DNA of 64,000 nt from a bacterium (GCA_965218795.1 OZ244653.1:1-64000), one strand, 5' to 3'; numbered from the stretch's first letter, positions 1-64,000 are shown. Translations and numbers: made by a program. Notes: generated by a model not told the origin, from the sequence alone.

Positions 1-306
1 GTTCTCCAGGACGCTCAGGCCGGTGTAGAGCTGGGGGATCTGAAAGGAGCGGGCCACGCCCAGTTTGGTGATCTTCCGGGGAGGGAGGCCGGTCGTGTCC
101 CGCCCCATGAACAGGATACGGCCGCGCTCGGGTTTGAGATAGCCGGTGACCAGGTTCAGGAAAGTCGTCTTGCCGGACCCGTTCGCCCCGACGATGCCGA
201 CCAGGTCGCCCTGGTTCACTCGGACGTCGAGGCCGTCCGCGGCTGCAACCATCCCGAAGAATCGGGTGACGTCCTCGGTTTGAAGGATCGGGGCGTCGTC
301 AGGCAT
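1..306 (-). CDS. Liv-type ABC transporter ATP-binding subunit (LivG-like), 3' end runs off the window
   Basis: Manual translation from ATG at 306: MPDDAPILQTEDVTRFFG...GIVGANGSGKTT (Walker A)...ARSFQIPQLY; overlaps the stop of the upstream permease. Confidence 0.85.
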   Translation of the reverse strand, partial: MPDDAPILQTEDVTRFFGMVAAADGLDVRVNQGDLVGIVGANGSGKTTFLNLVTGYLKPERGRILFMGRDTTGLPPRKITKLGVARSFQIPQLYTGLSVLEN

Positions 307-1264
307 GTGTCGTCCCATCCAGCTTCCCGCCAAACCGGCCGGCCACCCACTCGTAAATCGCCCAAAGCCCGCCCGGACGGAACAGGATGATGAGCAGCAT
401 GATGCCGCCCAGCGTCATTTGCCAGGCCAACGGGAACCACTTTGAGGCGTAGTTCTGGATGAACTCAAAGGCGAGTGCGCCCAGCAGCGGACCGAGGACG
501 CTCTCGAAGCCTCCGAGAATCGCCACGAAGACGAACTCTCCGGATTGGACCCAGAAGGCGTCCTCTGGCACGATGTGGCCAATTGTGAACGCCGCCAGGA
601 CCCCGGACACTGCGCCGAGGCCGCCGGTCAGGATATAGGTCAGGTAAATCACCCGGCGAACCGATTCGCCCGAATACTCGATGCGAATTTCGTTGTCTCC
701 GAGGGCTCTGAGGAAGTAGCCGAGGGGAGACGCCAGGAAACGGTGGACCACATAAGTCACCACCGCCGCGATCACCAGCGTGAAGTAGTAGAACTTGAAG
801 CTGCTCCCCGGCAGCGGGATTCCGAGGAAGGTGGCCGTTCCCGCTGCGAGCCCGTCGGTTCCCCCCGTTACCCGGTAAAACTTGAGCAGGGCGGCGAAGA
901 GGATCATCGAGAACGCCAGGTTCAGCATGGCGAAAAAGACGCCCCGGTATCTCGCCATGATCAGACCGACGAGGGCGGCCATGATCAGGCCCATCAGCGC
1001 CCCCAGGGGCACCAGCAGCAGGACATCTCGAAAGCCGAACCATTTGACGCTGAATCCGACGGTATAGGCGCCGGTGGCGTAGAAGAGCGCGTGGCCGAAG
1101 GTGACCATCCCCGCCCGCAGGAAAAGGGCCACCCCCTGCACCGCAATGTATATGAACAGCGCCTTCGTCAGGATGAAGGTGACCCAGGCCGGCAAAGACC
1201 ACGGGGCCGCGACCAGCAGCGCTGTACAGACCAGGGCCACGTAGAGAGTATGCTTGCGCTCCAA
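299..1264 (-). CDS. Branched-chain amino acid-type ABC permease (LivM-like)
   Basis: Polytopic; TFGHALFYATGAY, TGGTDG and ILGG..S..GP.LGA motifs. Confidence 0.9.
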   Translation of the reverse strand: MERKHTLYVALVCTALLVAAPWSLPAWVTFILTKALFIYIAVQGVALFLRAGMVTFGHALFYATGAYTVGFSVKWFGFRDVLLLVPLGALMGLIMAALVGLIMARYRGVFFAMLNLAFSMILFAALLKFYRVTGGTDGLAAGTATFLGIPLPGSSFKFYYFTLVIAAVVTYVVHRFLASPLGYFLRALGDNEIRIEYSGESVRRVIYLTYILTGGLGAVSGVLAAFTIGHIVPEDAFWVQSGEFVFVAILGGFESVLGPLLGALAFEFIQNYASKWFPLAWQMTLGGIMLLIILFRPGGLWAIYEWVAGRFGGKLDGTTHA

Positions 1265-1265
1265 C

Positions 1266-2162
1266 TCAGATCCTCCTCAACTCCACCTCGCCGAAGAGCC
1301 CCTGGGGCCGGATCGCCAGGACGATAATCATGATCAGGTAGATGACGACAAGCTCCAGCTCCGCAAACAGGTGAATGGCCGCGGCCCGGGCAAGGGCCAC
1401 AATGAGGGATCCCAGGGCGGCGCCTTCGAGGCTTCCCATCCCCCCGATGGCGATGACCGCAAACGCAAACACGATCACCTCGAGGGCGAAGCCGGGGGCC
1501 ACCGCGATGGTGGGCGCGATGGCCGCCCCGCCGAGGGCCGCAGCGAAGGCGCCCAGCGTGAACGCCGCGGTATAAATCAGATTCACATTGATGCCGATGG
1601 CGAGGCTGACCTCCCGGTCGTTGATCACCGAGACCACGAGCTTGCCGAAGCGGGTGCCGCGGACCAGCCACACCAGGGCGCTGCCGAACACCACCGCAAC
1701 GCCGATGAGGAGTAGTTGATACCGGGGGTAGAGGATACCCCCCACCTCGAACTCCCCGAGGATGGTGTAGGGCTCATTCACGAACATCGGCTCCATCCCC
1801 CAGATCAGCTTGATCGTGTCGTCCAGGATCAGAAGGATGGAGAAAGTCAACAGCAGCATGATGTGCATGTCGCTGCCGTAGATGCGCCGAAGGAACAGCC
1901 GCTCAAGAATGGGTCCGACGACGAGCCCGGTAATAATGGCCCCGGCCAGGAGGATGAAGTAGCTCAGGAAGGGGGGCAGCCCTGCGCCCAGAAGCTTGAT
2001 CGCAAGCCAAGTGGCCATGTATGCCCCGAGCGCGTAGATGCTGCCGTGGGATACGTTCAGGATCTGCAGCACCCCATAGACAAGCGTCAGGCCGACCGAG
2101 ATCAGAAACAGCGTGGCGGCGTAGTTCAACCCGTCGAAGACGATGATGGTCAGCAAATCCAT
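1266..2162 (-). CDS. Branched-chain amino acid-type ABC permease (LivH-like)
   Basis: GLTLVYGVLQILNVSHG, TRFG and IGGMGSLEGA motifs. Confidence 0.9.
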   Translation of the reverse strand: MDLLTIIVFDGLNYAATLFLISVGLTLVYGVLQILNVSHGSIYALGAYMATWLAIKLLGAGLPPFLSYFILLAGAIITGLVVGPILERLFLRRIYGSDMHIMLLLTFSILLILDDTIKLIWGMEPMFVNEPYTILGEFEVGGILYPRYQLLLIGVAVVFGSALVWLVRGTRFGKLVVSVINDREVSLAIGINVNLIYTAAFTLGAFAAALGGAAIAPTIAVAPGFALEVIVFAFAVIAIGGMGSLEGAALGSLIVALARAAAIHLFAELELVVIYLIMIIVLAIRPQGLFGEVELRRI

Positions 2163-2218
2163 ATCGATAGGCTCTCGTATGCTCTCTGAATCGCCTCCGG
2201 GGAAGCGGGCCGGGAGAT

Positions 2219-2257
2219 AAAGGCGCGGGCGGAGGATTCCCCCCCGCCCGCGCCTTT
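2219..2257 (-). terminator. GC-rich hairpin between substrate-binding gene and permease (terminator or mRNA-stabilising stem)
   Basis: 14-bp inverted repeat aaaggcgcgggcgg / ccgcccgcgccttt. Confidence 0.6.
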
Positions 2258-2277
2258 CCCGATCGCCAGGGCGTGCG

Positions 2278-3576
2278 TTATTTCTTTATGTTGCGCACCC
2301 AGTCGAGCGTCTTCACGCCGAGCGGCGGCGTGATGTCCTCGGCCCGGTGGCGGACGCGTCGCGTCAGGACGGCAAAGCCGTACTTTTTGGACATCTTCGT
2401 CAGCCCCACCATCCCGCCGTGGACCGCTTGGTGGTCCGCCCGCATGGTGATGGACCCGCCGGGCGCCTTCCAGGTCAACCCTTCAAAGGCCTTGACGACC
2501 TCTTCGGTCGTCGGCCACCGGCCGAGTTGGTCGATGGCCTTCTCGTAGGCCGCCTTCATGCCTCCCAGCGCTTGGTAGGTGCGGTATGCGGGGTAATCGG
2601 GGTAGCGTTTGTTGGCCTTGTAGAGTCCCTCCACGAACTCCTTCTGCAAGGCGTCGGTGGCCGGGTCGGGATCCAGAAAATACCCTGCCGTCGCCCGGGG
2701 CGCTGCGATCACGCCTTCGGGCATGGTCTTTCCGACGTTCTGGAGCACCTGCTCGCCTGTGCTCAACGCCACCAGGCTGCGCCTGAAGAGGCCCCGCGGC
2801 GTCGCCTGCTTGACGAATGTGATCAGGCCCCCTCCCCAGAAGCTGCTGTGAATGACATCGGGTTTGGCCGCCAGGAGCTTTGAAATCTCCGCCGAGTATT
2901 CGCCCGCCTGGAACCTGGTCCAAAGCTCTGCCACGACCTTGACGTCCGGCTTGAGCTTCTGCATGGCGATCTTGAAGGCCTCCCAGGAGTCCCGACCCCA
3001 GGCATAGTCCTCATTGGCCCCGGCGATGGTCTTTATGTCCGGCTTGACGGCCAAGACATACCGCGCCAGCGTCACGCTGTCCGCCGCCTGGTTGTTCGAG
3101 GTCCGGAAGACGTACTTCAGCTTGCGGTCTTCGGTCAGCCGGTGGGTCCCGCAGATGTGAACGATGGTAAGGACTTTGAGCTCCTCTGCGACGGGCGCGA
3201 TGGCCAGGCAGTTGCCGCTGGAGGTGTAGCCCACCACGGCGTCCACTTTCTCATCCAGCGCCAAGCGCCGGAACTCTGTAACCTGCTTTTTGGGGCCTCC
3301 CCCCTCGTCCACGATGGTGATCTTGATGGGGACGCCCCGAATGCCTCCCTGCTTGTTCCACTTCTTCACCAGCCATTCCGTGGCGGCCTTTCCAGGTCCT
3401 CCGAAGGTGGCCGCCGCGCCCGAGAAGAAGTCCACGAAGCCCACTTTCAATGCGGCCGGCGCTCCCTTGGGTTTGGCGGCATCGACGGCAGTCGGCCCAA
3501 ATGCTCCCACCACCATCAGCCCGATGACGATCAAGCTGAAAAAAAGGCGAGCCGTTCGTTTGGAAACCCGATACAT
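2278..3576 (-). CDS. Liv-type ABC substrate-binding protein
   Basis: Signal peptide; NKQGGIRG, GYTSSGNCLAIAP, YVFRT, DYAWG and MRADHQA motifs; RBS aggagg. Confidence 0.9.
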   Translation of the reverse strand: MYRVSKRTARLFFSLIVIGLMVVGAFGPTAVDAAKPKGAPAALKVGFVDFFSGAAATFGGPGKAATEWLVKKWNKQGGIRGVPIKITIVDEGGGPKKQVTEFRRLALDEKVDAVVGYTSSGNCLAIAPVAEELKVLTIVHICGTHRLTEDRKLKYVFRTSNNQAADSVTLARYVLAVKPDIKTIAGANEDYAWGRDSWEAFKIAMQKLKPDVKVVAELWTRFQAGEYSAEISKLLAAKPDVIHSSFWGGGLITFVKQATPRGLFRRSLVALSTGEQVLQNVGKTMPEGVIAAPRATAGYFLDPDPATDALQKEFVEGLYKANKRYPDYPAYRTYQALGGMKAAYEKAIDQLGRWPTTEEVVKAFEGLTWKAPGGSITMRADHQAVHGGMVGLTKMSKKYGFAVLTRRVRHRAEDITPPLGVKTLDWVRNIKK

Positions 3577-3739
3577 CTTCGGCCTCCTTTCTGGGGGGGA
3601 TTGCGCCGGGTCCTCCCTTGACCGTACCCAGAGGGATCCCCGCCCGGGAATTCGGGCAGCGTAGCCGAGAGCACTGGTTGACCGTCTTGTCGTTCAGATC
3701 TGCCCGACTTCAATCTGAGAATGTGGAACCTTGATTGAG

Positions 3740-3769
3740 AAACTAGCAAGCGGGATCATCCCGTGTCAA
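3740..3769 (-). promoter_or_regulatory. Putative sigma70 promoter of the first Liv operon with a palindrome in the spacer
   Basis: Minus strand TTGACA-18 nt-TAGTTT; spacer contains cgggat-c-atcccg (3751-3763). Confidence 0.45.
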
Positions 3770-4084
3770 CCATTGAATCGAGAATTTCCCACACGATTTG
3801 GACGAACGGGGCAGGAGGGCGAATTCCCGCGGGGGAGAACGGGAGAAGTCTCCTCTGGTTCACCCCCGTCCGATACGCTGCAGTCTCAACCATGACGGAG
3901 GAAAAATCCGCGGCTGCGAAGGCGAAATGACGGAATCTTGATACCTGATTGACCCAGCGGGGTCTCCGGTCTTCCACAATCTTCGATTGCTGAGGAATGA
4001 GAGCAATGACCGAATCGATTTGCTCATCCTGCCATCGGCAATTTCAGGCTTCTTGAGGCATAGGTCGACCGGATTCAACCCGAA

Positions 4085-5449
4085 TCAGGGCCGGCCCCGG
4101 CGGGTCCACTTCCCGAGCGCAAGCGAACAGGCCGATGCCGCCGCCAGAAGGATCGCTCCAATCAGAAAAGCTTCGTCGTACCGTTCGAGCCGGTCATAGA
4201 CCATCCCCCCCGTGAGCGGACCGAAGAACGAGCCGACATAGTGTACGAAGATCAAATATCCGTACAGGGTTCCGAACGACTTCGGGCCGTAGAGTTCCCG
4301 GGTGGCCGCCGACGTGATGGGGTTGGAGGCGAACAGGACGAACCCATAGATCGCTATGAAGACAAAGAGGGGACCGGGACTCTTGCTGAACATCAGGATC
4401 AGAAACCCGGCGGCGCGAGCGGCATAGGAGAGAAAGAGGAGCATGGGGCGGCCCTTCCTGTCCGATATCCAGGCCATCGTGACGGTGCCGACAATCCCAA
4501 TCCCGCCGGCTGCCCCCAAAATGTTCGCCGCCGTCTGATCCGGCACACCCAATCCGATGGCGAATATGGGGAAGTGAAAAAACAGAAGGAAGTCCGTGAA
4601 ACCGCAGGCAAAATAAGTGCCGGACAACAGCCAAAAAGAGGGCATGCGGAGGGCATCGCGCGGCGGAACATGATGCGTACCGTCCCGGGATGAGAGATCG
4701 GCCATGGGCCGACTTGGTTCTTCCCTATCCGTATCGCGATTCCTTATCAAGAGTAGCAGGAGGGGAATGACCACTGCCAAAAACCCAGTGCCGATGATCC
4801 AGAAGGCCGCCCGCCAGGAGAAGCGCAGAATGAGGTACTGGGCGAAAGGGGTGAAGACCAGGGCCCCGGCGCTGAAGCCGGAGAAGGCGAGCCCCATGGC
4901 CATGCCGCGGCGACGGGAAAACCATTGCGCGATGACATTGCCCACGGCCACGAGTGAGGTCAGGCCGTAGCCCGCAGCCATGACGACGCTGAAGGTCAGG
5001 TACACGACGGCGAGTCTCGGGGCGAACCCGGTCAAGATCAGACCCGTCCCCATCAGACAGATTCCGAGCCATATGGTCCGGGCCGCGCCCGCGCGCTCGA
5101 TGATCCGCCCGATGACGAGCTGGCTGAGGGAGATGGTCACGATGGCTACGGAAGAGACCAGGGAGAGGGAAGTCCTGTCGCCCCCGAATTCCGCCAAAAG
5201 CGGCTTGAAGAACACGCCGAATCCGTGCCAGATCCCCGCCGCGCAGAACAGCGCCGTGAAGCCTCCGATGACGACCGCCCACGCCCGGGCGGGAGTCTCT
5301 GAGTTCAGGTTCGGGGTGTATGGTTCTGCCGACAAGGGAGGCTCCGGGCGGGTCGCTAACCGTCTTCCCTCTGGAGAGCGAGGAGGAATGGGTTCGACTG
5401 ACGCTCCTGCCGGATGGTGGTTGACGGTCCGTGGCCGGGATGAACCCAT
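4085..5449 (-). CDS. MFS transporter (oxalate/formate antiporter-like); true start may be downstream of 5449
   Basis: About 12 TM segments; GRIIERAG, QWFSRRRGMAMG and WISDRKGR motifs. Confidence 0.85.
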   Translation of the reverse strand: MGSSRPRTVNHHPAGASVEPIPPRSPEGRRLATRPEPPLSAEPYTPNLNSETPARAWAVVIGGFTALFCAAGIWHGFGVFFKPLLAEFGGDRTSLSLVSSVAIVTISLSQLVIGRIIERAGAARTIWLGICLMGTGLILTGFAPRLAVVYLTFSVVMAAGYGLTSLVAVGNVIAQWFSRRRGMAMGLAFSGFSAGALVFTPFAQYLILRFSWRAAFWIIGTGFLAVVIPLLLLLIRNRDTDREEPSRPMADLSSRDGTHHVPPRDALRMPSFWLLSGTYFACGFTDFLLFFHFPIFAIGLGVPDQTAANILGAAGGIGIVGTVTMAWISDRKGRPMLLFLSYAARAAGFLILMFSKSPGPLFVFIAIYGFVLFASNPITSAATRELYGPKSFGTLYGYLIFVHYVGSFFGPLTGGMVYDRLERYDEAFLIGAILLAAASACSLALGKWTRRGRP

Positions 5450-5997
5450 AAGGCATCGTCCAGGGGGATGATCCTGGTCTTGAGCGTCTCCATCAGGGTC
5501 TCGTGATCCGCTCCGGGAAGGTCTGTTCTGCCGATGGACCCGGCAAAAAGGACGTCTCCCCCGATCAGCATGTCCGGAAAGAGGTACCCCAGACTCCCCG
5601 GGCTGTGTCCGGGCATGTGAACGGCGGTGAAGGAGAGGGGTCCCAACTGAAACCGGTCCCCGGATTGGGGGTGATGGGTCACCCGGGGCGGTTCGATCGG
5701 CCCGAATCCGAAGTCGGATGCGGTTTGTTCAAGCCTATCCAAAAGGACCATCTCATCGGCGTGCAGGTAGAAATCCACCCCGGTTTCCCGCTGGATTCGC
5801 CCCACCGCCATCACATGATCGACGTGGGCGTGGGTATTGATGATTCGGGTCAGGGAGAGATTGCGCCCGGTCACGGTTTCCATGATTCGTTCGGCTTCAT
5901 CGCCGGGATCGAACAGGATGGCCTCGCCCGTCTTCTCGTCGCCCAGGAGGTAGCAGTTTTCCTCGAACAAGCCGACGGTCAAACATTCAAAAATCAC
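5356..5997 (-). CDS. MBL-fold metallo-hydrolase (glyoxalase II/YcbL-like)
   Basis: THAHVDH, PGHSPG, GDVLFAGSIGRTD, PGHG; GTG start at 5997 after ggagg. Confidence 0.9.
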   Translation of the reverse strand: MIFECLTVGLFEENCYLLGDEKTGEAILFDPGDEAERIMETVTGRNLSLTRIINTHAHVDHVMAVGRIQRETGVDFYLHADEMVLLDRLEQTASDFGFGPIEPPRVTHHPQSGDRFQLGPLSFTAVHMPGHSPGSLGYLFPDMLIGGDVLFAGSIGRTDLPGADHETLMETLKTRIIPLDDALWVHPGHGPSTTIRQERQSNPFLLALQREDG

Positions 5998-6607
5998 GAA
6001 TCGGCCTCCATATGCACGGTGCATTGCAAGACCTGTCAGCCATTGAATCGATAAGGCTCGCCCGGAGATGGGCACGCGGTGTGCCGGCCGTGTCCGAAAC
6101 GATGGAAGACCGGCGGCGCGGAGCCTCGGAAAGGTGAGATTCTACCAGAGATGACCGACCCGTCGTACGCAAAGAGGAAGGACTTCACTGAACGCGTGAT
6201 TTTCAAGAGAACAAAACGGCCCAAAGCCCGGCATGAGAATGGCGGTTCAGTGAGTTCTCAACGCGGAGAGGATCTTGGAAACACGGAGCCAGTCCATCGG
6301 TCCTCGACCGGGTTGCTGAATACTTTCTGAATGGAACCTCCCCAGTATGAAATATGGGGATTCTTTCGGCGTTTCAATTCAGGCGATTTCCTTGGCGCGG
6401 GTTTTGAAAATCCTGTTCGAATCGGGATACGGCTTTGGTGGAGTCGCGTCTGGTGGATCTTTATCCCAGACCGACCGCATAGAATCGGTGAATTCGTTTG
6501 CCCGTTCCAATCAATCTGGAGCCCCGGACCCGATCGGCTACAATGGAGACCGACCCGGACGGCGCTCGCCGTGATTCGGAGACCGCTTCACAGGGAAGGA
6601 GTCATCC

Positions 6608-7849
6608 ATGGTCCACCATCCCCGCCTCAGGCACGTTGAGGCTTTTCCCGTCGAGCAAAACGGGACCCGGGGAATCTGCCTTCGGGATCCCTTCCGGTAC
6701 ACGGACGCGATACTTTTCGTTCCGGCGGGACTGGTGCCGTTGCTCCAATTGATGGATGGCTCCCGCTCGCTTGAAGGCATTCAGGGGGAAGCTCTCCGGC
6801 TGTTCGGCGAGGAAATCGCCCTGGAGGACCTCGGAAAGTTGATGGAGGCGCTGGACCGGAATTATTTCCTTGCCTCGGACACTTTTTCAGCGTACCGAAA
6901 GAAGGTTGAGGATGATTTTCTCAATGCCCCCGTTCGTACGCCCTATCTGGCGGACCGGGCATACCCCGCTTCGGCGGACGAGTTGGGGAAACTCATCGAT
7001 GGATTTTTCATCCACCCCGAGGGCCCGGGTCCGCCCGAATCGGGCAGGGGGAAAGATCCCGCCGCGGGAGCCATCATCCCCCACATCGATTTCAACCGCG
7101 GCGGGCCGGTATATGCCCATGCGTACAAGTACCTCCTCGAAGCCGAGCCGGCCGATACCTACGTGGTCCTGGGGACATCGCACATGGGTACGGAAAAGCC
7201 TTTTGCCCTGACCCGGAAGGATTTCGATACGCCCTTGGGGCCGATACCGACCGATCAGGAATTTGTGAATGACCTGGCCGAAGAAGCAGCGGATGATTTT
7301 TTCCGGGACGAACTGAGCCACCGGGCGGAGCATTCCATCGAATTCCAGGCGGTTCTTCTTCGGTACCTCTTTGGTCGAGATCGGAATATTTCCATGGTCC
7401 CAATTCTTTGCGGGTCGCTGCGAAAGTTCGTCATGGAGGGGGGATCGCCGAAGGATGACGGCGAGGTGAACGGATTCCTGCGGGGGCTCGGCCATACCCT
7501 CTCCAGCCGGAAAAAGAAAGTCTGCGTGCTCGCAAGCGTGGACCTGGCCCACGTGGGCCCGCAGTTCGGCGCGCCCGATCCGGTCGACGACGCGGTGCTG
7601 GAAGATACGAAGAGAAAAGATCAGGATATGCTGGCCCAGGTTCAAAAATATGATCCCGAAGGCTTTTTCCGGTTCGTCCAAAACGAGCAGGACCAGCGCA
7701 ACGTCTGCGGGCTGACGCCCATCTACACCATGCTTCATGCTCTGGATCAATCCAATGGCGACGGTGCCCGCTCAGCCCGGTTGCTCAAGTACGGTGTCAC
7801 GCCGGATCCGCAAGGGACCGTGACTTTCGCCAGTCTGGTATTTCACTGA
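6608..7849 (+). CDS. amrB: MEMO1-family / AmmeMemoRadiSam protein B, long form with N-terminal PqqD/RRE-like domain
   Basis: IIPHID, GTSH, EHSIEFQ, SVDLAHVG and NVCG motifs; RBS aaggag. Confidence 0.8.
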   Translation: MVHHPRLRHVEAFPVEQNGTRGICLRDPFRYTDAILFVPAGLVPLLQLMDGSRSLEGIQGEALRLFGEEIALEDLGKLMEALDRNYFLASDTFSAYRKKVEDDFLNAPVRTPYLADRAYPASADELGKLIDGFFIHPEGPGPPESGRGKDPAAGAIIPHIDFNRGGPVYAHAYKYLLEAEPADTYVVLGTSHMGTEKPFALTRKDFDTPLGPIPTDQEFVNDLAEEAADDFFRDELSHRAEHSIEFQAVLLRYLFGRDRNISMVPILCGSLRKFVMEGGSPKDDGEVNGFLRGLGHTLSSRKKKVCVLASVDLAHVGPQFGAPDPVDDAVLEDTKRKDQDMLAQVQKYDPEGFFRFVQNEQDQRNVCGLTPIYTMLHALDQSNGDGARSARLLKYGVTPDPQGTVTFASLVFH

Positions 7850-8102
7850 ATCGAAGGGGCCGCGAAAATCTCTATCTATCGATGGGTGGAGTCGAGGCGG
7901 GTTTCTGGAAAGGCGGTCCCGGTCTCCGGACGTTTTCAACATGGCCAGGATGATTTTCGTCTGCCGGACGGTTAAGATAAAATAGGAAGGGTGATTGTCG
8001 GGTCGGAGGGCGAAGTTGCGGCCGTTTTCCTTCATCCAGCCGCGATCGCCGTCGATGCCGCCTGCGAAAGAATCCAGCCTCAGGCGTCTGAGAGGACAAT
8101 GA

Positions 8103-11100
8103 ATGACGAATAGCGAGCCGTCTTCCGGATCGCCATCCCTGGATTTCCTCCGGCAGTTTCTCCGGTCCGCTGAAATCCATTTGCGGCTTTGGAATCTTTT
8201 GCAGACCGGCCTCTGGGCGGTCGGATTGGGCTGCGTCGTTATCCTCCTGGGGATCGGAGCCAATACGCTACGGGATGTATGGGCATTCACCCCGCCCGTG
8301 TTCGCAGGCTTGGCCGTCTGTCTCGCAGTTTGGGCTTTTGGGGTCCTATTGTGGAAGGGATTCCGGAGAATTCCTTCCGACCAGGTCGCCTTTCTCATCG
8401 AACAGCGCCGTCCCGATCTCAATAATTCTTTGATCAGTTCGGTACAGCTCACCCGGCAAGGTCTGCCCGGAGAGGGAGAGCGTGCATCGGGGAGACATTC
8501 TTCTCTGGTCGACGCGCTCCTCCGGCGGACGGCCGAGGCGGTCCGGTCTATTCCGGCGGGTGAAGCGGTTGAGCGCTCTCAGATTCGCCGGCCGGGCCAG
8601 TTCGCCGCGACACTGGCCGCCCTTATACTGATGGTTGCTTTTTTCAGGCCCGGTTTGCTGTCGGAATCCTGGAAGCTTCTGATTCACCCGATTGACAGCA
8701 TGCCCCTGCGGGCGATTTCCATTCAGACTCAACCGGCTTCGGGCAAAATTCTGCTGGGTCGCCCGATCACCCTGACCGCAACGACAAGCGGCAGACGGAC
8801 GAAGACGCTGCAGGTCGAAATCCGGCCGGAACAGGGAAAACCACAGACCCTGGAAATGACCCCGGTCGTTCCAGCCGATGGGGAGAAGAGGGAATTCACC
8901 TACCGGACGCCCCCGGTGAGAGGTTCTTTTTCTTACCGTGCCTTTGTCGGAGGCGAAACATCCGAGCCCCAGCGTTTGGAGGCGGTTCCGCCGCCGGCCG
9001 TCGGCGAGATGCAAGCTGTTTACACCTACCCCCGGTACACCGGGCTGAAGCGTGAGGTGCGCAAGGGCAGCGGATACGTCCGAGCATTGATGGGAACGGA
9101 GGTCACGCTCTCGCTGAAGACGAATAAACCCGTCGAGTCGGGCCGGTTGGTGTTCCAGTCCGGAGCGGAAGTGCCGCTGGATGTGGCCGACCCCCAAAAT
9201 CCGCGAGGCCGTTTCATCGTCCTCTCCAAAGACAGCTACCGGATCATCCTGCGTGACCGCTGGGGTTTTGAGAATCCGGACCCTGTCCGCTACGCCATCG
9301 ACGTCGCCCCGGACCGTATCCCCGCCATTGAAATGTTGACACCGAAAGGGGAACTGACGGTCAACGGGGGAGAAACCATCGGGATTCAGTACTTGGCCCG
9401 GGACGATTTCGGCATCGAAGACATCCGTCTCGTCCTCCACTCCACCGTTGGCGCCAGCGCCCGCAAGGCGGGTGCGGAAGGGAAGGGGGGCCGCCGGGAG
9501 GTTCTCATCTCCAAGATCAACGGGACGAAGCGGTGGGAATCGGGCCGTTACGAGTGGGATCTGAGGGACCTCGGTCTCGGGCCCGGCTCGATTGTGACGA
9601 CCCGTCTCGCGGTCCGGGACAACGACGCCATCTCCGGGCCCAAGGAAGGGTTCTCCAAACCCGTGCGCATTCGTGTCCGCAGCCCGGAGGAAGAGCATAA
9701 GCGCGTCAAGGACCTTCAAAAGAATTTGACCGACCGAATCCTCGGCCTTCTGGGGGATCAACTGGAGCTGGAAGCCGACGCGTCGGAAAAACTCGGGGAG
9801 TCCCCCGATGGTCTGGACCGGCGGGAGGATTCCGCGAAAACGCGTCCCCCGACCTCGATGGAAGACAGGCACGCACTGCGCCAGACATCCGAGCGCATCG
9901 AGGAAGACGTTCGAAGCCTGATTTCTGAAATTGACCGGGTCATGAGCCGGACGGCGCGCGACCGGCAGAGCGGGTACGATTCTTTCGCCGATCTGAACGC
10001 CCTGCGGAGCAATCTGTTTTATCTTCAGCGCGAGATGATGCCCCAGGCCAGGAAGCCTATCGAGGGCGGCAACGGCCCGTCGACACAGCCCGGGACGGAA
10101 CCTTCACCACCGGCACGGGGTTCCTCGCCCCCAGCGGAGAAAAACCGGCGGGCGGAATCTCTCGAGCGTTTCCGTGACGCCCAAAGGAACGTCACGCGTG
10201 AGATCGAACGCATGGCCGTCTTTGCCGACGACATCGGGAAGCGAAGCCAAATACGTGATCTGGCCCGGCTGGGCCGCCAGCTCGCGAGCGCCCAGAACCG
10301 GATGCTGGATGCCTTTGACCGGGCCAAGGATGGTGACCCCGCCGCCCGAAAGGCCCTCGAGGAAACCTTGGCCAAACTCCGGGATCTCTTGAACAAGCTC
10401 TCCCAGAGGCTCAGAAATCTTCCCGTCCAGCTCCCTGAGGAATTCATGAATATGCCGACGAATCAGTCCCTGAACATGAGCGATATCTCCAGGCGGCTTC
10501 AGGAGATCCAGCGAAAGATGCGGCAGGGAGACATGGAAGGGGCGAGAAGGCTGGCCGAACAGATGGTCAAGTCCCTGTCCCAGATGATCGCAGCGCTTCA
10601 GGGCGCCATGCAGCAGGCGATGAACCAGGCCTCCAACCGGTTCGGCCGATCGGCTCAGCGGCAGCAGAACATCCTCCAGGAACTGCTGGCCCGCCAGCGG
10701 GCCCTGTTGGACAAGACACGCAAGATTGAAAGTCCGATGATGGAGAAGTACAGGGACCTCCAGCGGCAGGCATTCGAGCGGGTGGAAGGCGAGGCCGGTC
10801 GGGCGCTCCAGGAGCTTCGCAGGCTGGGGAAAGAGATCGAGGACCTTCCCCTGCCCCTGGCCGATCAGTTCCCCGGTGAGAAGGAAGGGGAGGCTCTTGA
10901 GCGCTCGCTGAATCGCCGGGAACTCAAGGATGCGGGCAAGACGGCCGACGCGCTGGGCGGTCTTTCACGAAAAGTGGCTGAAGCCGTTCGTCATCTCAAG
11001 CAGGAGGAAGCGCCCCCCGACGAGTCCCCCGTCGTCACGGGTTACCGAAAGCTGGGAGACGATTTCGACAAGCTGAGAGAGGGTCTCAATCAGCTTCCGA

Positions 11101-11672
11101 GCGACCCCAGTGTGGTCCTGACGCCGGAGCAGAAATCCCAGATCGCCGAATTGAAGGAGGAACAGGATCGGGTCGAAGCCAAGACCGTCGAGGTTCGAAA
11201 AAAGGTCGAGCAGATCATGAAGATCCTGCCGTTCCTCAGTCCCGAGATCGCCAAGAACTTGAAAAACGCGGGCGATGCCATGGGCGGATCGTCGAAAGAA
11301 CTGGGAGGGCAAAGGGCGGACAAGGCCGTTCCCCATGAACGCGACGCTATCTACTGGCTGAGCCGCGCGGGAAACAACATGCGCAGCGCAATGCAGCAGA
11401 TGGCCCGCAGGGGCCGCTTCGGCGGGGCCCCCGCTCCGAGTGTCGTTCAGCCGGGGGGCAGGCCGTCCATCGCCCTGCAGTGGCGGCCGAGCGTGGGTGA
11501 GCAGGAGGGCGGCCGAACCGGAGCCAGCAACCGGGATTTCCGCCTCCCGGATAAGGACGCCTACAAGGTCCCGAAAGTCTACCGTGAAGAAGTGGTCGAT
11601 GCGCTGAAGGGGCAATTTCCGCCGGCGTACCGCGATCAAATCGAACAGTACTTTAAAAATCTGGTTGAGTAG
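8103..11672 (+). CDS. Large membrane-anchored protein with beta-rich domains and a long coiled-coil (DUF4175-like)
   Basis: Three N-terminal TM segments, YPRYTG, D..P.I, ARDDFG, VRDND...GPK, Q/E/R-rich helical region, C-terminal P..Y...IEQYF. Confidence 0.65.
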   Translation: MTNSEPSSGSPSLDFLRQFLRSAEIHLRLWNLLQTGLWAVGLGCVVILLGIGANTLRDVWAFTPPVFAGLAVCLAVWAFGVLLWKGFRRIPSDQVAFLIEQRRPDLNNSLISSVQLTRQGLPGEGERASGRHSSLVDALLRRTAEAVRSIPAGEAVERSQIRRPGQFAATLAALILMVAFFRPGLLSESWKLLIHPIDSMPLRAISIQTQPASGKILLGRPITLTATTSGRRTKTLQVEIRPEQGKPQTLEMTPVVPADGEKREFTYRTPPVRGSFSYRAFVGGETSEPQRLEAVPPPAVGEMQAVYTYPRYTGLKREVRKGSGYVRALMGTEVTLSLKTNKPVESGRLVFQSGAEVPLDVADPQNPRGRFIVLSKDSYRIILRDRWGFENPDPVRYAIDVAPDRIPAIEMLTPKGELTVNGGETIGIQYLARDDFGIEDIRLVLHSTVGASARKAGAEGKGGRREVLISKINGTKRWESGRYEWDLRDLGLGPGSIVTTRLAVRDNDAISGPKEGFSKPVRIRVRSPEEEHKRVKDLQKNLTDRILGLLGDQLELEADASEKLGESPDGLDRREDSAKTRPPTSMEDRHALRQTSERIEEDVRSLISEIDRVMSRTARDRQSGYDSFADLNALRSNLFYLQREMMPQARKPIEGGNGPSTQPGTEPSPPARGSSPPAEKNRRAESLERFRDAQRNVTREIERMAVFADDIGKRSQIRDLARLGRQLASAQNRMLDAFDRAKDGDPAARKALEETLAKLRDLLNKLSQRLRNLPVQLPEEFMNMPTNQSLNMSDISRRLQEIQRKMRQGDMEGARRLAEQMVKSLSQMIAALQGAMQQAMNQASNRFGRSAQRQQNILQELLARQRALLDKTRKIESPMMEKYRDLQRQAFERVEGEAGRALQELRRLGKEIEDLPLPLADQFPGEKEGEALERSLNRRELKDAGKTADALGGLSRKVAEAVRHLKQEEAPPDESPVVTGYRKLGDDFDKLREGLNQLPSDPSVVLTPEQKSQIAELKEEQDRVEAKTVEVRKKVEQIMKILPFLSPEIAKNLKNAGDAMGGSSKELGGQRADKAVPHERDAIYWLSRAGNNMRSAMQQMARRGRFGGAPAPSVVQPGGRPSIALQWRPSVGEQEGGRTGASNRDFRLPDKDAYKVPKVYREEVVDALKGQFPPAYRDQIEQYFKNLVE

Positions 11673-11677
11673 CCGGA

Positions 11678-13369
11678 ATGGAAGCGGGCCGCACCCAGGT
11701 GAATGAGCGATTCAAGGCGCGGGGATGCGCAAGCCCCTCTCGCCGGGCGGCATGCTGGGTGGCTGGATGGATCCTGGCCGCCGCGTTTCTCGCTCCGTTC
11801 TCCAATGCCGGCGCTTTGCCTGACTTTGACCGCCCCGATGCGGCGGCCGAGGAGTCCTTGCGCGTCTGGGCGCCCGACCGCGAACTCCCCCGTGTATCGG
11901 CCCAGATCCGGGCGGGGGGAGCGAATGCCTATCTGTATGCCCTCCACGCGAAGCTGCTGTTCCATGCCGGGCGTTACAAAGAAGCCCTCCGGTCCGCGCG
12001 CCAGGCGGAGAAGCTGTCTCCCGAGAATGAGCCCATTAAGGGTCTCGCCGTGTTCTTGCAACGTACCCTCGACGCCAGAAAGGGATTCCAAGTGGTCCGC
12101 GGCCGGGGGTTTGAACTTCACCACCTGCCCGGCCGGGATACGCTGCTTGCGGAACAGGCCCTGAAAGCGGCCGAGAAAAGCCGGGAGGTGCTTGCGCCGA
12201 TCTTCCATATCCCGACGGGGGCTTCGCGGCCGCCGGTCCGGATCGAGATCTACCCCTCTGCGGAAAAATTCCATTGGGCGTCCGGACTGTCCCGGCGGGA
12301 CATCGAGGTCACGGGCGCGGTGGGCATCACGGCGTTCAACAAGGTGATGATCATCTCTCCACGCGCCCTCACGCGGGGCTATCGGTGGGTGGATACCCTC
12401 AGCCACGAGTACGTCCACTATCTTCTCGTCATCGCCTCGAAGAACAACGCGCCCATATGGTTCCATGAAGGCTTGGCCAAGTACCTCGAGACGCGCTGGC
12501 GCTCGCAGGACAGCCTTTACCTGGGGCCGGCCCCCCGAACGCTCCTGGCCGAAGCGGTCAGGGATGACTCCTTCGTGAGCTTTCAGCAGATGGAGCCGTC
12601 TCTGGTGCGTCTGCCCAATCCCAGGCAGGTCCAGCTGGCCTACGCCGAAGGGGCATCGGCGATTGATTTCATCTTCGAGCATTACGGCCCAAAAAAATTC
12701 CTCGGCATCATTTCCGACCTGGCCACCTCGCCCAAGCGCAAGCTGGCCGAATCCTTCCGAGCGGCTCTCGGGGTCGACCTGGCCCGGTTCGAGAAGGCCT
12801 GGAAGGCGGATTTGCGATCGAGGGCCCTCCAGCCCGTGGATGGCGTCTGGATCCCATCCTACAAGGTGAAGGATGGTCAGACGCGGACGGAGGCCGAGGA
12901 TTATCGGGCCATCCGATCGGTCGCTGCCCGAAACCACCTGCGGCTCGGCGACATGCTCTGGACCCGGGGCCGTCAAAAGCCCGCCATCATGGAGTATGTC
13001 CGCGCGGTCCGAGAGAGTCCCGGCACGCCTTACCTGCGAAACCGGCTGGCGATGCGCCTCATGGCCGTGGGAAGGGAGAAGACCGCACTGAGGCAGCTGG
13101 AGCAGGCGCGCCGCTTGGGGCCGGACTACGGGCCAACCCATACACTGTTGGGCCACGTTCATCTGCGGGGGGGCCGCATGGAGGAAGCGAAATCGGCCTA
13201 CCTGGAATCATTCCAGATCAATCCATTCGACCCGTCCATTCATCAGGGATTGTCCATGATCTATTCAAAGCTGGGCGATACGGAAAATTCCCGGAAGGCC
13301 GCGGAGACATTCCGGCGGCTGACGCAGGGCCCTTCCCGCGCCCCATCGAGCCGACCCGCAACGGAGTGA
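11678..13369 (+). CDS. Clan MA (gluzincin-like) metallopeptidase with TPR repeats, probably exported
   Basis: LSHEYVH plus PIWFHEGLAKY and a downstream LAY; TPR-like helices at both ends; hydrophobic N-terminal segment. Confidence 0.8.
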   Translation: MEAGRTQVNERFKARGCASPSRRAACWVAGWILAAAFLAPFSNAGALPDFDRPDAAAEESLRVWAPDRELPRVSAQIRAGGANAYLYALHAKLLFHAGRYKEALRSARQAEKLSPENEPIKGLAVFLQRTLDARKGFQVVRGRGFELHHLPGRDTLLAEQALKAAEKSREVLAPIFHIPTGASRPPVRIEIYPSAEKFHWASGLSRRDIEVTGAVGITAFNKVMIISPRALTRGYRWVDTLSHEYVHYLLVIASKNNAPIWFHEGLAKYLETRWRSQDSLYLGPAPRTLLAEAVRDDSFVSFQQMEPSLVRLPNPRQVQLAYAEGASAIDFIFEHYGPKKFLGIISDLATSPKRKLAESFRAALGVDLARFEKAWKADLRSRALQPVDGVWIPSYKVKDGQTRTEAEDYRAIRSVAARNHLRLGDMLWTRGRQKPAIMEYVRAVRESPGTPYLRNRLAMRLMAVGREKTALRQLEQARRLGPDYGPTHTLLGHVHLRGGRMEEAKSAYLESFQINPFDPSIHQGLSMIYSKLGDTENSRKAAETFRRLTQGPSRAPSSRPATE

Positions 13370-13372
13370 CGC

Positions 13373-14413
13373 ATGGAAGACGCCTTGGAAACCACAGAGG
13401 GCCCGCGATTGGATGATGATCTGAAAAAGGTTGAGACTATCTCGAACGGACGGGAGGCCATCCTTCACGAGATTCGGAAGATCATCGTTGGCCAGGACGG
13501 CGTGATCGACCTGTTGCTCATCGCCCTGTTCGCCCGCGGGCATTCTCTCCTGGTGGGCGTGCCGGGACTGGCCAAGACTCTGTTGATCAACACGCTGGCG
13601 CAGGCCCTCGATGTGAAATTCGGGCGGATTCAGTTCACGCCTGACCTCATGCCGTCGGACATCACAGGGACGGATATCCTTCAGGAGGATCCGGAGACGG
13701 GGCGTCGCCGGTTCCAGTTCGTCCACGGACCGGTGTTTACGAACATCCTCTTGGCCGATGAAATCAACCGCACTCCGCCCAAGACGCAGGCGGCCCTGCT
13801 TCAGGCCATGCAGGAATACCGGGTGACGGCCGGCAGGCGCACCTATCGCCTGGAGCCCCCTTTCTTCGTCCTCGCGACCCAAAACCCGATCGAGCAGGAA
13901 GGCACCTATCCCCTGCCCGAGGCGCAGCTCGACCGGTTCATGTTCAATATCCACATCCGGTATCCGTCCTTCGAGGATGAGGCGGAGATCGTGTCCCGGA
14001 CGACGGGCACCGATCTCCCCAAGGTCGAACCGGTGGAGGTTTCTCGCGATCTCATTCAGCTCCAAGATGTCGTGCGCCGGGTGCCGGCGGCGGATTATGT
14101 CGTCCGGTATGCAGTCAATCTGGTCCAGCGGTCCCGGCCGGACCATGAGGACGCGCCGGAGTTCGTCCGGAGCTACGTCAGCTGGGGCGCGGGCCCGCGG
14201 GCCTCGCAATACCTGGTACTGGGAGCAAAGGCGCGGGCCATTCTCAACGGGCGCTTTAATGCCTCCGAAGAGGACATTCGGGTCCTGGCGGACTCCGTCC
14301 TCCGCCACCGCATCCTGACGAATTTCAACGCCGAAGCAGACCGGGTGACGTCCGATGACGTCATCGAGCAGCTTCTTGCCACCGTCGAGCCGGAGGCGGC
14401 GCTGAAGGCTTGA
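13373..14413 (+). CDS. moxR: MoxR-family AAA+ ATPase
   Basis: GVPGLAKT, RIQFTPDLMPSDITG, DEINRTPPKTQ, ATQNPIEQEGTYPLPEAQLDRF. Confidence 0.95.
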   Translation: MEDALETTEGPRLDDDLKKVETISNGREAILHEIRKIIVGQDGVIDLLLIALFARGHSLLVGVPGLAKTLLINTLAQALDVKFGRIQFTPDLMPSDITGTDILQEDPETGRRRFQFVHGPVFTNILLADEINRTPPKTQAALLQAMQEYRVTAGRRTYRLEPPFFVLATQNPIEQEGTYPLPEAQLDRFMFNIHIRYPSFEDEAEIVSRTTGTDLPKVEPVEVSRDLIQLQDVVRRVPAADYVVRYAVNLVQRSRPDHEDAPEFVRSYVSWGAGPRASQYLVLGAKARAILNGRFNASEEDIRVLADSVLRHRILTNFNAEADRVTSDDVIEQLLATVEPEAALKA

Positions 14414-14501
14414 TGGTAAGGTTCGGCCCGCGCGCCCCGATGTTTTCCGGAGAGCCTCCTTGGATTGTCAATCCGCCTGGCGACGTGACCGGACTCACTG
14501 A

Positions 14502-15392
14502 ATGAAATACCTCGACCCCAACCTGCTGAATCGGATCTCCCGAAGGACGCTGGAGGCGCGATTCGTGATGGCGGGGAACCTCTCAGGCATCCATCGAAGT
14601 CCGTTCAAGGGCGTCAGCGTGGAGTTCACCTCTCACCGGGAGTACACACCCGGCGACGAGCTTCGCCATCTCGACTGGAACGTGTACGCGAAGTCCGATC
14701 GGTTTTTCGTGAAGGAGCATGAGGCTGAAACCAACCTGAAGGCCCTCATTCTCCTCGATGCCAGCGGGTCGATGGGGTATCCATCCAACGGCGGCCCCAG
14801 CAAGTTCGAGTACGGATGCTCTTTGGCCGCGGCCCTGGCCCACCTCCTTCTTTCCCAGGGAGACCAGGTGGGGCTCGTCCTCTTCGGGGACGATATCCGC
14901 AGGAAGCTCCCTCCCAGCGGGCGGCGGACGCAGCTCCTGGCCATCGCCCAGGCACTCGAGCGCGAGTCGCCATCCGGCGATACAGGGATCCATCCCGTCC
15001 TTCAGAAGATGGCCGCGGACGTCTGGCGCCGCGGGCTGACCGTCGTGATTTCAGACCTTTTGGAAGACCCGGACGAGGTCATGCGGGGGTTGCGGCTGTT
15101 CCGGTACCAGCGGCACGAGGTGATCGTTTTCCATCTCCTGCATGGGGACGAGGTGGATTTCCCGTTCGACGGAATGACCCGCTTCGAAGACCTCGAGACG
15201 GACCGCAAGCTGACCGCCGACCCGGGGGACATCGCGGAGATCTATCGGAATCTGGTCGGCGATTTCGTGAATCGTTACAAGAGCCTTTGCCGTCAGGACC
15301 TCATTGATTACCAGCTCTTCCGCACGGAGGTTCCGCTGGAGACGGCCCTGGTTCGGTACATTGCCTCTCGGGGCGGGTCGGGAGTGCATTAG
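14502..15392 (+). CDS. DUF58 (VWA-like) MoxR partner
   Basis: G.HRS..KG.SVEF..HREY.PGDELRHLDW and LDASGSM. Confidence 0.9.
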   Translation: MKYLDPNLLNRISRRTLEARFVMAGNLSGIHRSPFKGVSVEFTSHREYTPGDELRHLDWNVYAKSDRFFVKEHEAETNLKALILLDASGSMGYPSNGGPSKFEYGCSLAAALAHLLLSQGDQVGLVLFGDDIRRKLPPSGRRTQLLAIAQALERESPSGDTGIHPVLQKMAADVWRRGLTVVISDLLEDPDEVMRGLRLFRYQRHEVIVFHLLHGDEVDFPFDGMTRFEDLETDRKLTADPGDIAEIYRNLVGDFVNRYKSLCRQDLIDYQLFRTEVPLETALVRYIASRGGSGVH

Positions 15393-15394
15393 AG

Positions 15395-17547
15395 ATGGGG
15401 TTACATTTTCTGAATCCGATTTTCTGGTGGGGTGCTCTTGCGGCGGCCGTACCCATCATCGTCCACCTTATCCACCGACGGCGGACGAAGACGGTCCGGT
15501 TCGCCATGCTGGACTTCATCCTCCAGTCCCAGAAGCGGAAGACCCGAAAGTTTCGCCTGAAAGAATGGCTTCTGCTGGCGGTGCGAACCGCCATGGTGCT
15601 GGCCTTGGTCGGCATGGGCGCGCATCCGGTCGTCACGCAGGCCGCCGAAACCTTCGGGCGGGCCTACCCCTCCCACTTGGTTGTGATCGTCGACACGTCC
15701 ATGAGCATGCGGTTTGCGGACGGGGACCGAACCCGCTTCGACACGGGCGTGGCATGGCTCAAATCCCTGCTGGCTCCGATGCGGGGGACGAATCTGGCGG
15801 TGTTGACGACAAATCCGGATGAGGCTTCGGAAGCCGGCGCGCAGACGTTCTCCCCCGGCCCGGAAGAGGCCACGGAAATCCTTGATGCCCTCCGGCCCAC
15901 GTACGGGGAAGCGGATATCCTCGGCGCCCTTCAGCGGGCCTATGGAATGCTCCGGGTTTTTCCCGGCAGCGCCGGATCGGGTAAGGAAATTCTTTTTTTG
16001 ACGACGGATCGGCGAACGGCTGGAAGGCGTTCTCCACGGGCCGGCTGAAGAAGGTGGATCCGGACGTGACGGTGAGGGTGGCGCGGTGGGGACGGGAGAC
16101 CGGCGATCCCAACGTCGCCGTCGACCGAGTGGGGCTCTTGGGCCAGGATCCCATCCAGGGAATTCCGGTTACGTTGAAGGCCCGGGTGCGCAACCACGGC
16201 GATGAAGACCGAAAACTCCCTGTCGCCCTCTGGGTCGGGGCTGCTGGCGGCCGGAAACTGGAGGAACGTTCTGTCCAGATCCCCGCGCGCGGACGGACGG
16301 AGGTCACCTTTCAGGCGAAGTTCGATACACCGGGCTATCTCCCCGGGACCATCCGAATTCAGACCGACGGCCTGCCGGCCGACGATAGGTTCCACTTTGC
16401 ATTGTTCGTCAGGGCCCGCCCGAGGATCCTGCTCGTGGACGGAGATCCGAAGACCTCCCTCCTGGGGGGCGAGACATATTACCTGACCCAGGCCTTGGCG
16501 CCCCGTCGGGGGCTTGCCCAATCCCCGTTCCGCACGCGATGGATTCCACTGCGCGCCCTCAGCGAGGCGGACGTCAAAGAGGCCGACGTGTTGGTCTTCG
16601 CCAACGTGTCGGACATTCCCGCCGAGCTTCGGGAGACGGTGGTGACCCGCGTTCGGGGAGGCGCCGGCGTCATCTGGTTCATGGGCAATCGGGTCTCCCC
16701 GGAGCGATACGATGCCTCCTTTCGCTCCATCGGGCTCCTGCCCGCCCGTTTGATTGATATCCGCGAATCCAGCGATGCCGGAGAGGAAGTGGATGTGATC
16801 CGCTTCCGGCACCCGGCCCTTCGGGTCTTTGCGGGTCTCGGGAAAGCGGTCTTCGCCGGCAGCCGGTTCAGGCGGTACGTCGGGATGGTCGAAACGTCCG
16901 CATCGGACGTTCTGATGCGGCTCAGGGGGGGAACGCCCCTGCTGGTGGAATCTTCATTGGGCAAGGGCCGGGTGATGGTGTTCGGCTCTACTGCCGACCG
17001 GGACTGGAGCGACTTCAGCATTCGCGGCGGCTACCTCCCGTTTGTTCACAACCTGTTTCTGTACCTGGGCTGCCGGGTGTGCGCCGGCGGGGAAATGCCG
17101 GCCGGCCTGGGCGACCTCGTGACAGTGGGGAGCGCGTGGGTACGTGAGGGGAGCATCTCCCGGGCCGGTGAAAACGCCGTCCTGACGGGACCTCGGGATT
17201 TTGAACGCGTCCTTCCCTGGTCGGCGGGGGAGGGCGATCGGGCGGATCGGGCGTGGGTTCGCTATCGGGCGCTGGGTGAGATTGGAATGTATTCGTTCGA
17301 GCCGACCCAGGGGGTCAAAGTCTTATTCTCGGTGAATCCTCCCCCGGCGGAATCCAGCCTCGCCCCGCTGCCGGACGAAGAGTTGCGCGCCAAGTTCGGG
17401 GATTTGAAACTCGAGGCCCTTTGGAGGGAGGGCATTCCGGCGGACTACAATCCATGGAAGGAATCGCGGAGGGATTTGACATCCATGCTGATTTGGGCGT
17501 TGCTGGGGTTGGGCGCCGCCGAGGTTGTGATAGCGGGGCGGCAATGA
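15395..17547 (+). CDS. BatA-type N-terminal anchor + VWA + Ig/CARDB-like + GATase-like domain protein; single frameshift near 15993-16003
   Basis: FLNP..WGAL...PIIVHL and MIDAS DTSMSM; one extra base restores ...LF(L)TDGSANGWKAF... joining ORFs 15395-16048 and 16054-17547; C-terminal TM. Confidence 0.75.
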
Positions 17548-17605
17548 CCGCCGAACGGCTCGACGGCTTGCGTCGCCGATCAGGGGACCCGATGAGAGGC
17601 CGAAA

Positions 17606-18394
17606 TTGAAACGACTGACACGCAGAAGATTCATGCAGGCGGCCGCCGCGGCGCTGTCCTCGGTCGGGTTCCTGATGGGACGGCGTGCCCACGGACAGGT
17701 GGATCTGTCCGACGATCCCGATCGGGCGGAGCGGTTCGTCTTCGCCCAGGTGCGAACGCGAGGAGGCGATTGGGATCCGCACCCCATGGCGCACCGTCCG
17801 CTCCTGCTGGAAGTGATGGCGCGGACGAGCGTGGAGGCCTCCCTGGATCGCAAAGTCCTTTCCCTGGGGTCCAGAGAGATTTTCTCCAACCCGTTCCTCT
17901 GCCTGACCGGGACGGAGGCGTTCGAGCCCTTCAGTGAGCAGGAGCGCGACAATCTTCAGCTGTATTTGGAAAGCGGCGGCCTCCTCTTCGCGGAGGACGC
18001 GGCGGGACATCTCGGCACGGGATTCGACCAGGCCTTTCGCGAGGAGATCGGACGTATCCTGCCGAAGCGGGAGATTCGGAGGCTTCCCTCCAACCACACC
18101 ATCTATCGGTCGTTTTACCTGATCCGTCAGGTGGGCGGCCGGCGAATCGTTCATCCCTATCTGGAAGGGATCCAGCTCGGAGACATGACCCCCGTCATTT
18201 ACAGCCAGAACGATCTGGGGGGCGCTTGGGAGAAGGATCCCGTCGGAAACTGGGTCAATCAGTGTGAGCCCGGCGGCGAGGCCCAGCGCCGGGACGCTTT
18301 CAAGCTGGGGGTCAATATCGTCCTGTATGCCCTGACCGCCAATTACAAGCAGGACAAAATCCACCTTCCCTTCATCAAGCGTCGCGTCGGATAA
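17606..18394 (+). CDS. DUF4159-family protein with twin-arginine signal
   Basis: LTRRRFMQ Tat motif; PFL.LTG, L..YL..GG.LF, NDLGGAWE, GVNIVLYALT.NYK.D..H. Confidence 0.8.
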   Translation: MKRLTRRRFMQAAAAALSSVGFLMGRRAHGQVDLSDDPDRAERFVFAQVRTRGGDWDPHPMAHRPLLLEVMARTSVEASLDRKVLSLGSREIFSNPFLCLTGTEAFEPFSEQERDNLQLYLESGGLLFAEDAAGHLGTGFDQAFREEIGRILPKREIRRLPSNHTIYRSFYLIRQVGGRRIVHPYLEGIQLGDMTPVIYSQNDLGGAWEKDPVGNWVNQCEPGGEAQRRDAFKLGVNIVLYALTANYKQDKIHLPFIKRRVG

Positions 18395-18402
18395 CTCGAC
18401 TC

Positions 18403-20688
18403 ATGGAATCCCTGGTTCGTGAATCCTTCTACTTCGCCCGTTGGCCGTCGCTCTTGTGGTTCATTCCGCTTTGTCTGGCCGCGGCGGCTCTTCTGGTTCT
18501 GTACTGGCGCCGCGCGCGCGGTCCCGCTGGCTTTCGCGTCACTTTTCTTTTGACAGCGCTTCGGGGATTGGTTTTCGCGATTCTGCTGATTTATCTTTTC
18601 CAGCCCACGCTGCTCCGTCAGACGCTTCAGCAGATTCCGCCGAATGTGGCGGTGCTGGTGGACCGTTCGGCCAGCATGGACGCCAAGGAAGAGGGAGAGG
18701 CGAGGGCGGCCCGGGTGGCTCCGCTCCTGGAGGGGGAAGATGCGCCTCTTCGCCGGGCGCTGCGGCCGGCCGGAAAAGTCCGGTATTTCCACTTTGACCG
18801 CAGCGTGCGCCCCGTAGAGCCGGAGTCGGCGGCGGGGCAAGCCGAAAATGCAGGAACCGGAACGGATATCGCCGGCGCCCTGACCGAGGTTCGGGCCCTG
18901 AACCCGGGAAATCCGCCCGCGGCGGTCGTCCTGTTGAGCGACGGGCGATCGAACCTGGGCTCCGTCGACGCACAGGAGGCCGCACGGCGCGCAGGCGTTC
19001 CGGTCGTGGCTGTGGGGCTCGGTCGCCGGGAGAACTTCCAGGACCTTCAACTCCTGGACCTCAAAGCTCCCGACCTTTCTTTTGTCCGGCACGAGACCCA
19101 GGTGAGTTTCCGGCTTCGCGCCCTCGGGTTCAAGGGGAGGCGGATCACCCTTGTGCTGAAGAGCGGCGGTCAGCTGATGGCCACGCGCGGTGTCGATTTG
19201 GACCGGGACGCCTTTGATGAGCGGATCACCTTCACTTTCCGCCCCACCGAGGTTGGATTGTTCCGCTTGGCGCTCGAGGCCTTCTCCCAACTCGGTGAAC
19301 ACAGCCGCGCCAACAACACCGTCGATTTCTCCATGCAAGTGCTTCGCGACAAACTCCGGGTGCTCTATGTCAGCGGCCGACCTTCCTGGAGTTACCGTTT
19401 CTTCCGCCGCGCCCTCAAACAGGATCCCGGGATTGACATGGTTTCCTTTGTCATCTTGCGGACCATCACCGACGACGTGAACATCCCGCAAAGCGAGCTC
19501 AGCCTGATCTCCTTTCCGACCGAGCGGATCTTCACGAGCGAGCTGCACAACTTCGATCTGCTGATTTTTGATAATTTCTCTTTCCGCCCCTATTTCCCGT
19601 TTTACTACTTGGAGAACATCGCGAAGTATGTGACCAACGGGGGCGCCTTTCTGATGATCGGCGGCGATTCCTCTTTTGGAGCAGGGGGGTACGGCGACTC
19701 GCCCGTCGAGCATATTCTTCCCGTGGAGATGAGGCCCCGGGGCGAGACGTACTCGAACCGGCCGGTGACGGCTTCACTCACGGAGGTCGGCCGTTCACAT
19801 CCCATCACCCGGCTCAGCTCCGACGCGCAGGAAAACCTCAGGCTTTGGGGTTCGCTCCCGCCCCTGCGCGGTATCAATCCGGTGGTTCGGGCCCGGGACG
19901 CGGCCACGGTTCTCGCCGTCGCGCAGCCCGGCGGAGGCCCGGCGTCCCCGGCGGGCGGAGGTCGTCCCCTGATGGCCGTGATGGAGGCGGGAAAGGGGCG
20001 GACCATGGCCATCCTTTCCAGTTCAGTGTGGCGATGGTATTTCGAGAGTATCGGGCAGAGAGAGGGAAATCGGTCCTACCTGAACCTGGTCAAGCGCTCG
20101 GTGGATTGGCTTGTTCGCTCGCCTTCTCTGGATCGGGTCCGGTTGTCGGGGCTCCGAAGAGAGTACAAAGTCGGCGAGGACGCGGAAGTCCGTCTTCGGG
20201 TTCTCGACAAGAATTACCGTCCCGCCCCCGGAGCCGATATCGACAGCCGTCTCGTCGATCCATACGGAAACCGAGTGCCCGTCAAGTTTACCCCCGGCCG
20301 GGAGCCGGGACTGTACGCGGCCCGTCCCCGCCTGAAAACGCCGGGTCCTTACCGCCTGGAGGCCGAAGCCCGGCGGGGAGATGAAGAACTCGGCGCATCG
20401 GCCCTGCTCCTCGACGCCCAGACATTCAATGTGGAGGAGGAGGATGCCTCGCCGCACCCGGCATTTCTGCGCACCCTCGCCCGGGCGTCCAAGGGACTGT
20501 TCTATCCGGCCAAGGAGTTTGACGCCCGGGCGGTCTCGGAGGTTGCCGAATTGGTGAAATCCCGCGCCCGGTTGAACCTGGTCGAGGAGCGCGAGATGCC
20601 GTTGTGGAAGCTCGAATACGCGTTCGCTGCCCTCGTTTTCCTTCTCGGATTGGAGTGGTTGCTCAGACGGCGGAGAGGTCTGGCGTGA
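18403..20688 (+). CDS. Membrane-anchored VWA + glutamine amidotransferase-like domain protein
   Basis: N-terminal TM pair, MIDAS DRSASM, LLSDG, GG.FLMIGG..SFG.GGY..SP, C-terminal EWLLRRRRGLA. Confidence 0.8.
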   Translation: MESLVRESFYFARWPSLLWFIPLCLAAAALLVLYWRRARGPAGFRVTFLLTALRGLVFAILLIYLFQPTLLRQTLQQIPPNVAVLVDRSASMDAKEEGEARAARVAPLLEGEDAPLRRALRPAGKVRYFHFDRSVRPVEPESAAGQAENAGTGTDIAGALTEVRALNPGNPPAAVVLLSDGRSNLGSVDAQEAARRAGVPVVAVGLGRRENFQDLQLLDLKAPDLSFVRHETQVSFRLRALGFKGRRITLVLKSGGQLMATRGVDLDRDAFDERITFTFRPTEVGLFRLALEAFSQLGEHSRANNTVDFSMQVLRDKLRVLYVSGRPSWSYRFFRRALKQDPGIDMVSFVILRTITDDVNIPQSELSLISFPTERIFTSELHNFDLLIFDNFSFRPYFPFYYLENIAKYVTNGGAFLMIGGDSSFGAGGYGDSPVEHILPVEMRPRGETYSNRPVTASLTEVGRSHPITRLSSDAQENLRLWGSLPPLRGINPVVRARDAATVLAVAQPGGGPASPAGGGRPLMAVMEAGKGRTMAILSSSVWRWYFESIGQREGNRSYLNLVKRSVDWLVRSPSLDRVRLSGLRREYKVGEDAEVRLRVLDKNYRPAPGADIDSRLVDPYGNRVPVKFTPGREPGLYAARPRLKTPGPYRLEAEARRGDEELGASALLLDAQTFNVEEEDASPHPAFLRTLARASKGLFYPAKEFDARAVSEVAELVKSRARLNLVEEREMPLWKLEYAFAALVFLLGLEWLLRRRRGLA

Positions 20689-21569
20689 TACGGAAGGCGG
20701 CCGCGGGAGTCGGCTTGGCGATTCTTCTTTTTTCGGCGCCTGTTCGCTCGGCGGCGGCCGCCTGCCGGCCGCAAAGTCTGGTCCGGAATTTCACGACGAT
20801 TCGAGCGATGCCGGCGGCCGGTGTGGACATGCCCGGCTTCGCCCCGGGTGGATTTCAGGGATCGGTTCGCGCGTCGGAGGGCGGCGTCACGGTCGAGTGG
20901 TATGGCCATAGCTTCTTCGGTCTGCGTTCAAAATCCGGGACGCGGATCGTGACGGACCCCCTGGCTCCCGGCATGTACCCGACCCCCTCCATCACCGCTC
21001 ACGCCGTGACTGTGGGCCGGGAACACCGGAATCACAACTCGGTGGAGATCGTGGGAGGAAATCCAGTTATCCTCCGCGGCCTGACGGGTGACTCCGCCGA
21101 GTGGCGGACTGTCATCACGAGGGTGCGGGAGGTCGAAATTCGGAGCATCCCGGTGATTCAGATCGGTCCCACCGGGGCGCCCTTGAAGGGTGCTGCGTTC
21201 ACCTATGATTTCGGCGATATCTGTGTGGCCCACATGGGGGATGTCGGCGGAAAACTCTCCGACGAGCAGTTAAAGGCGCTCGGCCTGATCGATATTTTGC
21301 TGGTCCCGATTGGGGGGCGCTTCACGATGGGGCCCGAGGTGGCCCGCCTCGTCCTCGGACAGATCCAGCCCCGCGTCGCCATACCGATGCACTATTGGAG
21401 CCGGGAGGATTTGCTGAAGGAATTCGTGCAGGGGCGCCGGCACCGTCGGATTGAAAGTTCGGTGCTGCACTTCACGCGCGGGTCGCTCCCCGAAAAGACC
21501 ACCATCTTCGTTCTGCAACCTCCGGGCGGGGGCCACCGGCCCGTATTCCCGACCTTTCCGTTTCGATAG
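20685..21569 (+). CDS. Exported MBL-fold protein with degenerate metal motif
   Basis: GTG overlaps upstream stop; signal peptide; WYGHSFF, TDP, REHRNH, HMGD, PIGG.FT, PMHY. Confidence 0.75.
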   Translation: MIRKAAAGVGLAILLFSAPVRSAAAACRPQSLVRNFTTIRAMPAAGVDMPGFAPGGFQGSVRASEGGVTVEWYGHSFFGLRSKSGTRIVTDPLAPGMYPTPSITAHAVTVGREHRNHNSVEIVGGNPVILRGLTGDSAEWRTVITRVREVEIRSIPVIQIGPTGAPLKGAAFTYDFGDICVAHMGDVGGKLSDEQLKALGLIDILLVPIGGRFTMGPEVARLVLGQIQPRVAIPMHYWSREDLLKEFVQGRRHRRIESSVLHFTRGSLPEKTTIFVLQPPGGGHRPVFPTFPFR

Positions 21570-21725
21570 CCGTCGCGCGTCCGGCTCCTCGGGTTGAAAG
21601 AATCGGACAGATTTGCTAGGACTAGGGAGGAAGATAGAGAATCAGGAGGGGGTAGGGCCGCGGGCCAACCCCTTCCATTGAAGAAATCGGGATTGACAAT
21701 CGAAGCCATGAAGGAGAAACGTTTC

Positions 21726-22049
21726 GTGAAGAAATTGGCATATGCGATGGCAATCGTTTTGGTAGCTGTCTCCCTGACCGGTTGCCGGATCATCGGCCAG
21801 GACTTCGATCAAGAGGTCATCTCACGAATCGAGAAGGGAAAGACCACAAAGGCACAGGTTCAGGACTGGCTCGGCGCTCCCTATGAAAAGGGGCTTGAGG
21901 GCGGGCTGGAAACCTGGACGTACCGCTTCATCACGGCGTCTCTGATGGAAGAGAGCACGAAGGGGCTCACCATCTGGTTCGAGAAGGACGGGAAAGTCAA
22001 CACTTACTCTTACACAACGAATTTCGCGCCGTGGCAGGTTGCGAAATGA
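21726..22049 (+). CDS. SmpA/BamE-like outer membrane lipoprotein
   Basis: Lipobox LTGC; I.KG.TTK..V...LG.P and W.Y; GTG start after aaggag. Confidence 0.7.
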   Translation: MKKLAYAMAIVLVAVSLTGCRIIGQDFDQEVISRIEKGKTTKAQVQDWLGAPYEKGLEGGLETWTYRFITASLMEESTKGLTIWFEKDGKVNTYSYTTNFAPWQVAK

Positions 22050-22147
22050 CCGTGTGAACTCCCTCGCTCGTTTTGTGGACCTTCGTGTATGATCAGGAAA
22101 TGGGACGGTTGCCGGATGAGACCCGGTGACCGCCCTGTGTTCCCGCT

Positions 22148-23012
22148 TTGACCCATGTTCTGCTGGTTGTCGCCGCGACCATCCTTTTTTCCTCCACATT
22201 TGTGTGGGCGCGACGGGGTCTGCTGTATTGCGACATTATCATCGGCACGCTGATCGCCACCTGTATCAATTTTATCGTCCTTTCGATTTGGGTGGCGGCG
22301 ACCGCCCCGCTGGCGGCATTCTTCGACCGTAGAATCATCTTCTTTTTCGCGCTGGGCCTGTTTGTTCCTTCCATCTCCAGACTGGCCCTCCTGGCTGCCG
22401 TGGAGAAGGTGGGCGCCTCCCGCTCCGCGAGCCTGCGGGCGATGGTCCCCGTTTCTGGCCTCCTTGCTCGCCATCTTGTTCCTCAGGGAACGTCCGACGC
22501 TCGCGAATTTGATCGGGATGTTTGCCATTATTGGAGGCGGCGTCCTTCTATCCAGGCGGGGACGGGAGGAGAAACCCTGGAGAAAAAGGGATCTGATGTA
22601 CCCGTTGGCCGGGACCATCCTTCTCGGGTTGCGGGACGTGGCCATCCGATTTGGCGTAACGGAAAATCCCCACCCGGTCGTCGGGGCCTGGGCGACCGTT
22701 TTGATATCGGTGGTCGTGATTTGGCTTTTCCGGCTATGGCGGAAGCCGCCGGGGCAACCCGCGCCGCCCCTTGGGGGATGGGTGTATTTCGGCCTCGTCG
22801 GATTGGCTCTGGGGATCGGATTCGTCTTCCTGTTTTATGGATACCAAAACGCTCCGGTCGTCGTCCTGTCCCCCATTTCCGGAACGACCCCGCTCTTCAC
22901 CCTGATGTTCAGCATCCTGTTCCTGAAGGATCTGGAAAAGGTGACTCCCGGGCTCGTTGCGGGCTGTCTCTGCATCGTCGTGGGCGGTGTGCTCGTTGCG
23001 TTTCCCGGTTGA
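22148..23012 (+). CDS. EamA/DMT transporter, frameshifted at the C4 run 22447-22450
   Basis: Removing one C gives ...GASRSASLRAMVPFLASLLAILFLRE..., fusing two half-ORFs into a two-repeat EamA protein. Confidence 0.75.
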
Positions 23013-23032
23013 CGGGGTAAGGGAGGGTTTGG

Positions 23033-24016
23033 GTGAATCGGACTTCGACCGGATCGGGGGGGCCTCATCATTTCTCCATCGCGCGGGCCTATTCGTGGTT
23101 GACGCTGGGTGTCCTCTCTTTCGCCTGGGCGGGAATATTCGTCAAGTTGTGCGGTCTCTCGGCGCCGAACATCGCAGCCGGCAGAATGGCCCTGGCCGTA
23201 TTATTGTTGGCTCCGTTTGCCTTCCGGCCCGCGATTCGGGGTCTGGCGGCGCTCAATGCCCGTCAGCGGCTCCTGCTGATTCTGGCCGGTCTCAGTCTTG
23301 GAGTTCATTTCGCCGTGTGGGTGGCTTCGCTGAGTTATACGTCGGTGGCCAGTTCGGTGATCCTCGCGACAACCAATCCCGTATTCGTTTCATTGGGCTC
23401 CCGGTTTATTCTGAAAGAGCCGCCCTCCCGATGGATCGTGGCCGGCCTGTTCCTCGCCGCAGCGGGCGCGGTCTGCGTCGCCTGGTCAGACGCCGGAACG
23501 GGTCATGGCCTCAAGGGGGATCTTCTGGCCTTGGCGGGGGCTGTAATGTTCTCCGCTTATCTTTTGGCGGGAAGGTACCTGCGTGGTTCGATTTCGACCG
23601 TTGCTTATACCTTTCCGATTTATCTTGTCTGTGCGACGTTTCTTCTGACCGTGTCCGGACTTCTCTCCGTGTTTCGTTCTCCTCCGGTTCTGGGGGAATA
23701 CCTCCGGGCCGGGCTCGGGGATTGGCTTTTTCTTCTGTTGCTCGCTGTGGTTCCGACGCTGATCGGTCACAGCACCCTCAATTGGGCGCTGCGGTACATC
23801 TCCTCACCCGTTGCGGCCATGGCCATTCTTGGGGAGCCGGTGCTGGCGTCCATCCTCGCATTCTGGATTTTGGACGAGGGAATGTCCGCACTTCAGTTGG
23901 CCGGTGGCGGCCTGATTCTCGTGGGTGTCTTTCTGGCCCTGGCCCGGCCCGGCCCCGTCGGGCCGGCATTGGCGAGCTCAGCCTTGACCGCCAATGGGCC
24001 GGAGACTATGGTTTAG
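23033..24016 (+). CDS. EamA/DMT transporter
   Basis: HF..W..SL.YTSVA, GDLLALAGA, PT..GH..LNW.L, LGEPV. Confidence 0.9.
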   Translation: MNRTSTGSGGPHHFSIARAYSWLTLGVLSFAWAGIFVKLCGLSAPNIAAGRMALAVLLLAPFAFRPAIRGLAALNARQRLLLILAGLSLGVHFAVWVASLSYTSVASSVILATTNPVFVSLGSRFILKEPPSRWIVAGLFLAAAGAVCVAWSDAGTGHGLKGDLLALAGAVMFSAYLLAGRYLRGSISTVAYTFPIYLVCATFLLTVSGLLSVFRSPPVLGEYLRAGLGDWLFLLLLAVVPTLIGHSTLNWALRYISSPVAAMAILGEPVLASILAFWILDEGMSALQLAGGGLILVGVFLALARPGPVGPALASSALTANGPETMV

Positions 24017-24020
24017 AGGG

Positions 24021-24800
24021 ATGGGCCTGAATCGTTGGACAAAGTTGATTTCATTGGGATCAAGCGGACTCCGGAGCCGGGCGGGCTTCCTTTGTTCAAT
24101 GGCCTTGATTATTTCCTGCGCAAAGGCGGAACGCCCCGAGGTCGCCCATCACGAGATCGTCGATTCGCTCTGGTCCTTTCGGGTCGATCGACCTTCCAAA
24201 CCGTGGGCGGTCGGGCGGGGAAATTCGGCATTTTCAGAAATTGGAGCCGCGGGAGATTATATCTTCCACAACCAGTTCACCGGAGGGGTGATGTCCATCC
24301 GGGTCTTTCCGCTGAATTTTCGATACCGGCACTTCCGGCTGACCGACCACGCCCGGCGGATGTACTGGGATGTCCTGAGTGGTTGGGGGAAGGACATGCG
24401 CGCGCTGAAGGACGGCCGGTTTCTTCCAATCGATCAGGCTTGGCGTATTCAGTCGAGGGATGGAGTCGAACGGATCGAATTTGAGGTCCAGGGGAGCGTC
24501 TCCCGGCTGGTCGTCGACGAGGACGCGGAGCGAAGACGGATCGAGGAGGAAGTTCTGACCGGAGAGTCGGAGGATAAATTTGGGCCGGAAACCCGCAAAA
24601 TGCGCCGGCAGCGGATTGCGCGGGAGAAGGATCGGCCCAAGGTGACGCGGGGAGCCCGTGGAAAGTTTGTGATGATCCTGAAACGAGGGCGGATCACCGA
24701 TGTTCTTTATGAATTCGTTTTCGTGGACCATGCCTTGGCATACGAAAAGACCAGGCGCACCTTCGACCGAATGGTGGCGAGCTTCCAGTTTTTGAATTGA
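24021..24800 (+). CDS. Hypothetical protein, possible lipoprotein
   Basis: Long ORF filling the gap co-directionally; lipobox-like LIISC. Confidence 0.55.
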   Translation: MGLNRWTKLISLGSSGLRSRAGFLCSMALIISCAKAERPEVAHHEIVDSLWSFRVDRPSKPWAVGRGNSAFSEIGAAGDYIFHNQFTGGVMSIRVFPLNFRYRHFRLTDHARRMYWDVLSGWGKDMRALKDGRFLPIDQAWRIQSRDGVERIEFEVQGSVSRLVVDEDAERRRIEEEVLTGESEDKFGPETRKMRRQRIAREKDRPKVTRGARGKFVMILKRGRITDVLYEFVFVDHALAYEKTRRTFDRMVASFQFLN

Positions 24801-24853
24801 GCGAAGGGTTCTGATGCCCGGGGCTCGGTCCCCTTGTTCCTTGAGGAAATCGA

Positions 24854-25531
24854 ATGCGGATTCTGGTCGTGGAGGATGAAGCGAAGGTGGCCAGTTTCAT
24901 CGCCCGAAGTTTGGGCGAGGCGGGGTACGCCGTCGATGTATCTCATCAGGGACACGAGGCGCTCGACCAAGCCCTGGCCAGTGATTACGATTTGATCCTT
25001 CTCGATGTCATGCTCCCCGAAATTGACGGCTGGGAGATCCTGGCCCGATACCGGGAAGGAGGCGGAAATTCACCGGTTATGATGCTGACGGCCAGGGACG
25101 CGGTAGAAGACAAAGTTCGGGGCCTGGATTCCGGAGCGGACGATTATCTCACCAAGCCCTTTGCCCTGACGGAGCTGCTGGCGCGCACCCGGGCCCTCCT
25201 CAGACGGGAAGACCGAAATCCGCCCATTCTGCAGATTGCCGACCTGGCCCTGAACCCCGCCACCCGCGAAGTCAAGCGGTCTGAACAAAAGGTGAACTTG
25301 TCCACGCGGGAATATGCCTTGCTGGAGTATTTTATGCGTCACCAGGACCGGATTTTGTCCCGTTCCACGGTTTTGGAGCACGTGTGGGATTATACGTTCG
25401 ACCCAGAGACCAATGTCGTGGATGTCTATGTGAGTTACTTGAGGAACAAGATCGATAAGGGCTTCGAACCTCAACTGATTCATACGATCCGCGGCGTGGG
25501 CTACCGGTTCGGCCTCCCGAATCCATCCTGA
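24854..25531 (+). CDS. OmpR/CusR-family response regulator
   Basis: ILVVEDE, LLDVMLP, GADDYLTKPF, NVVDVYV..LR.KID, TIRGVGY. Confidence 0.95.
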   Translation: MRILVVEDEAKVASFIARSLGEAGYAVDVSHQGHEALDQALASDYDLILLDVMLPEIDGWEILARYREGGGNSPVMMLTARDAVEDKVRGLDSGADDYLTKPFALTELLARTRALLRREDRNPPILQIADLALNPATREVKRSEQKVNLSTREYALLEYFMRHQDRILSRSTVLEHVWDYTFDPETNVVDVYVSYLRNKIDKGFEPQLIHTIRGVGYRFGLPNPS

Positions 25532-25574
25532 TGGCGATTTTTATTCAGATTCTTATTCAAGGGGTGCGGCTGGA

Positions 25575-27059
25575 ATGAAATGGTTCGGATTCTTCGGCCT
25601 TCGGACCATGGGACTGAAAGCGCGGCTGACGCTCTGGTATTCGGGCGTGATGGGTGGACTCCTGATCGCCGTTAGTCTGGTGGTCTATATCGCCGTCCGC
25701 CACCAGCTCCACGCGAATCTCGACGGGTCGTTGCAGGCGGCCGGGAAAGCCCTCGCGACCGTGGATCGCCCGGATTTGACCGCGCCTCCCCAATCTCTTC
25801 TCGCAAAGCTTTTCCCAAACATCCCCGCCAGCCGCTTGTTCGACCGGATGGTGCAGGTTCTGGACCCCAAGGGAGAAGTCCGGATGCGTCCGCTCTCTTT
25901 CGGGCGAACCAATATCCAGCTAAGCCCCCTGGCCCAAAGTAACGCTGCGCGAGGAGAAAGTACGCTGGAGACCATCCACCCGCCGGATAAAGCGCCCATT
26001 CGGGTTCTCACCCAGCCGGTCATCCGCGGCGGACGGGTAGTCAATCTGGTTCAGGTGGCCGCCTCGTTTGTGGAAGTGAACGGGACCTTGCGCCGTCTTG
26101 CGTTGATCCTCATGGCGGTTGTCCCGTCCGCGGTGCTGCTGGCGGGTTTCGGAGGCTGGAACTTGGCGAATCGAGCCATGCGCCCCGTCGATAATGTCGT
26201 CGATGAGGCCCGCCGCATCACAGCCGAGCGGCTGAATGAGCGGATCAGCGCGCCCGGAACGGAGGATGAGATCGCCCGGCTGGTCGATACTTTGAATGAT
26301 ATGATCGCGGGTCTGGAAAAGACGTTCGATCGCGTGCGCGAATTCAGCGCCGATGCCTCCCATGAGCTGAAGACGCCACTCACCATCCTGCGGGGCGAGG
26401 CGGAGTTGCTCCTCGCCTCCGAACGTTCGCCCGATCAGTACCAGCGGGGACTTCTGGTGATCCTCGACGAGGTCCGTCGGATGAGCGGTATCGTCGAAGA
26501 CTTATTGACGCTGGCCAAGGCCGATCTGGGCGCGACCGAGCTTTATTTTGTCCCCGTGGATTTGGGCGACTTGGTGCAGGACGTTTTTGAGAAGGCCAAG
26601 ACCCTTCCCGAGGCGGAGCGGAAGGAGTTCACCCTGAGCCGGCGGGACCCGGTCGTAATCGATGGGGATGCGCCGCGGTTGCAACAGACCGTCATGAATC
26701 TTGTCGTCAACGCCTTCCGGTATACCCTGCCCGACGGCAAGGTCGATCTGTCCCTGACCCGAATGAATGGCCGGGTGTTGATCTCCGTATCGGATACGGG
26801 TATCGGGATTCCCGAGAAAGAACAGGAGCGGGTATTTGATCGCTTCTATCGTTCTTCCGAGGCTCGCGGAATGGGCGTGAACGGGAGCGGTTTGGGCCTG
26901 AACATCTGCCGCCTCGTCTCCGAGGCTCACGGTGGCCATATCCGTGTGGAAAGCCGACTTGGAGTGGGGAGCAGGTTCATCGTCGAACTTCCGCTGGATG
27001 CCGAGAAAAGGTTGTCCGAGAGTTTCCCGGATCCGGGTGGCCTACAGAAGACCCTCTGA
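25575..27059 (+). CDS. HAMP-domain sensor histidine kinase (CusS/QseC-like)
   Basis: Two TM segments, DASHELKTPL, NLVVNA, DTGIGI, FDRFYR, GSGLGL. Confidence 0.95.
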   Translation: MKWFGFFGLRTMGLKARLTLWYSGVMGGLLIAVSLVVYIAVRHQLHANLDGSLQAAGKALATVDRPDLTAPPQSLLAKLFPNIPASRLFDRMVQVLDPKGEVRMRPLSFGRTNIQLSPLAQSNAARGESTLETIHPPDKAPIRVLTQPVIRGGRVVNLVQVAASFVEVNGTLRRLALILMAVVPSAVLLAGFGGWNLANRAMRPVDNVVDEARRITAERLNERISAPGTEDEIARLVDTLNDMIAGLEKTFDRVREFSADASHELKTPLTILRGEAELLLASERSPDQYQRGLLVILDEVRRMSGIVEDLLTLAKADLGATELYFVPVDLGDLVQDVFEKAKTLPEAERKEFTLSRRDPVVIDGDAPRLQQTVMNLVVNAFRYTLPDGKVDLSLTRMNGRVLISVSDTGIGIPEKEQERVFDRFYRSSEARGMGVNGSGLGLNICRLVSEAHGGHIRVESRLGVGSRFIVELPLDAEKRLSESFPDPGGLQKTL

Positions 27060-27241
27060 TTGATGAATTTCTTGCCTTGATTCCTCATACGCAGGCCCCG
27101 TCCTTTCAGCCGGAATGTCGGACAGCGCCATCCCCCCCGTCAGGCACCCAAAACATTTTCTTCTTGAATATCAAATCGTTTTTGGAAGGGTCCCGATGCC
27201 GCCCTGAGCGGCGGGAAATCGACGGGATTCTGATTAGATAT

Positions 27242-27274
27242 TTTTAATCTTCTTTTAACTTTCTTCTAATGTTG
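27242..27274 (+). promoter_or_regulatory. Three tandem 11-bp direct repeats, candidate OmpR-family binding site upstream of degQ
   Basis: TTTTAATCTTC-TTTTAACTTTC-TTCTAATGTTG followed by AT-rich tatattaataat. Confidence 0.55.
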
Positions 27275-27606
27275 ATCGCCTATATTAATAATCGACCTAG
27301 CGGAGGGAGTTGGGAAAAGGGACCTCTCAGCCACCTCCGGCTAAAGAGGGTTGAGCGTGCTACCTCCCAACGCCTTCCCTCGTGGCCATTTGGCGGGGGG
27401 CTCGTTGCCCCCCGCCACTCCCCGCAAATCTCCGAAAATTCGACAGGATGACCGGAGGATCGGCGGAGGCCTGAACTTCAATGGAGAACTGCGCGCGGTT
27501 AACGATTGGACCGGCCGCGCTGAGAATGGACCATGCGAGACGTTGGATGTGCTGCTTCACGGGGAGACTTCTCTTTGACGATCCAGGGTCCCACTGGAGA
27601 AGAAGA

Positions 27607-29097
27607 ATGTTGAAGAAAGTCGGAAAGCGGGTTGTATTTCCACTCATGCTGGCGTTGGTGGTGTCCGCCGCCTTCGCGGCCGGGAGTTATTCCAAGGGCT
27701 CCGGGACCGCGCTCGGCGCGGCCGATCCGGCGATGACGGACAGGTTGGAGCTCGCCGGGATTCCCAGCTTGAGAAAGCTGGTCGAGCGGCTCAAGCCGTC
27801 GGTCGTCAATATCCGTGTCGTCCAGAAGGTGACGCGGAGTTCGTTCACGCCGGAGATGCCCGTTCCTGAGATGCGGCCTTTCGAAGACGGTCCCACAGCC
27901 GAACTGTTTCGACGCTTCCAGAGAGAGTGGCCGGAAGGACGGATCCCGTTCCCGCGGTTTTATCGTCAGGGCGTGGGCTCGGGTTTCATTTTCAGCCGGG
28001 ACGGATTGATCGTCACCAATCATCACGTGGTGAAGGGTGCGGAAGATATTCGCATCACGCTGCATGACGGCCGCGCCTACACGGCCAAGGTATTGGGGAG
28101 CGATCCGAAGACCGACCTTGCCCTGCTCAAGATTGAAGAGAAGGTCAAACTCCCCGCCGTGACCTTCGCCGATTCTGATTCCATCGCGCCGGGGGATTGG
28201 GTCATCGCGATCGGCAACCCCTTCGGCCTGGGTCACACCGTGACCGCCGGTATCGTCAGCGGCACGGGCCGCTCGATCGGGTCTGGGCCGTACGACAATT
28301 TCATCCAGACCGACGCATCGATTAACCCTGGAAACTCCGGCGGCCCGCTGTTCAATCTCAGCGGCGAAGTCATCGGGGTCAACACGGCCATCCTTCCCCA
28401 CGGCCAGGGCATCGGATTCTCGATTCCCGTCAACATGATGCGGAATATCGTCGCCTCTTTGAATGAGAAGGGATACGTCTCGAGGGCCTGGCTGGGCGTC
28501 CAGATTCAGGACGTAACGCCGGAACTGGCCCAGGCGTTCGATTTGAAGCAGGCGAAGGGCGCCCTGGTGTCCGGAGTCTTGTCGGAAAGCCCCGCCGAGC
28601 GCGCCGGGATCCGGCGAGGCGACGTGATCGTCGGGTTTGAAGGGAAAGGGGTGAACAATGCTCGCACGTTTCCCCGTATGGTGGCCAAGGCCGCAATTGG
28701 AAAAGAGGCCAAGGTCCGGATTCTGAGGAACGGTCGGCCGCAGGAAATCGCAGTGACGCTCGGAGAGATGAAGAAGGAAGCCCGGGTGGCCCCGAATGAG
28801 CGAGGCGAGTCCGGGTTCCGTCTAGGCGTCCGGGTTCGTCCCTTGACCAAGGGAGAAGCCCTCAGCCAGGGTGTGAAGGACGGTCAAGGACTACAGATTA
28901 TCGCCATCCAGCCCGATAGTATCGCTATGAAGGGAGGACTGCGCGTAGGAGATATCATCATTGAAGTCAACGGAAAAGCTGTCGATACGGTGGAGACCCT
29001 GCGAACGAAGATCGTCACTGCCGAGAAAGAAAAGAAGATGCTGGTTCTTGTGAAAAGGAGCGGCGGTCATCTCTATTTGTCGGTTCCTGTGGCCTAA
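27607..29097 (+). CDS. degQ: DegP/DegQ (HtrA) periplasmic serine protease with two PDZ domains
   Basis: TNHHV, DLAL, QTDASINPGNSGGPL; signal peptide from ATG 27607. Confidence 0.9.
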   Translation: MLKKVGKRVVFPLMLALVVSAAFAAGSYSKGSGTALGAADPAMTDRLELAGIPSLRKLVERLKPSVVNIRVVQKVTRSSFTPEMPVPEMRPFEDGPTAELFRRFQREWPEGRIPFPRFYRQGVGSGFIFSRDGLIVTNHHVVKGAEDIRITLHDGRAYTAKVLGSDPKTDLALLKIEEKVKLPAVTFADSDSIAPGDWVIAIGNPFGLGHTVTAGIVSGTGRSIGSGPYDNFIQTDASINPGNSGGPLFNLSGEVIGVNTAILPHGQGIGFSIPVNMMRNIVASLNEKGYVSRAWLGVQIQDVTPELAQAFDLKQAKGALVSGVLSESPAERAGIRRGDVIVGFEGKGVNNARTFPRMVAKAAIGKEAKVRILRNGRPQEIAVTLGEMKKEARVAPNERGESGFRLGVRVRPLTKGEALSQGVKDGQGLQIIAIQPDSIAMKGGLRVGDIIIEVNGKAVDTVETLRTKIVTAEKEKKMLVLVKRSGGHLYLSVPVA

Positions 29098-29128
29098 AGG
29101 CCCGGGACAGCGCGTGACCCTGGGATGC

Positions 29129-29220
29129 GCAGGCGGGCGAGGGTGATTGCGGCCCCCTCGCCCGCCGTTTTTTGCCCGCCTGCTTTTGTCGGTTCAGACG
29201 GTTGCGGGGCGACGGTGGAG
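29129..29220 (+). repeat. 92-bp direct repeat copy 1, containing the likely degQ intrinsic terminator
   Basis: 83/92 identical to 30386-30477 by manual alignment; stem ggcgggcgaggg/ccctcgcccgcc followed by gtttttt. Confidence 0.9.
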
Positions 29221-29441
29221 ATTCAGCGCGAACCCTTTGAAAAGGCAAATCCCGCGGGTCGTTCGTGGCGCGCGGGACGAACTTCAAGCACCCGCGGGCG
29301 CGCCTGCGTCGGGGGGCCAGGGCGAACTGGCCGGTTGTTCAGACCGCCGGGAGAGCGTGGGGCGAGGTCGCCCTGGATGTTGGCCGGCCCACCGCGGCGG
29401 AACATGATGAGCCGCGCGCTCATATGGAGGTCTCGACATGC

Positions 29442-29470
29442 TTAAGCCATCCGATTGTTTCGGATATAAT
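29442..29470 (+). promoter_or_regulatory. Putative promoter of the OMP gene with overlapping palindrome
   Basis: TTAAGC-17 nt-TATAAT; atccga-ttgtt-tcggat at 29449-29465. Confidence 0.4.
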
Positions 29471-29522
29471 GAAATGTAGAAGCTTATCATCAGATTCTCG
29501 GGGGCAGTAAGCTATCCGACCG

Positions 29523-30385
29523 ATGAACAAAACGATGCCAGGGCTGATTTTTGTACTGATGCTGTTGCTCGTATTGGCAGGTAACGCCGCGGCTTCCGAG
29601 CGGCAAGGTTTCTATGGGAGCATGGATATCGGACTCGCGATACCCGAGGATATCAAGACCCGGGCGGCGGATTCAGACGTTCCGACGAACTGCGACCAGC
29701 ACTTCAGCCCGACCACTGTCACTAACCCGGCCACTGACGATGTCATTCAACTACCCTTACCGCTGAGCGATCCTCGCTGCGCGCGCGGGCAGGATACATG
29801 GAAACACAGTTTTAATCTCCAAAACGGTATGCTGGCAGGTATCTCTTTCGGCTATGCTTGGCGAGGGCTTCGCGTCGAAGCCGAGTACTTTCATCGCGGA
29901 CACCACGGTGAATCTTCCCAGTTCGCAATTCAGAGCGGCGGCAAGGAAGACGAGTTCGTTGTGATCGGGGAAAAGATCAGCGACATTCGCGCGCATCACT
30001 TCTTCGCCAACTTCTACTATGATTTTCACGGTGTATGGAGCAGGGTGATCCCTTACGTGGGCGCGGGCGTCGGCCGGATGCACGTGAAGATGGACTATTC
30101 GGCGCGATTCCTGAGAAATGCGGACCGGGACGTTATAGGAGGACTGGGGCGACACCCCGATGCCGCGGGCACGCTTACGTGCTGACCGAACGGTTCTCCG
30201 TGGGCGTGAAAGGACGCTACGCGGCGGTTTTTGGAGAGGAATTCAAAGACGGCCACCCATGGGACCGGTTGAGAAGCCACGCCTCTACGATCGCTCCGAA
30301 CGGCGACACCGTCCGCTATAACATTGATCTCGACAAGGGCTTGGACCTCTGGGGCGTTTCCTTGAACATCAAGTATTTCTTCTGA
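29523..30385 (+). pseudogene. Outer-membrane beta-barrel protein (Opa/Msp2/OmpA-like), disrupted near 30180
   Basis: Signal peptide, GFYG..G, GYA...RVEAEY, NFYYDF, PYVGAGVG; the second frame supplies the terminal strand ending LNIKYFF. Confidence 0.75.
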
Positions 30386-30477
30386 GCAGGCGGGCGAGGG
30401 TGATTGCGACGCCCTCATCCACCGCATTTTGCCCGCCGGCTTTTGTCGGTTCAGACGGTTGCGGGGCGACGGGGGAG
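30386..30477 (+). repeat. 92-bp direct repeat copy 2
   Basis: Starts at the first base after the OMP stop codon; 9 mismatches to copy 1. Confidence 0.9.
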
Positions 30478-30502
30478 GTGCAAGACGAACTCTTTGAAAA
30501 AC

Positions 30503-31042
30503 GTGAAGCATCCAAAAAAGGAAATCCGGCTGGGGATCATCTCGGATACCCATGGATATCTTGACCCTCAGATTTTTGAAATTTTCCATGGAGTCGACCA
30601 TATCCTTCATGCGGGGGATTTGGGAACGGAAGACGTGGTGATCGATCTGGAGACCATCGCGCCGCTGACCGCCGTGTCGGGCAATGTGGATGCTCATCTG
30701 CCTCGGTCCCGGTTCCCCGAGGTGAAATTTTTTGAAGCGGGGCCAAGAAGGTTTCTGGTCGTTCATGTGGGAATGTCTCGAAACAGGCCGGCGTCTCTCG
30801 TCACAGATCTGTTGAGGCAGCGGCCCGCCGACCTCGTCGTCTTCGGGCACAGCCATCAACCCTACTTCGGCCAATTGAGCGGCTGTTATTTCCTCAATCC
30901 CGGTAGCGCAGGGAAGAAGCGGTTCACGCTTCCCCGGACGGTTGTCCGGCTCGATGTCGAGGGTCCAGGCAGCATTTCGGGGGCATTTTTCTCTCTGGAG
31001 AAGAAGAAGGAAGACGAGAGGAGCTTCTGGATCGAGTGGTAA
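30503..31042 (+). CDS. YfcE-family metallophosphoesterase
   Basis: ISDTHG, HAGD, GNVD, FGHSH, NPGS. Confidence 0.9.
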   Translation: MKHPKKEIRLGIISDTHGYLDPQIFEIFHGVDHILHAGDLGTEDVVIDLETIAPLTAVSGNVDAHLPRSRFPEVKFFEAGPRRFLVVHVGMSRNRPASLVTDLLRQRPADLVVFGHSHQPYFGQLSGCYFLNPGSAGKKRFTLPRTVVRLDVEGPGSISGAFFSLEKKKEDERSFWIEW

Positions 31043-31164
31043 CGAATTGAGATGGGAGGACTTATTGCTCCAGGGCGGTCCTTGTGCCGATCGGCCGATC
31101 GCGCTGCAATGAGCTTGGGCTTCATCAAGATTCGGTTTCATTACTTTTTGGAAAGGAAGAGACG

Positions 31165-32898
31165 TTGGGAGTGATATTGGCCAGAACCGCCGGGTATTGC
31201 TGGGGAGTGAAGCGGGCTATCGATATTGCCATGGATATCGCCAAGGAAAAGGAGGGCGAGACCATTCTGACCCACGGTCCGCTGATCCACAATCCCCAGG
31301 CTGTCGACCTGCTCAAACAGAAAAAAGTCCGGCCCCTGAATGAGGAGGAGATCCCGGGCGGAGGGACGGTGCTGGTCCGCGCCCACGGAGTCAGCCCTCA
31401 AACGCGCTCAGAGATCAAGGGCTGGGGGGTCACATTGAAGGATGCCACGTGCCCCATCGTTGCCCATGTCCAGGGGAACATCAAGAAATACGCCAGGAAG
31501 GGATATTCGACGGTCATCATCGGAGAGGAAGGCCATCCCGAGGTCATCGGTTTATTGGGCTTTACGGAAGAACGAGGGCAAGTCGTCGGGACGGAGGAGG
31601 AAGTACGGGCGTTGCCCGACATGGACGGTGTGAACGTCGTCGCCCAGACGACAACCAATACGTTGGATTACGAGAAAATCGTCGCCGCGCTGCGGGGTCG
31701 GTTTCCGGACTGCGTGGTGACGAACACCATCTGTCACGACACCATCGACCGTCAGGATGAGATCGTGAGTTTGGCCGAGTCGGTGGATGCCATGGTGGTG
31801 GTTGGCGGGCACAACAGCGGGAACACTCAGCGCTTGGCCGAGATCTCCCGATCCTTCGGGAAGCCGACTTGGCACGTGGAAACCGAGGACGAGCTCGATG
31901 CAGAGGCCATCAGCAAGCATGAGGACGTAGGAGTGATCGCGGGCGCCTCGACGCCCAGTTGGATGATCCAACGGGTAATGGACGCCATCGAAGACGCCAA
32001 AGGCGAACGATCGGCCCTGGGCACCGGCTGGCAGCGAATCGTCGGGATCTTTCTCAAGACCAACCTCTTTATCGGGGCCGGGTCTGCGTTGATGACTCTG
32101 CTGGCCGTCCAGTTGCAGGGATTTCAGGCGTCGTTGTGGTATTACCTGGTTCCCGCCCTGTACGTCTTTGCGATGCACACGTTCAACTATTACAGCAATG
32201 TGGAGTCGAGCCGCTACAACGATCCCTCCCGGGCCCGTTTTTATGAGCGGTTCGGCCGCTGGATGGCCGGGGGCGCGGCGGCCGCGTTGGTCGCGGCCTT
32301 GTCTATCCTGGGGTTTCATTCCTGGCCGGCGTTCGCCATCCTGGTTCTGGCGAGCGTGATTGGATCCGTATACTGCCTCCACCTGGAACCGACCCGTTTC
32401 AAACACCTGAACCTTTGGCTGGTCCCGGCCTCCAAGTGCATCATGGCCCCGGCGGCGTGGGTTCTTGTGACGGTGGTTCTCCCCCTCTTCGTCGCGCCCG
32501 CGGGACCCTTGGCGACGTTCTCAGGCGGAACGCTGGTGGCCGTCCTCTACGTGGTGATGCTCCTCTTCTCCGTCGCGGCCATGGTGGACCTGCGTGACAT
32601 CCAGGGGGACAGGATTGTCGGGAAGGAAACCCTCCCCACCCTCATCAGCACGTGGATGACCCGAAAGGCCATTCTCGCTGTCAGCGCGGCGACGGCCGTC
32701 CTGCTGCTCGGCGCCACCTGGCTGGATGTGATTCCCCCTCTGGGATACGCGCTCTTGATTTCCCCGGTCTTCACGGCGTGGGTTCTGCATTACACCCACC
32801 GGCGCAAAGTGATGAATCTTCTGGTCAGCCAGACCCTGAGTGAGAGTTGCGTCATGCTGCCCGGAATCATCTCGCTGGGATTTTACTTGCTGACGTAA
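31165..32898 (+). CDS. ispH: IspH (LytB) fused to a C-terminal UbiA-like membrane domain
   Basis: AGYCWGV.RA, IHN, RAHG, DATCP.V, HPEV, TIC..T..RQ, GASTP; C-terminal multi-TM region with DLRDIQGD..GKETLP; TTG start. Confidence 0.9.
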   Translation: MGVILARTAGYCWGVKRAIDIAMDIAKEKEGETILTHGPLIHNPQAVDLLKQKKVRPLNEEEIPGGGTVLVRAHGVSPQTRSEIKGWGVTLKDATCPIVAHVQGNIKKYARKGYSTVIIGEEGHPEVIGLLGFTEERGQVVGTEEEVRALPDMDGVNVVAQTTTNTLDYEKIVAALRGRFPDCVVTNTICHDTIDRQDEIVSLAESVDAMVVVGGHNSGNTQRLAEISRSFGKPTWHVETEDELDAEAISKHEDVGVIAGASTPSWMIQRVMDAIEDAKGERSALGTGWQRIVGIFLKTNLFIGAGSALMTLLAVQLQGFQASLWYYLVPALYVFAMHTFNYYSNVESSRYNDPSRARFYERFGRWMAGGAAAALVAALSILGFHSWPAFAILVLASVIGSVYCLHLEPTRFKHLNLWLVPASKCIMAPAAWVLVTVVLPLFVAPAGPLATFSGGTLVAVLYVVMLLFSVAAMVDLRDIQGDRIVGKETLPTLISTWMTRKAILAVSAATAVLLLGATWLDVIPPLGYALLISPVFTAWVLHYTHRRKVMNLLVSQTLSESCVMLPGIISLGFYLLT

Positions 32899-33001
32899 GG
32901 GCGACCGGCGATCCCGCGCATGTGGTTCCGGTCTCCCGAAGGCCGCCGAAATGGGCGGCCGGATCGCAGTTTTATTGCGACGATCAACCGGGGATCGAAA
33001 T

Positions 33002-33883
33002 TTGCAGCTTCTTCGGACCTTGTTATTCGTTCCTGCAACCACCCCCGAGCGTTTCCCCAAAGCCCTGGGCTCCGGTGCGGATGCCGTGATCATCGATCTG
33101 GAAGACGCCGTTCCGCCGGGTCGGAAAAGCGAAGCCCGGCGCGCGGCAGTCGGATTCCTCGTGGGACGTCCCGAGGGCGGTCACCCGCCGGTTTTTGTTC
33201 GAATCAACGGAGCGGGAACTCCCTGGATGAACGATGACCTGGAAGCCGTCAGCCGTTTCGGATTGGCGGGAATCTTTCTCCCGAAGGCGGAGAAGCCGGA
33301 AGATGTTTCGGCGTTGGGGGAGCGTTGCGTTGCGCTTGCCGGGAAGGGCGGATTTTCACCCCCGGCCCTGGTGCCGATCGTCGAGACGGCGCGGGGCGTT
33401 CTGGATGCGTTCCCCATCGTTTCGGGCGTTCCCTCGTGCGCGGGCCTGGCCCTTGGAGGAGAGGATTTTGCCTGCGACGTCAGCGCGCTCCGGACCCCGG
33501 AAGGCCATGAGCTTTCTCTTGCCCGGATGCAAGTCGTCCTGGCTGCGCGGGCCGTTGGAGCTCTCCCAATCGATACGGTGTATACGGATTTCCGGGACGA
33601 AGCGGGTTTGATGCGCGATGCGGAGTGGGCGCGTCAATTGGGGTTCGCTGGAAAACTCGTCATCCACCCCCGCCAGGTGGGACCGGTCAATCGCGTGTTC
33701 TCCCCGAGTCCGGAAGAGGCTGAACAGGCCGGCGCCGTTGTGTCGGCTTTCGAAACGGCGCAGGGGAGAGGCGAAGCCGTGGCCAGCCTGGAGGGAAAGA
33801 TGTTGGACCCGGCCGTGGTCGATCGGGCCCGCCGTGTCGTTCGGCTGGCGAAGGCGGTCTCGCGGGTGGAGGCGGCTTCCTGA
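33002..33883 (+). CDS. CitE/HpcH-family CoA-ester lyase
   Basis: RTLLFVP, DLEDAV, VRIN, PK.E, VET..G, GGED, GK..IHP.Q. Confidence 0.9.
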   Translation: MQLLRTLLFVPATTPERFPKALGSGADAVIIDLEDAVPPGRKSEARRAAVGFLVGRPEGGHPPVFVRINGAGTPWMNDDLEAVSRFGLAGIFLPKAEKPEDVSALGERCVALAGKGGFSPPALVPIVETARGVLDAFPIVSGVPSCAGLALGGEDFACDVSALRTPEGHELSLARMQVVLAARAVGALPIDTVYTDFRDEAGLMRDAEWARQLGFAGKLVIHPRQVGPVNRVFSPSPEEAEQAGAVVSAFETAQGRGEAVASLEGKMLDPAVVDRARRVVRLAKAVSRVEAAS

Positions 33884-34788
33884 TGCGGGCCGCTGAATTC
33901 CCGGCGTTCGTATTGATCGTTGTTCTTTTCTCCGGGGTGGCGGGGCCGGCGGTGGTCGGGGCCCAAGGAAAGCCCGGCGTCATCGCCCCTCCCTTGGACA
34001 GTGGCCTCCTGCGGTATTCCCGAAAAATTGATCCAGCCCTGAAGAAGATTCTCGATAAGCGACGCCATGAGCTTATGGATATGGGCTGGCTGGAGTTCTG
34101 GGAGCGGGAGGAGGCCGTGTGGAAGCGCTTACGCCGGCTCATGAAACAGGGCGGAGAGATCGAACAGCGGCTGGTTCCACTCGAAAAGAAGAAAACCGAA
34201 CTGATTGGGAGCCTACGGAAGCTCTACCGCGAAGAACGCCCCCCATCCGATCGTATGGCGGCCCTTGTGCGGCTTCGCCGGCTTTCCTTGTCCATCCTGC
34301 CTCTGGCGGACAAACGGGCGAAGATATCGGGCGAAATGAAGTCTCTTTTTGATGAATGGCTGCTCTTTCAGAATTTGGCGCAGGAGCTCATCAAACGCGA
34401 GTCTGGCCGGGTCCAGGCTGATTTCGCCTCCTCGGTGGTCGACAGCTACGTGGGGGCTTTTCGAAATGGAAATGTCAAGGCAATTCGAGGGCTTCTGTTT
34501 CGGGGGATTAAAGTCAACGGCCGATTCGATCGCCGATCCTACATGGGTCGCCTAGAGGCGTATTTCAAGCGTGTCAAAGTGACCGCCTATGAAGTCGAAA
34601 ACAAGGATTTTCGCGAGGTCAATCCCTTCACGGTTCGTGTGGATGGGAAATACAAGATGGATGAATCCGAAATCGGCCAGGATACCGGGAAATCGCCCCG
34701 AAGCCGGACCCGGCAGGGGAACATATCATTCACCCTCAGGGAAGTGCGGGGAAGGTGGCTGATTGCAGAGATGGACGTTCCCGACTGA
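33883..34788 (+). CDS. Hypothetical exported protein: helical N-terminal part and NTF2-like C-terminal domain
   Basis: Signal peptide; Y..AF..G....I and terminal F.L....G.W.I pattern; start overlaps upstream stop. Confidence 0.6.
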   Translation: MRAAEFPAFVLIVVLFSGVAGPAVVGAQGKPGVIAPPLDSGLLRYSRKIDPALKKILDKRRHELMDMGWLEFWEREEAVWKRLRRLMKQGGEIEQRLVPLEKKKTELIGSLRKLYREERPPSDRMAALVRLRRLSLSILPLADKRAKISGEMKSLFDEWLLFQNLAQELIKRESGRVQADFASSVVDSYVGAFRNGNVKAIRGLLFRGIKVNGRFDRRSYMGRLEAYFKRVKVTAYEVENKDFREVNPFTVRVDGKYKMDESEIGQDTGKSPRSRTRQGNISFTLREVRGRWLIAEMDVPD

Positions 34789-34827
34789 GCCGCCATTCCA
34801 AGGCTCTCCCCCTTCACCAAGGGACGT

Positions 34828-35553
34828 CTAGACGTATTCCCACCCGCCGCTCTTTCGCCTCTTGCGACGCCCGATGTCGGTCATCTCTTCCGCAGTCACC
34901 CCGTCGAATACCGGGCCGTCCGTGCAGACGCGGTATCCGTTGCACGTGCATTGACCACATAAACCGATGGCGCACTTCATATACCGCTCCAGGGAATAAA
35001 AGGATTGCTCGGCCGGAAGAAGGGACTTGAGGGCGGCCATCATTTTGTCCGGTCCGCAGACGCAGTAATACTTCCCCTCCTGGGGCAGCAGGTCGGTGAT
35101 CAACCCCTGGGTCCCCAGCGAGCCGTCTTCCGTCGCCACTCGGACGGTGCCGGACTTCTCGAATTCGTCCAGGTAGATGATGTCCTGTGCCGTTCGCCCC
35201 CCCAGGAGGATCGTCGGGTTCTGTGTCCGCTTGGCCAGGACGAGCAGCGCGGCGATTCCGACTCCGCCGCCGAGGAGGACCGGCCCGGCGTCGACGGGAA
35301 AGCTCGTGCCATATGGACCCCGGACCCAGATGGAATCGCCCGGGTTCAGAGCGAGCAGACGCTCGCTGTACCAACCCAGATCCTTTACGGTGATGGCATT
35401 GTCGTACGAAAGAGAAAATGGCTTCTCGCTCTCCCCCGGAACCCACGCCATGACGAATTGTCCCGGCTGGACATCGAACGCGTAGTCGAGGAAGAGTGTG
35501 TGGTTGTTGCCTCCGTCGTTTCTGTTCTGCGTGATTTTGCAGTGAATGTGCAT
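34828..35553 (-). CDS. pyrK: Dihydroorotate dehydrogenase electron transfer subunit
   Basis: PGQFVM, KPFSLS, RGPYG, GGGVG, CGP..M, MKCAIGLCGQC...VC.DGPVF. Confidence 0.9.
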   Translation of the reverse strand: MHIHCKITQNRNDGGNNHTLFLDYAFDVQPGQFVMAWVPGESEKPFSLSYDNAITVKDLGWYSERLLALNPGDSIWVRGPYGTSFPVDAGPVLLGGGVGIAALLVLAKRTQNPTILLGGRTAQDIIYLDEFEKSGTVRVATEDGSLGTQGLITDLLPQEGKYYCVCGPDKMMAALKSLLPAEQSFYSLERYMKCAIGLCGQCTCNGYRVCTDGPVFDGVTAEEMTDIGRRKRRKSGGWEYV

Positions 35554-35564
35554 AGCGTCGCTTT

Positions 35565-36500
35565 CTAAGGTGCCTTGCCGCTCAGATCAAAGACAGTCCG
35601 GTGTGCGGCGCCGATGACGGACTCGAGCAATTCGTCCTTCAGGTAATCCTTCACGCCGGACCAAAGCGCGCCCGTATCCCGGACGATGTCGGACGTGCTG
35701 CGATGGGCAAAGAACGTCCCAAGCCCGATGACGCAGGCCCCCGCCAACAGGTACTCCACCGCGTCTTCCCAGGTCATGATCCCGCCATAGGCCACAATGG
35801 GACATCCGAGTGCCGCGTAGATGTCGTAGACCATTTTGAGGTTGACGGGTTTCAGGGCGGGTCCGGAGATGCCGCCGGTCCTTCCCGCCAGGACGGGCGC
35901 GCGCGCATGAATGTCGATGGCGATGGCGGGAAGGGTGTTCCCGCAGCCGAGGGCGTCGGCGCCCGCATCGATGCAGGCCCGGCCTACATCGACGTATTTC
36001 GTGTCGGGCGAGAGCTTGGCGATGACCGGCTTGCCGGTGGCCGACTTCGCCGCGCGGACGACGCGGGCGGCGGCTTCCGGGTGACGTCCGACGATCGCCA
36101 TGACGCTTTCCTCGCCGGGCACGAGGTTCGGGCAGCTCAGGTTCAACTCATAGCCGTCCGCAAAAGGGTCTGCCATTTCGATGATTTTTTCGACGCCTTC
36201 GGGACTCACCCCGTTGACCGAAACGATGAGCTTGGATCGCGCGAGGCGGGTTTCCCGGAGCTCATCGAGCCATTCTTCGGGCGTTTGGGAGGGAAGCGCC
36301 AGGGAATTGAGGGTAGGACGGTCGTCGGAGGCGGCTTCTACAATGATTGGATTTTCGTTCCCCAGTCTCTCACGGGGGCCGATGGATTTTGTGATATAGC
36401 CGCCAATGGCGGCGCCTTTGCGGTCCAGCAGTTGGAAGATATCAAGAAAGCTGAGGATTCCGCTTGCGTTGACGATGGGTGGATCGAGATCCAGAAACAT
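35565..36500 (-). CDS. pyrD: Dihydroorotate dehydrogenase class 1B catalytic subunit
   Basis: NASG, TKS, ELNLSCPN, AKLSP, NT, GGISG..LKP, GGI; adjacent pyrK. Confidence 0.85.
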   Translation of the reverse strand: MFLDLDPPIVNASGILSFLDIFQLLDRKGAAIGGYITKSIGPRERLGNENPIIVEAASDDRPTLNSLALPSQTPEEWLDELRETRLARSKLIVSVNGVSPEGVEKIIEMADPFADGYELNLSCPNLVPGEESVMAIVGRHPEAAARVVRAAKSATGKPVIAKLSPDTKYVDVGRACIDAGADALGCGNTLPAIAIDIHARAPVLAGRTGGISGPALKPVNLKMVYDIYAALGCPIVAYGGIMTWEDAVEYLLAGACVIGLGTFFAHRSTSDIVRDTGALWSGVKDYLKDELLESVIGAAHRTVFDLSGKAP

Positions 36501-36713
36501 GGGCGCCTCGCTATGGGCGCAGGGGAGGCACTGAGGCTTGGGGTTATCGATTGATCCGGATTTATATCACGGATTGTGTCCGGTGGGATAGGAGGCGGCC
36601 AACATTCAGCCGGAGGGAGATGCGAGGGCTGGCTTCTTGCAATTCTCCGGTGGGCATATAATATTTTTGGGTGGTGTAAAAAGAGACCCCGCATTCGGAG
36701 CAGAGGGACCCGG

Positions 36714-37520
36714 ATGAGTTCTTTGTTCCTCCTGAAGACGATTCTTCTCTCTGTCGCCTTGATAGGTTACTTCGCCGGCGCGCTGGGGCACATCTATTAC
36801 TTCCTCTCCCACCGAAGCCGCATTCTGTGGATGGCCGCCGTGGGCGTAGCCGTCGGCTTCGCCGCACACACCGCAGCCCTAATCACCCGTTTTGTGGACC
36901 TCGGTACGATCCCCGTCACCCAACTGTTTGATTTCCTCATGGTGTTTGCTTGGGCCGCGGCCTTTGCATACGGAATCGCCCAACTTCGCCTGAAAATGGC
37001 CCATCTGGGTCTGTTCGTCGTCCCGGTGATATTTCTCGTGCTGGCGGCCGCATTTCTTCAGCCCAAGACAGGGGTGGAGGCGGTGCCTCCTTTCGACAGC
37101 GTTTGGCTGACCATTCACATCGTTATGGCATTTTTGGGCGCGGCGGCGTTCGTGGTGCTCTTCAGCATGGGCATCATGTACATGATTCAAGAGCGGCAGG
37201 TCAAAAGGAAGCAGTTTGGAGCGTGGTTCTACAGGCTGCCTTCTCTGGATGTCCTGGATGGGGGCAGTTTTTGGGCACTGGTGCTCGGGTTCCCGATGCT
37301 GACCCTCGGATTGGTCTCGGGGTCGGTCTGGGCGGCCTATGTCCGCGGGTCCTACTGGAGCTGGAATTTCGAGCGTACCCTGCCCCTCGTCGTCATCTGG
37401 GGAGCTTACGGGCTCCTGCTGGTGGGACGGTTGGCCGCCGGGTGGCGGGGGCGCAAGGCCGCAATCTGTTCGGTCATCGGGTTCGTGGGCGTATTGATCG
37501 CCTACCTCCTGCACTTGTGA
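36714..37520 (+). CDS. ccsA: CcsA/HemX-like membrane protein
   Basis: About 8 TM; WL.IH, MY..QE...K.K, LPSL..LD, GFP.LT.G..SG..W, GWRG. Confidence 0.8.
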   Translation: MSSLFLLKTILLSVALIGYFAGALGHIYYFLSHRSRILWMAAVGVAVGFAAHTAALITRFVDLGTIPVTQLFDFLMVFAWAAAFAYGIAQLRLKMAHLGLFVVPVIFLVLAAAFLQPKTGVEAVPPFDSVWLTIHIVMAFLGAAAFVVLFSMGIMYMIQERQVKRKQFGAWFYRLPSLDVLDGGSFWALVLGFPMLTLGLVSGSVWAAYVRGSYWSWNFERTLPLVVIWGAYGLLLVGRLAAGWRGRKAAICSVIGFVGVLIAYLLHL

Positions 37521-37528
37521 GGAACAGC

Positions 37529-38794
37529 GTGGAGCTGCTCGTCACCGGGATCAGTCATAAGCGAACCCCCCTGGAGATCCGCGAACGGCTCTATTTCGAC
37601 GAGAGTGACCTCAGGACGCCCATCCTGGAGTTGTTCGCCCGAAGTCCGATCGAAGAGGCTGTCCTGCTCTCCACCTGCAACCGGATCGAGGTCTACGCGC
37701 GCGCGGAGGAATTCGAACCGGCATGTCAATCGATCCAGGAGTTTTTCGGCCAGTATCACGAGGTCCCGCAATCGGTCTTGAAAGAACACTGCTACGCCAT
37801 GAAGCTCAAGGAGACCGTCCGTCATGCCTTCCGCGTGGCATCCTCCCTGGATTCGATGGTGGTGGGGGAGCCCCAGATATTGGGTCAGGTCAAAGCCGCC
37901 TACCGAACTGCGCTGGAGGCGGGCTGCACGGGGGTTTACCTGAACCAGTTGTTCGAGAAAGGATTCGCTGTCGCCAAGCGGGTCCGCACGGAGACGGACA
38001 TCGGTGAGAATGCCGTGTCGGTTAGCTACGCGGCGGTCGAGCTGGCCCGGAAGATTTTCGGAACACTGAGGGATCAGCGGGTCATGCTGGTGGGGGCCGG
38101 AGAGATGGCCGAGCTCGCCGCGCAACATCTCGTTCAACTTGGAGTGAGGAGCGTCCAGGTCGCCAATCGTTCTGATGACAGGGCCGTCGATCTGGCCGCC
38201 CGATTTGGCGGTCAGGCGATTGAATTCAACCATCTGGAGGCGGAATTGGTAGGCTCGGATATCGTCTTGTGTTCGACTGGCGCGCCCCACCCCATCATCC
38301 ACCGGGAGGCGGTCCAGCGGCTGATGCGTCACCGTCGCAACCGGCCTATGTTCTTTATCGATATCGCTATTCCGCGCGATGTAGCGCCCGAGGTTCAAGA
38401 CATCGATAACGCATTTGTCTATGACATCGATGACCTGGAGCACGTGGTCACCGCGAATATCCAGGAACGGGAGCGGGAGGCCGTGCGGGCCGAGAGCTTG
38501 ATCGAGGAGGAATGCCTGGCGTTCCTGCGCTGGATGGAAACCCTGGAGGCCGTTCCGACGATTGTGTCACTCCGGGAGCAGGCCGAGGCCGTCCGGCGGA
38601 AAGAGCTGGAAGAGCTTCGCTCGAAGTTGAGAACGCTCAGCCCGGAAGAGGAAGAGGCCGTGAACGCCTTGACGACCGCCCTGGTCAACAAGATCCTTCA
38701 CGCGCCCATCACAGAGCTCAAGCGCCGCGCTGCAAGCGAAGATGCCCCGGCCTATCTTCGCGTAGCGCGGAGTCTGTTTGGTCTGGATGAATAG
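37529..38794 (+). CDS. hemA: Glutamyl-tRNA reductase
   Basis: LSTCNRIE, SSLDSMVVGEPQILGQVK, GAGEM, DIAIPRD; GTG start at 37529. Confidence 0.97.
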   Translation: MELLVTGISHKRTPLEIRERLYFDESDLRTPILELFARSPIEEAVLLSTCNRIEVYARAEEFEPACQSIQEFFGQYHEVPQSVLKEHCYAMKLKETVRHAFRVASSLDSMVVGEPQILGQVKAAYRTALEAGCTGVYLNQLFEKGFAVAKRVRTETDIGENAVSVSYAAVELARKIFGTLRDQRVMLVGAGEMAELAAQHLVQLGVRSVQVANRSDDRAVDLAARFGGQAIEFNHLEAELVGSDIVLCSTGAPHPIIHREAVQRLMRHRRNRPMFFIDIAIPRDVAPEVQDIDNAFVYDIDDLEHVVTANIQEREREAVRAESLIEEECLAFLRWMETLEAVPTIVSLREQAEAVRRKELEELRSKLRTLSPEEEEAVNALTTALVNKILHAPITELKRRAASEDAPAYLRVARSLFGLDE

Positions 38795-39776
38795 CCCGAT
38801 TTCCGGGGACGCCCCCGAATCCCGCGCGCCGCCAACCTTCAGCGGCTCGTCCCGGACGCTCCGTGTGGGAACTCGCGGCAGCATGTTGGCCCTGCGCCAA
38901 GCCGAATCCGTCCGGGATGCCCTGAAGGCGCTTGGCGTGAACGCCGAAATCGTCGAAATTCGGACAGAAGGGGATCGGATCCTCGACCGCCCACTTCCGG
39001 CCATCGGAGGAAAGGGGGTCTTCACCAAGGAAATTGAAGACGCGTTGCTGGAGGGTCGGATTGATCTGGCGGTCCACAGCCTGAAGGATTTGCCGACCGA
39101 GCTGCCGCAGGGACTGTCCATCGGGGCCGTTACGGTCCGCGAGAATCCCCGGGATGTTTTCATCGGCAGGATCGGCGCGCCGACATTGTCCGACCTCTCC
39201 CAGGGGGCGCGGGTGGGGACCGGAAGCCTTCGCCGAAAGGCCCAGCTTCGAGCCTTTCGGCCCGATCTGGAGATGGTGGATATCCGGGGAAATCTGGATA
39301 CCCGGCTGAGGAAGCTGGAGGAGGGCCAGGTCGACGGCATCGTCCTGGCGGCGGCGGGTTTTCTTCGGCTGGGGTGGACGGAACGGATATCCCAGTACCT
39401 GCCGCCGGAAGTCTGCTTGCCGGCTGTGGGGCAAGGGGCGCTCGCCTTGGAGGCACGAGAGGGCGACCCGGAAAACGGGGTGTGGGCTGCGGGATTGGAT
39501 CACCCGGAAACCCGGCGGGCCGTTGAAGCCGAGCGCGCGTTGCTGAGGCGACTGGAGGGCGGATGCCAGGTTCCCATCGGTGCGTTGGCCGAAGTCGCGA
39601 ACGGTGAGATTTGCCTGAAAGGGGTCATCGCGTCCCTGGACGGCCGCTCGTTGGTACGGGGTGAACAGCGCGGAGCCGATCCGGAAAAAGTCGGGATGGG
39701 GCTGGCCGAGGACCTTCTCGAGCGCGGGGGAGAGGGACTCCTCGAAGAGATTCGTTCGACGGAAGGTCTCCACTAG
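38787..39776 (+). CDS. hemC: Porphobilinogen deaminase
   Basis: GTRGS.LAL.Q, GKGVFTKE, AVHSLKD, GTGSLRR, RGNLDTRL, GGCQVP. Confidence 0.97.
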   Translation: MNSPISGDAPESRAPPTFSGSSRTLRVGTRGSMLALRQAESVRDALKALGVNAEIVEIRTEGDRILDRPLPAIGGKGVFTKEIEDALLEGRIDLAVHSLKDLPTELPQGLSIGAVTVRENPRDVFIGRIGAPTLSDLSQGARVGTGSLRRKAQLRAFRPDLEMVDIRGNLDTRLRKLEEGQVDGIVLAAAGFLRLGWTERISQYLPPEVCLPAVGQGALALEAREGDPENGVWAAGLDHPETRRAVEAERALLRRLEGGCQVPIGALAEVANGEICLKGVIASLDGRSLVRGEQRGADPEKVGMGLAEDLLERGGEGLLEEIRSTEGLH

Positions 39777-39823
39777 CGCCGGGTGTGCCGCTTGAGTGCG
39801 TCAAGGGGCTGGAGAGGACTCGG

Positions 39824-40597
39824 ATGTCCATCAGCGGGACGCGAATCGTTATCACACGAGCCAAGGAACAGGCGGGAGAGTTCTCCGAGCGGCTTCGGGC
39901 CGAAGGGGCCGAAGTGATCGAATTTCCGACCATTTCCATTCGGCCGCCTGAAAGCTACGCAGCCCTGGACGAGGCGTTTCTCCGTTTGCCGGATTATGAT
40001 TGGGTCATCTTCACGAGCGTCAACGGCGTAAAGGCGTTTTTCGAGAGGTTGGAGGCTCAGGGGGAGGATGCCTCAGCCCTGGCGAACCTGAAGATTTGCG
40101 CCATCGGTCCGGCAACGGCGAAGGTTTTGGGGGACCGGGGGTTTGACGCAGACCTGATTCCCGAAAAATTTCAAGCCGAGGGGATCCTGGAGACTTGGCG
40201 CGGTATTTCGCTGCGGGGCCTGCGCATCCTTCTTCCACGCGCGGCTGTCGCCCGAGAGGTATTGCCCGATGAACTGCGGAAAGCGGGCGCGGGGGTCGAC
40301 GTCGTCCCCGCCTATCGAACCGTTCCCTCGGATGGAGAGGAGACTGTTCGCGAGCACATCCTCTCGGGCGCGATCGATGTGGTGACCTTTACCAGCCCAT
40401 CGACGGTCGAGAACTTTTGCGGCATGTTTTCCGAGGCCGAGCGTTCCCGGTTTGACGGGTTGTTCGACATCGCCGTCATCGGCCCGATCACGCGCGACCG
40501 GGCGGAGTCATTCGGCCTGAAGGTGGCGATTGAGGCCGACCCATTTACCATCCCCGCCCTGACGAATGCCATCGTCCAACACTTCACCGCCGCATAG
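39824..40597 (+). CDS. hemD: Uroporphyrinogen-III synthase
   Basis: ITR..EQ, FTSVNGV, IGPAT, YRT, FTSPSTV. Confidence 0.92.
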   Translation: MSISGTRIVITRAKEQAGEFSERLRAEGAEVIEFPTISIRPPESYAALDEAFLRLPDYDWVIFTSVNGVKAFFERLEAQGEDASALANLKICAIGPATAKVLGDRGFDADLIPEKFQAEGILETWRGISLRGLRILLPRAAVAREVLPDELRKAGAGVDVVPAYRTVPSDGEETVREHILSGAIDVVTFTSPSTVENFCGMFSEAERSRFDGLFDIAVIGPITRDRAESFGLKVAIEADPFTIPALTNAIVQHFTAA

Positions 40598-40724
40598 CGG
40601 ACTCTCCCCTCCCAGGAGGGCCCCTGATTAGGGGTTGCCCACAGGGCGCTGCGGGCGGGTTGTGCGAACCAAATTTTGCGAAGTATCATCGGGATGTTAG
40701 AAAAGACTGTGAGAAAGGCGCAGC

Positions 40725-41420
40725 ATGTTCGTCTATTTGATCAGGCACGGTGAGACCCACTGGAACGTCGAGCAGCGCATCCTGGGCGCAACGGACATCG
40801 GGCTGACCGAAACCGGCCGGCTCCAGGCCCGGGCGCTTCGGGAAGCGTTCAGCGACCGGCCGATCCATGCCGTTTATTCGAGCGATCTGAGCCGGGCCTA
40901 CCAGACGGCCGAAATTCTGGCTGCGCCTCATCATCTGGAAGTTCGAACGCATACGGGTCTCCGGGAGATGAATCAGGGTGAGCTCGAGGGAATGACCTTC
41001 GAAGAACTCCGTGATCAACGCCCGGAATTTCTCGAATCCTGGCGGCAGGACCCGAGCACGGTCGTCATCCCGGGAGGCGAATCGCTCATCCAGCTTCAAG
41101 AGAGGGCCTGGAGCGCCCTCAAGGAAGTGGTCGAGTCCCATCCGGGCGACACTATCGCTCTGGTCAGCCACAACTTGGCGATCGTAGCCGCCCTGTGCCG
41201 GTTGCTCGGCCTGTCTTTGAGTCGGTTTCGTCAGCTTCGTCAGGGATATACCGGCGTGAGCCTTCTGGAATACGGAAAGCTGGGCTGGGCGGTCCACTCC
41301 ATGAATGTCATGACGCACCTTCACGGCGTCGATGGATATCTGGACCCCACGCTGCGAGCCTTATCTCATTTTTATCGAGAGGGGGAGCCCAGATGGTCGC
41401 CTGACGGGGGTTCGACGTAA
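40725..41420 (+). CDS. Histidine phosphatase family protein (GpmB/CobC-like)
   Basis: RHGET, SSDLSRA.QTA, LRE, PGGES, VSH. Confidence 0.9.
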   Translation: MFVYLIRHGETHWNVEQRILGATDIGLTETGRLQARALREAFSDRPIHAVYSSDLSRAYQTAEILAAPHHLEVRTHTGLREMNQGELEGMTFEELRDQRPEFLESWRQDPSTVVIPGGESLIQLQERAWSALKEVVESHPGDTIALVSHNLAIVAALCRLLGLSLSRFRQLRQGYTGVSLLEYGKLGWAVHSMNVMTHLHGVDGYLDPTLRALSHFYREGEPRWSPDGGST

Positions 41421-41474
41421 GGCGGGTGGTCGTTCTTCTGCTCGAATTGACGAGCCATCGCAGATAATTTCTTC

Positions 41475-42245
41475 ATGTCCATCTTGGATCATTTCAGTTT
41501 GGCGGGCCGGAAGGCCGTCGTGACGGGAGCCAGCAGCGGGATCGGCCGGGCCATCGCCGTCGGCCTTGCGGACGCGGGTGCGGATATCGTGGCTGCCGGA
41601 AGAGACCGCGATAGGCTCAGCGAGGTGGCCGAAGAAATTGGTTCGCTGGGCCGGCAGTGCCTCGTGGCCACAGTCGACGTGGGAGATGAGTCCTCCGTTC
41701 AGGCCTTCCAGCAAGAGGTGGAAAAGGCGTTCGGCGGGATTCACATTCTTGTGAACAGCGCGGGCGTGACCATCCGGAAAGCGATTGTCGAGTTGGCGTT
41801 GAGTGAGTGGGAGGAGGTTATCCGCACGAACCTGACCGGATGTTTTCTCACGGCGAAAACCTTTGGACCGATGTTGATCCGTCAAGGCGGGGGGAGGCTG
41901 ATCAACCTTTCGTCCATTCGGATCAACGTGTCCTCCCCTGGTTTGAGCGCCTACGCGAGCTCCAAGGGTGGGCTGGTCCCCTTGACCAAGACGCTGGCCC
42001 TGGAGTGGGTGGAGCATGGCGTGACGGCCAACGTCATCGCTCCCGGGTATGTCGATACCCCTTTGGTGGAATATGTGAAAGGACTTCCCGAGGCGTATGC
42101 TGATACGTTGCGGCCCATTCCGATGGGTCGTTGGGGAAAGCCCGAAGAAGTCGCTAGGGTGGCTGTGTTCTTGGCCTCGGAGGCCTCGGCCTATATCACG
42201 GGACAGGTCATCGTCGTGGATGGCGGACGCTTGGCCTGGTCTTGA
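41475..42245 (+). CDS. Short-chain dehydrogenase/reductase
   Basis: TGASSGIG, VNSAG, YASSK, IAPG, VDGG. Confidence 0.92.
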   Translation: MSILDHFSLAGRKAVVTGASSGIGRAIAVGLADAGADIVAAGRDRDRLSEVAEEIGSLGRQCLVATVDVGDESSVQAFQQEVEKAFGGIHILVNSAGVTIRKAIVELALSEWEEVIRTNLTGCFLTAKTFGPMLIRQGGGRLINLSSIRINVSSPGLSAYASSKGGLVPLTKTLALEWVEHGVTANVIAPGYVDTPLVEYVKGLPEAYADTLRPIPMGRWGKPEEVARVAVFLASEASAYITGQVIVVDGGRLAWS

Positions 42246-42353
42246 ATCCGGAGCCGGATTTTCCTGAGAATGGGCTGATCGGGCGCGAAAGAGGTATGGT
42301 TGGAGGACGGCGGCTTGTTCCCGCGCGGCGGAAACCGCCAGGAGCGGAGAATC

Positions 42354-42560
42354 TCAAATGCCCCGGTCGTCGTACGGATCGGCCTTTTTCTCTTCCTCAA
42401 CCTTCCGGTAGTCATTCTGAAAGTCTTCGACGAGCTGGTCGATCTCGTTCTTCGCGGGGTTTTCACCCGATTGCCTGAAGCGGGTCACGAAGTACGCCAC
42501 AACGAGCGCCAGCAATATCCCGACGGCCAGCCCATCAAGGAAGAGGCGGTAAGAACCCAT
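42354..42560 (-). CDS. Small single-TM hypothetical protein (68 aa)
   Basis: ATG preceded by aggag; N-terminal TM helix and charged tail. Confidence 0.5.
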   Translation of the reverse strand: MGSYRLFLDGLAVGILLALVVAYFVTRFRQSGENPAKNEIDQLVEDFQNDYRKVEEEKKADPYDDRGI

Positions 42561-43048
42561 CGCTCTCTTCTCCTGCCCTTCAGAGGATTCGAGTCCAAAT
42601 TACTTGTTCGGATCGCGTGTTGTCAACGGGTCCATCCTTCTCATCGATCCCCCGTTTGAGCGGGAGCCGGGGTTCAGAAAAATCCATTCCAGGGCGGCTT
42701 TTGGGGAGGCAACGCGCCCCCGCGATGTAGCGGCACCCCGCGAAAATGGAGCAGGCCGCGCTTGCCGCCTATCGCAAGCAGGATGTCTTAACGAAGTAGC
42801 CGGTTGCCTCAAGGCCAATGCTTCCGAAGAGCAAATTCGCGTGGAATGTCCCCCCCCAGGCCCATTGGCCTTCCCCCGCTCACCAGAGGGATGCGCTTGC
42901 GGTGGGAACGCCCCTCATGCAAGATGTTGCGGAATTTCCGTTCGGCCTTGCAGCCTGATAGAAGATCTTCGGGGAAAGGATGCCATCGGGATTGCATAAG
43001 ACCGGCGCCCCTCGCAAATAGCAGAAGATAATTCGAAACCGGCTTGTC

Positions 43049-44517
43049 ATGTTCTTCCGCACAATCATGGTATGGATTCAGAAGATTTTGTTGTTGCTTG
43101 TTTCATCGGCCCTGGCTCTGGTCGGAGCTGAAGTTTTCGTTCGCTATTACGAGCCGCAGGTTCTGAGCTTTCCGCACTCCCGGAAGAACTTCGCGCCACC
43201 CATCTTTCAGGCAAACGACAAGTGGCTCTTCGAGTTGCGTCCGGGGACCGATTACGACCATAAAAGCCCGTATGGAGACTTCCGGGTCAATGTGCGCGTA
43301 AATCGGGAAGGGTTCCGGGGACGGGAGATATCGGCGCAGAAGCCCGCCGGGACTTTTCGAATCTTCCTTCTAGGGGATTCGTTTACCTTCGGACTCGGTG
43401 TCGAGAATGACGAAACCTATGCGGCCGTATTGGAGGCTGGGTTAAACGAAGACGCCAGGAACGGTCCACGTTACGAGGTTATCAATGGCGGCGTTCGGGG
43501 TACAACTTGGCGCATTATTACCTCGCACTCCAACACAAGGTCTTCCGGTACGATCCGGATTTGATCCTCATCGGAATTCTGCCTTGGAACGATTGGGATC
43601 TGGCCAAACAAGACTGGGTGGCAGAACGGAACGGATTGCCCGACGCCCTGCGTCAAGAATTGTTCGTCGACGCCGAAGGGCGGGTGCGGCTGAAAAATGC
43701 GGATGTCCTTCAGGTCCAATCGACCCGGTTCAATTTCCTGCCCGAGTGGATGAAATGGCTCCTGCGCGAACATTTGCACGTTTACCATTTCCTCGGGGAA
43801 CGTCTGGACCGGTATCGAAATAACCTTCGGGAATCTTCGAAACGAGAGTTTTGGGGAAAGGCGGAAGCCGCGGAGCTTACGGAGGACTCCTTACGATCTC
43901 AGGGGCTGAGCCCCGAAGCCATCCGGGCAAGGCTGAAAGAGCAGAAACGGCAAAATTGGCTGAAGGGGTTGGCTCTCCTGGAGGCAATCGTTCAGCGGGT
44001 CAGAGCTCAGGCCACGCTGTTGGGAGTGATGCTCCTCCCTCACCTTTACGAATCCCATTCTGACATCCTGATCCCGCAATTTACCTATTGGCCCAGTCAA
44101 GACACTGGGAGGCTGCTTCTACAATGGCTGGGGAAACGAAAAGTTCCAGTTCTGAATTTAGTTCGGCTTTTGGATCCACATGACGAAAAACGCCTGTACC
44201 TGCGTTACGATAAACACTTCACCCCGCTCGGAAACCGGTTGGTGGCCCAGGCGCTCATCTCGTTTCTGCGAAATCATCAGCTGCTTCCCGCTCAAGAGGC
44301 TGCGGGAAAGGAACGTATTTCAAGCAAGAAGGAAGTAGAAAATGAACGTGATCGTCAAACTGGGCAAACTTCTTTACAAGGGATGGATGGCGTTCGCCTA
44401 CGCGTTGGGATGGGTCAACACCCGAATCCTCCTCGTGCTGTTCTTTTTTCTGGTCATCACGCCCGTGTCCCTGGTTCTGCGGATGATTGGCAAGGACCCG
44501 CTCTTGCGGCGCTCTGA
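43049..44517 (+). CDS. Membrane-anchored SGNH/GDSL-fold protein; frameshift at the G4 run 43497-43500; true 3' end probably near 44340
   Basis: N-terminal TM ending E.FVR, N..GFRG, LGDSFTFG, NGGV(R)GY after adding one base, ND, DKHF..GN; current stop overlaps the next gene by 176 nt. Confidence 0.75.
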
Positions 44518-44593
44518 GCCTGATTTGAAAAGTTACTGGATTGCCAGGGAGAAGGGGTCCTTCGACCGCGAGTCCTACCTGCGGCAGTTCTAG
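44342..44593 (+). CDS. SxtJ-family small membrane protein
   Basis: WM.FA..LG..NT.I.L...FF..ITP, GKDPL, SYW, terminal QF. Confidence 0.8.
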   Translation: MNVIVKLGKLLYKGWMAFAYALGWVNTRILLVLFFFLVITPVSLVLRMIGKDPLLRRSEPDLKSYWIAREKGSFDRESYLRQF

Positions 44594-44627
44594 GGATCCC
44601 ATGAGTTGATGAATGAGAAGGAACTCG

Positions 44628-46376
44628 ATGGCCACTCATATCCTCGGGATCTCCTGCTTCTACCATGACGCGGCCGCCTGCCTGGTCCGGAACGGGGAGA
44701 TCATCGCGGCCGCTTCCGAAGAGCGGTTCACACGAAAGAAGCACGACGCGGACTTTCCCCTGAATGCGGCCCGGTACTGTCTGGAAGAGGGCAAGATCGG
44801 GATGGCCGACTTGGATTACGTGGGCTTTTACGACAAGCCCTTCACGAAGTTCGAACGGATACTGGAGACCTATCTGGCCGTCGCGCCGCGCGGTATCAAG
44901 TCATGGGTCATGGCCGTTCCGCTCTGGCTCAAAGAAAAAATCTTCATGCGGAAGACCATCCATGAAATGCTGCCCGATTACGGAGGGGATGTTCTTTTCT
45001 CAGAGCATCACGAGTCCCACGCGGCCAGCGCCTTCTACTGCTCGCCCTTTGATGAGGCCGCCATCCTGACGCTGGACGGCGTCGGGGAGTGGGCCACGGC
45101 CGCCAAGGGGGTGGGGCGGGGGGAGAGGCTCAAGCTTACCCACGAGATTCGATTCCCCCACTCCCTGGGACTCCTGTACACCGCCTTGACGTATTATCTC
45201 GGTTTCAAGGTCAACAGCGGGGAATACAAGGTCATGGGTCTGGCGCCGTACGGCGAGCCCAAGTACTTCGACCTGATGATGGAGAATCTGGTGGACGTCA
45301 AGCCGGATGGAAGCTTCCGGCTGAACATGGATTACTTTGCCTACACGCATGACCTGAAAATGATCAACCAGCGGTTCAATCAACTGTTCGGAGGCCCTCC
45401 GCGCGTTCCCGAAACATGGCTCGAACAACGGGAATTCGATATCGCCGCGTCGATTCAGAAGGTGACCGAAGAAATCGTTTTGCGCCTCTGCCGGAGTCTT
45501 CACGCCGAAACCGGGCTCGACAACATCTGTCTGGCCGGCGGCGTGGCGCTCAACTGCGTGGCCAACGGAAAGATCCTGAAAGAGACACCGTTCAAGGACA
45601 TCTATGTCCAACCAGCCGCGGGAGACGCCGGGGGCGCGGTCGGGGTGGCGAAGCTCATCTGGCACCGCTATTTGGGGAAGGAGCGGCAGCGTCCGCTGCC
45701 CAACGCCTACCTGGGGCCCGAATATTCCAATGAGGAGATTCGCAGGTTCCTCGACGACAAGGCCGTTCCCTATCGGGAGGTGACGTCGGAGGATCTGACC
45801 GACGAAGTGGCCCGCCTGATTGAAGAGAAGAACGTCATCGGGTGGTTCCAGGGCCGCATGGAGTTCGGCCCGCGCGCCCTTGGCAGCCGGAGCATCTTGG
45901 GCGATGCCAGGGACCCGGAGATGCGAAGCACCGTGAACATGCGCATCAAGTTCCGAGAGGGTTTTCGGCCCTTTGCCCCCTCAGTGACGATGGAGGGCTG
46001 CTCGGAATGGTTCGATCTGGAGCACCCGAGCCCCTATATGTTGTTGGTGGCCGACGTACGCGAAGGAAAGCGGGAAATTCCCTCGGTGACCCATGTGGAT
46101 AATTCCGCCAGGATTCAGACCGTCACCGAAGAGGAGAACCCCCTCTACTACCGCCTGCTCAAGGCGTTCGAGGCGCGGACTGGGGTTCCGGTGATCATCA
46201 ACACGTCGTTCAACGTGCGAGGCGAGCCGATCGTTCGTACCCCGGCGGACGCCTACCTCTGTTTCATGCGGACGGACATGGATTTTCTGGCGATCGGGAA
46301 CTTCCTGCTCGACAAGAAATCGCAGCCGGAACTGAAGGACGATGTGGACTGGCGGTCGCAGTTTGAGTTGGATTAG
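44628..46376 (+). CDS. NodU/CmcH/SxtI-family O-carbamoyltransferase
   Basis: YHDAAA, EERF.R.KH, HHESHA, DGVGE, KVMGLAPYG, AGGVALN, EFGPRALG.RS, RPFAP, HVD.SAR.Q, NTSFN. Confidence 0.95.
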   Translation: MATHILGISCFYHDAAACLVRNGEIIAAASEERFTRKKHDADFPLNAARYCLEEGKIGMADLDYVGFYDKPFTKFERILETYLAVAPRGIKSWVMAVPLWLKEKIFMRKTIHEMLPDYGGDVLFSEHHESHAASAFYCSPFDEAAILTLDGVGEWATAAKGVGRGERLKLTHEIRFPHSLGLLYTALTYYLGFKVNSGEYKVMGLAPYGEPKYFDLMMENLVDVKPDGSFRLNMDYFAYTHDLKMINQRFNQLFGGPPRVPETWLEQREFDIAASIQKVTEEIVLRLCRSLHAETGLDNICLAGGVALNCVANGKILKETPFKDIYVQPAAGDAGGAVGVAKLIWHRYLGKERQRPLPNAYLGPEYSNEEIRRFLDDKAVPYREVTSEDLTDEVARLIEEKNVIGWFQGRMEFGPRALGSRSILGDARDPEMRSTVNMRIKFREGFRPFAPSVTMEGCSEWFDLEHPSPYMLLVADVREGKREIPSVTHVDNSARIQTVTEEENPLYYRLLKAFEARTGVPVIINTSFNVRGEPIVRTPADAYLCFMRTDMDFLAIGNFLLDKKSQPELKDDVDWRSQFELD

Positions 46377-46412
46377 ATCCGAACGAGGCCGGGGAACGCT
46401 GGGATTCAACAG

Positions 46413-46451
46413 AAAAAGAGCCGGGAGTCCGTCGTCTGACTCCCGGCTCTT
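46413..46451 (-). terminator. Intrinsic terminator between convergent genes
   Basis: 14-bp stem aagagccgggagtc / gactcccggctctt with a T-run on the minus strand. Confidence 0.75.
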
Positions 46452-46509
46452 AGTTCGATCGCCGCGTTGGGTCCCGGCGGCGCGGGCCGCGGGAACCTGC
46501 TCTCACCGG

Positions 46510-46668
46510 CTAGAAAATCGCATAAATAAACGGCGCCAGCGCCGACCCTTCCGTGAAGATAATCAGGAAGCTTAAAAGCACCAACATGAGCAGAATCGGG
46601 GTAAGCCACCATTTCTTGCGGTGCTTGAGAAAGTCCCAGAACTCAACCATCAAGCTCACGTTGCCCAT
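46510..46668 (-). CDS. SxtK/DUF5989-family 52-aa membrane peptide
   Basis: MGNVSLMVEFWDFLKHRKKWWLTP-(TM)-EGSALAPFIYAIF; RBS aggag upstream of ATG 46668. Confidence 0.85.
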   Translation of the reverse strand: MGNVSLMVEFWDFLKHRKKWWLTPILLMLVLLSFLIIFTEGSALAPFIYAIF

Positions 46669-46868
46669 GCTTCCAACTCCTGTGATATCAAAAATGTGAC
46701 CGGGGGGAGCCTCCGACCTGGAACCGCCGCCCCAACGCGGGCCTATATATAGCACACAGGCATCCGGGACGCCAAGGGAATCGTTGATCATCGGAAGATG
46801 GCTGTGATAGGTTGATTTCGTACACGATTTCGGGAAGCGTCTCGCCTCACCCTCCCTTGAATGACCCC

Positions 46869-47255
46869 ATGATTCGTCTGAAGAGTATCTACGCCGAAGC
46901 CGAACCTGAGGACGGTACGCGTATCCTCGTCATGCGCCGGTGGCCGAGGGGTGTCAAGAAGGAGCGGATCGATGAGTGGGTCCGGGGCGTGAGCCCCAGC
47001 TGGGCACTATTGCAGGCCCGCCAGTCCAAGGAAATCGCCGCTTCCCGTTTTTTCGAGAAATACCGGCGGGAAATGTCCGCTCAGACGGAGGTTCTGGAAG
47101 AGCTCGCCCGACGGGAAAAAGCGGAGACCCTGACCTTGCTCTGTTGGGAAGCGAAGGATGAGGATTGCCACAGACATGTGCTGAAGGCCCTCATCGAAGA
47201 AACCGGAAGCCGGTCCGAGCAGCCCTTGAAGACCCGGAGGAAGCGATCCAGGTGA
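46869..47255 (+). CDS. DUF488/YeaO-family protein
   Basis: DG.RILV.R.WPRG.KK, SPS..L, F...Y..E, LLCWE....CHR. Confidence 0.85.
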   Translation: MIRLKSIYAEAEPEDGTRILVMRRWPRGVKKERIDEWVRGVSPSWALLQARQSKEIAASRFFEKYRREMSAQTEVLEELARREKAETLTLLCWEAKDEDCHRHVLKALIEETGSRSEQPLKTRRKRSR

Positions 47256-49372
47256 GCGCCCGCCGTTACAAACTGGCCGTCCCGACCGGCCCGAGCTCCT
47301 CTTCTATCGATTATGCCGTCGAACTGAACGATCAACAGTTGGAGGTCGTCATGGCGGAGAGCGGCCCGATGCTCGTCATCGCCGGAGCGGGAAGTGGGAA
47401 GACCCGCACGGTGACCTACCGGCTGGCCCGCCTCATCGAATCGGGCGAAAACCCCGGGCGGATCCTGCTGCTGACGTTTACCAACAAGGCCGCCGGCGAG
47501 ATGCTCCGGCGAGCGGAGGGCTTGGTCCGGGCCAATGTCCGCCACGTCTGGGGGGGGACCTTCCATCACGTCGGCAACCTCATTCTGCGCCGGCATGCGA
47601 AAGCAATCGGCCACCGCGGAAACTATTCCATCCAGGATCGGGAGGATTCCGCCGACCTGATCGATACCTGCGCGGCAGAGTCCGGGATCAACCCGAAAGA
47701 GCGCTTTTTCCCCAAAGGGGCTGTTCTGCGGGACATTTTGAGCTATTCCCTCAACACCGACAGGCCCGTTGAGGAAATCGTCCTTCAGCGTTACGGGGGG
47801 TTCCAGGACTGTCTCCCGAAGATGAAGGAGGTCTATGGCCGGTATGCTGAACGCAAGATCGAGATGAACGTCCTGGATTTCGATGATTTGCTCACCCTTT
47901 GGCTTCGTTTGCTGGAGGATCAGCCGGATATCCGGTCCCAGTACCAGGAGCAGTTTCGCCACATTCTTGTCGACGAGTACCAGGACACCAATCACCTGCA
48001 AGGGCGGCTGATCGATCTGCTGGCCGACGGACATCGGAACCTCATGGTGGTCGGCGACGACGCGCAGAGCATCTATTCGTTTCGCGGTGCGGACTTCACG
48101 AACATTCTCGAGTTCCCCAAACGGTATCCCGACGCGGCCATCCATCGGTTGGAATTCAATTACCGGAGCAGTCCGGAAATCCTTCAGCTGGCCAACGCCA
48201 GCATCTCGGTGAACGCTCACCAGTTTGAAAAGCGGCTCCGGGCCGAGCAGCCGCCGGGCGAGCGTCCCGCCGTGATTCCGGTTCGGGACGTCCTCCAGCA
48301 GGCCGACTTCGTTTGTCAGCGGGTGTTGGAGCTGCGCGACGAGGATGTTCCGCTGGAAGAGATTGGGGTTCTCTACCGGGCGCATTTCCATTCCATGGAA
48401 TTGCAGATGGAGCTGACGCGGCGCGGGGTTCCTTTCCAGGTTCGATCGGGTCTCCGGTTTTTCGAACAGCGTCACGTCAAAGACGCAACCGCTCATCTGA
48501 AGGTGGTCGTGAATCCAAGGGATGAGATCGCCTGGAAGCGCGTATTGCAGCTGCTCCCCGGCGTTGGAAAGGCGACGGCCCACAGGTTTTGGCGCGCCGT
48601 CTGCGCATCCTCCGATCCACTCGGGGAACTGGGGAGCGAGGGGTTCCAGGCCATTTTCCCCAAGCGCGCCAAGGGTGAATGGCGGCGGCTGGCCGAGACC
48701 CTCCAGGACATGCGCGGGGAGGCTAGAGAGGACGGTCCGGCAGAAATGATTCGCCTCGTCCTGGACCACGGCTACCGGGACTACCTGAGCCGCCATTTTC
48801 CAAATGCCGCCGCGCGGATGGAGGATCTGGAGCAGTTGGCACGTTTCGCGGAGCAATTCGAGGCGACGGATGCCTTCTTGAGCGAGCTGGCCCTGATGAC
48901 GACGGTGGGCGAGGATACCGCGGAGGAAGAGGATCCGGACGGGTTGCTGGTCCTCAGCTCGGTCCACCAGGCGAAGGGGCTGGAGTGGAAGGTGGTGTTC
49001 GTGTTGTGGCTTGTCGAGGAGCGCTTCCCTTCGGGGCTCGCCCTCCGGGAAAGCGGGGAGGACGAGGAGGAGCGCAGGCTCTTTTACGTCGCTGTGACGC
49101 GCGCGAAGAAAAACCTGTACCTATGCTATCCGTTGCTGGAGATGGGCCGACACCGAACGGGCACCCTGACCAAACCCTCCCGCTTTCTGAAAGAACTGCC
49201 GGAAACGGTCTACGAGCAGTGGACCATAGAGGAGGATTCCTTCGGTCGCCCGGAAGAGCCGGAAGGCGGAGAAGGGGGAAACGGGCGTCCGGCCGGGTCG
49301 CATTCCAGGGCCGGGGGAGACGATCGTTGGGTGGATGAACATTTTGAACAGAGGGACCCTGCGGATTTTTAG
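47252..49372 (+). CDS. UvrD/PcrA/Rep-family SF1A DNA helicase
   Basis: AGAGSGKT, TFTNKAA, DEYQD, VGDDAQSIYSFRGA, NYRS, HQAKGLEW, EERRLFYVAVTRA. Confidence 0.95.
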   Translation: MSARRYKLAVPTGPSSSSIDYAVELNDQQLEVVMAESGPMLVIAGAGSGKTRTVTYRLARLIESGENPGRILLLTFTNKAAGEMLRRAEGLVRANVRHVWGGTFHHVGNLILRRHAKAIGHRGNYSIQDREDSADLIDTCAAESGINPKERFFPKGAVLRDILSYSLNTDRPVEEIVLQRYGGFQDCLPKMKEVYGRYAERKIEMNVLDFDDLLTLWLRLLEDQPDIRSQYQEQFRHILVDEYQDTNHLQGRLIDLLADGHRNLMVVGDDAQSIYSFRGADFTNILEFPKRYPDAAIHRLEFNYRSSPEILQLANASISVNAHQFEKRLRAEQPPGERPAVIPVRDVLQQADFVCQRVLELRDEDVPLEEIGVLYRAHFHSMELQMELTRRGVPFQVRSGLRFFEQRHVKDATAHLKVVVNPRDEIAWKRVLQLLPGVGKATAHRFWRAVCASSDPLGELGSEGFQAIFPKRAKGEWRRLAETLQDMRGEAREDGPAEMIRLVLDHGYRDYLSRHFPNAAARMEDLEQLARFAEQFEATDAFLSELALMTTVGEDTAEEEDPDGLLVLSSVHQAKGLEWKVVFVLWLVEERFPSGLALRESGEDEEERRLFYVAVTRAKKNLYLCYPLLEMGRHRTGTLTKPSRFLKELPETVYEQWTIEEDSFGRPEEPEGGEGGNGRPAGSHSRAGGDDRWVDEHFEQRDPADF

Positions 49373-49614
49373 CCGAGGCGGATTCCGGGCGGTGGGCAGG
49401 GTACTCAGGCCCTGAAGCCCTCCGGATGATGCGCCGCCGGAGGTTGTTGACATTCTCGATGGGCCTATTAGATTGGAAGCGTTCTGTGGTGGGCATGTGG
49501 CGAATCCGCCAGGAAGGGGTTTCCCTTGCTCCTGAGCGGGCAGGGAATACGGACGGCGGCAACGTCGAGACCCGAATCCAGTCCGGAATTGCTTCATTCG
49601 ATACGGGGGATTCC

Positions 49615-50958
49615 GTGCGAATCATCGTCATAGGGGCGGGCGAGGTCGGTTTTCATATCACACGGCGTCTCGTTCAGGAGCATCAGGACGTGGTGCTCGT
49701 CGATCAAGACCCGGAAGTGATCCAGCAGGTCTCCGACAAGCTGGACGCCCTGACGATTTTGGGAAACGGCGCGAATCCCCGCGTCTTGGCCGAGGCGGGC
49801 TTGAAGGATGCGGAGATGCTGATTGCCGTCAGCAACGATGATTCCATCAACCTTTCGGCCTGCCACCTGGCGGCGGCCAACGGTGTCACCATGAAGATCG
49901 CGCGCGTGGGGGACCCCGCCTATTTCCGGGAGGATGTGGAGATCGAAGGCCGGGATTTCGGGGCGGACCTGCTGATCAACCCCGCCCAGGAGGTGGCCAA
50001 CAACATCGATCGCCTGCTGAGCACCCCGGGTGCGACGGAGGTCGCCGATTTCTTTGACGGGCGCCTTCAGATGATCGGCCTGCGGGTCGGGGAGGACTCG
50101 CCCATCAGCGGACGGTCGCTCAAATCCCTCGGTGATACCATTCGGGAATCGGGGTTTATCGTTTTGGGTCTCAGCCGGGACGGGGAGGTGTCCATACCGC
50201 GGGGGAACACGGTCATCAAGTCGCACGAGTACCTGGTGGCGATGGTCCGGACCGAAAGCGTCCCCGCGCTCATGGAGTTTTGCGGCGTCGTACGGGAAAC
50301 CATCGAGCGGGTGTTGATCGTGGGAGGCGGACGGGTGGGATACGCCTTGGCCGAGCTTCTCTCACAGAGGCACCTGAAGGTGAAGGTGGTCGAGACCAGC
50401 GACAAGCGGGCGAAGGTGCTGGCCGAAAATCTACCCAATGTGCTGGTGCTCCACGGGGACGGAACCGATATCGGATTCCTCCGCTCGGAAGGGATCGAGG
50501 ATACCGATGTCGTCGTCACGGTCTCGGATGATGAAGAGACAAACCTCTTTGCCGCTCTCTTGGCCAAGCGCAACGGGTGCCGGAAGACAGTGACCCTCCT
50601 CAACCGTCCGGATTACATCTCTCTGGTCTACTCGCTGGGCATCGATGCCGCCGTGAGCCCCCGGCTCGTCACGGCCAGCGTGATCCTGCGGTACCTCAAG
50701 GGGCCGAACATCCTGGCCCAGTTCACCAGCGCCTTCAACGAAGCGGAAGTAGTCGCGCTGGAAGTCGGCTCCAAGGCCAAGGCCGAAGGGAAGACCCTGG
50801 CCAAGCTGGACCTTCCCCGAAACGCCGTCCTCGCCGGGCTCTGCCGCGGGGATGAGGTGGCGATTCCCCACGGCGGAACGTCCATTCACGGAGGCGACCG
50901 CGTGCTCATGTTCGCCCTCCCGGAGGCCTGGGCGGAGGCCGAACGGCTTTTCGAATAA
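49615..50958 (+). CDS. trkA: Trk potassium uptake regulatory subunit
   Basis: Two RCK repeats (GAGEVG, GGGRVG); GTG start at 49615. Confidence 0.95.
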   Translation: MRIIVIGAGEVGFHITRRLVQEHQDVVLVDQDPEVIQQVSDKLDALTILGNGANPRVLAEAGLKDAEMLIAVSNDDSINLSACHLAAANGVTMKIARVGDPAYFREDVEIEGRDFGADLLINPAQEVANNIDRLLSTPGATEVADFFDGRLQMIGLRVGEDSPISGRSLKSLGDTIRESGFIVLGLSRDGEVSIPRGNTVIKSHEYLVAMVRTESVPALMEFCGVVRETIERVLIVGGGRVGYALAELLSQRHLKVKVVETSDKRAKVLAENLPNVLVLHGDGTDIGFLRSEGIEDTDVVVTVSDDEETNLFAALLAKRNGCRKTVTLLNRPDYISLVYSLGIDAAVSPRLVTASVILRYLKGPNILAQFTSAFNEAEVVALEVGSKAKAEGKTLAKLDLPRNAVLAGLCRGDEVAIPHGGTSIHGGDRVLMFALPEAWAEAERLFE

Positions 50959-50979
50959 ACCGCCTATGTTCTCCCGACC

Positions 50980-52422
50980 ATGAAAATCCGGTCCGTTCTT
51001 CGAATCCTGGGTTTCATCGCCCTCCTGCTGGGGGGCGTTTTCCTGATCCCGACGGTGATCGCGGTCATTCGCGGAGGCGGGGATATGGTCTCCTTCGCTG
51101 CTTCCGCCGTTATCTCCGTCGTCGCCGGGGCCTTCCTGATTTTTATGGGCAAGAAGGAGGAGCTGGGCATCCGGGACGGGTTCGCCTTGGTCACCGGAAC
51201 CTGGCTCTTCATCGCCATTCTCGGCGCATTTCCCTACTGGCTGTCCGGTATCCTTCCTTCCTATACCGACGCCTTTTTCGAGGCCATGTCGGGCGTGACG
51301 ACCACTGGGGCGACCGTGCTCCGGGATATCGAGTCGCTTCCGGATGGAATCATGTTCTGGAGAAGTTTCAGCCAGTGGCTGGGGGGGATGGGGATCATCG
51401 TATTGACCGCGGCCCTTCTCCCGTTGTTCGGGGTGGGTGGGCTTCAGATCTTGAACGCCGAAGCTCCGGGCCCCACGTTCGAACGCCTGGTGCCGCGGAT
51501 TCAGGAAACAGCCATGCTGTTGTGGGGGGTCTACGTCCTGCTGTCCGCCGCGGAATTTCTCCTGCTGTTCGCGGGAGGGATGCCCGTCTTCGAGGCCGTT
51601 CTGCATACCTTCACGACGATGGCCACGGGCGGATTCTCGCCCAAAAACACCGGCGTTGCCGCCTACGCGAGCCCGTACATCCAGTGGGTCATCATCGTCT
51701 TCATGTTCCTCGCCGGAACCAGCTTCAGTCTTCATTTCTTCGCCCTCCGCGGGAAGTCGCTCAAAGGGTATTGGAAGAACACGGAGTTCCGATTTTACCT
51801 GACGGTGATATGCGTCGCGATCGTTTTCACTGCGGGGATTCTGATCTGGAAGGTGCCGGGAGATATCGAGCGGTCCATCCGGGACGCGGCCTTTCAGGTG
51901 GTCGCCATCGTGACTACCACCGGGTTCGTCACGGCCGACTTTGAGCACTGGCCGATGGTTCTCCAAGGGCTTCTGCTGTTCCTGATGTTCTTTGGGGGTT
52001 GCGCCGGCTCGACGGGCGGCGGGATGAAGCACATGCGGCTGCTCTTGCTGGTCCGGCACTCGGGCGTCCAGATGGTGAAGCTCATCCATCCGAGGGCGGT
52101 GAAGGGGCTGTTTCTGGGCGAGCACACGGTCACCGACGAAGTGATCCAGGGCGTCCAGTCCTTTTTCTTCCTGTACCTGTCGCTCTGGGCCGGAGGGACG
52201 ATCGTGCTGGCGGCGACGGGGCTGGATCTGCTGACCGGGATATCCGCGGCAGCATCGGCCCTGGGCAACGTGGGTCCGGGATTGGGCGAGGTCGGTCCGG
52301 TCGAGAACTATGCCGGCCTGCCCGGTACGGCGAAATGGGTCCTTTCCGCCTTGATGCTCATGGGGAGGCTGGAAATCTTCCCGGTGCTCGTCCTCTTGAG
52401 CCCGGAAATCCGGCGTCGCTAG
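50980..52422 (+). CDS. trkH: Trk potassium uptake membrane subunit
   Basis: SGVTTTGA, QWLGGMG, ATGGFS, TTTGF, GGCAGSTGGG.K, GNVGPG, GRLE. Confidence 0.97.
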   Translation: MKIRSVLRILGFIALLLGGVFLIPTVIAVIRGGGDMVSFAASAVISVVAGAFLIFMGKKEELGIRDGFALVTGTWLFIAILGAFPYWLSGILPSYTDAFFEAMSGVTTTGATVLRDIESLPDGIMFWRSFSQWLGGMGIIVLTAALLPLFGVGGLQILNAEAPGPTFERLVPRIQETAMLLWGVYVLLSAAEFLLLFAGGMPVFEAVLHTFTTMATGGFSPKNTGVAAYASPYIQWVIIVFMFLAGTSFSLHFFALRGKSLKGYWKNTEFRFYLTVICVAIVFTAGILIWKVPGDIERSIRDAAFQVVAIVTTTGFVTADFEHWPMVLQGLLLFLMFFGGCAGSTGGGMKHMRLLLLVRHSGVQMVKLIHPRAVKGLFLGEHTVTDEVIQGVQSFFFLYLSLWAGGTIVLAATGLDLLTGISAAASALGNVGPGLGEVGPVENYAGLPGTAKWVLSALMLMGRLEIFPVLVLLSPEIRRR

Positions 52423-52439
52423 GACGCGAAGGCAGGGGG

Positions 52440-52686
52440 CGGTTCGGCAGCATCCAAGCCGCCTTCCCCCCGCCCCTTCTCATACGATCCAGGTCTCCCT
52501 CCGAGTGCTCACCTTCGGGTTCGGGGGCATGACGAGATAGGTCTTTTCCCGGGTGCTTTCGACCCCTTCGATCTCCACCCGGCGCGTCCATGCCCGCTTC
52601 GACCAGGGCAGCCGTGAAAAGTCCTCATCCGTCCAGACCTTGGCGATGAGTTGCCCGTGCTGCTTCCCTTACTCTTCCTGGTTCAC
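52440..52686 (-). pseudogene. Decayed NHLP (nitrile-hydratase-like leader) RiPP precursor
   Basis: Pieced across frames: MNQEE*GKQHGQLIAKVWTDEDF / TAALVEAGMDAP / VEIEGVESTREKTYLVMPPNP / EGEHSEGDLDRMRRGG; aaggga upstream of GTG 52686; 3' end approximate. Confidence 0.7.
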
Positions 52687-52829
52687 ATCTGTTTCCCTTG
52701 GACTGCCTGTTTTGCGGTTTTGACGAGTCGGAAGTCACAAGGCTTTATGGGCCAGGGTAGCCGATGCCCCTTTCCCCGTTGACGAATTGCAAAACGGGGG
52801 AGGCAGAGGGGGGCGGGGACAATGCAGGC

Positions 52830-53408
52830 TCAGGACGGGTTCTCCCGGCACCATTGCTCGAACTGGAGGCGGACCTCCGGAGGCCGGAGGGTATACGGGA
52901 CGCCGGGTTTTTGCCGGGTCGGCTCGACGGCCGCACAGACGAAGGAGAGACGGTCCTGGGCCAGGAATTCGCTGACCTTTTCCTCGAACGCTTCCACCGT
53001 ATCGACCGTCGCCGTCAGCTCGATTCCGGCTCCGCGGGCCATCCCCTCATAGTGGAGTTTCGATTTCGCCAGTGGCTGACCGCCGCTCGATTGGTAGATG
53101 TCGTTGTTGAGAATGATGATCATGAGATTCCTGGGTGACTGGATGGCCGCGGTGACCAAGGAGCCCAGGTTCATCAGGACGCCGCCGTCTCCCTCCATGG
53201 CCACGACCCGGTCGTTCGGGCGACTGAGCGCGATGCCCAGCGCGGTGGGTATCACCATCCCCATGGAGTCCTGGACGTAGAAGTTCGACGGCTTCCCGTT
53301 CAGCTCCGCCCAGTGCTCGGTGGTTTCCTCCATGCAGCAGACAGCAACGCCGTCCTGGAAAACCTCGTGCAGTCTCTCGATGCAGGACCGTCTCGAAGGG
53401 CGGCTCAT
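52830..53408 (-). CDS. TPP-dependent decarboxylase beta subunit (ComE/phosphonopyruvate decarboxylase-like)
   Basis: SMG, LGIAL, EGDGGVLMNLG, LNN..Y.S.GGQ. Confidence 0.85.
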   Translation of the reverse strand: MSRPSRRSCIERLHEVFQDGVAVCCMEETTEHWAELNGKPSNFYVQDSMGMVIPTALGIALSRPNDRVVAMEGDGGVLMNLGSLVTAAIQSPRNLMIIILNNDIYQSSGGQPLAKSKLHYEGMARGAGIELTATVDTVEAFEEKVSEFLAQDRLSFVCAAVEPTRQKPGVPYTLRPPEVRLQFEQWCRENPS

Positions 53409-53424
53409 CTCGCTGACTCCCCGA

Positions 53425-53931
53425 TCACTCGACCAAGTGCTCCTTTTTGAGGAGAAGGGCGAAGGGGTGGCTCGATGCCTCGGCATACCGCCCGGCGTCC
53501 ACCACCTGCTCGGCGAGGCCCCGCTTCGCGTCCGGGATGCGGTAGTGAACCCGCAAGCTGTCCAGGGCGGGTTCGGTCGCGTCCCCCTTGAGGACGTGGT
53601 AATGGAGCGTTTCCTCGGTGTTGCCTCGGTAGCTGATCAGCATCAGAAGGGGCACCTGATACATCTTGGCGAAGTTGATCCCCGTACCGCTGCTGAGAAA
53701 CCCCGCGTTCTGCATGACCATGACCGCCTTGGTCCCCGTGGCCAGAGCGCCGACGCACAGGGCGACGCCCTCCTCCTCCCGGCAGACGTTGACGGCGATC
53801 AGGTCGGGGTCCGCCTCGACGTCCATGCAGAGGGCGCCGATCCAGCGGTCGGGGACGTACGCCACGATCTTGGCGCCCCATTGCTTGAGGCCCAGGATGA
53901 TTTCCTTGTGCGGGCCGTTACGGTCGGACAT
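53425..53931 (-). CDS. TPP-dependent decarboxylase alpha subunit (ComD-like)
   Basis: YVPD, REEEGVA...G, MQNAG, PLLMLISYRG. Confidence 0.85.
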   Translation of the reverse strand: MSDRNGPHKEIILGLKQWGAKIVAYVPDRWIGALCMDVEADPDLIAVNVCREEEGVALCVGALATGTKAVMVMQNAGFLSSGTGINFAKMYQVPLLMLISYRGNTEETLHYHVLKGDATEPALDSLRVHYRIPDAKRGLAEQVVDAGRYAEASSHPFALLLKKEHLVE

Positions 53932-54079
53932 CCGGTTGTCTTTTCAGTGGGTGACTGGATCGGGATTGGATGGATGCATCCGGGCTTGCGCCGAATTCCA
54001 CATATCCTACAACGGATATCCGGGCGGAGACAGTGTTCGGAGAAAGCGGCCGGAGGGTACGGGACGGGACGTTCAAGCC

Positions 54080-54251
54080 TTCCCTCCCAGCCCCCGCCGC
54101 AGCTCGCCTCCGTCTGGCGGAGCGCTTCTTCCCCCCGGGCGCATATCACCACGTTGACCCCTTCGCGCACGAGAGCGGCCGCTGTGGCCTTCCCCAGCCC
54201 CTTGCTCGATGCGGTGATGAGCGCCGCTTGGCCTGACAGTCCTAGGTCCAT
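54080..54251 (-). pseudogene. Truncated SDR oxidoreductase (N-terminal remnant)
   Basis: MDLGLSGQAALITASSKGLGKATAAALVREGVNVVICARGEEAL with RBS gagg, then similarity ends; no YxxxK; end approximate. Confidence 0.75.
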
Positions 54252-54305
54252 GAAAGCCCCTCGATTCCTCTGAGCGGTATTGATGCGGCTCCGGGCAACC
54301 CGAGC

Positions 54306-54653
54306 TTACCCCGCTCCGCCCCCTTCTCCCTGGAGAGCCTGAAGGGTCGCGGTCAGTTCGTTTCTCAGGTCGGCGTGCTTATGGTGCACGGCGTTCATGA
54401 TACCCCGCCGGTACGCCTGGACGGCGTCTTCGCTCCGCCCAATCTTTTCATACGCTTCGGCGAGTCTTCCAAGACAGGATCCGACGTCGCCGCCCCGGGC
54501 CTCTTCAGTCTCCAGATATTTTTCGAGCTCGGCGACGGCTTCGTCGTACTGCGCGGATTCGAAATATTCCAGGCCAAGCATATAGTGGAGCGTGTGGTCT
54601 TCGGGGTCCATTTCAATCAGTGATTTCAGTTGATCAATCCTTGATTTCGCCAT
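54306..54653 (-). CDS. Small TPR protein
   Basis: DP.D...Y.LG.EY......EA and L...Y...G....A...Y..G patterns. Confidence 0.8.
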   Translation of the reverse strand: MAKSRIDQLKSLIEMDPEDHTLHYMLGLEYFESAQYDEAVAELEKYLETEEARGGDVGSCLGRLAEAYEKIGRSEDAVQAYRRGIMNAVHHKHADLRNELTATLQALQGEGGGAG

Positions 54654-55153
54654 GTTCTTTCCTGTTCCGGCTTATGAAGGGAAGGCTCCAAATCACATGG
54701 AGAAAAGACAGATAACGCTTGCGATTCAATCATTCTAGCCCAACTTCAGTGCCTGAAGTGGAAGGAATCCGGGGTGCATGGAGCAGGGATTTCCCTTTTT
54801 CCAAAAAGGAAAATCTAATTTTCTGGAAAAAGTTTGTGGTCAAATCGGTTTGAACCTGCTACATTTAATCTGTATTGAGTAGCAAGAGAGTATCTGAACC
54901 ATCTAAAGGATTTGCTTGAACTTGTTGTCATAACATGATTGAAATATAAGCAGTTAGTATGTTGATATGATTTGGATTTCGGCCCGGGACCTGTCTGCTG
55001 AGGCACTGAAGAGGTTTGATGACTTCTTCGTGTGGCGGGTTCCGGGCTGTTTTCTTGTTTGCCTGCCGTCCCCTCACATGCACAACAATGTTCCGCCAAA
55101 TATTGTAGAATATCAATACATTTCCTAAACAACGAACTATGGAGGATTCAGCA

Positions 55154-56437
55154 ATGGGACGCAAGAAGGCTCGCCTCATCAAAAGGCGCACGTTTCTGAA
55201 GGGAGCCGCAGCAGGCGCGGCTGGATTCACTCTCTATCAGTTCCCAATGAAGGCGCCCCGGGCGGCAAAGCCGATCGTCATCGGACACCAGGCGGAGTTG
55301 ACGGGTGTGTCCGCCATTTTCGGTTTCTGGAATGACCGCTCGGCCAAGGCCGCCGCCAAGCGGATCAACGACGAGGGAGGGATCGCCGGCAGGAAGCTCA
55401 AGTTGGTGACCGGGGATACCGCCTCCGACCCCAAGACGGGCGCCCGCGCCATGCGGAGAATGGTACTTCGGGAAGGGGCGGACTTCGTGCTGGGGACGAT
55501 TCAGACCGGAATCACGGGAGTCAGCGGCGCGTTGGCCAAGAGCCTGAACGTTCTCTACTTCCCCTCCGACGATGTCCCGCTGAATCCCAAGTCGCCGGAG
55601 GCGAACCGTTACGTGTTCCGTCTCGGGCACAACACGCGGGTCAAGGCGCAGGTCTCCTACCGCTGGGCCATGAAAAACCTTGGCACGAAGTGGTCGTTTG
55701 TCGGCTATGAATCGGGTTGGGGTCACGGGCACGTCGACGACCTGAAGTCCCGGATCGAGGCTTCCGGCGGAAAGAGCCTGGGCGAATTCTACGTTCCCAT
55801 CGGCACAAACGATTTCGTTCCGGCTCTGGGCAAGGTCAGCCGGGACACCGAGGTGCTCTTTCACCACGCCTGGGGCCCGGCAGTTCCGCGGCTTATCGGC
55901 CAGGTCGCGGAATTGGGGTTCCTGAAGAAAGCGAAGCTCTTCGCCAGCATCGGCGCCGTCGAGGGAATGAACCCGAAGGACCTGGGGCCGGCCGCCCAGG
56001 GGTCGCATTACGTGAGCGAGCTGCCCCGGGAGCTGGAACAGGTACCCGAACCCCTGCGGGCGTACAACGCCGAAATCCGCAAGCTTTGCGAAATCGACCC
56101 CAGAGGCATGGACGTGGGCGGCAAATGGGCCACGACCGGCGAGCACTACTGGGTTCCCTGGACCAACATGCACGTGATCAAGGCGGGCGTGGAGGCCTCG
56201 GGGTGGAAGAGCCGGGACGACAACGCCAAGCTGATAAAAACCCTGGAGGGGATGTCGTTCAAGTCCGGGCCCGGGTTCCCGGCGGGCGACATGGTCATCC
56301 GCGCGGAAGACCACAGGGCGTTCCGCGATTACTATATCGAACAGGTCAAGGGCGACCATTACATCGTGGTCAAGGTCTTCAAGAAGGAGGAAGGGATATA
56401 TCCTCCTCCAATAGATCTTCGCAAGCAGAGCATCTGA
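55154..56437 (+). CDS. Liv-type ABC substrate-binding protein with Tat signal
   Basis: KRRTFLK; IN..GGI.GR, RYVFR, WG, IRAEDH; RBS ggagg. Confidence 0.9.
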   Translation: MGRKKARLIKRRTFLKGAAAGAAGFTLYQFPMKAPRAAKPIVIGHQAELTGVSAIFGFWNDRSAKAAAKRINDEGGIAGRKLKLVTGDTASDPKTGARAMRRMVLREGADFVLGTIQTGITGVSGALAKSLNVLYFPSDDVPLNPKSPEANRYVFRLGHNTRVKAQVSYRWAMKNLGTKWSFVGYESGWGHGHVDDLKSRIEASGGKSLGEFYVPIGTNDFVPALGKVSRDTEVLFHHAWGPAVPRLIGQVAELGFLKKAKLFASIGAVEGMNPKDLGPAAQGSHYVSELPRELEQVPEPLRAYNAEIRKLCEIDPRGMDVGGKWATTGEHYWVPWTNMHVIKAGVEASGWKSRDDNAKLIKTLEGMSFKSGPGFPAGDMVIRAEDHRAFRDYYIEQVKGDHYIVVKVFKKEEGIYPPPIDLRKQSI

Positions 56438-56452
56438 CCTTCACGGCTTGAA

Positions 56453-56494
56453 GGCGGGTTCCGCCCCGGGGGGCGGAACCCGCCCTTCCTTTTC
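56453..56494 (+). terminator. Hairpin after the substrate-binding gene
   Basis: 14-bp stem ggcgggttccgccc / gggcggaacccgcc followed by cttccttttc. Confidence 0.65.
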
Positions 56495-56528
56495 ATCCTC
56501 CACCAGAACCACCCTGGGGGCAGCGCCC

Positions 56529-57383
56529 GTGGCGGGACAGGTGTTTCTTCAAGTTCTGAACGGCTTTGTCTGGGGCTGGATTCTGGCCCTCATCTCTCTG
56601 GGTCTCTCTCTCATCTTCGGACTGCTTCAAATCATCAACATCGCGCACGGCACGCTGTACATGCTGGGCGCCGTCTTCTCCTGGTATCTCCTTCAGTGGA
56701 CCGGGAGTTTCTGGGTCACCCTGATCGGCGCTCCTCTCCTGGTCGGACTGCTCGGGATGGCTCTGGAGCGAACGTTGCTGCGGCCGGTCGAGAAAAATCC
56801 GGTGATGACCATCATCGCGACCTTCGCGCTTCTTCTGATTTTTCAGCAGACCGTTCTTCTCACCTTCGGCGGGTCCGCGCGGTGGATTCCGGAGCCGTTC
56901 GGATTTCAGGTCTCGCTGGGACAGTTCGGGTATTCGGGGTACCGGCTGGTAGTCGCCGGCATCGCCGTGGTCGTGCTGGCCGGGGTGTGGATATTCCTGC
57001 ACAAGACGCGCGCCGGACTTTGGATCCGTGCAGTGAAACAAGACAAGGAAATGGCCCTGGCGCTGGGGATTCCGGTTTCGACGGTGTATACCCTGACCTT
57101 CGGGCTGGGGGCCTGCCTGGCCGCGCTGAGCGGGGTGCTGGCCGCGCCGATCGTCGCGGTCGATTTCCGCATGGGTATCGACATCATCATCTCGGCCTTT
57201 ATCGTCGTCATCATCGGGGGGGTCGGGAGCCTGAAGGGGTCGGTCATCTCGGCCCTCCTGGTCGGGGAGCTCATCGGAATCGCCAGCATATTCCTGGCTC
57301 CGACGATGGCGCAGATCGTGGCCCTCCTGGTGATGGCCGTCATTCTGCTCTTTCGTCCCCAGGGCCTCTTCCAGGAGGTCTGA
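56529..57383 (+). CDS. ABC permease (LivH-like)
   Basis: GLSLIFG...INIAHG, TR.G..IRA, IGGVGSL.G. Confidence 0.9.
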   Translation: MAGQVFLQVLNGFVWGWILALISLGLSLIFGLLQIINIAHGTLYMLGAVFSWYLLQWTGSFWVTLIGAPLLVGLLGMALERTLLRPVEKNPVMTIIATFALLLIFQQTVLLTFGGSARWIPEPFGFQVSLGQFGYSGYRLVVAGIAVVVLAGVWIFLHKTRAGLWIRAVKQDKEMALALGIPVSTVYTLTFGLGACLAALSGVLAAPIVAVDFRMGIDIIISAFIVVIIGGVGSLKGSVISALLVGELIGIASIFLAPTMAQIVALLVMAVILLFRPQGLFQEV

Positions 57384-58402
57384 TGAGCGGCTCTCCCCGG
57401 GGGGCGCAGGACGGACCCCATCCGGCGCAGACGCAGCGGGACATCGCGGGCAGGAGAGTTTTTCACGGGATCCTCGCGGGCGTGTTTCTGATCCTCATGG
57501 TCCTGCCTCCCTACCTGAGCCTGTTCTGGCAGACCCTGCTGACGGAAATTCTGGTCTGGGGCTTGTTCGCGATGGCCTTCGACCTCTTGTACGGCTATGT
57601 GGGTCTTCTGAGCTTCGGGCATTCCGTGTTTTTCGGACTCGGGATGTACGGTGTGGCGCTTTCCGTCCATTGGTTCGAATCCGGCCTCTGGGTCGCCCTG
57701 GCGGCGGGGTGGCTACTGGCCCTGTTCTTCGCGTGGGTGATCGGGTTTTTCGCGGTCCGCGTGGGGATGGCGGGATTTATCATCCTCACGGCGCTCATGT
57801 CCGTTATCTTCCACCTTATTGCCAACAATTGGGTGAGCGTTACCGGCGGCGACGCCGGGATTCCGTTCAACGCCCCGTCGCTGAGCCTGGGCTTCGCCGC
57901 TTTCTCTCTGGAGCGTCCGATCACGGCTTATTACTTCGCCTTGGCCGTCGTCTCGGCGGCTTTTTTGATCCTCCGCCGGCTGGTCGGGTCGAGGCGGGGC
58001 CGGGTGTTCGAGGCGATCCGGGAAAACGAAGACCGCGCGATTTTGCTCGGTTATAACATCCGAAAAGAGAAACTCCGGGCCTTTGTTCTGTCCGGACTGT
58101 TCGCCGGGATCGCCGGATCGCTCTACTCGACGGCGGTGGACCGCTTTGCCAACCAGGACTACTTTCACTGGTTCCTCTCGGGAGACGTGGTGATTTGGAC
58201 GCTCCTGGGCGGCGTTGGGACCCTGGTCGGTCCGGCCCTGGGCGCGGGCGTCCTCCTGGTCTTGAAGGATTACCTGTCGGTTTGGTGGCCGAAGGGTTTT
58301 CCCATCGTGGTCGGAGTACTCATGCTGCTTCTCGTCATTTTCGCCCCGCAGGGCATGCTGGGATTCGCCCGCCGCAAGATTCGGGGGCATTGGAGGTTTT
58401 GA
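57383..58402 (+). CDS. ABC permease (LivM-like)
   Basis: GYVGLLSFGH, TGGDAG, AIRENE.RA, LGG.GTL.GP; ATG overlaps upstream TGA. Confidence 0.9.
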   Translation: MSGSPRGAQDGPHPAQTQRDIAGRRVFHGILAGVFLILMVLPPYLSLFWQTLLTEILVWGLFAMAFDLLYGYVGLLSFGHSVFFGLGMYGVALSVHWFESGLWVALAAGWLLALFFAWVIGFFAVRVGMAGFIILTALMSVIFHLIANNWVSVTGGDAGIPFNAPSLSLGFAAFSLERPITAYYFALAVVSAAFLILRRLVGSRRGRVFEAIRENEDRAILLGYNIRKEKLRAFVLSGLFAGIAGSLYSTAVDRFANQDYFHWFLSGDVVIWTLLGGVGTLVGPALGAGVLLVLKDYLSVWWPKGFPIVVGVLMLLLVIFAPQGMLGFARRKIRGHWRF

Positions 58403-58460
58403 ATCCTCCTCCGGCGCGTCTTGGCCGGAATGTGGTTGATTTCGCTAAAGGGGCAGGGTT

Positions 58461-59183
58461 TTGATCGGCGATTCGCCAATCCTGGAAACGCGGGGCCTGT
58501 CCAAACGGTTCGGCGGGCTGGTCGCCCTCGACCGAATGGACTTCCGGGTTGAGGCGGGCGACCTGCGGGCCATTATCGGACCCAACGGCGCCGGCAAGAC
58601 AACGTTCTTCAACCTCATCAGCGGCCTGCTGCCCCCCGATCGGGGAGAGGTCTTCTTCCGGGGCGAGCCCGTGACCGGACTTCCCGCCTACCGAATGGCC
58701 CGTCTGGGCATCGGCCGGACGCTTCAGGTCACGAGTATTTTCCCCGGCTTGTCGGTGGAGGAAAATCTCTGGGTCGGAGCGAATTCCGCGCAAGGGGAGG
58801 GGACCGTCCGGGAGCGGGTGGAACGCGTCCTGGACTGGATGGGCCTGTACCGACTGCGGCGGACGCCCGCATCGGACCTGTCACACGGAGACCAGCGGCT
58901 TTTGGAGATCGGCCTCGCCCTGACGACCAGTCCCGACGTTCTGCTGATGGATGAGCCGACGGCCGGTCTCAGCGCCGGCGAGACCCAGGGGTTGATTCCG
59001 CTGATTGGCCGGCTCGGTGAAGCCTTGACGATCGTCATCATCGAGCACGACATTAAATTCCTCATGGAGGTGGCCCGCACCCTGACCGTCTTTCACCAGG
59101 GCCGCAAGCTCGCCGAAGGGGGGCCGGAAGAAATCCGAGCCAACGAAGAGGTTCAGGAAGTGTATCTGCGAGGCACCGGATGA
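58461..59183 (+). CDS. ABC ATP-binding subunit (LivG-like)
   Basis: GPNGAGKT, LSHGDQR, DEPTAG, EHD. Confidence 0.92.
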   Translation: MIGDSPILETRGLSKRFGGLVALDRMDFRVEAGDLRAIIGPNGAGKTTFFNLISGLLPPDRGEVFFRGEPVTGLPAYRMARLGIGRTLQVTSIFPGLSVEENLWVGANSAQGEGTVRERVERVLDWMGLYRLRRTPASDLSHGDQRLLEIGLALTTSPDVLLMDEPTAGLSAGETQGLIPLIGRLGEALTIVIIEHDIKFLMEVARTLTVFHQGRKLAEGGPEEIRANEEVQEVYLRGTG

Positions 59184-59881
59184 TCCGTCTGGACGGCATC
59201 CATACGCTCTACGGGAAGAGCCATATTCTTCATGGCGTGTCCCTTCACGTCGGTCCCGGCGAGACGGTTTGCATCCTCGGAAGAAACGGGGTGGGGAAGA
59301 CCACGACCCTCAGAACTTTGATGAAGCTGGTGCAGCCCGCTTCGGGCAGGATCGAGTTCGAGAAACGGGACGTCACGCGACTGCCATCCCATCGGATGCC
59401 CCGCCTGGGAATCGGATACGTCCCCCAGGGCCGCCGGATCTTTCCGAGGCTCACGGTACGGGAGAACCTCGAAGTGGCCGTACTGAAAGGGAGGATTCCA
59501 CGGGACCGCATGAGGGCCGTCCTGTCGTACTTCCCGGTTCTGGAGAATCGGTTCGCGCAAATGGGCGGCACACTGAGCGGAGGAGAGCAGCAGATGCTGG
59601 CCATCGGCCGGGCCTTGATGTCCGGACCCAAGCTGTTGGTGCTGGACGAGCCGGCCGAGGGTTTGGCCCCCGCCATCGTCGAGATGCTGAAGGACGCGGT
59701 CCACTCGCTGAATCGCGACGGGATGACCATCCTCCTGGTCGAGCAACAGGTGGAGACCGCCCTGGCCGTGGCCGGACGAGTCTATCTTATGGAAAAGGGA
59801 CGGATTGTTCACGAGGACACGCCCGAATCGTTGCAGGCGGACCCATCGGTGCTGGTGCGCTACCTGGGCGTGGACGTCTAG
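59180..59881 (+). CDS. ABC ATP-binding subunit (LivF-like)
   Basis: GRNGVGKT, LSGGEQQMLAIGRAL, DEP, VEQ. Confidence 0.92.
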   Translation: MIRLDGIHTLYGKSHILHGVSLHVGPGETVCILGRNGVGKTTTLRTLMKLVQPASGRIEFEKRDVTRLPSHRMPRLGIGYVPQGRRIFPRLTVRENLEVAVLKGRIPRDRMRAVLSYFPVLENRFAQMGGTLSGGEQQMLAIGRALMSGPKLLVLDEPAEGLAPAIVEMLKDAVHSLNRDGMTILLVEQQVETALAVAGRVYLMEKGRIVHEDTPESLQADPSVLVRYLGVDV

Positions 59882-60055
59882 ATTACGCAAAGGGGCCGGG
59901 ACGGGCCTGGGGCTGGATTTCGCTTTCGCCGGTTTTGTCTGATCCTGAAGTAAGTTGTGTAATGGGTCGCTTCGGGGGAGGGGTGGCATCGACTCCCCCA
60001 ATTTGCCCAAGGAAGCCTGGGCAGTCATATTTTCTTGGGGGAGCAAGACAGCTTT

Positions 60056-60613
60056 ATGAAGATTCTCGCTTTTGCCGCCTCGGTCAGAACAGGCTCGGTC
60101 AACCGGAAGCTCATCCAACTTGCGGCCGAGAGCGCTCGCGGGAAGGAGGCGGCGGTGGACCTGGCGGAGTACCGTGAATTCGATATGCCCCTTTATGACG
60201 GCGATTTGGAGGCCGAGTCCGGCGTTCCGGACGGCGCCGTCGAGTTCAAACGGCGGCTGGAGGCCGCGGACGGCCTGATGATCTCCCTGCCGGAATACAA
60301 CCATTCCATTCCGGGAACGCTCAAGAACACCATCGATTGGGTGTCGAGGCTTAAGCCCCCGCCCTTTTCGGGCCGGGTTGGTTTCCTGATGTCGGCGTCT
60401 CCCTCCCCCTTCGGCGGTCTCCGGGCGCTTGAGGTGAGCCGTGCGCCCCTGGAGGGCCTCGGGATGATTGTCCACCCGGAGATGTTCTCTCTGATGAAGG
60501 CCCCGGATGCATTTGACGACCGGGGCCAATGGGTGGATCCGATGAACGCCCAGGTCCTCGATGAGCTGATTGCAGGATTCATCGGCCTGACACGGTCCCT
60601 GAGGGGTTTGTAG
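60056..60613 (+). CDS. NAD(P)H-dependent FMN reductase (ChrR-like)
   Basis: S.R.GS.N, PEYNHSIPG.LKN.IDW.SR, GG.R. Confidence 0.92.
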   Translation: MKILAFAASVRTGSVNRKLIQLAAESARGKEAAVDLAEYREFDMPLYDGDLEAESGVPDGAVEFKRRLEAADGLMISLPEYNHSIPGTLKNTIDWVSRLKPPPFSGRVGFLMSASPSPFGGLRALEVSRAPLEGLGMIVHPEMFSLMKAPDAFDDRGQWVDPMNAQVLDELIAGFIGLTRSLRGL

Positions 60614-60885
60614 TCGGTCAGCGCCCGATCTGGCTTCAATACGGCACCCCTCCTCCGTGCGGGAGACGGTTCAGGGATTGAATCTTTCGGTTAAGAATGG
60701 GGCGGACTTGGATATAATGGAAAGGAAGGGAAGCCGCTCTTGATTCCTCTCATAGACTTGGAAAATGCGGGTTCAAACCCCATGGGACGATATAAGGCCG
60801 GTAAGTTCCGGTAAGTTGTAGATGGGATATATCCAATACCCCTAAACCCAATGGTATGAACAGGTTGTCATTCCTCAATTCAATC

Positions 60886-60914
60886 TTGACAATAAGTTTC
60901 TCGGGCTTTACAAT
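60886..60914 (+). promoter_or_regulatory. Near-consensus sigma70 promoter for amiC-der
   Basis: TTGACA-17 nt-TACAAT ending 36 nt before the GTG start, with RBS ggagg in between. Confidence 0.8.
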
Positions 60915-60950
60915 TCCTCCTGCAATGATCATGGAGGGAGTGGATTCGCC

Positions 60951-62294
60951 GTGAGATTTGGCGACACCAAATTCCTGCCGGGCGGGTTTCTTATCGTCCC
61001 GTGCCTCGTTCTGGCTCTGGCGGCTTCGGCCGATTCGGGTCCTCGTCCCGTATCCGTGACAGACGTTCGGGTGTGGTCAAACCCCGGGTTCGCCCGGGTT
61101 GTGATCCACCTGGATGGACCCGTTCGATTTAAGTATAACCGCTTGAAATCGTCGACTCGAATCTACGTCGACATTCTAGGCGCGAGTATTCGGCTGAGAA
61201 ATTCCAAGAGAAACATCAAGGCGATCGGGGTTCTCAAAGGCGTGAGAATCGGAAAGAACAGGCCGTTGATCCCGCGAGTCGTTCTGGATCTGAACACCGT
61301 CAAGACCTTCAAGGTATTCGCCCTCTCAGGACCCAACCGGATAGTCGTGGACGTGAAGGGTGTTGCCGACCCGACGCCTTCGAATCTTTCGGCTTCCTTT
61401 CCCGACGCGGCGAATCTGCGGAGGAAGTCGGCAGGCCCGCTGATCATCAGAGCCCCCAAGAGAAAGACCCCTAGCGTTCCGGGCCGAACGCCTTTGAGGG
61501 GACGGGATGAAAAGCGCTGGAGGCCCTCGAGCCGGGCGGCATCGCGGCGCACGCCCATTGGGATTTCGATAGGGGAGTTGAGCCTGTCCGAGAGGTTCCG
61601 TCGCGGGCTGGGGAAGGTGGTCATCGACCCCGGTCACGGCGGAAAGGATCCCGGCGCGATCGGCCGAACCGGCATCTACGAAAAAGACATCGTGCTGGGC
61701 TTGTCGAGACGAATGGCGCGGATCCTCCGACGTAAGCTCAGGTCCAGGGTGTACCTGACCCGGAACCGGGATGTGTTCGTCTCGCTCAAATCGCGTACTG
61801 CATCCGCCAATCGCAAAAAGGCGGACCTGTTCGTGTCCGTTCACGCCAATTCGGCCGAAAACCGGAGACTCTCCGGTATTGAAACCTACCTGTTGAGCGA
61901 AGTCTCGGGCCCGCGGGCCATGAAGGTCGCCGCGCGGGAAAACGGGGTCTCGTCCGAAAAGCTGAGCGACCTTCAGATCATCAAGACCGACCTTCGGATA
62001 AGGGACGTGATCAATCGCTCCTTCCCCCTGGCGGAATCCGTGCAGAAGTCGATGTTCTCTTCGCTGTCCCGGAGATACTCCCGAGTTCGGAACCTGGGCG
62101 TGAAGCAAGCCCCCTTCCATGTGTTGAGCGGTACCGAGATGCCCAGCATCCTGATTGAAACGGGGTTCGTCAGCAACCGGAGAGAGGAGCGGCGTCTGGC
62201 CTCTCCGAGATACCGGCAAACCCTTGCGGAATCCATTGTCCGCGGGCTCCAGAACTTCATCGAGCGTACCGAACTTGCCCGCCAAATCGATTGA
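60951..62294 (+). CDS. amiC: N-acetylmuramoyl-L-alanine amidase with AMIN domains
   Basis: Signal peptide, R.V.D repeats, IDPGHGGKDPGA, EK, SVHAN, L.E.GF.SN. Confidence 0.9.
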   Translation: MRFGDTKFLPGGFLIVPCLVLALAASADSGPRPVSVTDVRVWSNPGFARVVIHLDGPVRFKYNRLKSSTRIYVDILGASIRLRNSKRNIKAIGVLKGVRIGKNRPLIPRVVLDLNTVKTFKVFALSGPNRIVVDVKGVADPTPSNLSASFPDAANLRRKSAGPLIIRAPKRKTPSVPGRTPLRGRDEKRWRPSSRAASRRTPIGISIGELSLSERFRRGLGKVVIDPGHGGKDPGAIGRTGIYEKDIVLGLSRRMARILRRKLRSRVYLTRNRDVFVSLKSRTASANRKKADLFVSVHANSAENRRLSGIETYLLSEVSGPRAMKVAARENGVSSEKLSDLQIIKTDLRIRDVINRSFPLAESVQKSMFSSLSRRYSRVRNLGVKQAPFHVLSGTEMPSILIETGFVSNRREERRLASPRYRQTLAESIVRGLQNFIERTELARQID

Positions 62295-62300
62295 ATCGCC

Positions 62301-63656
62301 GTGAATCCTCTGGTCGCCATCGTCGGCCGACCCAATGTGGGTAAATCCACCCTGTTCAACCGAATCGTCGGCCGCCGAGCCGCCATCGTCGAGCCGACCC
62401 CCGGCGTCACGCGCGACCGGCATTTCGCTGATGCCTCATGGAACGGGTGCGATTTCATGCTGATTGATACCGGCGGGATTGGTCCCTCCAGTCTCGACGA
62501 TCCACTCCATCAATTGGTGCGGGAACAGACGGACCTCGCCGTGTCGGCGGCGGACGTGGTCCTCCTCTTGCTGGACGGCCGGGAGGGTCTCGTACCGGGG
62601 GACGAGGAGGTGATTGGCGACCTGCGCCGTTCGGGGATCCCCTTCATGGTGGCGATCAACAAGATCGACGCGGAGCGGCTGGAAGCGGAATCCGCCGAAT
62701 TCCACCGCCTCGGGGTCGAGCCGTTGTGCTTGATTTCGGCCGAACACGGGCGCGGCGTCGGCGATCTCCTGGACGCCGTGGTCGAGGCCTTTCCGGAGCC
62801 CGAGACTCCGCAGGAGCAGACGGACCGGGTGGCGATGGCCATCGTCGGGCGTCCCAACGTGGGCAAGTCCTCCCTTGCCAACCGCCTGCTTCGGGAGGAG
62901 CGGCTGGTTGTCAGCGAGCTCCCCGGCACCACGCGGGACGCCATCGATACACCCGTACGCGCGGGCGACCGGGATTACACCTTGATTGACACGGCGGGGA
63001 TTCGCCGCAGGGGGAAGGTCAGCGGACGGGTAGAATACCTCAGTGTCCACTCGGCTCGGAAGAGTCTCGACAGATCGGACGTGGCGGTTCTTCTGATCGA
63101 CGGCGTCGAAGGCGTGACCGCGCAGGATGCGCACATCGCCGGGGATATCGTGGAAGCCGGAGCGGGCTGCGTGGTGGCCGTCAACAAATGGGACGCGGTT
63201 CCGCCCGAGCGGAAGGACGCCGACGCCATGACACGGAAGGTCAGGGAGCGGCTGAAGCACGTCTCATTCTGTCCGGCGGTGACGGTTTCCGCTCTCACGG
63301 GACTGCGCGTCGGGCGGATTTTCGATCTTGTGGATCGGGTGGCGTCGGAGCGTGGGAAGCGGGTGGATACGGCCGACTTGAACCGGTTTCTTCAGGATGT
63401 CACGGATCGGACGCCCCCGCCGCCGGTCCGGGGCCGGGACATCAAGATTTACTACGCCACGCAAAGTTCGGCTTTCCCGCCGACGTTCGTATTATTTACC
63501 AATCGGACCGGAGCGTTTCACTTTTCTTATCAGCGTTTTTTGGTTAATCAGCTCCGAAAGCGGTACGGCTTCGAGGGGACGCCGCTGCGCCTGTATTTTC
63601 GCCACCGTTCGGGCCGAAAGGCCGCATCGGAGGACGTTTCCGTCTTCAAGCGGTAA
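62301..63656 (+). CDS. der: Ribosome biogenesis GTPase Der (EngA)
   Basis: Two GRPNVGKS G-domains, DTGG/DTAG, NKID/NKWD, KH-like C-terminus. Confidence 0.97.
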   Translation: MNPLVAIVGRPNVGKSTLFNRIVGRRAAIVEPTPGVTRDRHFADASWNGCDFMLIDTGGIGPSSLDDPLHQLVREQTDLAVSAADVVLLLLDGREGLVPGDEEVIGDLRRSGIPFMVAINKIDAERLEAESAEFHRLGVEPLCLISAEHGRGVGDLLDAVVEAFPEPETPQEQTDRVAMAIVGRPNVGKSSLANRLLREERLVVSELPGTTRDAIDTPVRAGDRDYTLIDTAGIRRRGKVSGRVEYLSVHSARKSLDRSDVAVLLIDGVEGVTAQDAHIAGDIVEAGAGCVVAVNKWDAVPPERKDADAMTRKVRERLKHVSFCPAVTVSALTGLRVGRIFDLVDRVASERGKRVDTADLNRFLQDVTDRTPPPPVRGRDIKIYYATQSSAFPPTFVLFTNRTGAFHFSYQRFLVNQLRKRYGFEGTPLRLYFRHRSGRKAASEDVSVFKR

Positions 63657-63771
63657 GTGAAGGATCATGGGGCATCTAGTTGACTCCTTGATTTTGAACG
63701 CTAATGGCTTATCATACAGGAAAACCCAATCGAATTTTGATCTGAATGTCCGCACGGAGGCGCCTTAGCGC

Positions 63772-64000
63772 ATGAAGACTTATAACACCGATCTCCTTCG
63801 GAACGTGGGCTTGGTGGGCCACGGAGGGGTGGGTAAGACCTCCCTCGCGGAGGCCATGTTGTTCGTCTCGGGCGCTACGAATCGCCTGGGAAAGGTTGAA
63901 AACGGGTCCTCGATATTCGATTACGAGCCCGAGGAGGTGAAGCGGCAGTTCAGCATCGGCGCGATGATTGGATTCTGCGAGTGGCAGAAGCACAAGATCA
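63772..64000 (+). CDS. Elongation factor G paralog (EF-G2 type), 5' part only
   Basis: MKTYNTDLLRNVGLVGHGGVGKTSLAEAML...DYEPEEVKRQFSI; RBS ggagg. Confidence 0.85.
   Translation, partial: MKTYNTDLLRNVGLVGHGGVGKTSLAEAMLFVSGATNRLGKVENGSSIFDYEPEEVKRQFSIGAMIGFCEWQKHKI

Follow-up and report, generated by a model that had tools for sequence, protein, structure and literature searches.

What might an O-carbamoyltransferase do when it is encoded beside two small membrane proteins and a membrane-anchored SGNH protein? The question is raised by positions 43,049 to 46,668 of a 64,000-nucleotide stretch of bacterial DNA (GCA_965218795.1 OZ244653.1:1-64000, hereafter the window). A first-pass annotation had proposed that these four genes relay a carbamoyl group to an extracytoplasmic polymer through a tyrosine on a DltX-like peptide and the serine of the SGNH protein. 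The idea is supported in part. Three of its five refuting conditions were checked (on the tyrosine, the topology, and SGNH enrichment) and none refutes it, but the peptide is not a DltX by profile, and the SGNH protein is non-universal and its gene frameshifted here. All four genes are real, and the earlier observation of a four-gene carbamoyl set is partly confirmed. The locus belongs to a very widespread module whose core consists of carbamoyltransferase, SxtJ, and DUF5989 (SxtK-type) proteins, with the membrane-anchored SGNH protein as a frequent, non-universal accessory.

The carbamoyltransferase locus

The gene at 44613-46376 (plus strand) encodes a 587-amino acid enzyme of the TobZ/GdmN/NovN type, predicted by homology to be a carbamoyl phosphate- and ATP-dependent O-carbamoyltransferase. 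It had been described as an intact NodU/CmcH-type carbamoyltransferase, and its frame is uninterrupted with both domains at full length (PF02543, E 7.8e-99, positions 1-345 of 346; PF16861, E 3.4e-73, positions 1-170 of 170). Residues 15-574 align with the solved structures 7xb6, GdmN, NovN, and TobZ (E 1e-87 to 1e-99), residues 15-568 pairing with residues 17-572 of TobZ, and an HHESH stretch is visible in the translation. A score of 137.1 bits against a cut-off of 1000 for the NCBIfam equivalog NF041651 indicates that the transferase is not NodU itself. The protein has no transmembrane or hydrophobic segment, and the enzyme is therefore taken as cytoplasmic.

Immediately upstream, at 44342-44593 (plus strand), lies the expected 83-amino acid SxtJ membrane protein, which matches PF19588 at 49.5 bits (cut-off 24.4, E 7.7e-13). 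Since the match spans only positions 53-98 of 99, this is a short form of the family, which is also found in the same-genus genome G003 (72% identity to the orthologue) and in other loci with the SxtJ-transferase order. It has a hydrophobic hairpin and, at the C-terminus, a basic tail whose last residues are RQF; all 44 relatives in the alignment are recognized by PF19588, and no second family matches them consistently.

The peptide gene, at 46510-46668 on the minus strand, is convergent with the transferase gene in the window and transcribed separately. In the gap between them, a 14-bp G+C-rich hairpin at 46416-46451 (no strand assigned, consensus match only) precedes a run of T residues on the minus strand, and is thus likely the terminator of the peptide gene. 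The neighbours of the module are HemD, a histidine phosphatase, an SDR, DUF488, UvrD, and TrkA; in agreement with the annotation, no glycosyltransferase, PKS, or saxitoxin or other toxin gene is adjacent.

A frameshifted SGNH gene

The SGNH/GDSL-fold gene at 43049-44517 (plus strand), whose 3' end overlaps sxtJ by 176 nt, was recognized by PF13472, PF16822, and tblastn. The GDS, ND, and DxH blocks attributed to this membrane-anchored protein are present, but a single open frame is not: a 1-base deletion or frameshift at 43495/43496 breaks the gene into two frames (43049-43564 and 43507-44517), across which the blocks LGDSFTFG, NGGV.G, WNDW, and DKHF are distributed. The layout comprises a membrane anchor at the N-terminus and a C-terminal half that resembles AlgX/AlgJ, with PF13472 scoring 19.3 bits on the N-terminal part and PF16822 (ALGX) 35 bits on the C-terminal piece (cut-off 26.5). 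An intact 436-amino acid orthologue in G003 aligns with both pieces, the junction falling between ...GGV(R/P)G and YNLAHYY, and as a tblastn query it recovers the two frames at 74% and 65% identity. In contigs from three of four sequencing runs (X5, X7, and X8, from three studies), an additional C after position 43495 puts the SGNH gene back in frame; the contig of the fourth run (X1), near-identical to the window, lacks it. The X1 contig may be the source of the assembly and may derive from the same data, in which case an error common to both could account for the deletion. The frameshift probably disables the SGNH step in this genome.

Across the family (47 aligned sequences), Ser97 and His379 (G003 numbering) are invariant. 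The C-terminal half of the family profile matches AlgX (4knc), AlgJ (4o8v), and PatB1 (5v8e), and the best matches of the N-terminal half are plain GDSL esterases. The profile also matches many plain esterases and the crocagin enzyme CgnD (8a2n, E 1.9e-12). In a quick tree, one SGNH protein encoded next to a DUF5989 peptide groups with two SGNH proteins that flank a motif-bearing MBOAT (SH-aLRT 97).

A microprotein with an invariant C-terminal tyrosine

The 52-amino acid microprotein matches PF19451 (DUF5989) over positions 2-49 of 49 (80.6 bits, cut-off 27, E 8.5e-23), and its gene has an AGGAG 9 nt upstream of the ATG. The basic KHRKK patch, single transmembrane helix, and FIYAIF end ascribed to it were all found: the patch lies in an amphipathic N-terminal helix, the transmembrane helix covers residues 21-39, and the tail reads EGSALAPFIYAIF-COOH. 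Such an ending is rare, as only two of the 73,180 frames of at least 40 codons (stop to stop) in the genome end in F.Y..F, one being this peptide. Conservation of the tyrosine had been set beforehand as a check, and the residue is kept in 270 of 270 DUF5989 homologues, with FxYxxF at the exact C-terminal end in 248, internal in 15, and replaced by near-variants in 7. Conservation along the peptide peaks in the 13-residue tail (mean entropy 0.55 bits, compared with 0.91 for the basic helix, 1.18 for the transmembrane helix, and 2.22 for the N-terminus), the tyrosine column having an entropy of 0.0 bits (265 sequences). Overall, the peptide is 50-90% identical across many phyla. Its predicted topology is N-in/C-out, which would place the tail outside the cytoplasm; this prediction derives from charge bias (net +2 before the transmembrane helix and -1 after it). 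Two predicted fusions, one of transferase and peptide (P0367) and one in which the peptide follows a transmembrane segment, an outer domain, and a second transmembrane segment (P0242), agree with an outside tail.

A C-terminal FXYXXF is the published shuttle motif at the extracytoplasmic end of DltX and of MBOATs, and Neisseria gonorrhoeae PatA ends in FIYANF, as given in one account (PMC12148441). The MBOATs analysed here end in FIYFQF (three), FIYAQF, and FIYFDF. The proposal that the peptide is DltX-like stands as far as the C-terminal FxYxxF with its invariant tyrosine is concerned, but not for family membership: 0 of 20 DUF5989 members match PF12459 at E<=10, a threshold at which HMMER filters may still hide very weak matches. 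A PDB profile search with DUF5989 likewise returned no DltX chain. In hhalign, the probability of a match between DUF5989 and MBOAT tails drops from 55% to 3.6% once the last eight columns are removed, against a control, the SGNH membrane anchor, that already reaches 35%. As judged from these alignments, it is the last eight residues that carry the likeness to MBOAT tails.

An MBOAT had been reported missing from the window, and it is equally missing from the genome, a single contig of 98.9% completeness in which PF03062 finds no match; across the phylum, 0 of 51 genomes have one. The absence is thus not a gap of the window. In two further sets of carrier genomes, MBOATs are absent from four of five and four of five.

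Distribution of the module

DUF5989 is found where the carbamoyltransferase is found. Each of the 28 DUF5989 genomes tested encodes a carbamoyltransferase as well; within the phylum, whose genomes are kin and not independent, this is true of 23 of 23 DUF5989-positive genomes, and 0 of 24 genomes without the transferase hold DUF5989. Where DUF5989 lies apart from any transferase gene, the genome encodes the enzyme elsewhere (5 of 5), in four cases beside SxtJ. Among 80 DUF5989 loci, 62 have a transferase gene and 61 have SxtJ within 7 kb. The gene orders are transferase-SxtJ-peptide (40), SxtJ-peptide-transferase (11), SxtJ-transferase-peptide (6), and peptide-SxtJ-transferase (4), with a median SxtJ-to-peptide gap of 14 nt. 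The predicted transferase-peptide fusion P0367 (621 amino acids) has five member sequences. In the relatives G002, G007, and G004, the peptide gene and the SxtJ-transferase pair are not linked.

The predicted enrichment of SGNH genes near these modules is borne out, with 3.17 genes per 10 kb within 500 nt and 0.04-0.32 further out. AlgX/AlgJ-like SGNH genes abut the module (within 500 nt) in 22 of the 80 loci, roughly ten-fold or more over distant flanks, and are not abutting in the other 58; in two of the 22 (L072 and L080) the SGNH protein may belong to a neighbouring MBOAT with its own tail. Nine loci have SGNH genes (ten in all) on the same strand as the peptide gene and no more than 130 nt away from it, and GDSL is the top family among nearest-neighbour ORFs (16 of 129), the next families having five members. 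A peptide gene apart from the transferase and SxtJ can even sit between SGNH genes (L060, L073, and L059). Five genomes were examined that carry a full module but lack an SGNH gene next to it, and only two of them hold a full-length SGNH protein of the family elsewhere.

A possible tyrosine carbamoyl relay

These observations are best read, albeit tentatively, as an MBOAT-independent tyrosine carbamoyl relay, a variant of the tyrosine acyl shuttle. The reading is based on the gene families, the invariant C-terminal motif, the dependence of DUF5989 on the transferase, SGNH enrichment, and the absence of an MBOAT; every chemical step, the topology, and the arrival of the carbamoyl group at the outside tail are what we infer from them. 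TobZ-type enzymes form carbamoyl-AMP from carbamoyl phosphate and ATP, and the cytoplasmic transferase would do the same while being kept at the membrane by SxtJ and the basic amphipathic N-terminus of the microprotein. The invariant tyrosine of the FIYxxF tail would then receive the carbamoyl group as an aryl carbamate. Serine hydrolases are carbamoylated at their active-site serine by aryl carbamates, and at the outer face the catalytic serine of the AlgX/AlgJ-like SGNH protein would take the group and hand it on to an envelope component, at a hydroxyl.

Against the relay stands the location of its parts: the transferase is taken as cytoplasmic, whereas the tail is predicted to lie across the membrane from it, which leaves the loading unexplained. 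The convergent, separately transcribed peptide gene and frameshifted SGNH gene of this genome, the unlinked peptide genes of G002, G007, and G004, and the loci with no abutting SGNH gene also count against it. The peptide might be carbamoylated before post-translational insertion into the membrane, or SxtJ and peptide oligomers might form a conduit. The module contains nothing similar to a known conduit (SxtJ matches no other family in 44 of 44 members), and in the transferase-peptide fusion loading before insertion would be limited to a single turnover, so that a plain membrane anchor fits the fusion better.

Such an anchor is central to the main rival, a membrane tether or scaffold, which involves no covalent chemistry on the peptide. 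SxtJ and DUF5989 would dock, and perhaps activate, the transferase at the inner face, a lipid-linked or membrane-bound acceptor would be carbamoylated before export, the conserved tail would bind SxtJ or a periplasmic partner, and the SGNH protein would be a conventional esterase, trimming or taking off carbamoyl or acetyl groups in the way guessed for SxtL. We consider this possible, if doubtful. It needs no membrane-crossing step, the fusion resembles a tail-anchored enzyme, the basic amphipathic helix is conserved too (0.91 bits), and the SGNH protein, with its esterase-like N-terminal half, is missing next to 58 of the 80 modules and, in some carrier genomes, altogether; SxtL, moreover, is annotated as a possible decarbamoylase in two sources (PMC2885083, PMC2679770). 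However, the most conserved part of the peptide is its far-side tail of 13 residues, with an invariant tyrosine and a fixed C-terminal end that reproduces, as far as FIYxxF-COOH, the catalytic shuttle motif found in MBOATs and DltX, and the peptide, when unlinked from the transferase and SxtJ, travels with SGNH genes.

Two other readings bear on this genome and on the peptide itself. It is unlikely that the locus is a decaying remnant, in which the SGNH gene is a pseudogene, the peptide a mere neighbour, and the transferase acts alone on a soluble or cytoplasmic acceptor. The frameshift is present in both the window and the X1 contig, the convergent peptide gene appears to have its own terminator, and a second transferase-SGNH pair in the same genome, at 4.28 Mb, is clearly decayed (the transferase copy lacks residues 58-423 and the SGNH copy has an in-frame TAA). 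Yet the transferase, SxtJ, and peptide genes of this genome are intact, share 72-88% identity with the G003 orthologues, and have the same arrangement; the SGNH frame is open in three near-identical populations, and the X1 contig may owe the deletion to data shared with the assembly. We find it highly improbable that the peptide is the end substrate, its C-terminal tyrosine being modified by the transferase, with or without SGNH-fold processing, to give a modified microprotein or a released fragment in a RiPP-like pathway or a regulatory modification. The peptide and transferase always co-occur, the SGNH profile matches CgnD, and the crocagin pathway combines a precursor peptide, CgnI, and the SGNH-fold CgnD, which releases the core scaffold, as reported for that pathway (PMC10070186). 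RiPP precursors evolve fast, though, whereas this peptide is strongly conserved over many phyla and has a transmembrane helix, and no leader/core organization and no RiPP recognition or export genes were seen beside it.

Should the relay hold, SxtJ, DUF5989/SxtK, and a soluble ATP-dependent carbamoyltransferase could conceivably form a third trans-membrane group-transfer machine beside MBOAT and AT3, in which an extracytoplasmic tyrosine is loaded without an MBOAT and its group handed to SGNH transferases; we regard this broader reading as speculative and rather unlikely. If true, it would give SxtJ, SxtK, and SxtL their functions, and envelope molecules, perhaps also exported metabolites, would be O-carbamoylated extracytoplasmically across many phyla, with SAR11, Nitrospinota, Planctomycetota, and Omnitrophota among them. 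The tyrosine tail shared with systems that ferry acyl groups to the envelope is a hint, though not proof, that the cell surface is decorated in a new way.

Comparison with known systems

The transferase aligns over its full length with TobZ, GdmN, and NovN (E 1e-87 to 1e-99) and shares their Kae1-like and YrdC-like domains. To our knowledge, those enzymes act alone on soluble antibiotics and have not been described with SxtJ or DUF5989 partners. Crocagin biosynthesis also directs a carbamoyltransferase and an SGNH-fold enzyme (CgnI and CgnD) to a ribosomal peptide (PMC10070186), but crocagin is a soluble RiPP with a leader peptide and a dioxygenase, neither of which is found here, and DUF5989 is a highly conserved membrane peptide.

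A gene set of the same families is SxtI-J-K(-L) of cyanobacterial saxitoxin clusters, which comprises an O-carbamoyltransferase, SxtJ (PF19588), a protein of ~54 amino acids, and a GDSL lipase (PMC2679770, PMC2684587). These sources give SxtI-J-K-L consecutive accessions and a common phylogenetic origin, with an sxtK of 165 bp, and reviews list sxtI, sxtJ, sxtK, and the GDSL lipase sxtL together and mention uncharacterized homologues (PMC2885083, PMC2684587). A role for SxtJ and SxtK outside toxin clusters, put forward in the annotation, is thus only partly new, as both the homologues and the sxtI-J-K-L neighbourhood are in print. In print, SxtJ and SxtK have no assigned function, and decarbamoylation by SxtL is a guess (PMC2885083, PMC2679770). 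SxtK is tentatively equated here with DUF5989, and SxtL with the SGNH family of the module, by size, order, and Pfam naming. Unlike the saxitoxin clusters, this locus contains no other sxt gene.

The Dlt system differs from the module in its donor, a carrier-protein thioester instead of a soluble ATP-dependent carbamoyltransferase, and in the group transferred, D-alanyl instead of a putative carbamoyl. The module adds SxtJ as an extra partner and has neither a profile relation to PF12459 nor an MBOAT (DltB) in the genome or phylum. What it shares with DltX-DltB-DltD, as that system is described (PMC12148441), is a microprotein of ~50 amino acids with one transmembrane helix, a C-terminal FxYxxF with an invariant tyrosine (predicted to be extracytoplasmic in the module), and a membrane-anchored SGNH-type partner on the same predicted face. 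In PatA-PatB and AlgI-AlgJ/AlgX, the motif is fused to the MBOAT, whereas the DUF5989 peptide is free-standing, loses its likeness without the last eight columns, and mostly occurs in carrier genomes that, where tested, lack an MBOAT, any nearby MBOAT having its own tail. The resemblance to these pairs extends to both partners: the C-terminal half of the SGNH protein matches AlgX, AlgJ, and PatB1, the DUF5989 end FIY[ATS][LI]F parallels FIYANF, FIYFQF, FIYAQF, and FIYFDF, and the peripheral helix, transmembrane helix, and motif described for PatA are the layout of the peptide.

The locus in the window

The locus opens with an SGNH/GDSL gene on the plus strand that starts at 43049, encodes an N-terminal hydrophobic anchor and is read in two pieces in different frames (43049-43564 and 43507-44517). 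The N-terminal piece matches PF13472 (19.3 bits) and the C-terminal piece PF16822 (ALGX; 35 bits, cut-off 26.5). An intact 436-aa orthologue from G003, a genome of the same genus, matches both pieces with 74% and 65% identity, respectively, and its alignment places the frame junction between GGV(R/P)G and YNLAHYY. Contigs from three studies (sequencing runs X5, X7, and X8) carry one more C behind 43495 (GGVPGYNLAHYY), which a contig from run X1, near-identical to the window and possibly the source of this assembly, does not have. The gene is therefore frameshifted in this genome or its data and whole in close relatives. Programmed frameshifting was also considered and is rejected, as near-identical strains simply have one C more.

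SxtJ follows at 44342-44593 as an 83-aa short form that corresponds to the second half of its model (PF19588, E 7.7e-13). The next gene, at 44613-46376, encodes a complete O-carbamoyltransferase (PF02543 and PF16861) that aligns over its full length with TobZ, GdmN, NovN, and 7xb6. Beyond a 14-bp hairpin at 46416-46451 lies the DUF5989 (putatively SxtK-type) peptide gene, which is encoded at 46510-46668 on the minus strand, is preceded by AGGAG and specifies 52 residues (E 8.5e-23). The genes around the module of carbamoyltransferase, SxtJ, and peptide are housekeeping genes, and a search of 42500-47300 for sigma-70-like promoters found none where 1.6 were expected. Among the matches listed, the public relatives nearest to the window are labelled Nitrospinota. 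The first-pass annotation had grouped these four genes, and the grouping is real, with two exceptions, the break in the SGNH frame and the minus-strand position of the peptide gene.

Several further features accompany the locus. The second SGNH frame overruns the start of sxtJ by 176 nt (44342-44517), a long overlap that may be peculiar to this genome since in G003 the stop codon of the orthologue comes about 58 codons sooner, close to where sxtJ begins. An ORF of 68 aa on the opposite strand (42354-42560, minus), immediately upstream of the SGNH gene, codes for a single hydrophobic helix with an acidic tail; its family matches are not significant, the best in Pfam being at E 0.016. At 46812-47255 on the plus strand, a DUF488 gene (PF22751, E 4.1e-30) adjoins the peptide gene divergently. 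The DUF5989/DUF488 pair is found again (L028 and L112) on the contig of a Nitrospinota MAG and in the same-family genome G002, there with no transferase nearby. Outside the window, the same genome holds a second, decayed carbamoyltransferase-SGNH pair on the minus strand (G000:C1:4281003-4282886; locus L003 covers 4281195-4284338). Its transferase is a 232-aa remnant joining residues 8-57 to 424-570 in the numbering of the window enzyme, and the SGNH gene that follows, of the same family as that in the window, is broken by an in-frame TAA. Given the frameshift in the window as well, neither of the genome's SGNH copies of this family looks intact.

The DUF5989 peptide family

DUF5989 is a large and unusually conserved family. 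A word-indexed search with the window peptide returned 732 matches, the best 120 of which are 65-90% identical to the query. A representative library yielded 3178 DUF5989 clusters at E<=0.001, and at least 588 places were confirmed on one-genome-per-species contigs, with carriers that include abundant ocean and soil lineages; a Magnetospirillum and a Melioribacter are among the isolates. The tyrosine is present in all 270 homologues among the matches listed: 248 end exactly in FxYxxF, 15 continue with extra residues after this motif, and 7 carry near-variants such as YIYAIF, FIYALG, and MIYAMF. An F.Y..F ending was found for 2 of the 73,180 frames of 40 codons or more in the genome that contains the window.

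Per-position entropy, computed over 265 peptide sequences, is lowest in the tail (residues 40-52), where it averages 0.55 bits and falls to 0.0 bits at the Tyr column. The amphipathic/basic helix (0.91 bits), the TM helix (1.18 bits), and the N-terminus (2.22 bits) are successively more variable. The net charge is +2 before the TM helix and -1 after it, a bias that predicts an N-in/C-out topology. Two predicted fusion proteins agree with this orientation: P0367 (621 aa) is predicted to be a full carbamoyltransferase running on into the peptide at its C-terminus, and P0242 (390 aa) to consist of a TM helix, an outer (extracytoplasmic) domain, another TM helix, and the peptide. Both fusions may result from read-through or mis-calling. 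On a Nitrospinaceae contig (L059:10690-10773, plus strand), a 27-codon frame that follows the DUF5989 gene at a distance of about 0.6 kb ends in CFIYKQF and may be a chance occurrence or another tyrosine-tailed micro-ORF.

Module architecture and co-occurrence

The module was surveyed in 80 loci with flanks of up to 10 kb, drawn from the confirmed places. In 62 of these loci the peptide gene has a carbamoyltransferase gene no more than 7 kb away, and in 61 an SxtJ gene, with a median gap of 14 nt between SxtJ and the peptide. The order carbamoyltransferase-SxtJ-peptide predominates (40 loci), followed by SxtJ-peptide-carbamoyltransferase (11), SxtJ-carbamoyltransferase-peptide (6), and peptide-SxtJ-carbamoyltransferase (4); one locus has the carbamoyltransferase and peptide only, and 18, some on cut contigs, have the peptide alone. 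Among 51 genomes of the window's phylum, DUF5989 occurs in 23 and the carbamoyltransferase in 27, all 23 falling within the 27. None of the 24 genomes lacking the transferase encodes DUF5989, in a sample made up of kin genomes in which one genus supplies 23 of the negatives. Where the peptide stands apart from any carbamoyltransferase, the enzyme is encoded elsewhere in all five such genomes, in four of them beside SxtJ.

In several genomes of the same family or class (G002, G004, and G007), the peptide gene is not next to the SxtJ-carbamoyltransferase pair: the distance is 26 kb or 120 kb, or the two are on different contigs. Relatives G004 and G005 have an additional, divergent DUF5989 gene immediately behind another transferase.

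The SGNH partner

With a profile HMM made from the SGNH neighbours, matches appear in 33 of the 80 loci. Counting matches of at least 200 aa at E<1e-10, an SGNH gene lies within 500 nt of the module edge in 22 of 80 loci, and SGNH density per 10 kb is 3.17 within this distance vs 0.32, 0.26, 0.04, 0.09, and 0.08 in bins placed step by step further out. No more than 130 nt from the peptide gene there are ten SGNH genes on its strand, spread over nine loci. In a scan of nearest neighbours (129 of 147 ORFs, the 18 longer than 760 aa being left out), GDSL leads with 16 members, followed by families of 5 members each from Pelagibacter kin; neither MBOAT (the acyltransferase family that loads the tyrosine in DltX/PatA-type shuttles) nor AT3 is in the top 25 families. 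The module was also considered as part of a defined glycan cluster, which is rejected as its nearest neighbours are heterogeneous and GT2 accounts for only 4 of the 129.

The SGNH partner is not universal, and an abutting copy is absent from 58 of the 80 loci. Among five genomes in which a full module has no SGNH gene beside it, two encode full-length SGNH proteins of this family elsewhere, two give partial, weaker matches, and one gives none. When the peptide is separated from the carbamoyltransferase-SxtJ pair, SGNH genes flank it in three loci (L060, L073, and L059), and other such loci have unrelated neighbours. Ser and His are invariant in the SGNH family, whose profile matches plain GDSL esterases in its N-terminal half and AlgX, AlgJ, PatB1, and CgnD in its C-terminal half. 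In a quick tree, poorly resolved and with many long branches, peptide-flanking and MBOAT-flanking members are intermixed, with one mixed clade at SH-aLRT 97.

A possible carbamoyl relay

We know of no function assigned to SxtJ or SxtK since the saxitoxin cluster was described. [quoted passage not shown] The neighbourhood of sxtI, sxtJ, sxtK, and sxtL (a GDSL lipase) and its uncharacterised homologues are already in print, as are the conjectures of a joint action of SxtI 'with' SxtJ and SxtK and of decarbamoylation by SxtL (PMC2679770, PMC2885083, PMC2684587, PMC12300590). In the searched literature, no paper was found on DUF5989, none that combines FXYXXF with carbamoyl, and none that ties a carbamoyltransferase to two of acyl shuttle, microprotein, and SGNH (a 2023 DltX study lies outside the literature covered).

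The first-pass annotation proposed that a carbamoyl group passes from the carbamoyltransferase, via the tyrosine of a DltX-like tail, to the SGNH serine. The proposal survives the tests run, its chemistry being unproven, and it is the reading tentatively favoured here, at somewhat under an even chance. Four observations favour it: the tail, predicted to lie beyond the membrane, is the segment of the peptide under the strongest constraint; the only role known for the motif that it reproduces is to transfer a group covalently to SGNH enzymes; the peptide is never found without a carbamoyltransferase; and, of the additional neighbours, only an SGNH protein, whose catalytic pair is intact, recurs. 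Carbamoylation of a serine from an aryl carbamate is ordinary chemistry. The weak link of the relay is the loading of the tail. The carbamoyltransferase is taken to be a cytoplasmic enzyme, and SxtJ shows no likeness to a channel or an acyltransferase, PF19588 being the only family that its members match (44 of 44). Speculatively, the 52-residue peptide could be loaded stoichiometrically before its post-translational insertion, or SxtJ and the peptide could jointly form a conduit. Loading before insertion fits badly with the predicted carbamoyltransferase-peptide fusion.

The main rival, which we judge somewhat less likely than the relay, is that the peptide acts as a non-covalent tether or scaffold and the SGNH protein as an editing esterase. 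Of lesser weight is a RiPP-like role in which the peptide is itself the substrate, for which the crocagin pathway offers a precedent of a carbamoyltransferase and an SGNH-fold enzyme acting on a peptide (PMC10070186). Functional decay of the module in this strain is likewise a lesser explanation. If tyrosine carbamoylation does take place, the acyl-tyrosine shuttle, recently established for D-alanylation and O-acetylation, would also serve carbamoylation and operate in bacteria without MBOATs, and would point to a widespread carbamoylated envelope component not yet known. If it does not, the conserved tail is still the mark of a periplasmic function, as yet unexplained, in a near-universal partner of one carbamoyltransferase branch.

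Comparison with the known tyrosine shuttle

No MBOAT was found in the window's genome (a single contig, 98.9% complete) or in the 51 genomes of its phylum, nor in four of five other carrier genomes in each of two sets. An MBOAT-like ORF occurs in 4 of the 80 loci, beside an SGNH gene in three of these, and the four proteins have tails of their own (AFIYAQF, KFIYFDF, PFIYFQF, and VFIYSTF, the last in a shifted frame). QFIYFQF is the C-terminal sequence of two MBOATs from another carrier genome. The idea that DUF5989 serves nearby MBOATs was rejected on these grounds, as all four bear their own FIYxxF tail and the peptide is thus no stand-in for a missing one there. In Candidatus Peribacter (L080:13192-13410, minus strand), a 372-aa MBOAT ORF has no shuttle tail, and a TM helix with a FIYSTF end overlaps its 3' end in another frame; either the MBOAT is frameshifted or its tail is split off in the manner of DltX.

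By sequence profile, DUF5989 is no member of the DltX family. None of 20 DUF5989 members matches PF12459 (DltX) at E<=10, and a PDB profile search with the peptide found no DltX chain and only a chance signal-peptide match (E 5.3). In a separate search for DltX itself, none of 151 genomes in the phylum of genome G051 (labelled Clostridia) has a PF12459 match above cut-off. When the peptide alignment was compared by hhalign with the last 60 residues of five MBOATs, the probability was 55%, falling to 3.6% once the last eight columns were cut from both; controls gave 1.4% for SxtJ, 0.1-0.9% for other MBOAT segments, and 35% for the SGNH membrane anchor. Because the 55% depends on the motif, homology between the peptide and MBOAT tails is not claimed, and the resemblance is one of a shared motif on a similar scaffold, with no demonstrable homology. 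FXYXXF is defined as a motif at the C-terminal end, on the extracytoplasmic side, of both DltX and bacterial MBOATs, and the shuttle Tyr carries an acyl group to the serine of an SGNH partner (PMC12148441). NgPatA ends in FIYANF, and in the PatA model the motif comes after a peripheral cytoplasmic helix and the final TM helix (PMC12148441). DUF5989, which ends in FIY[ATS][LI]F, has the same layout.
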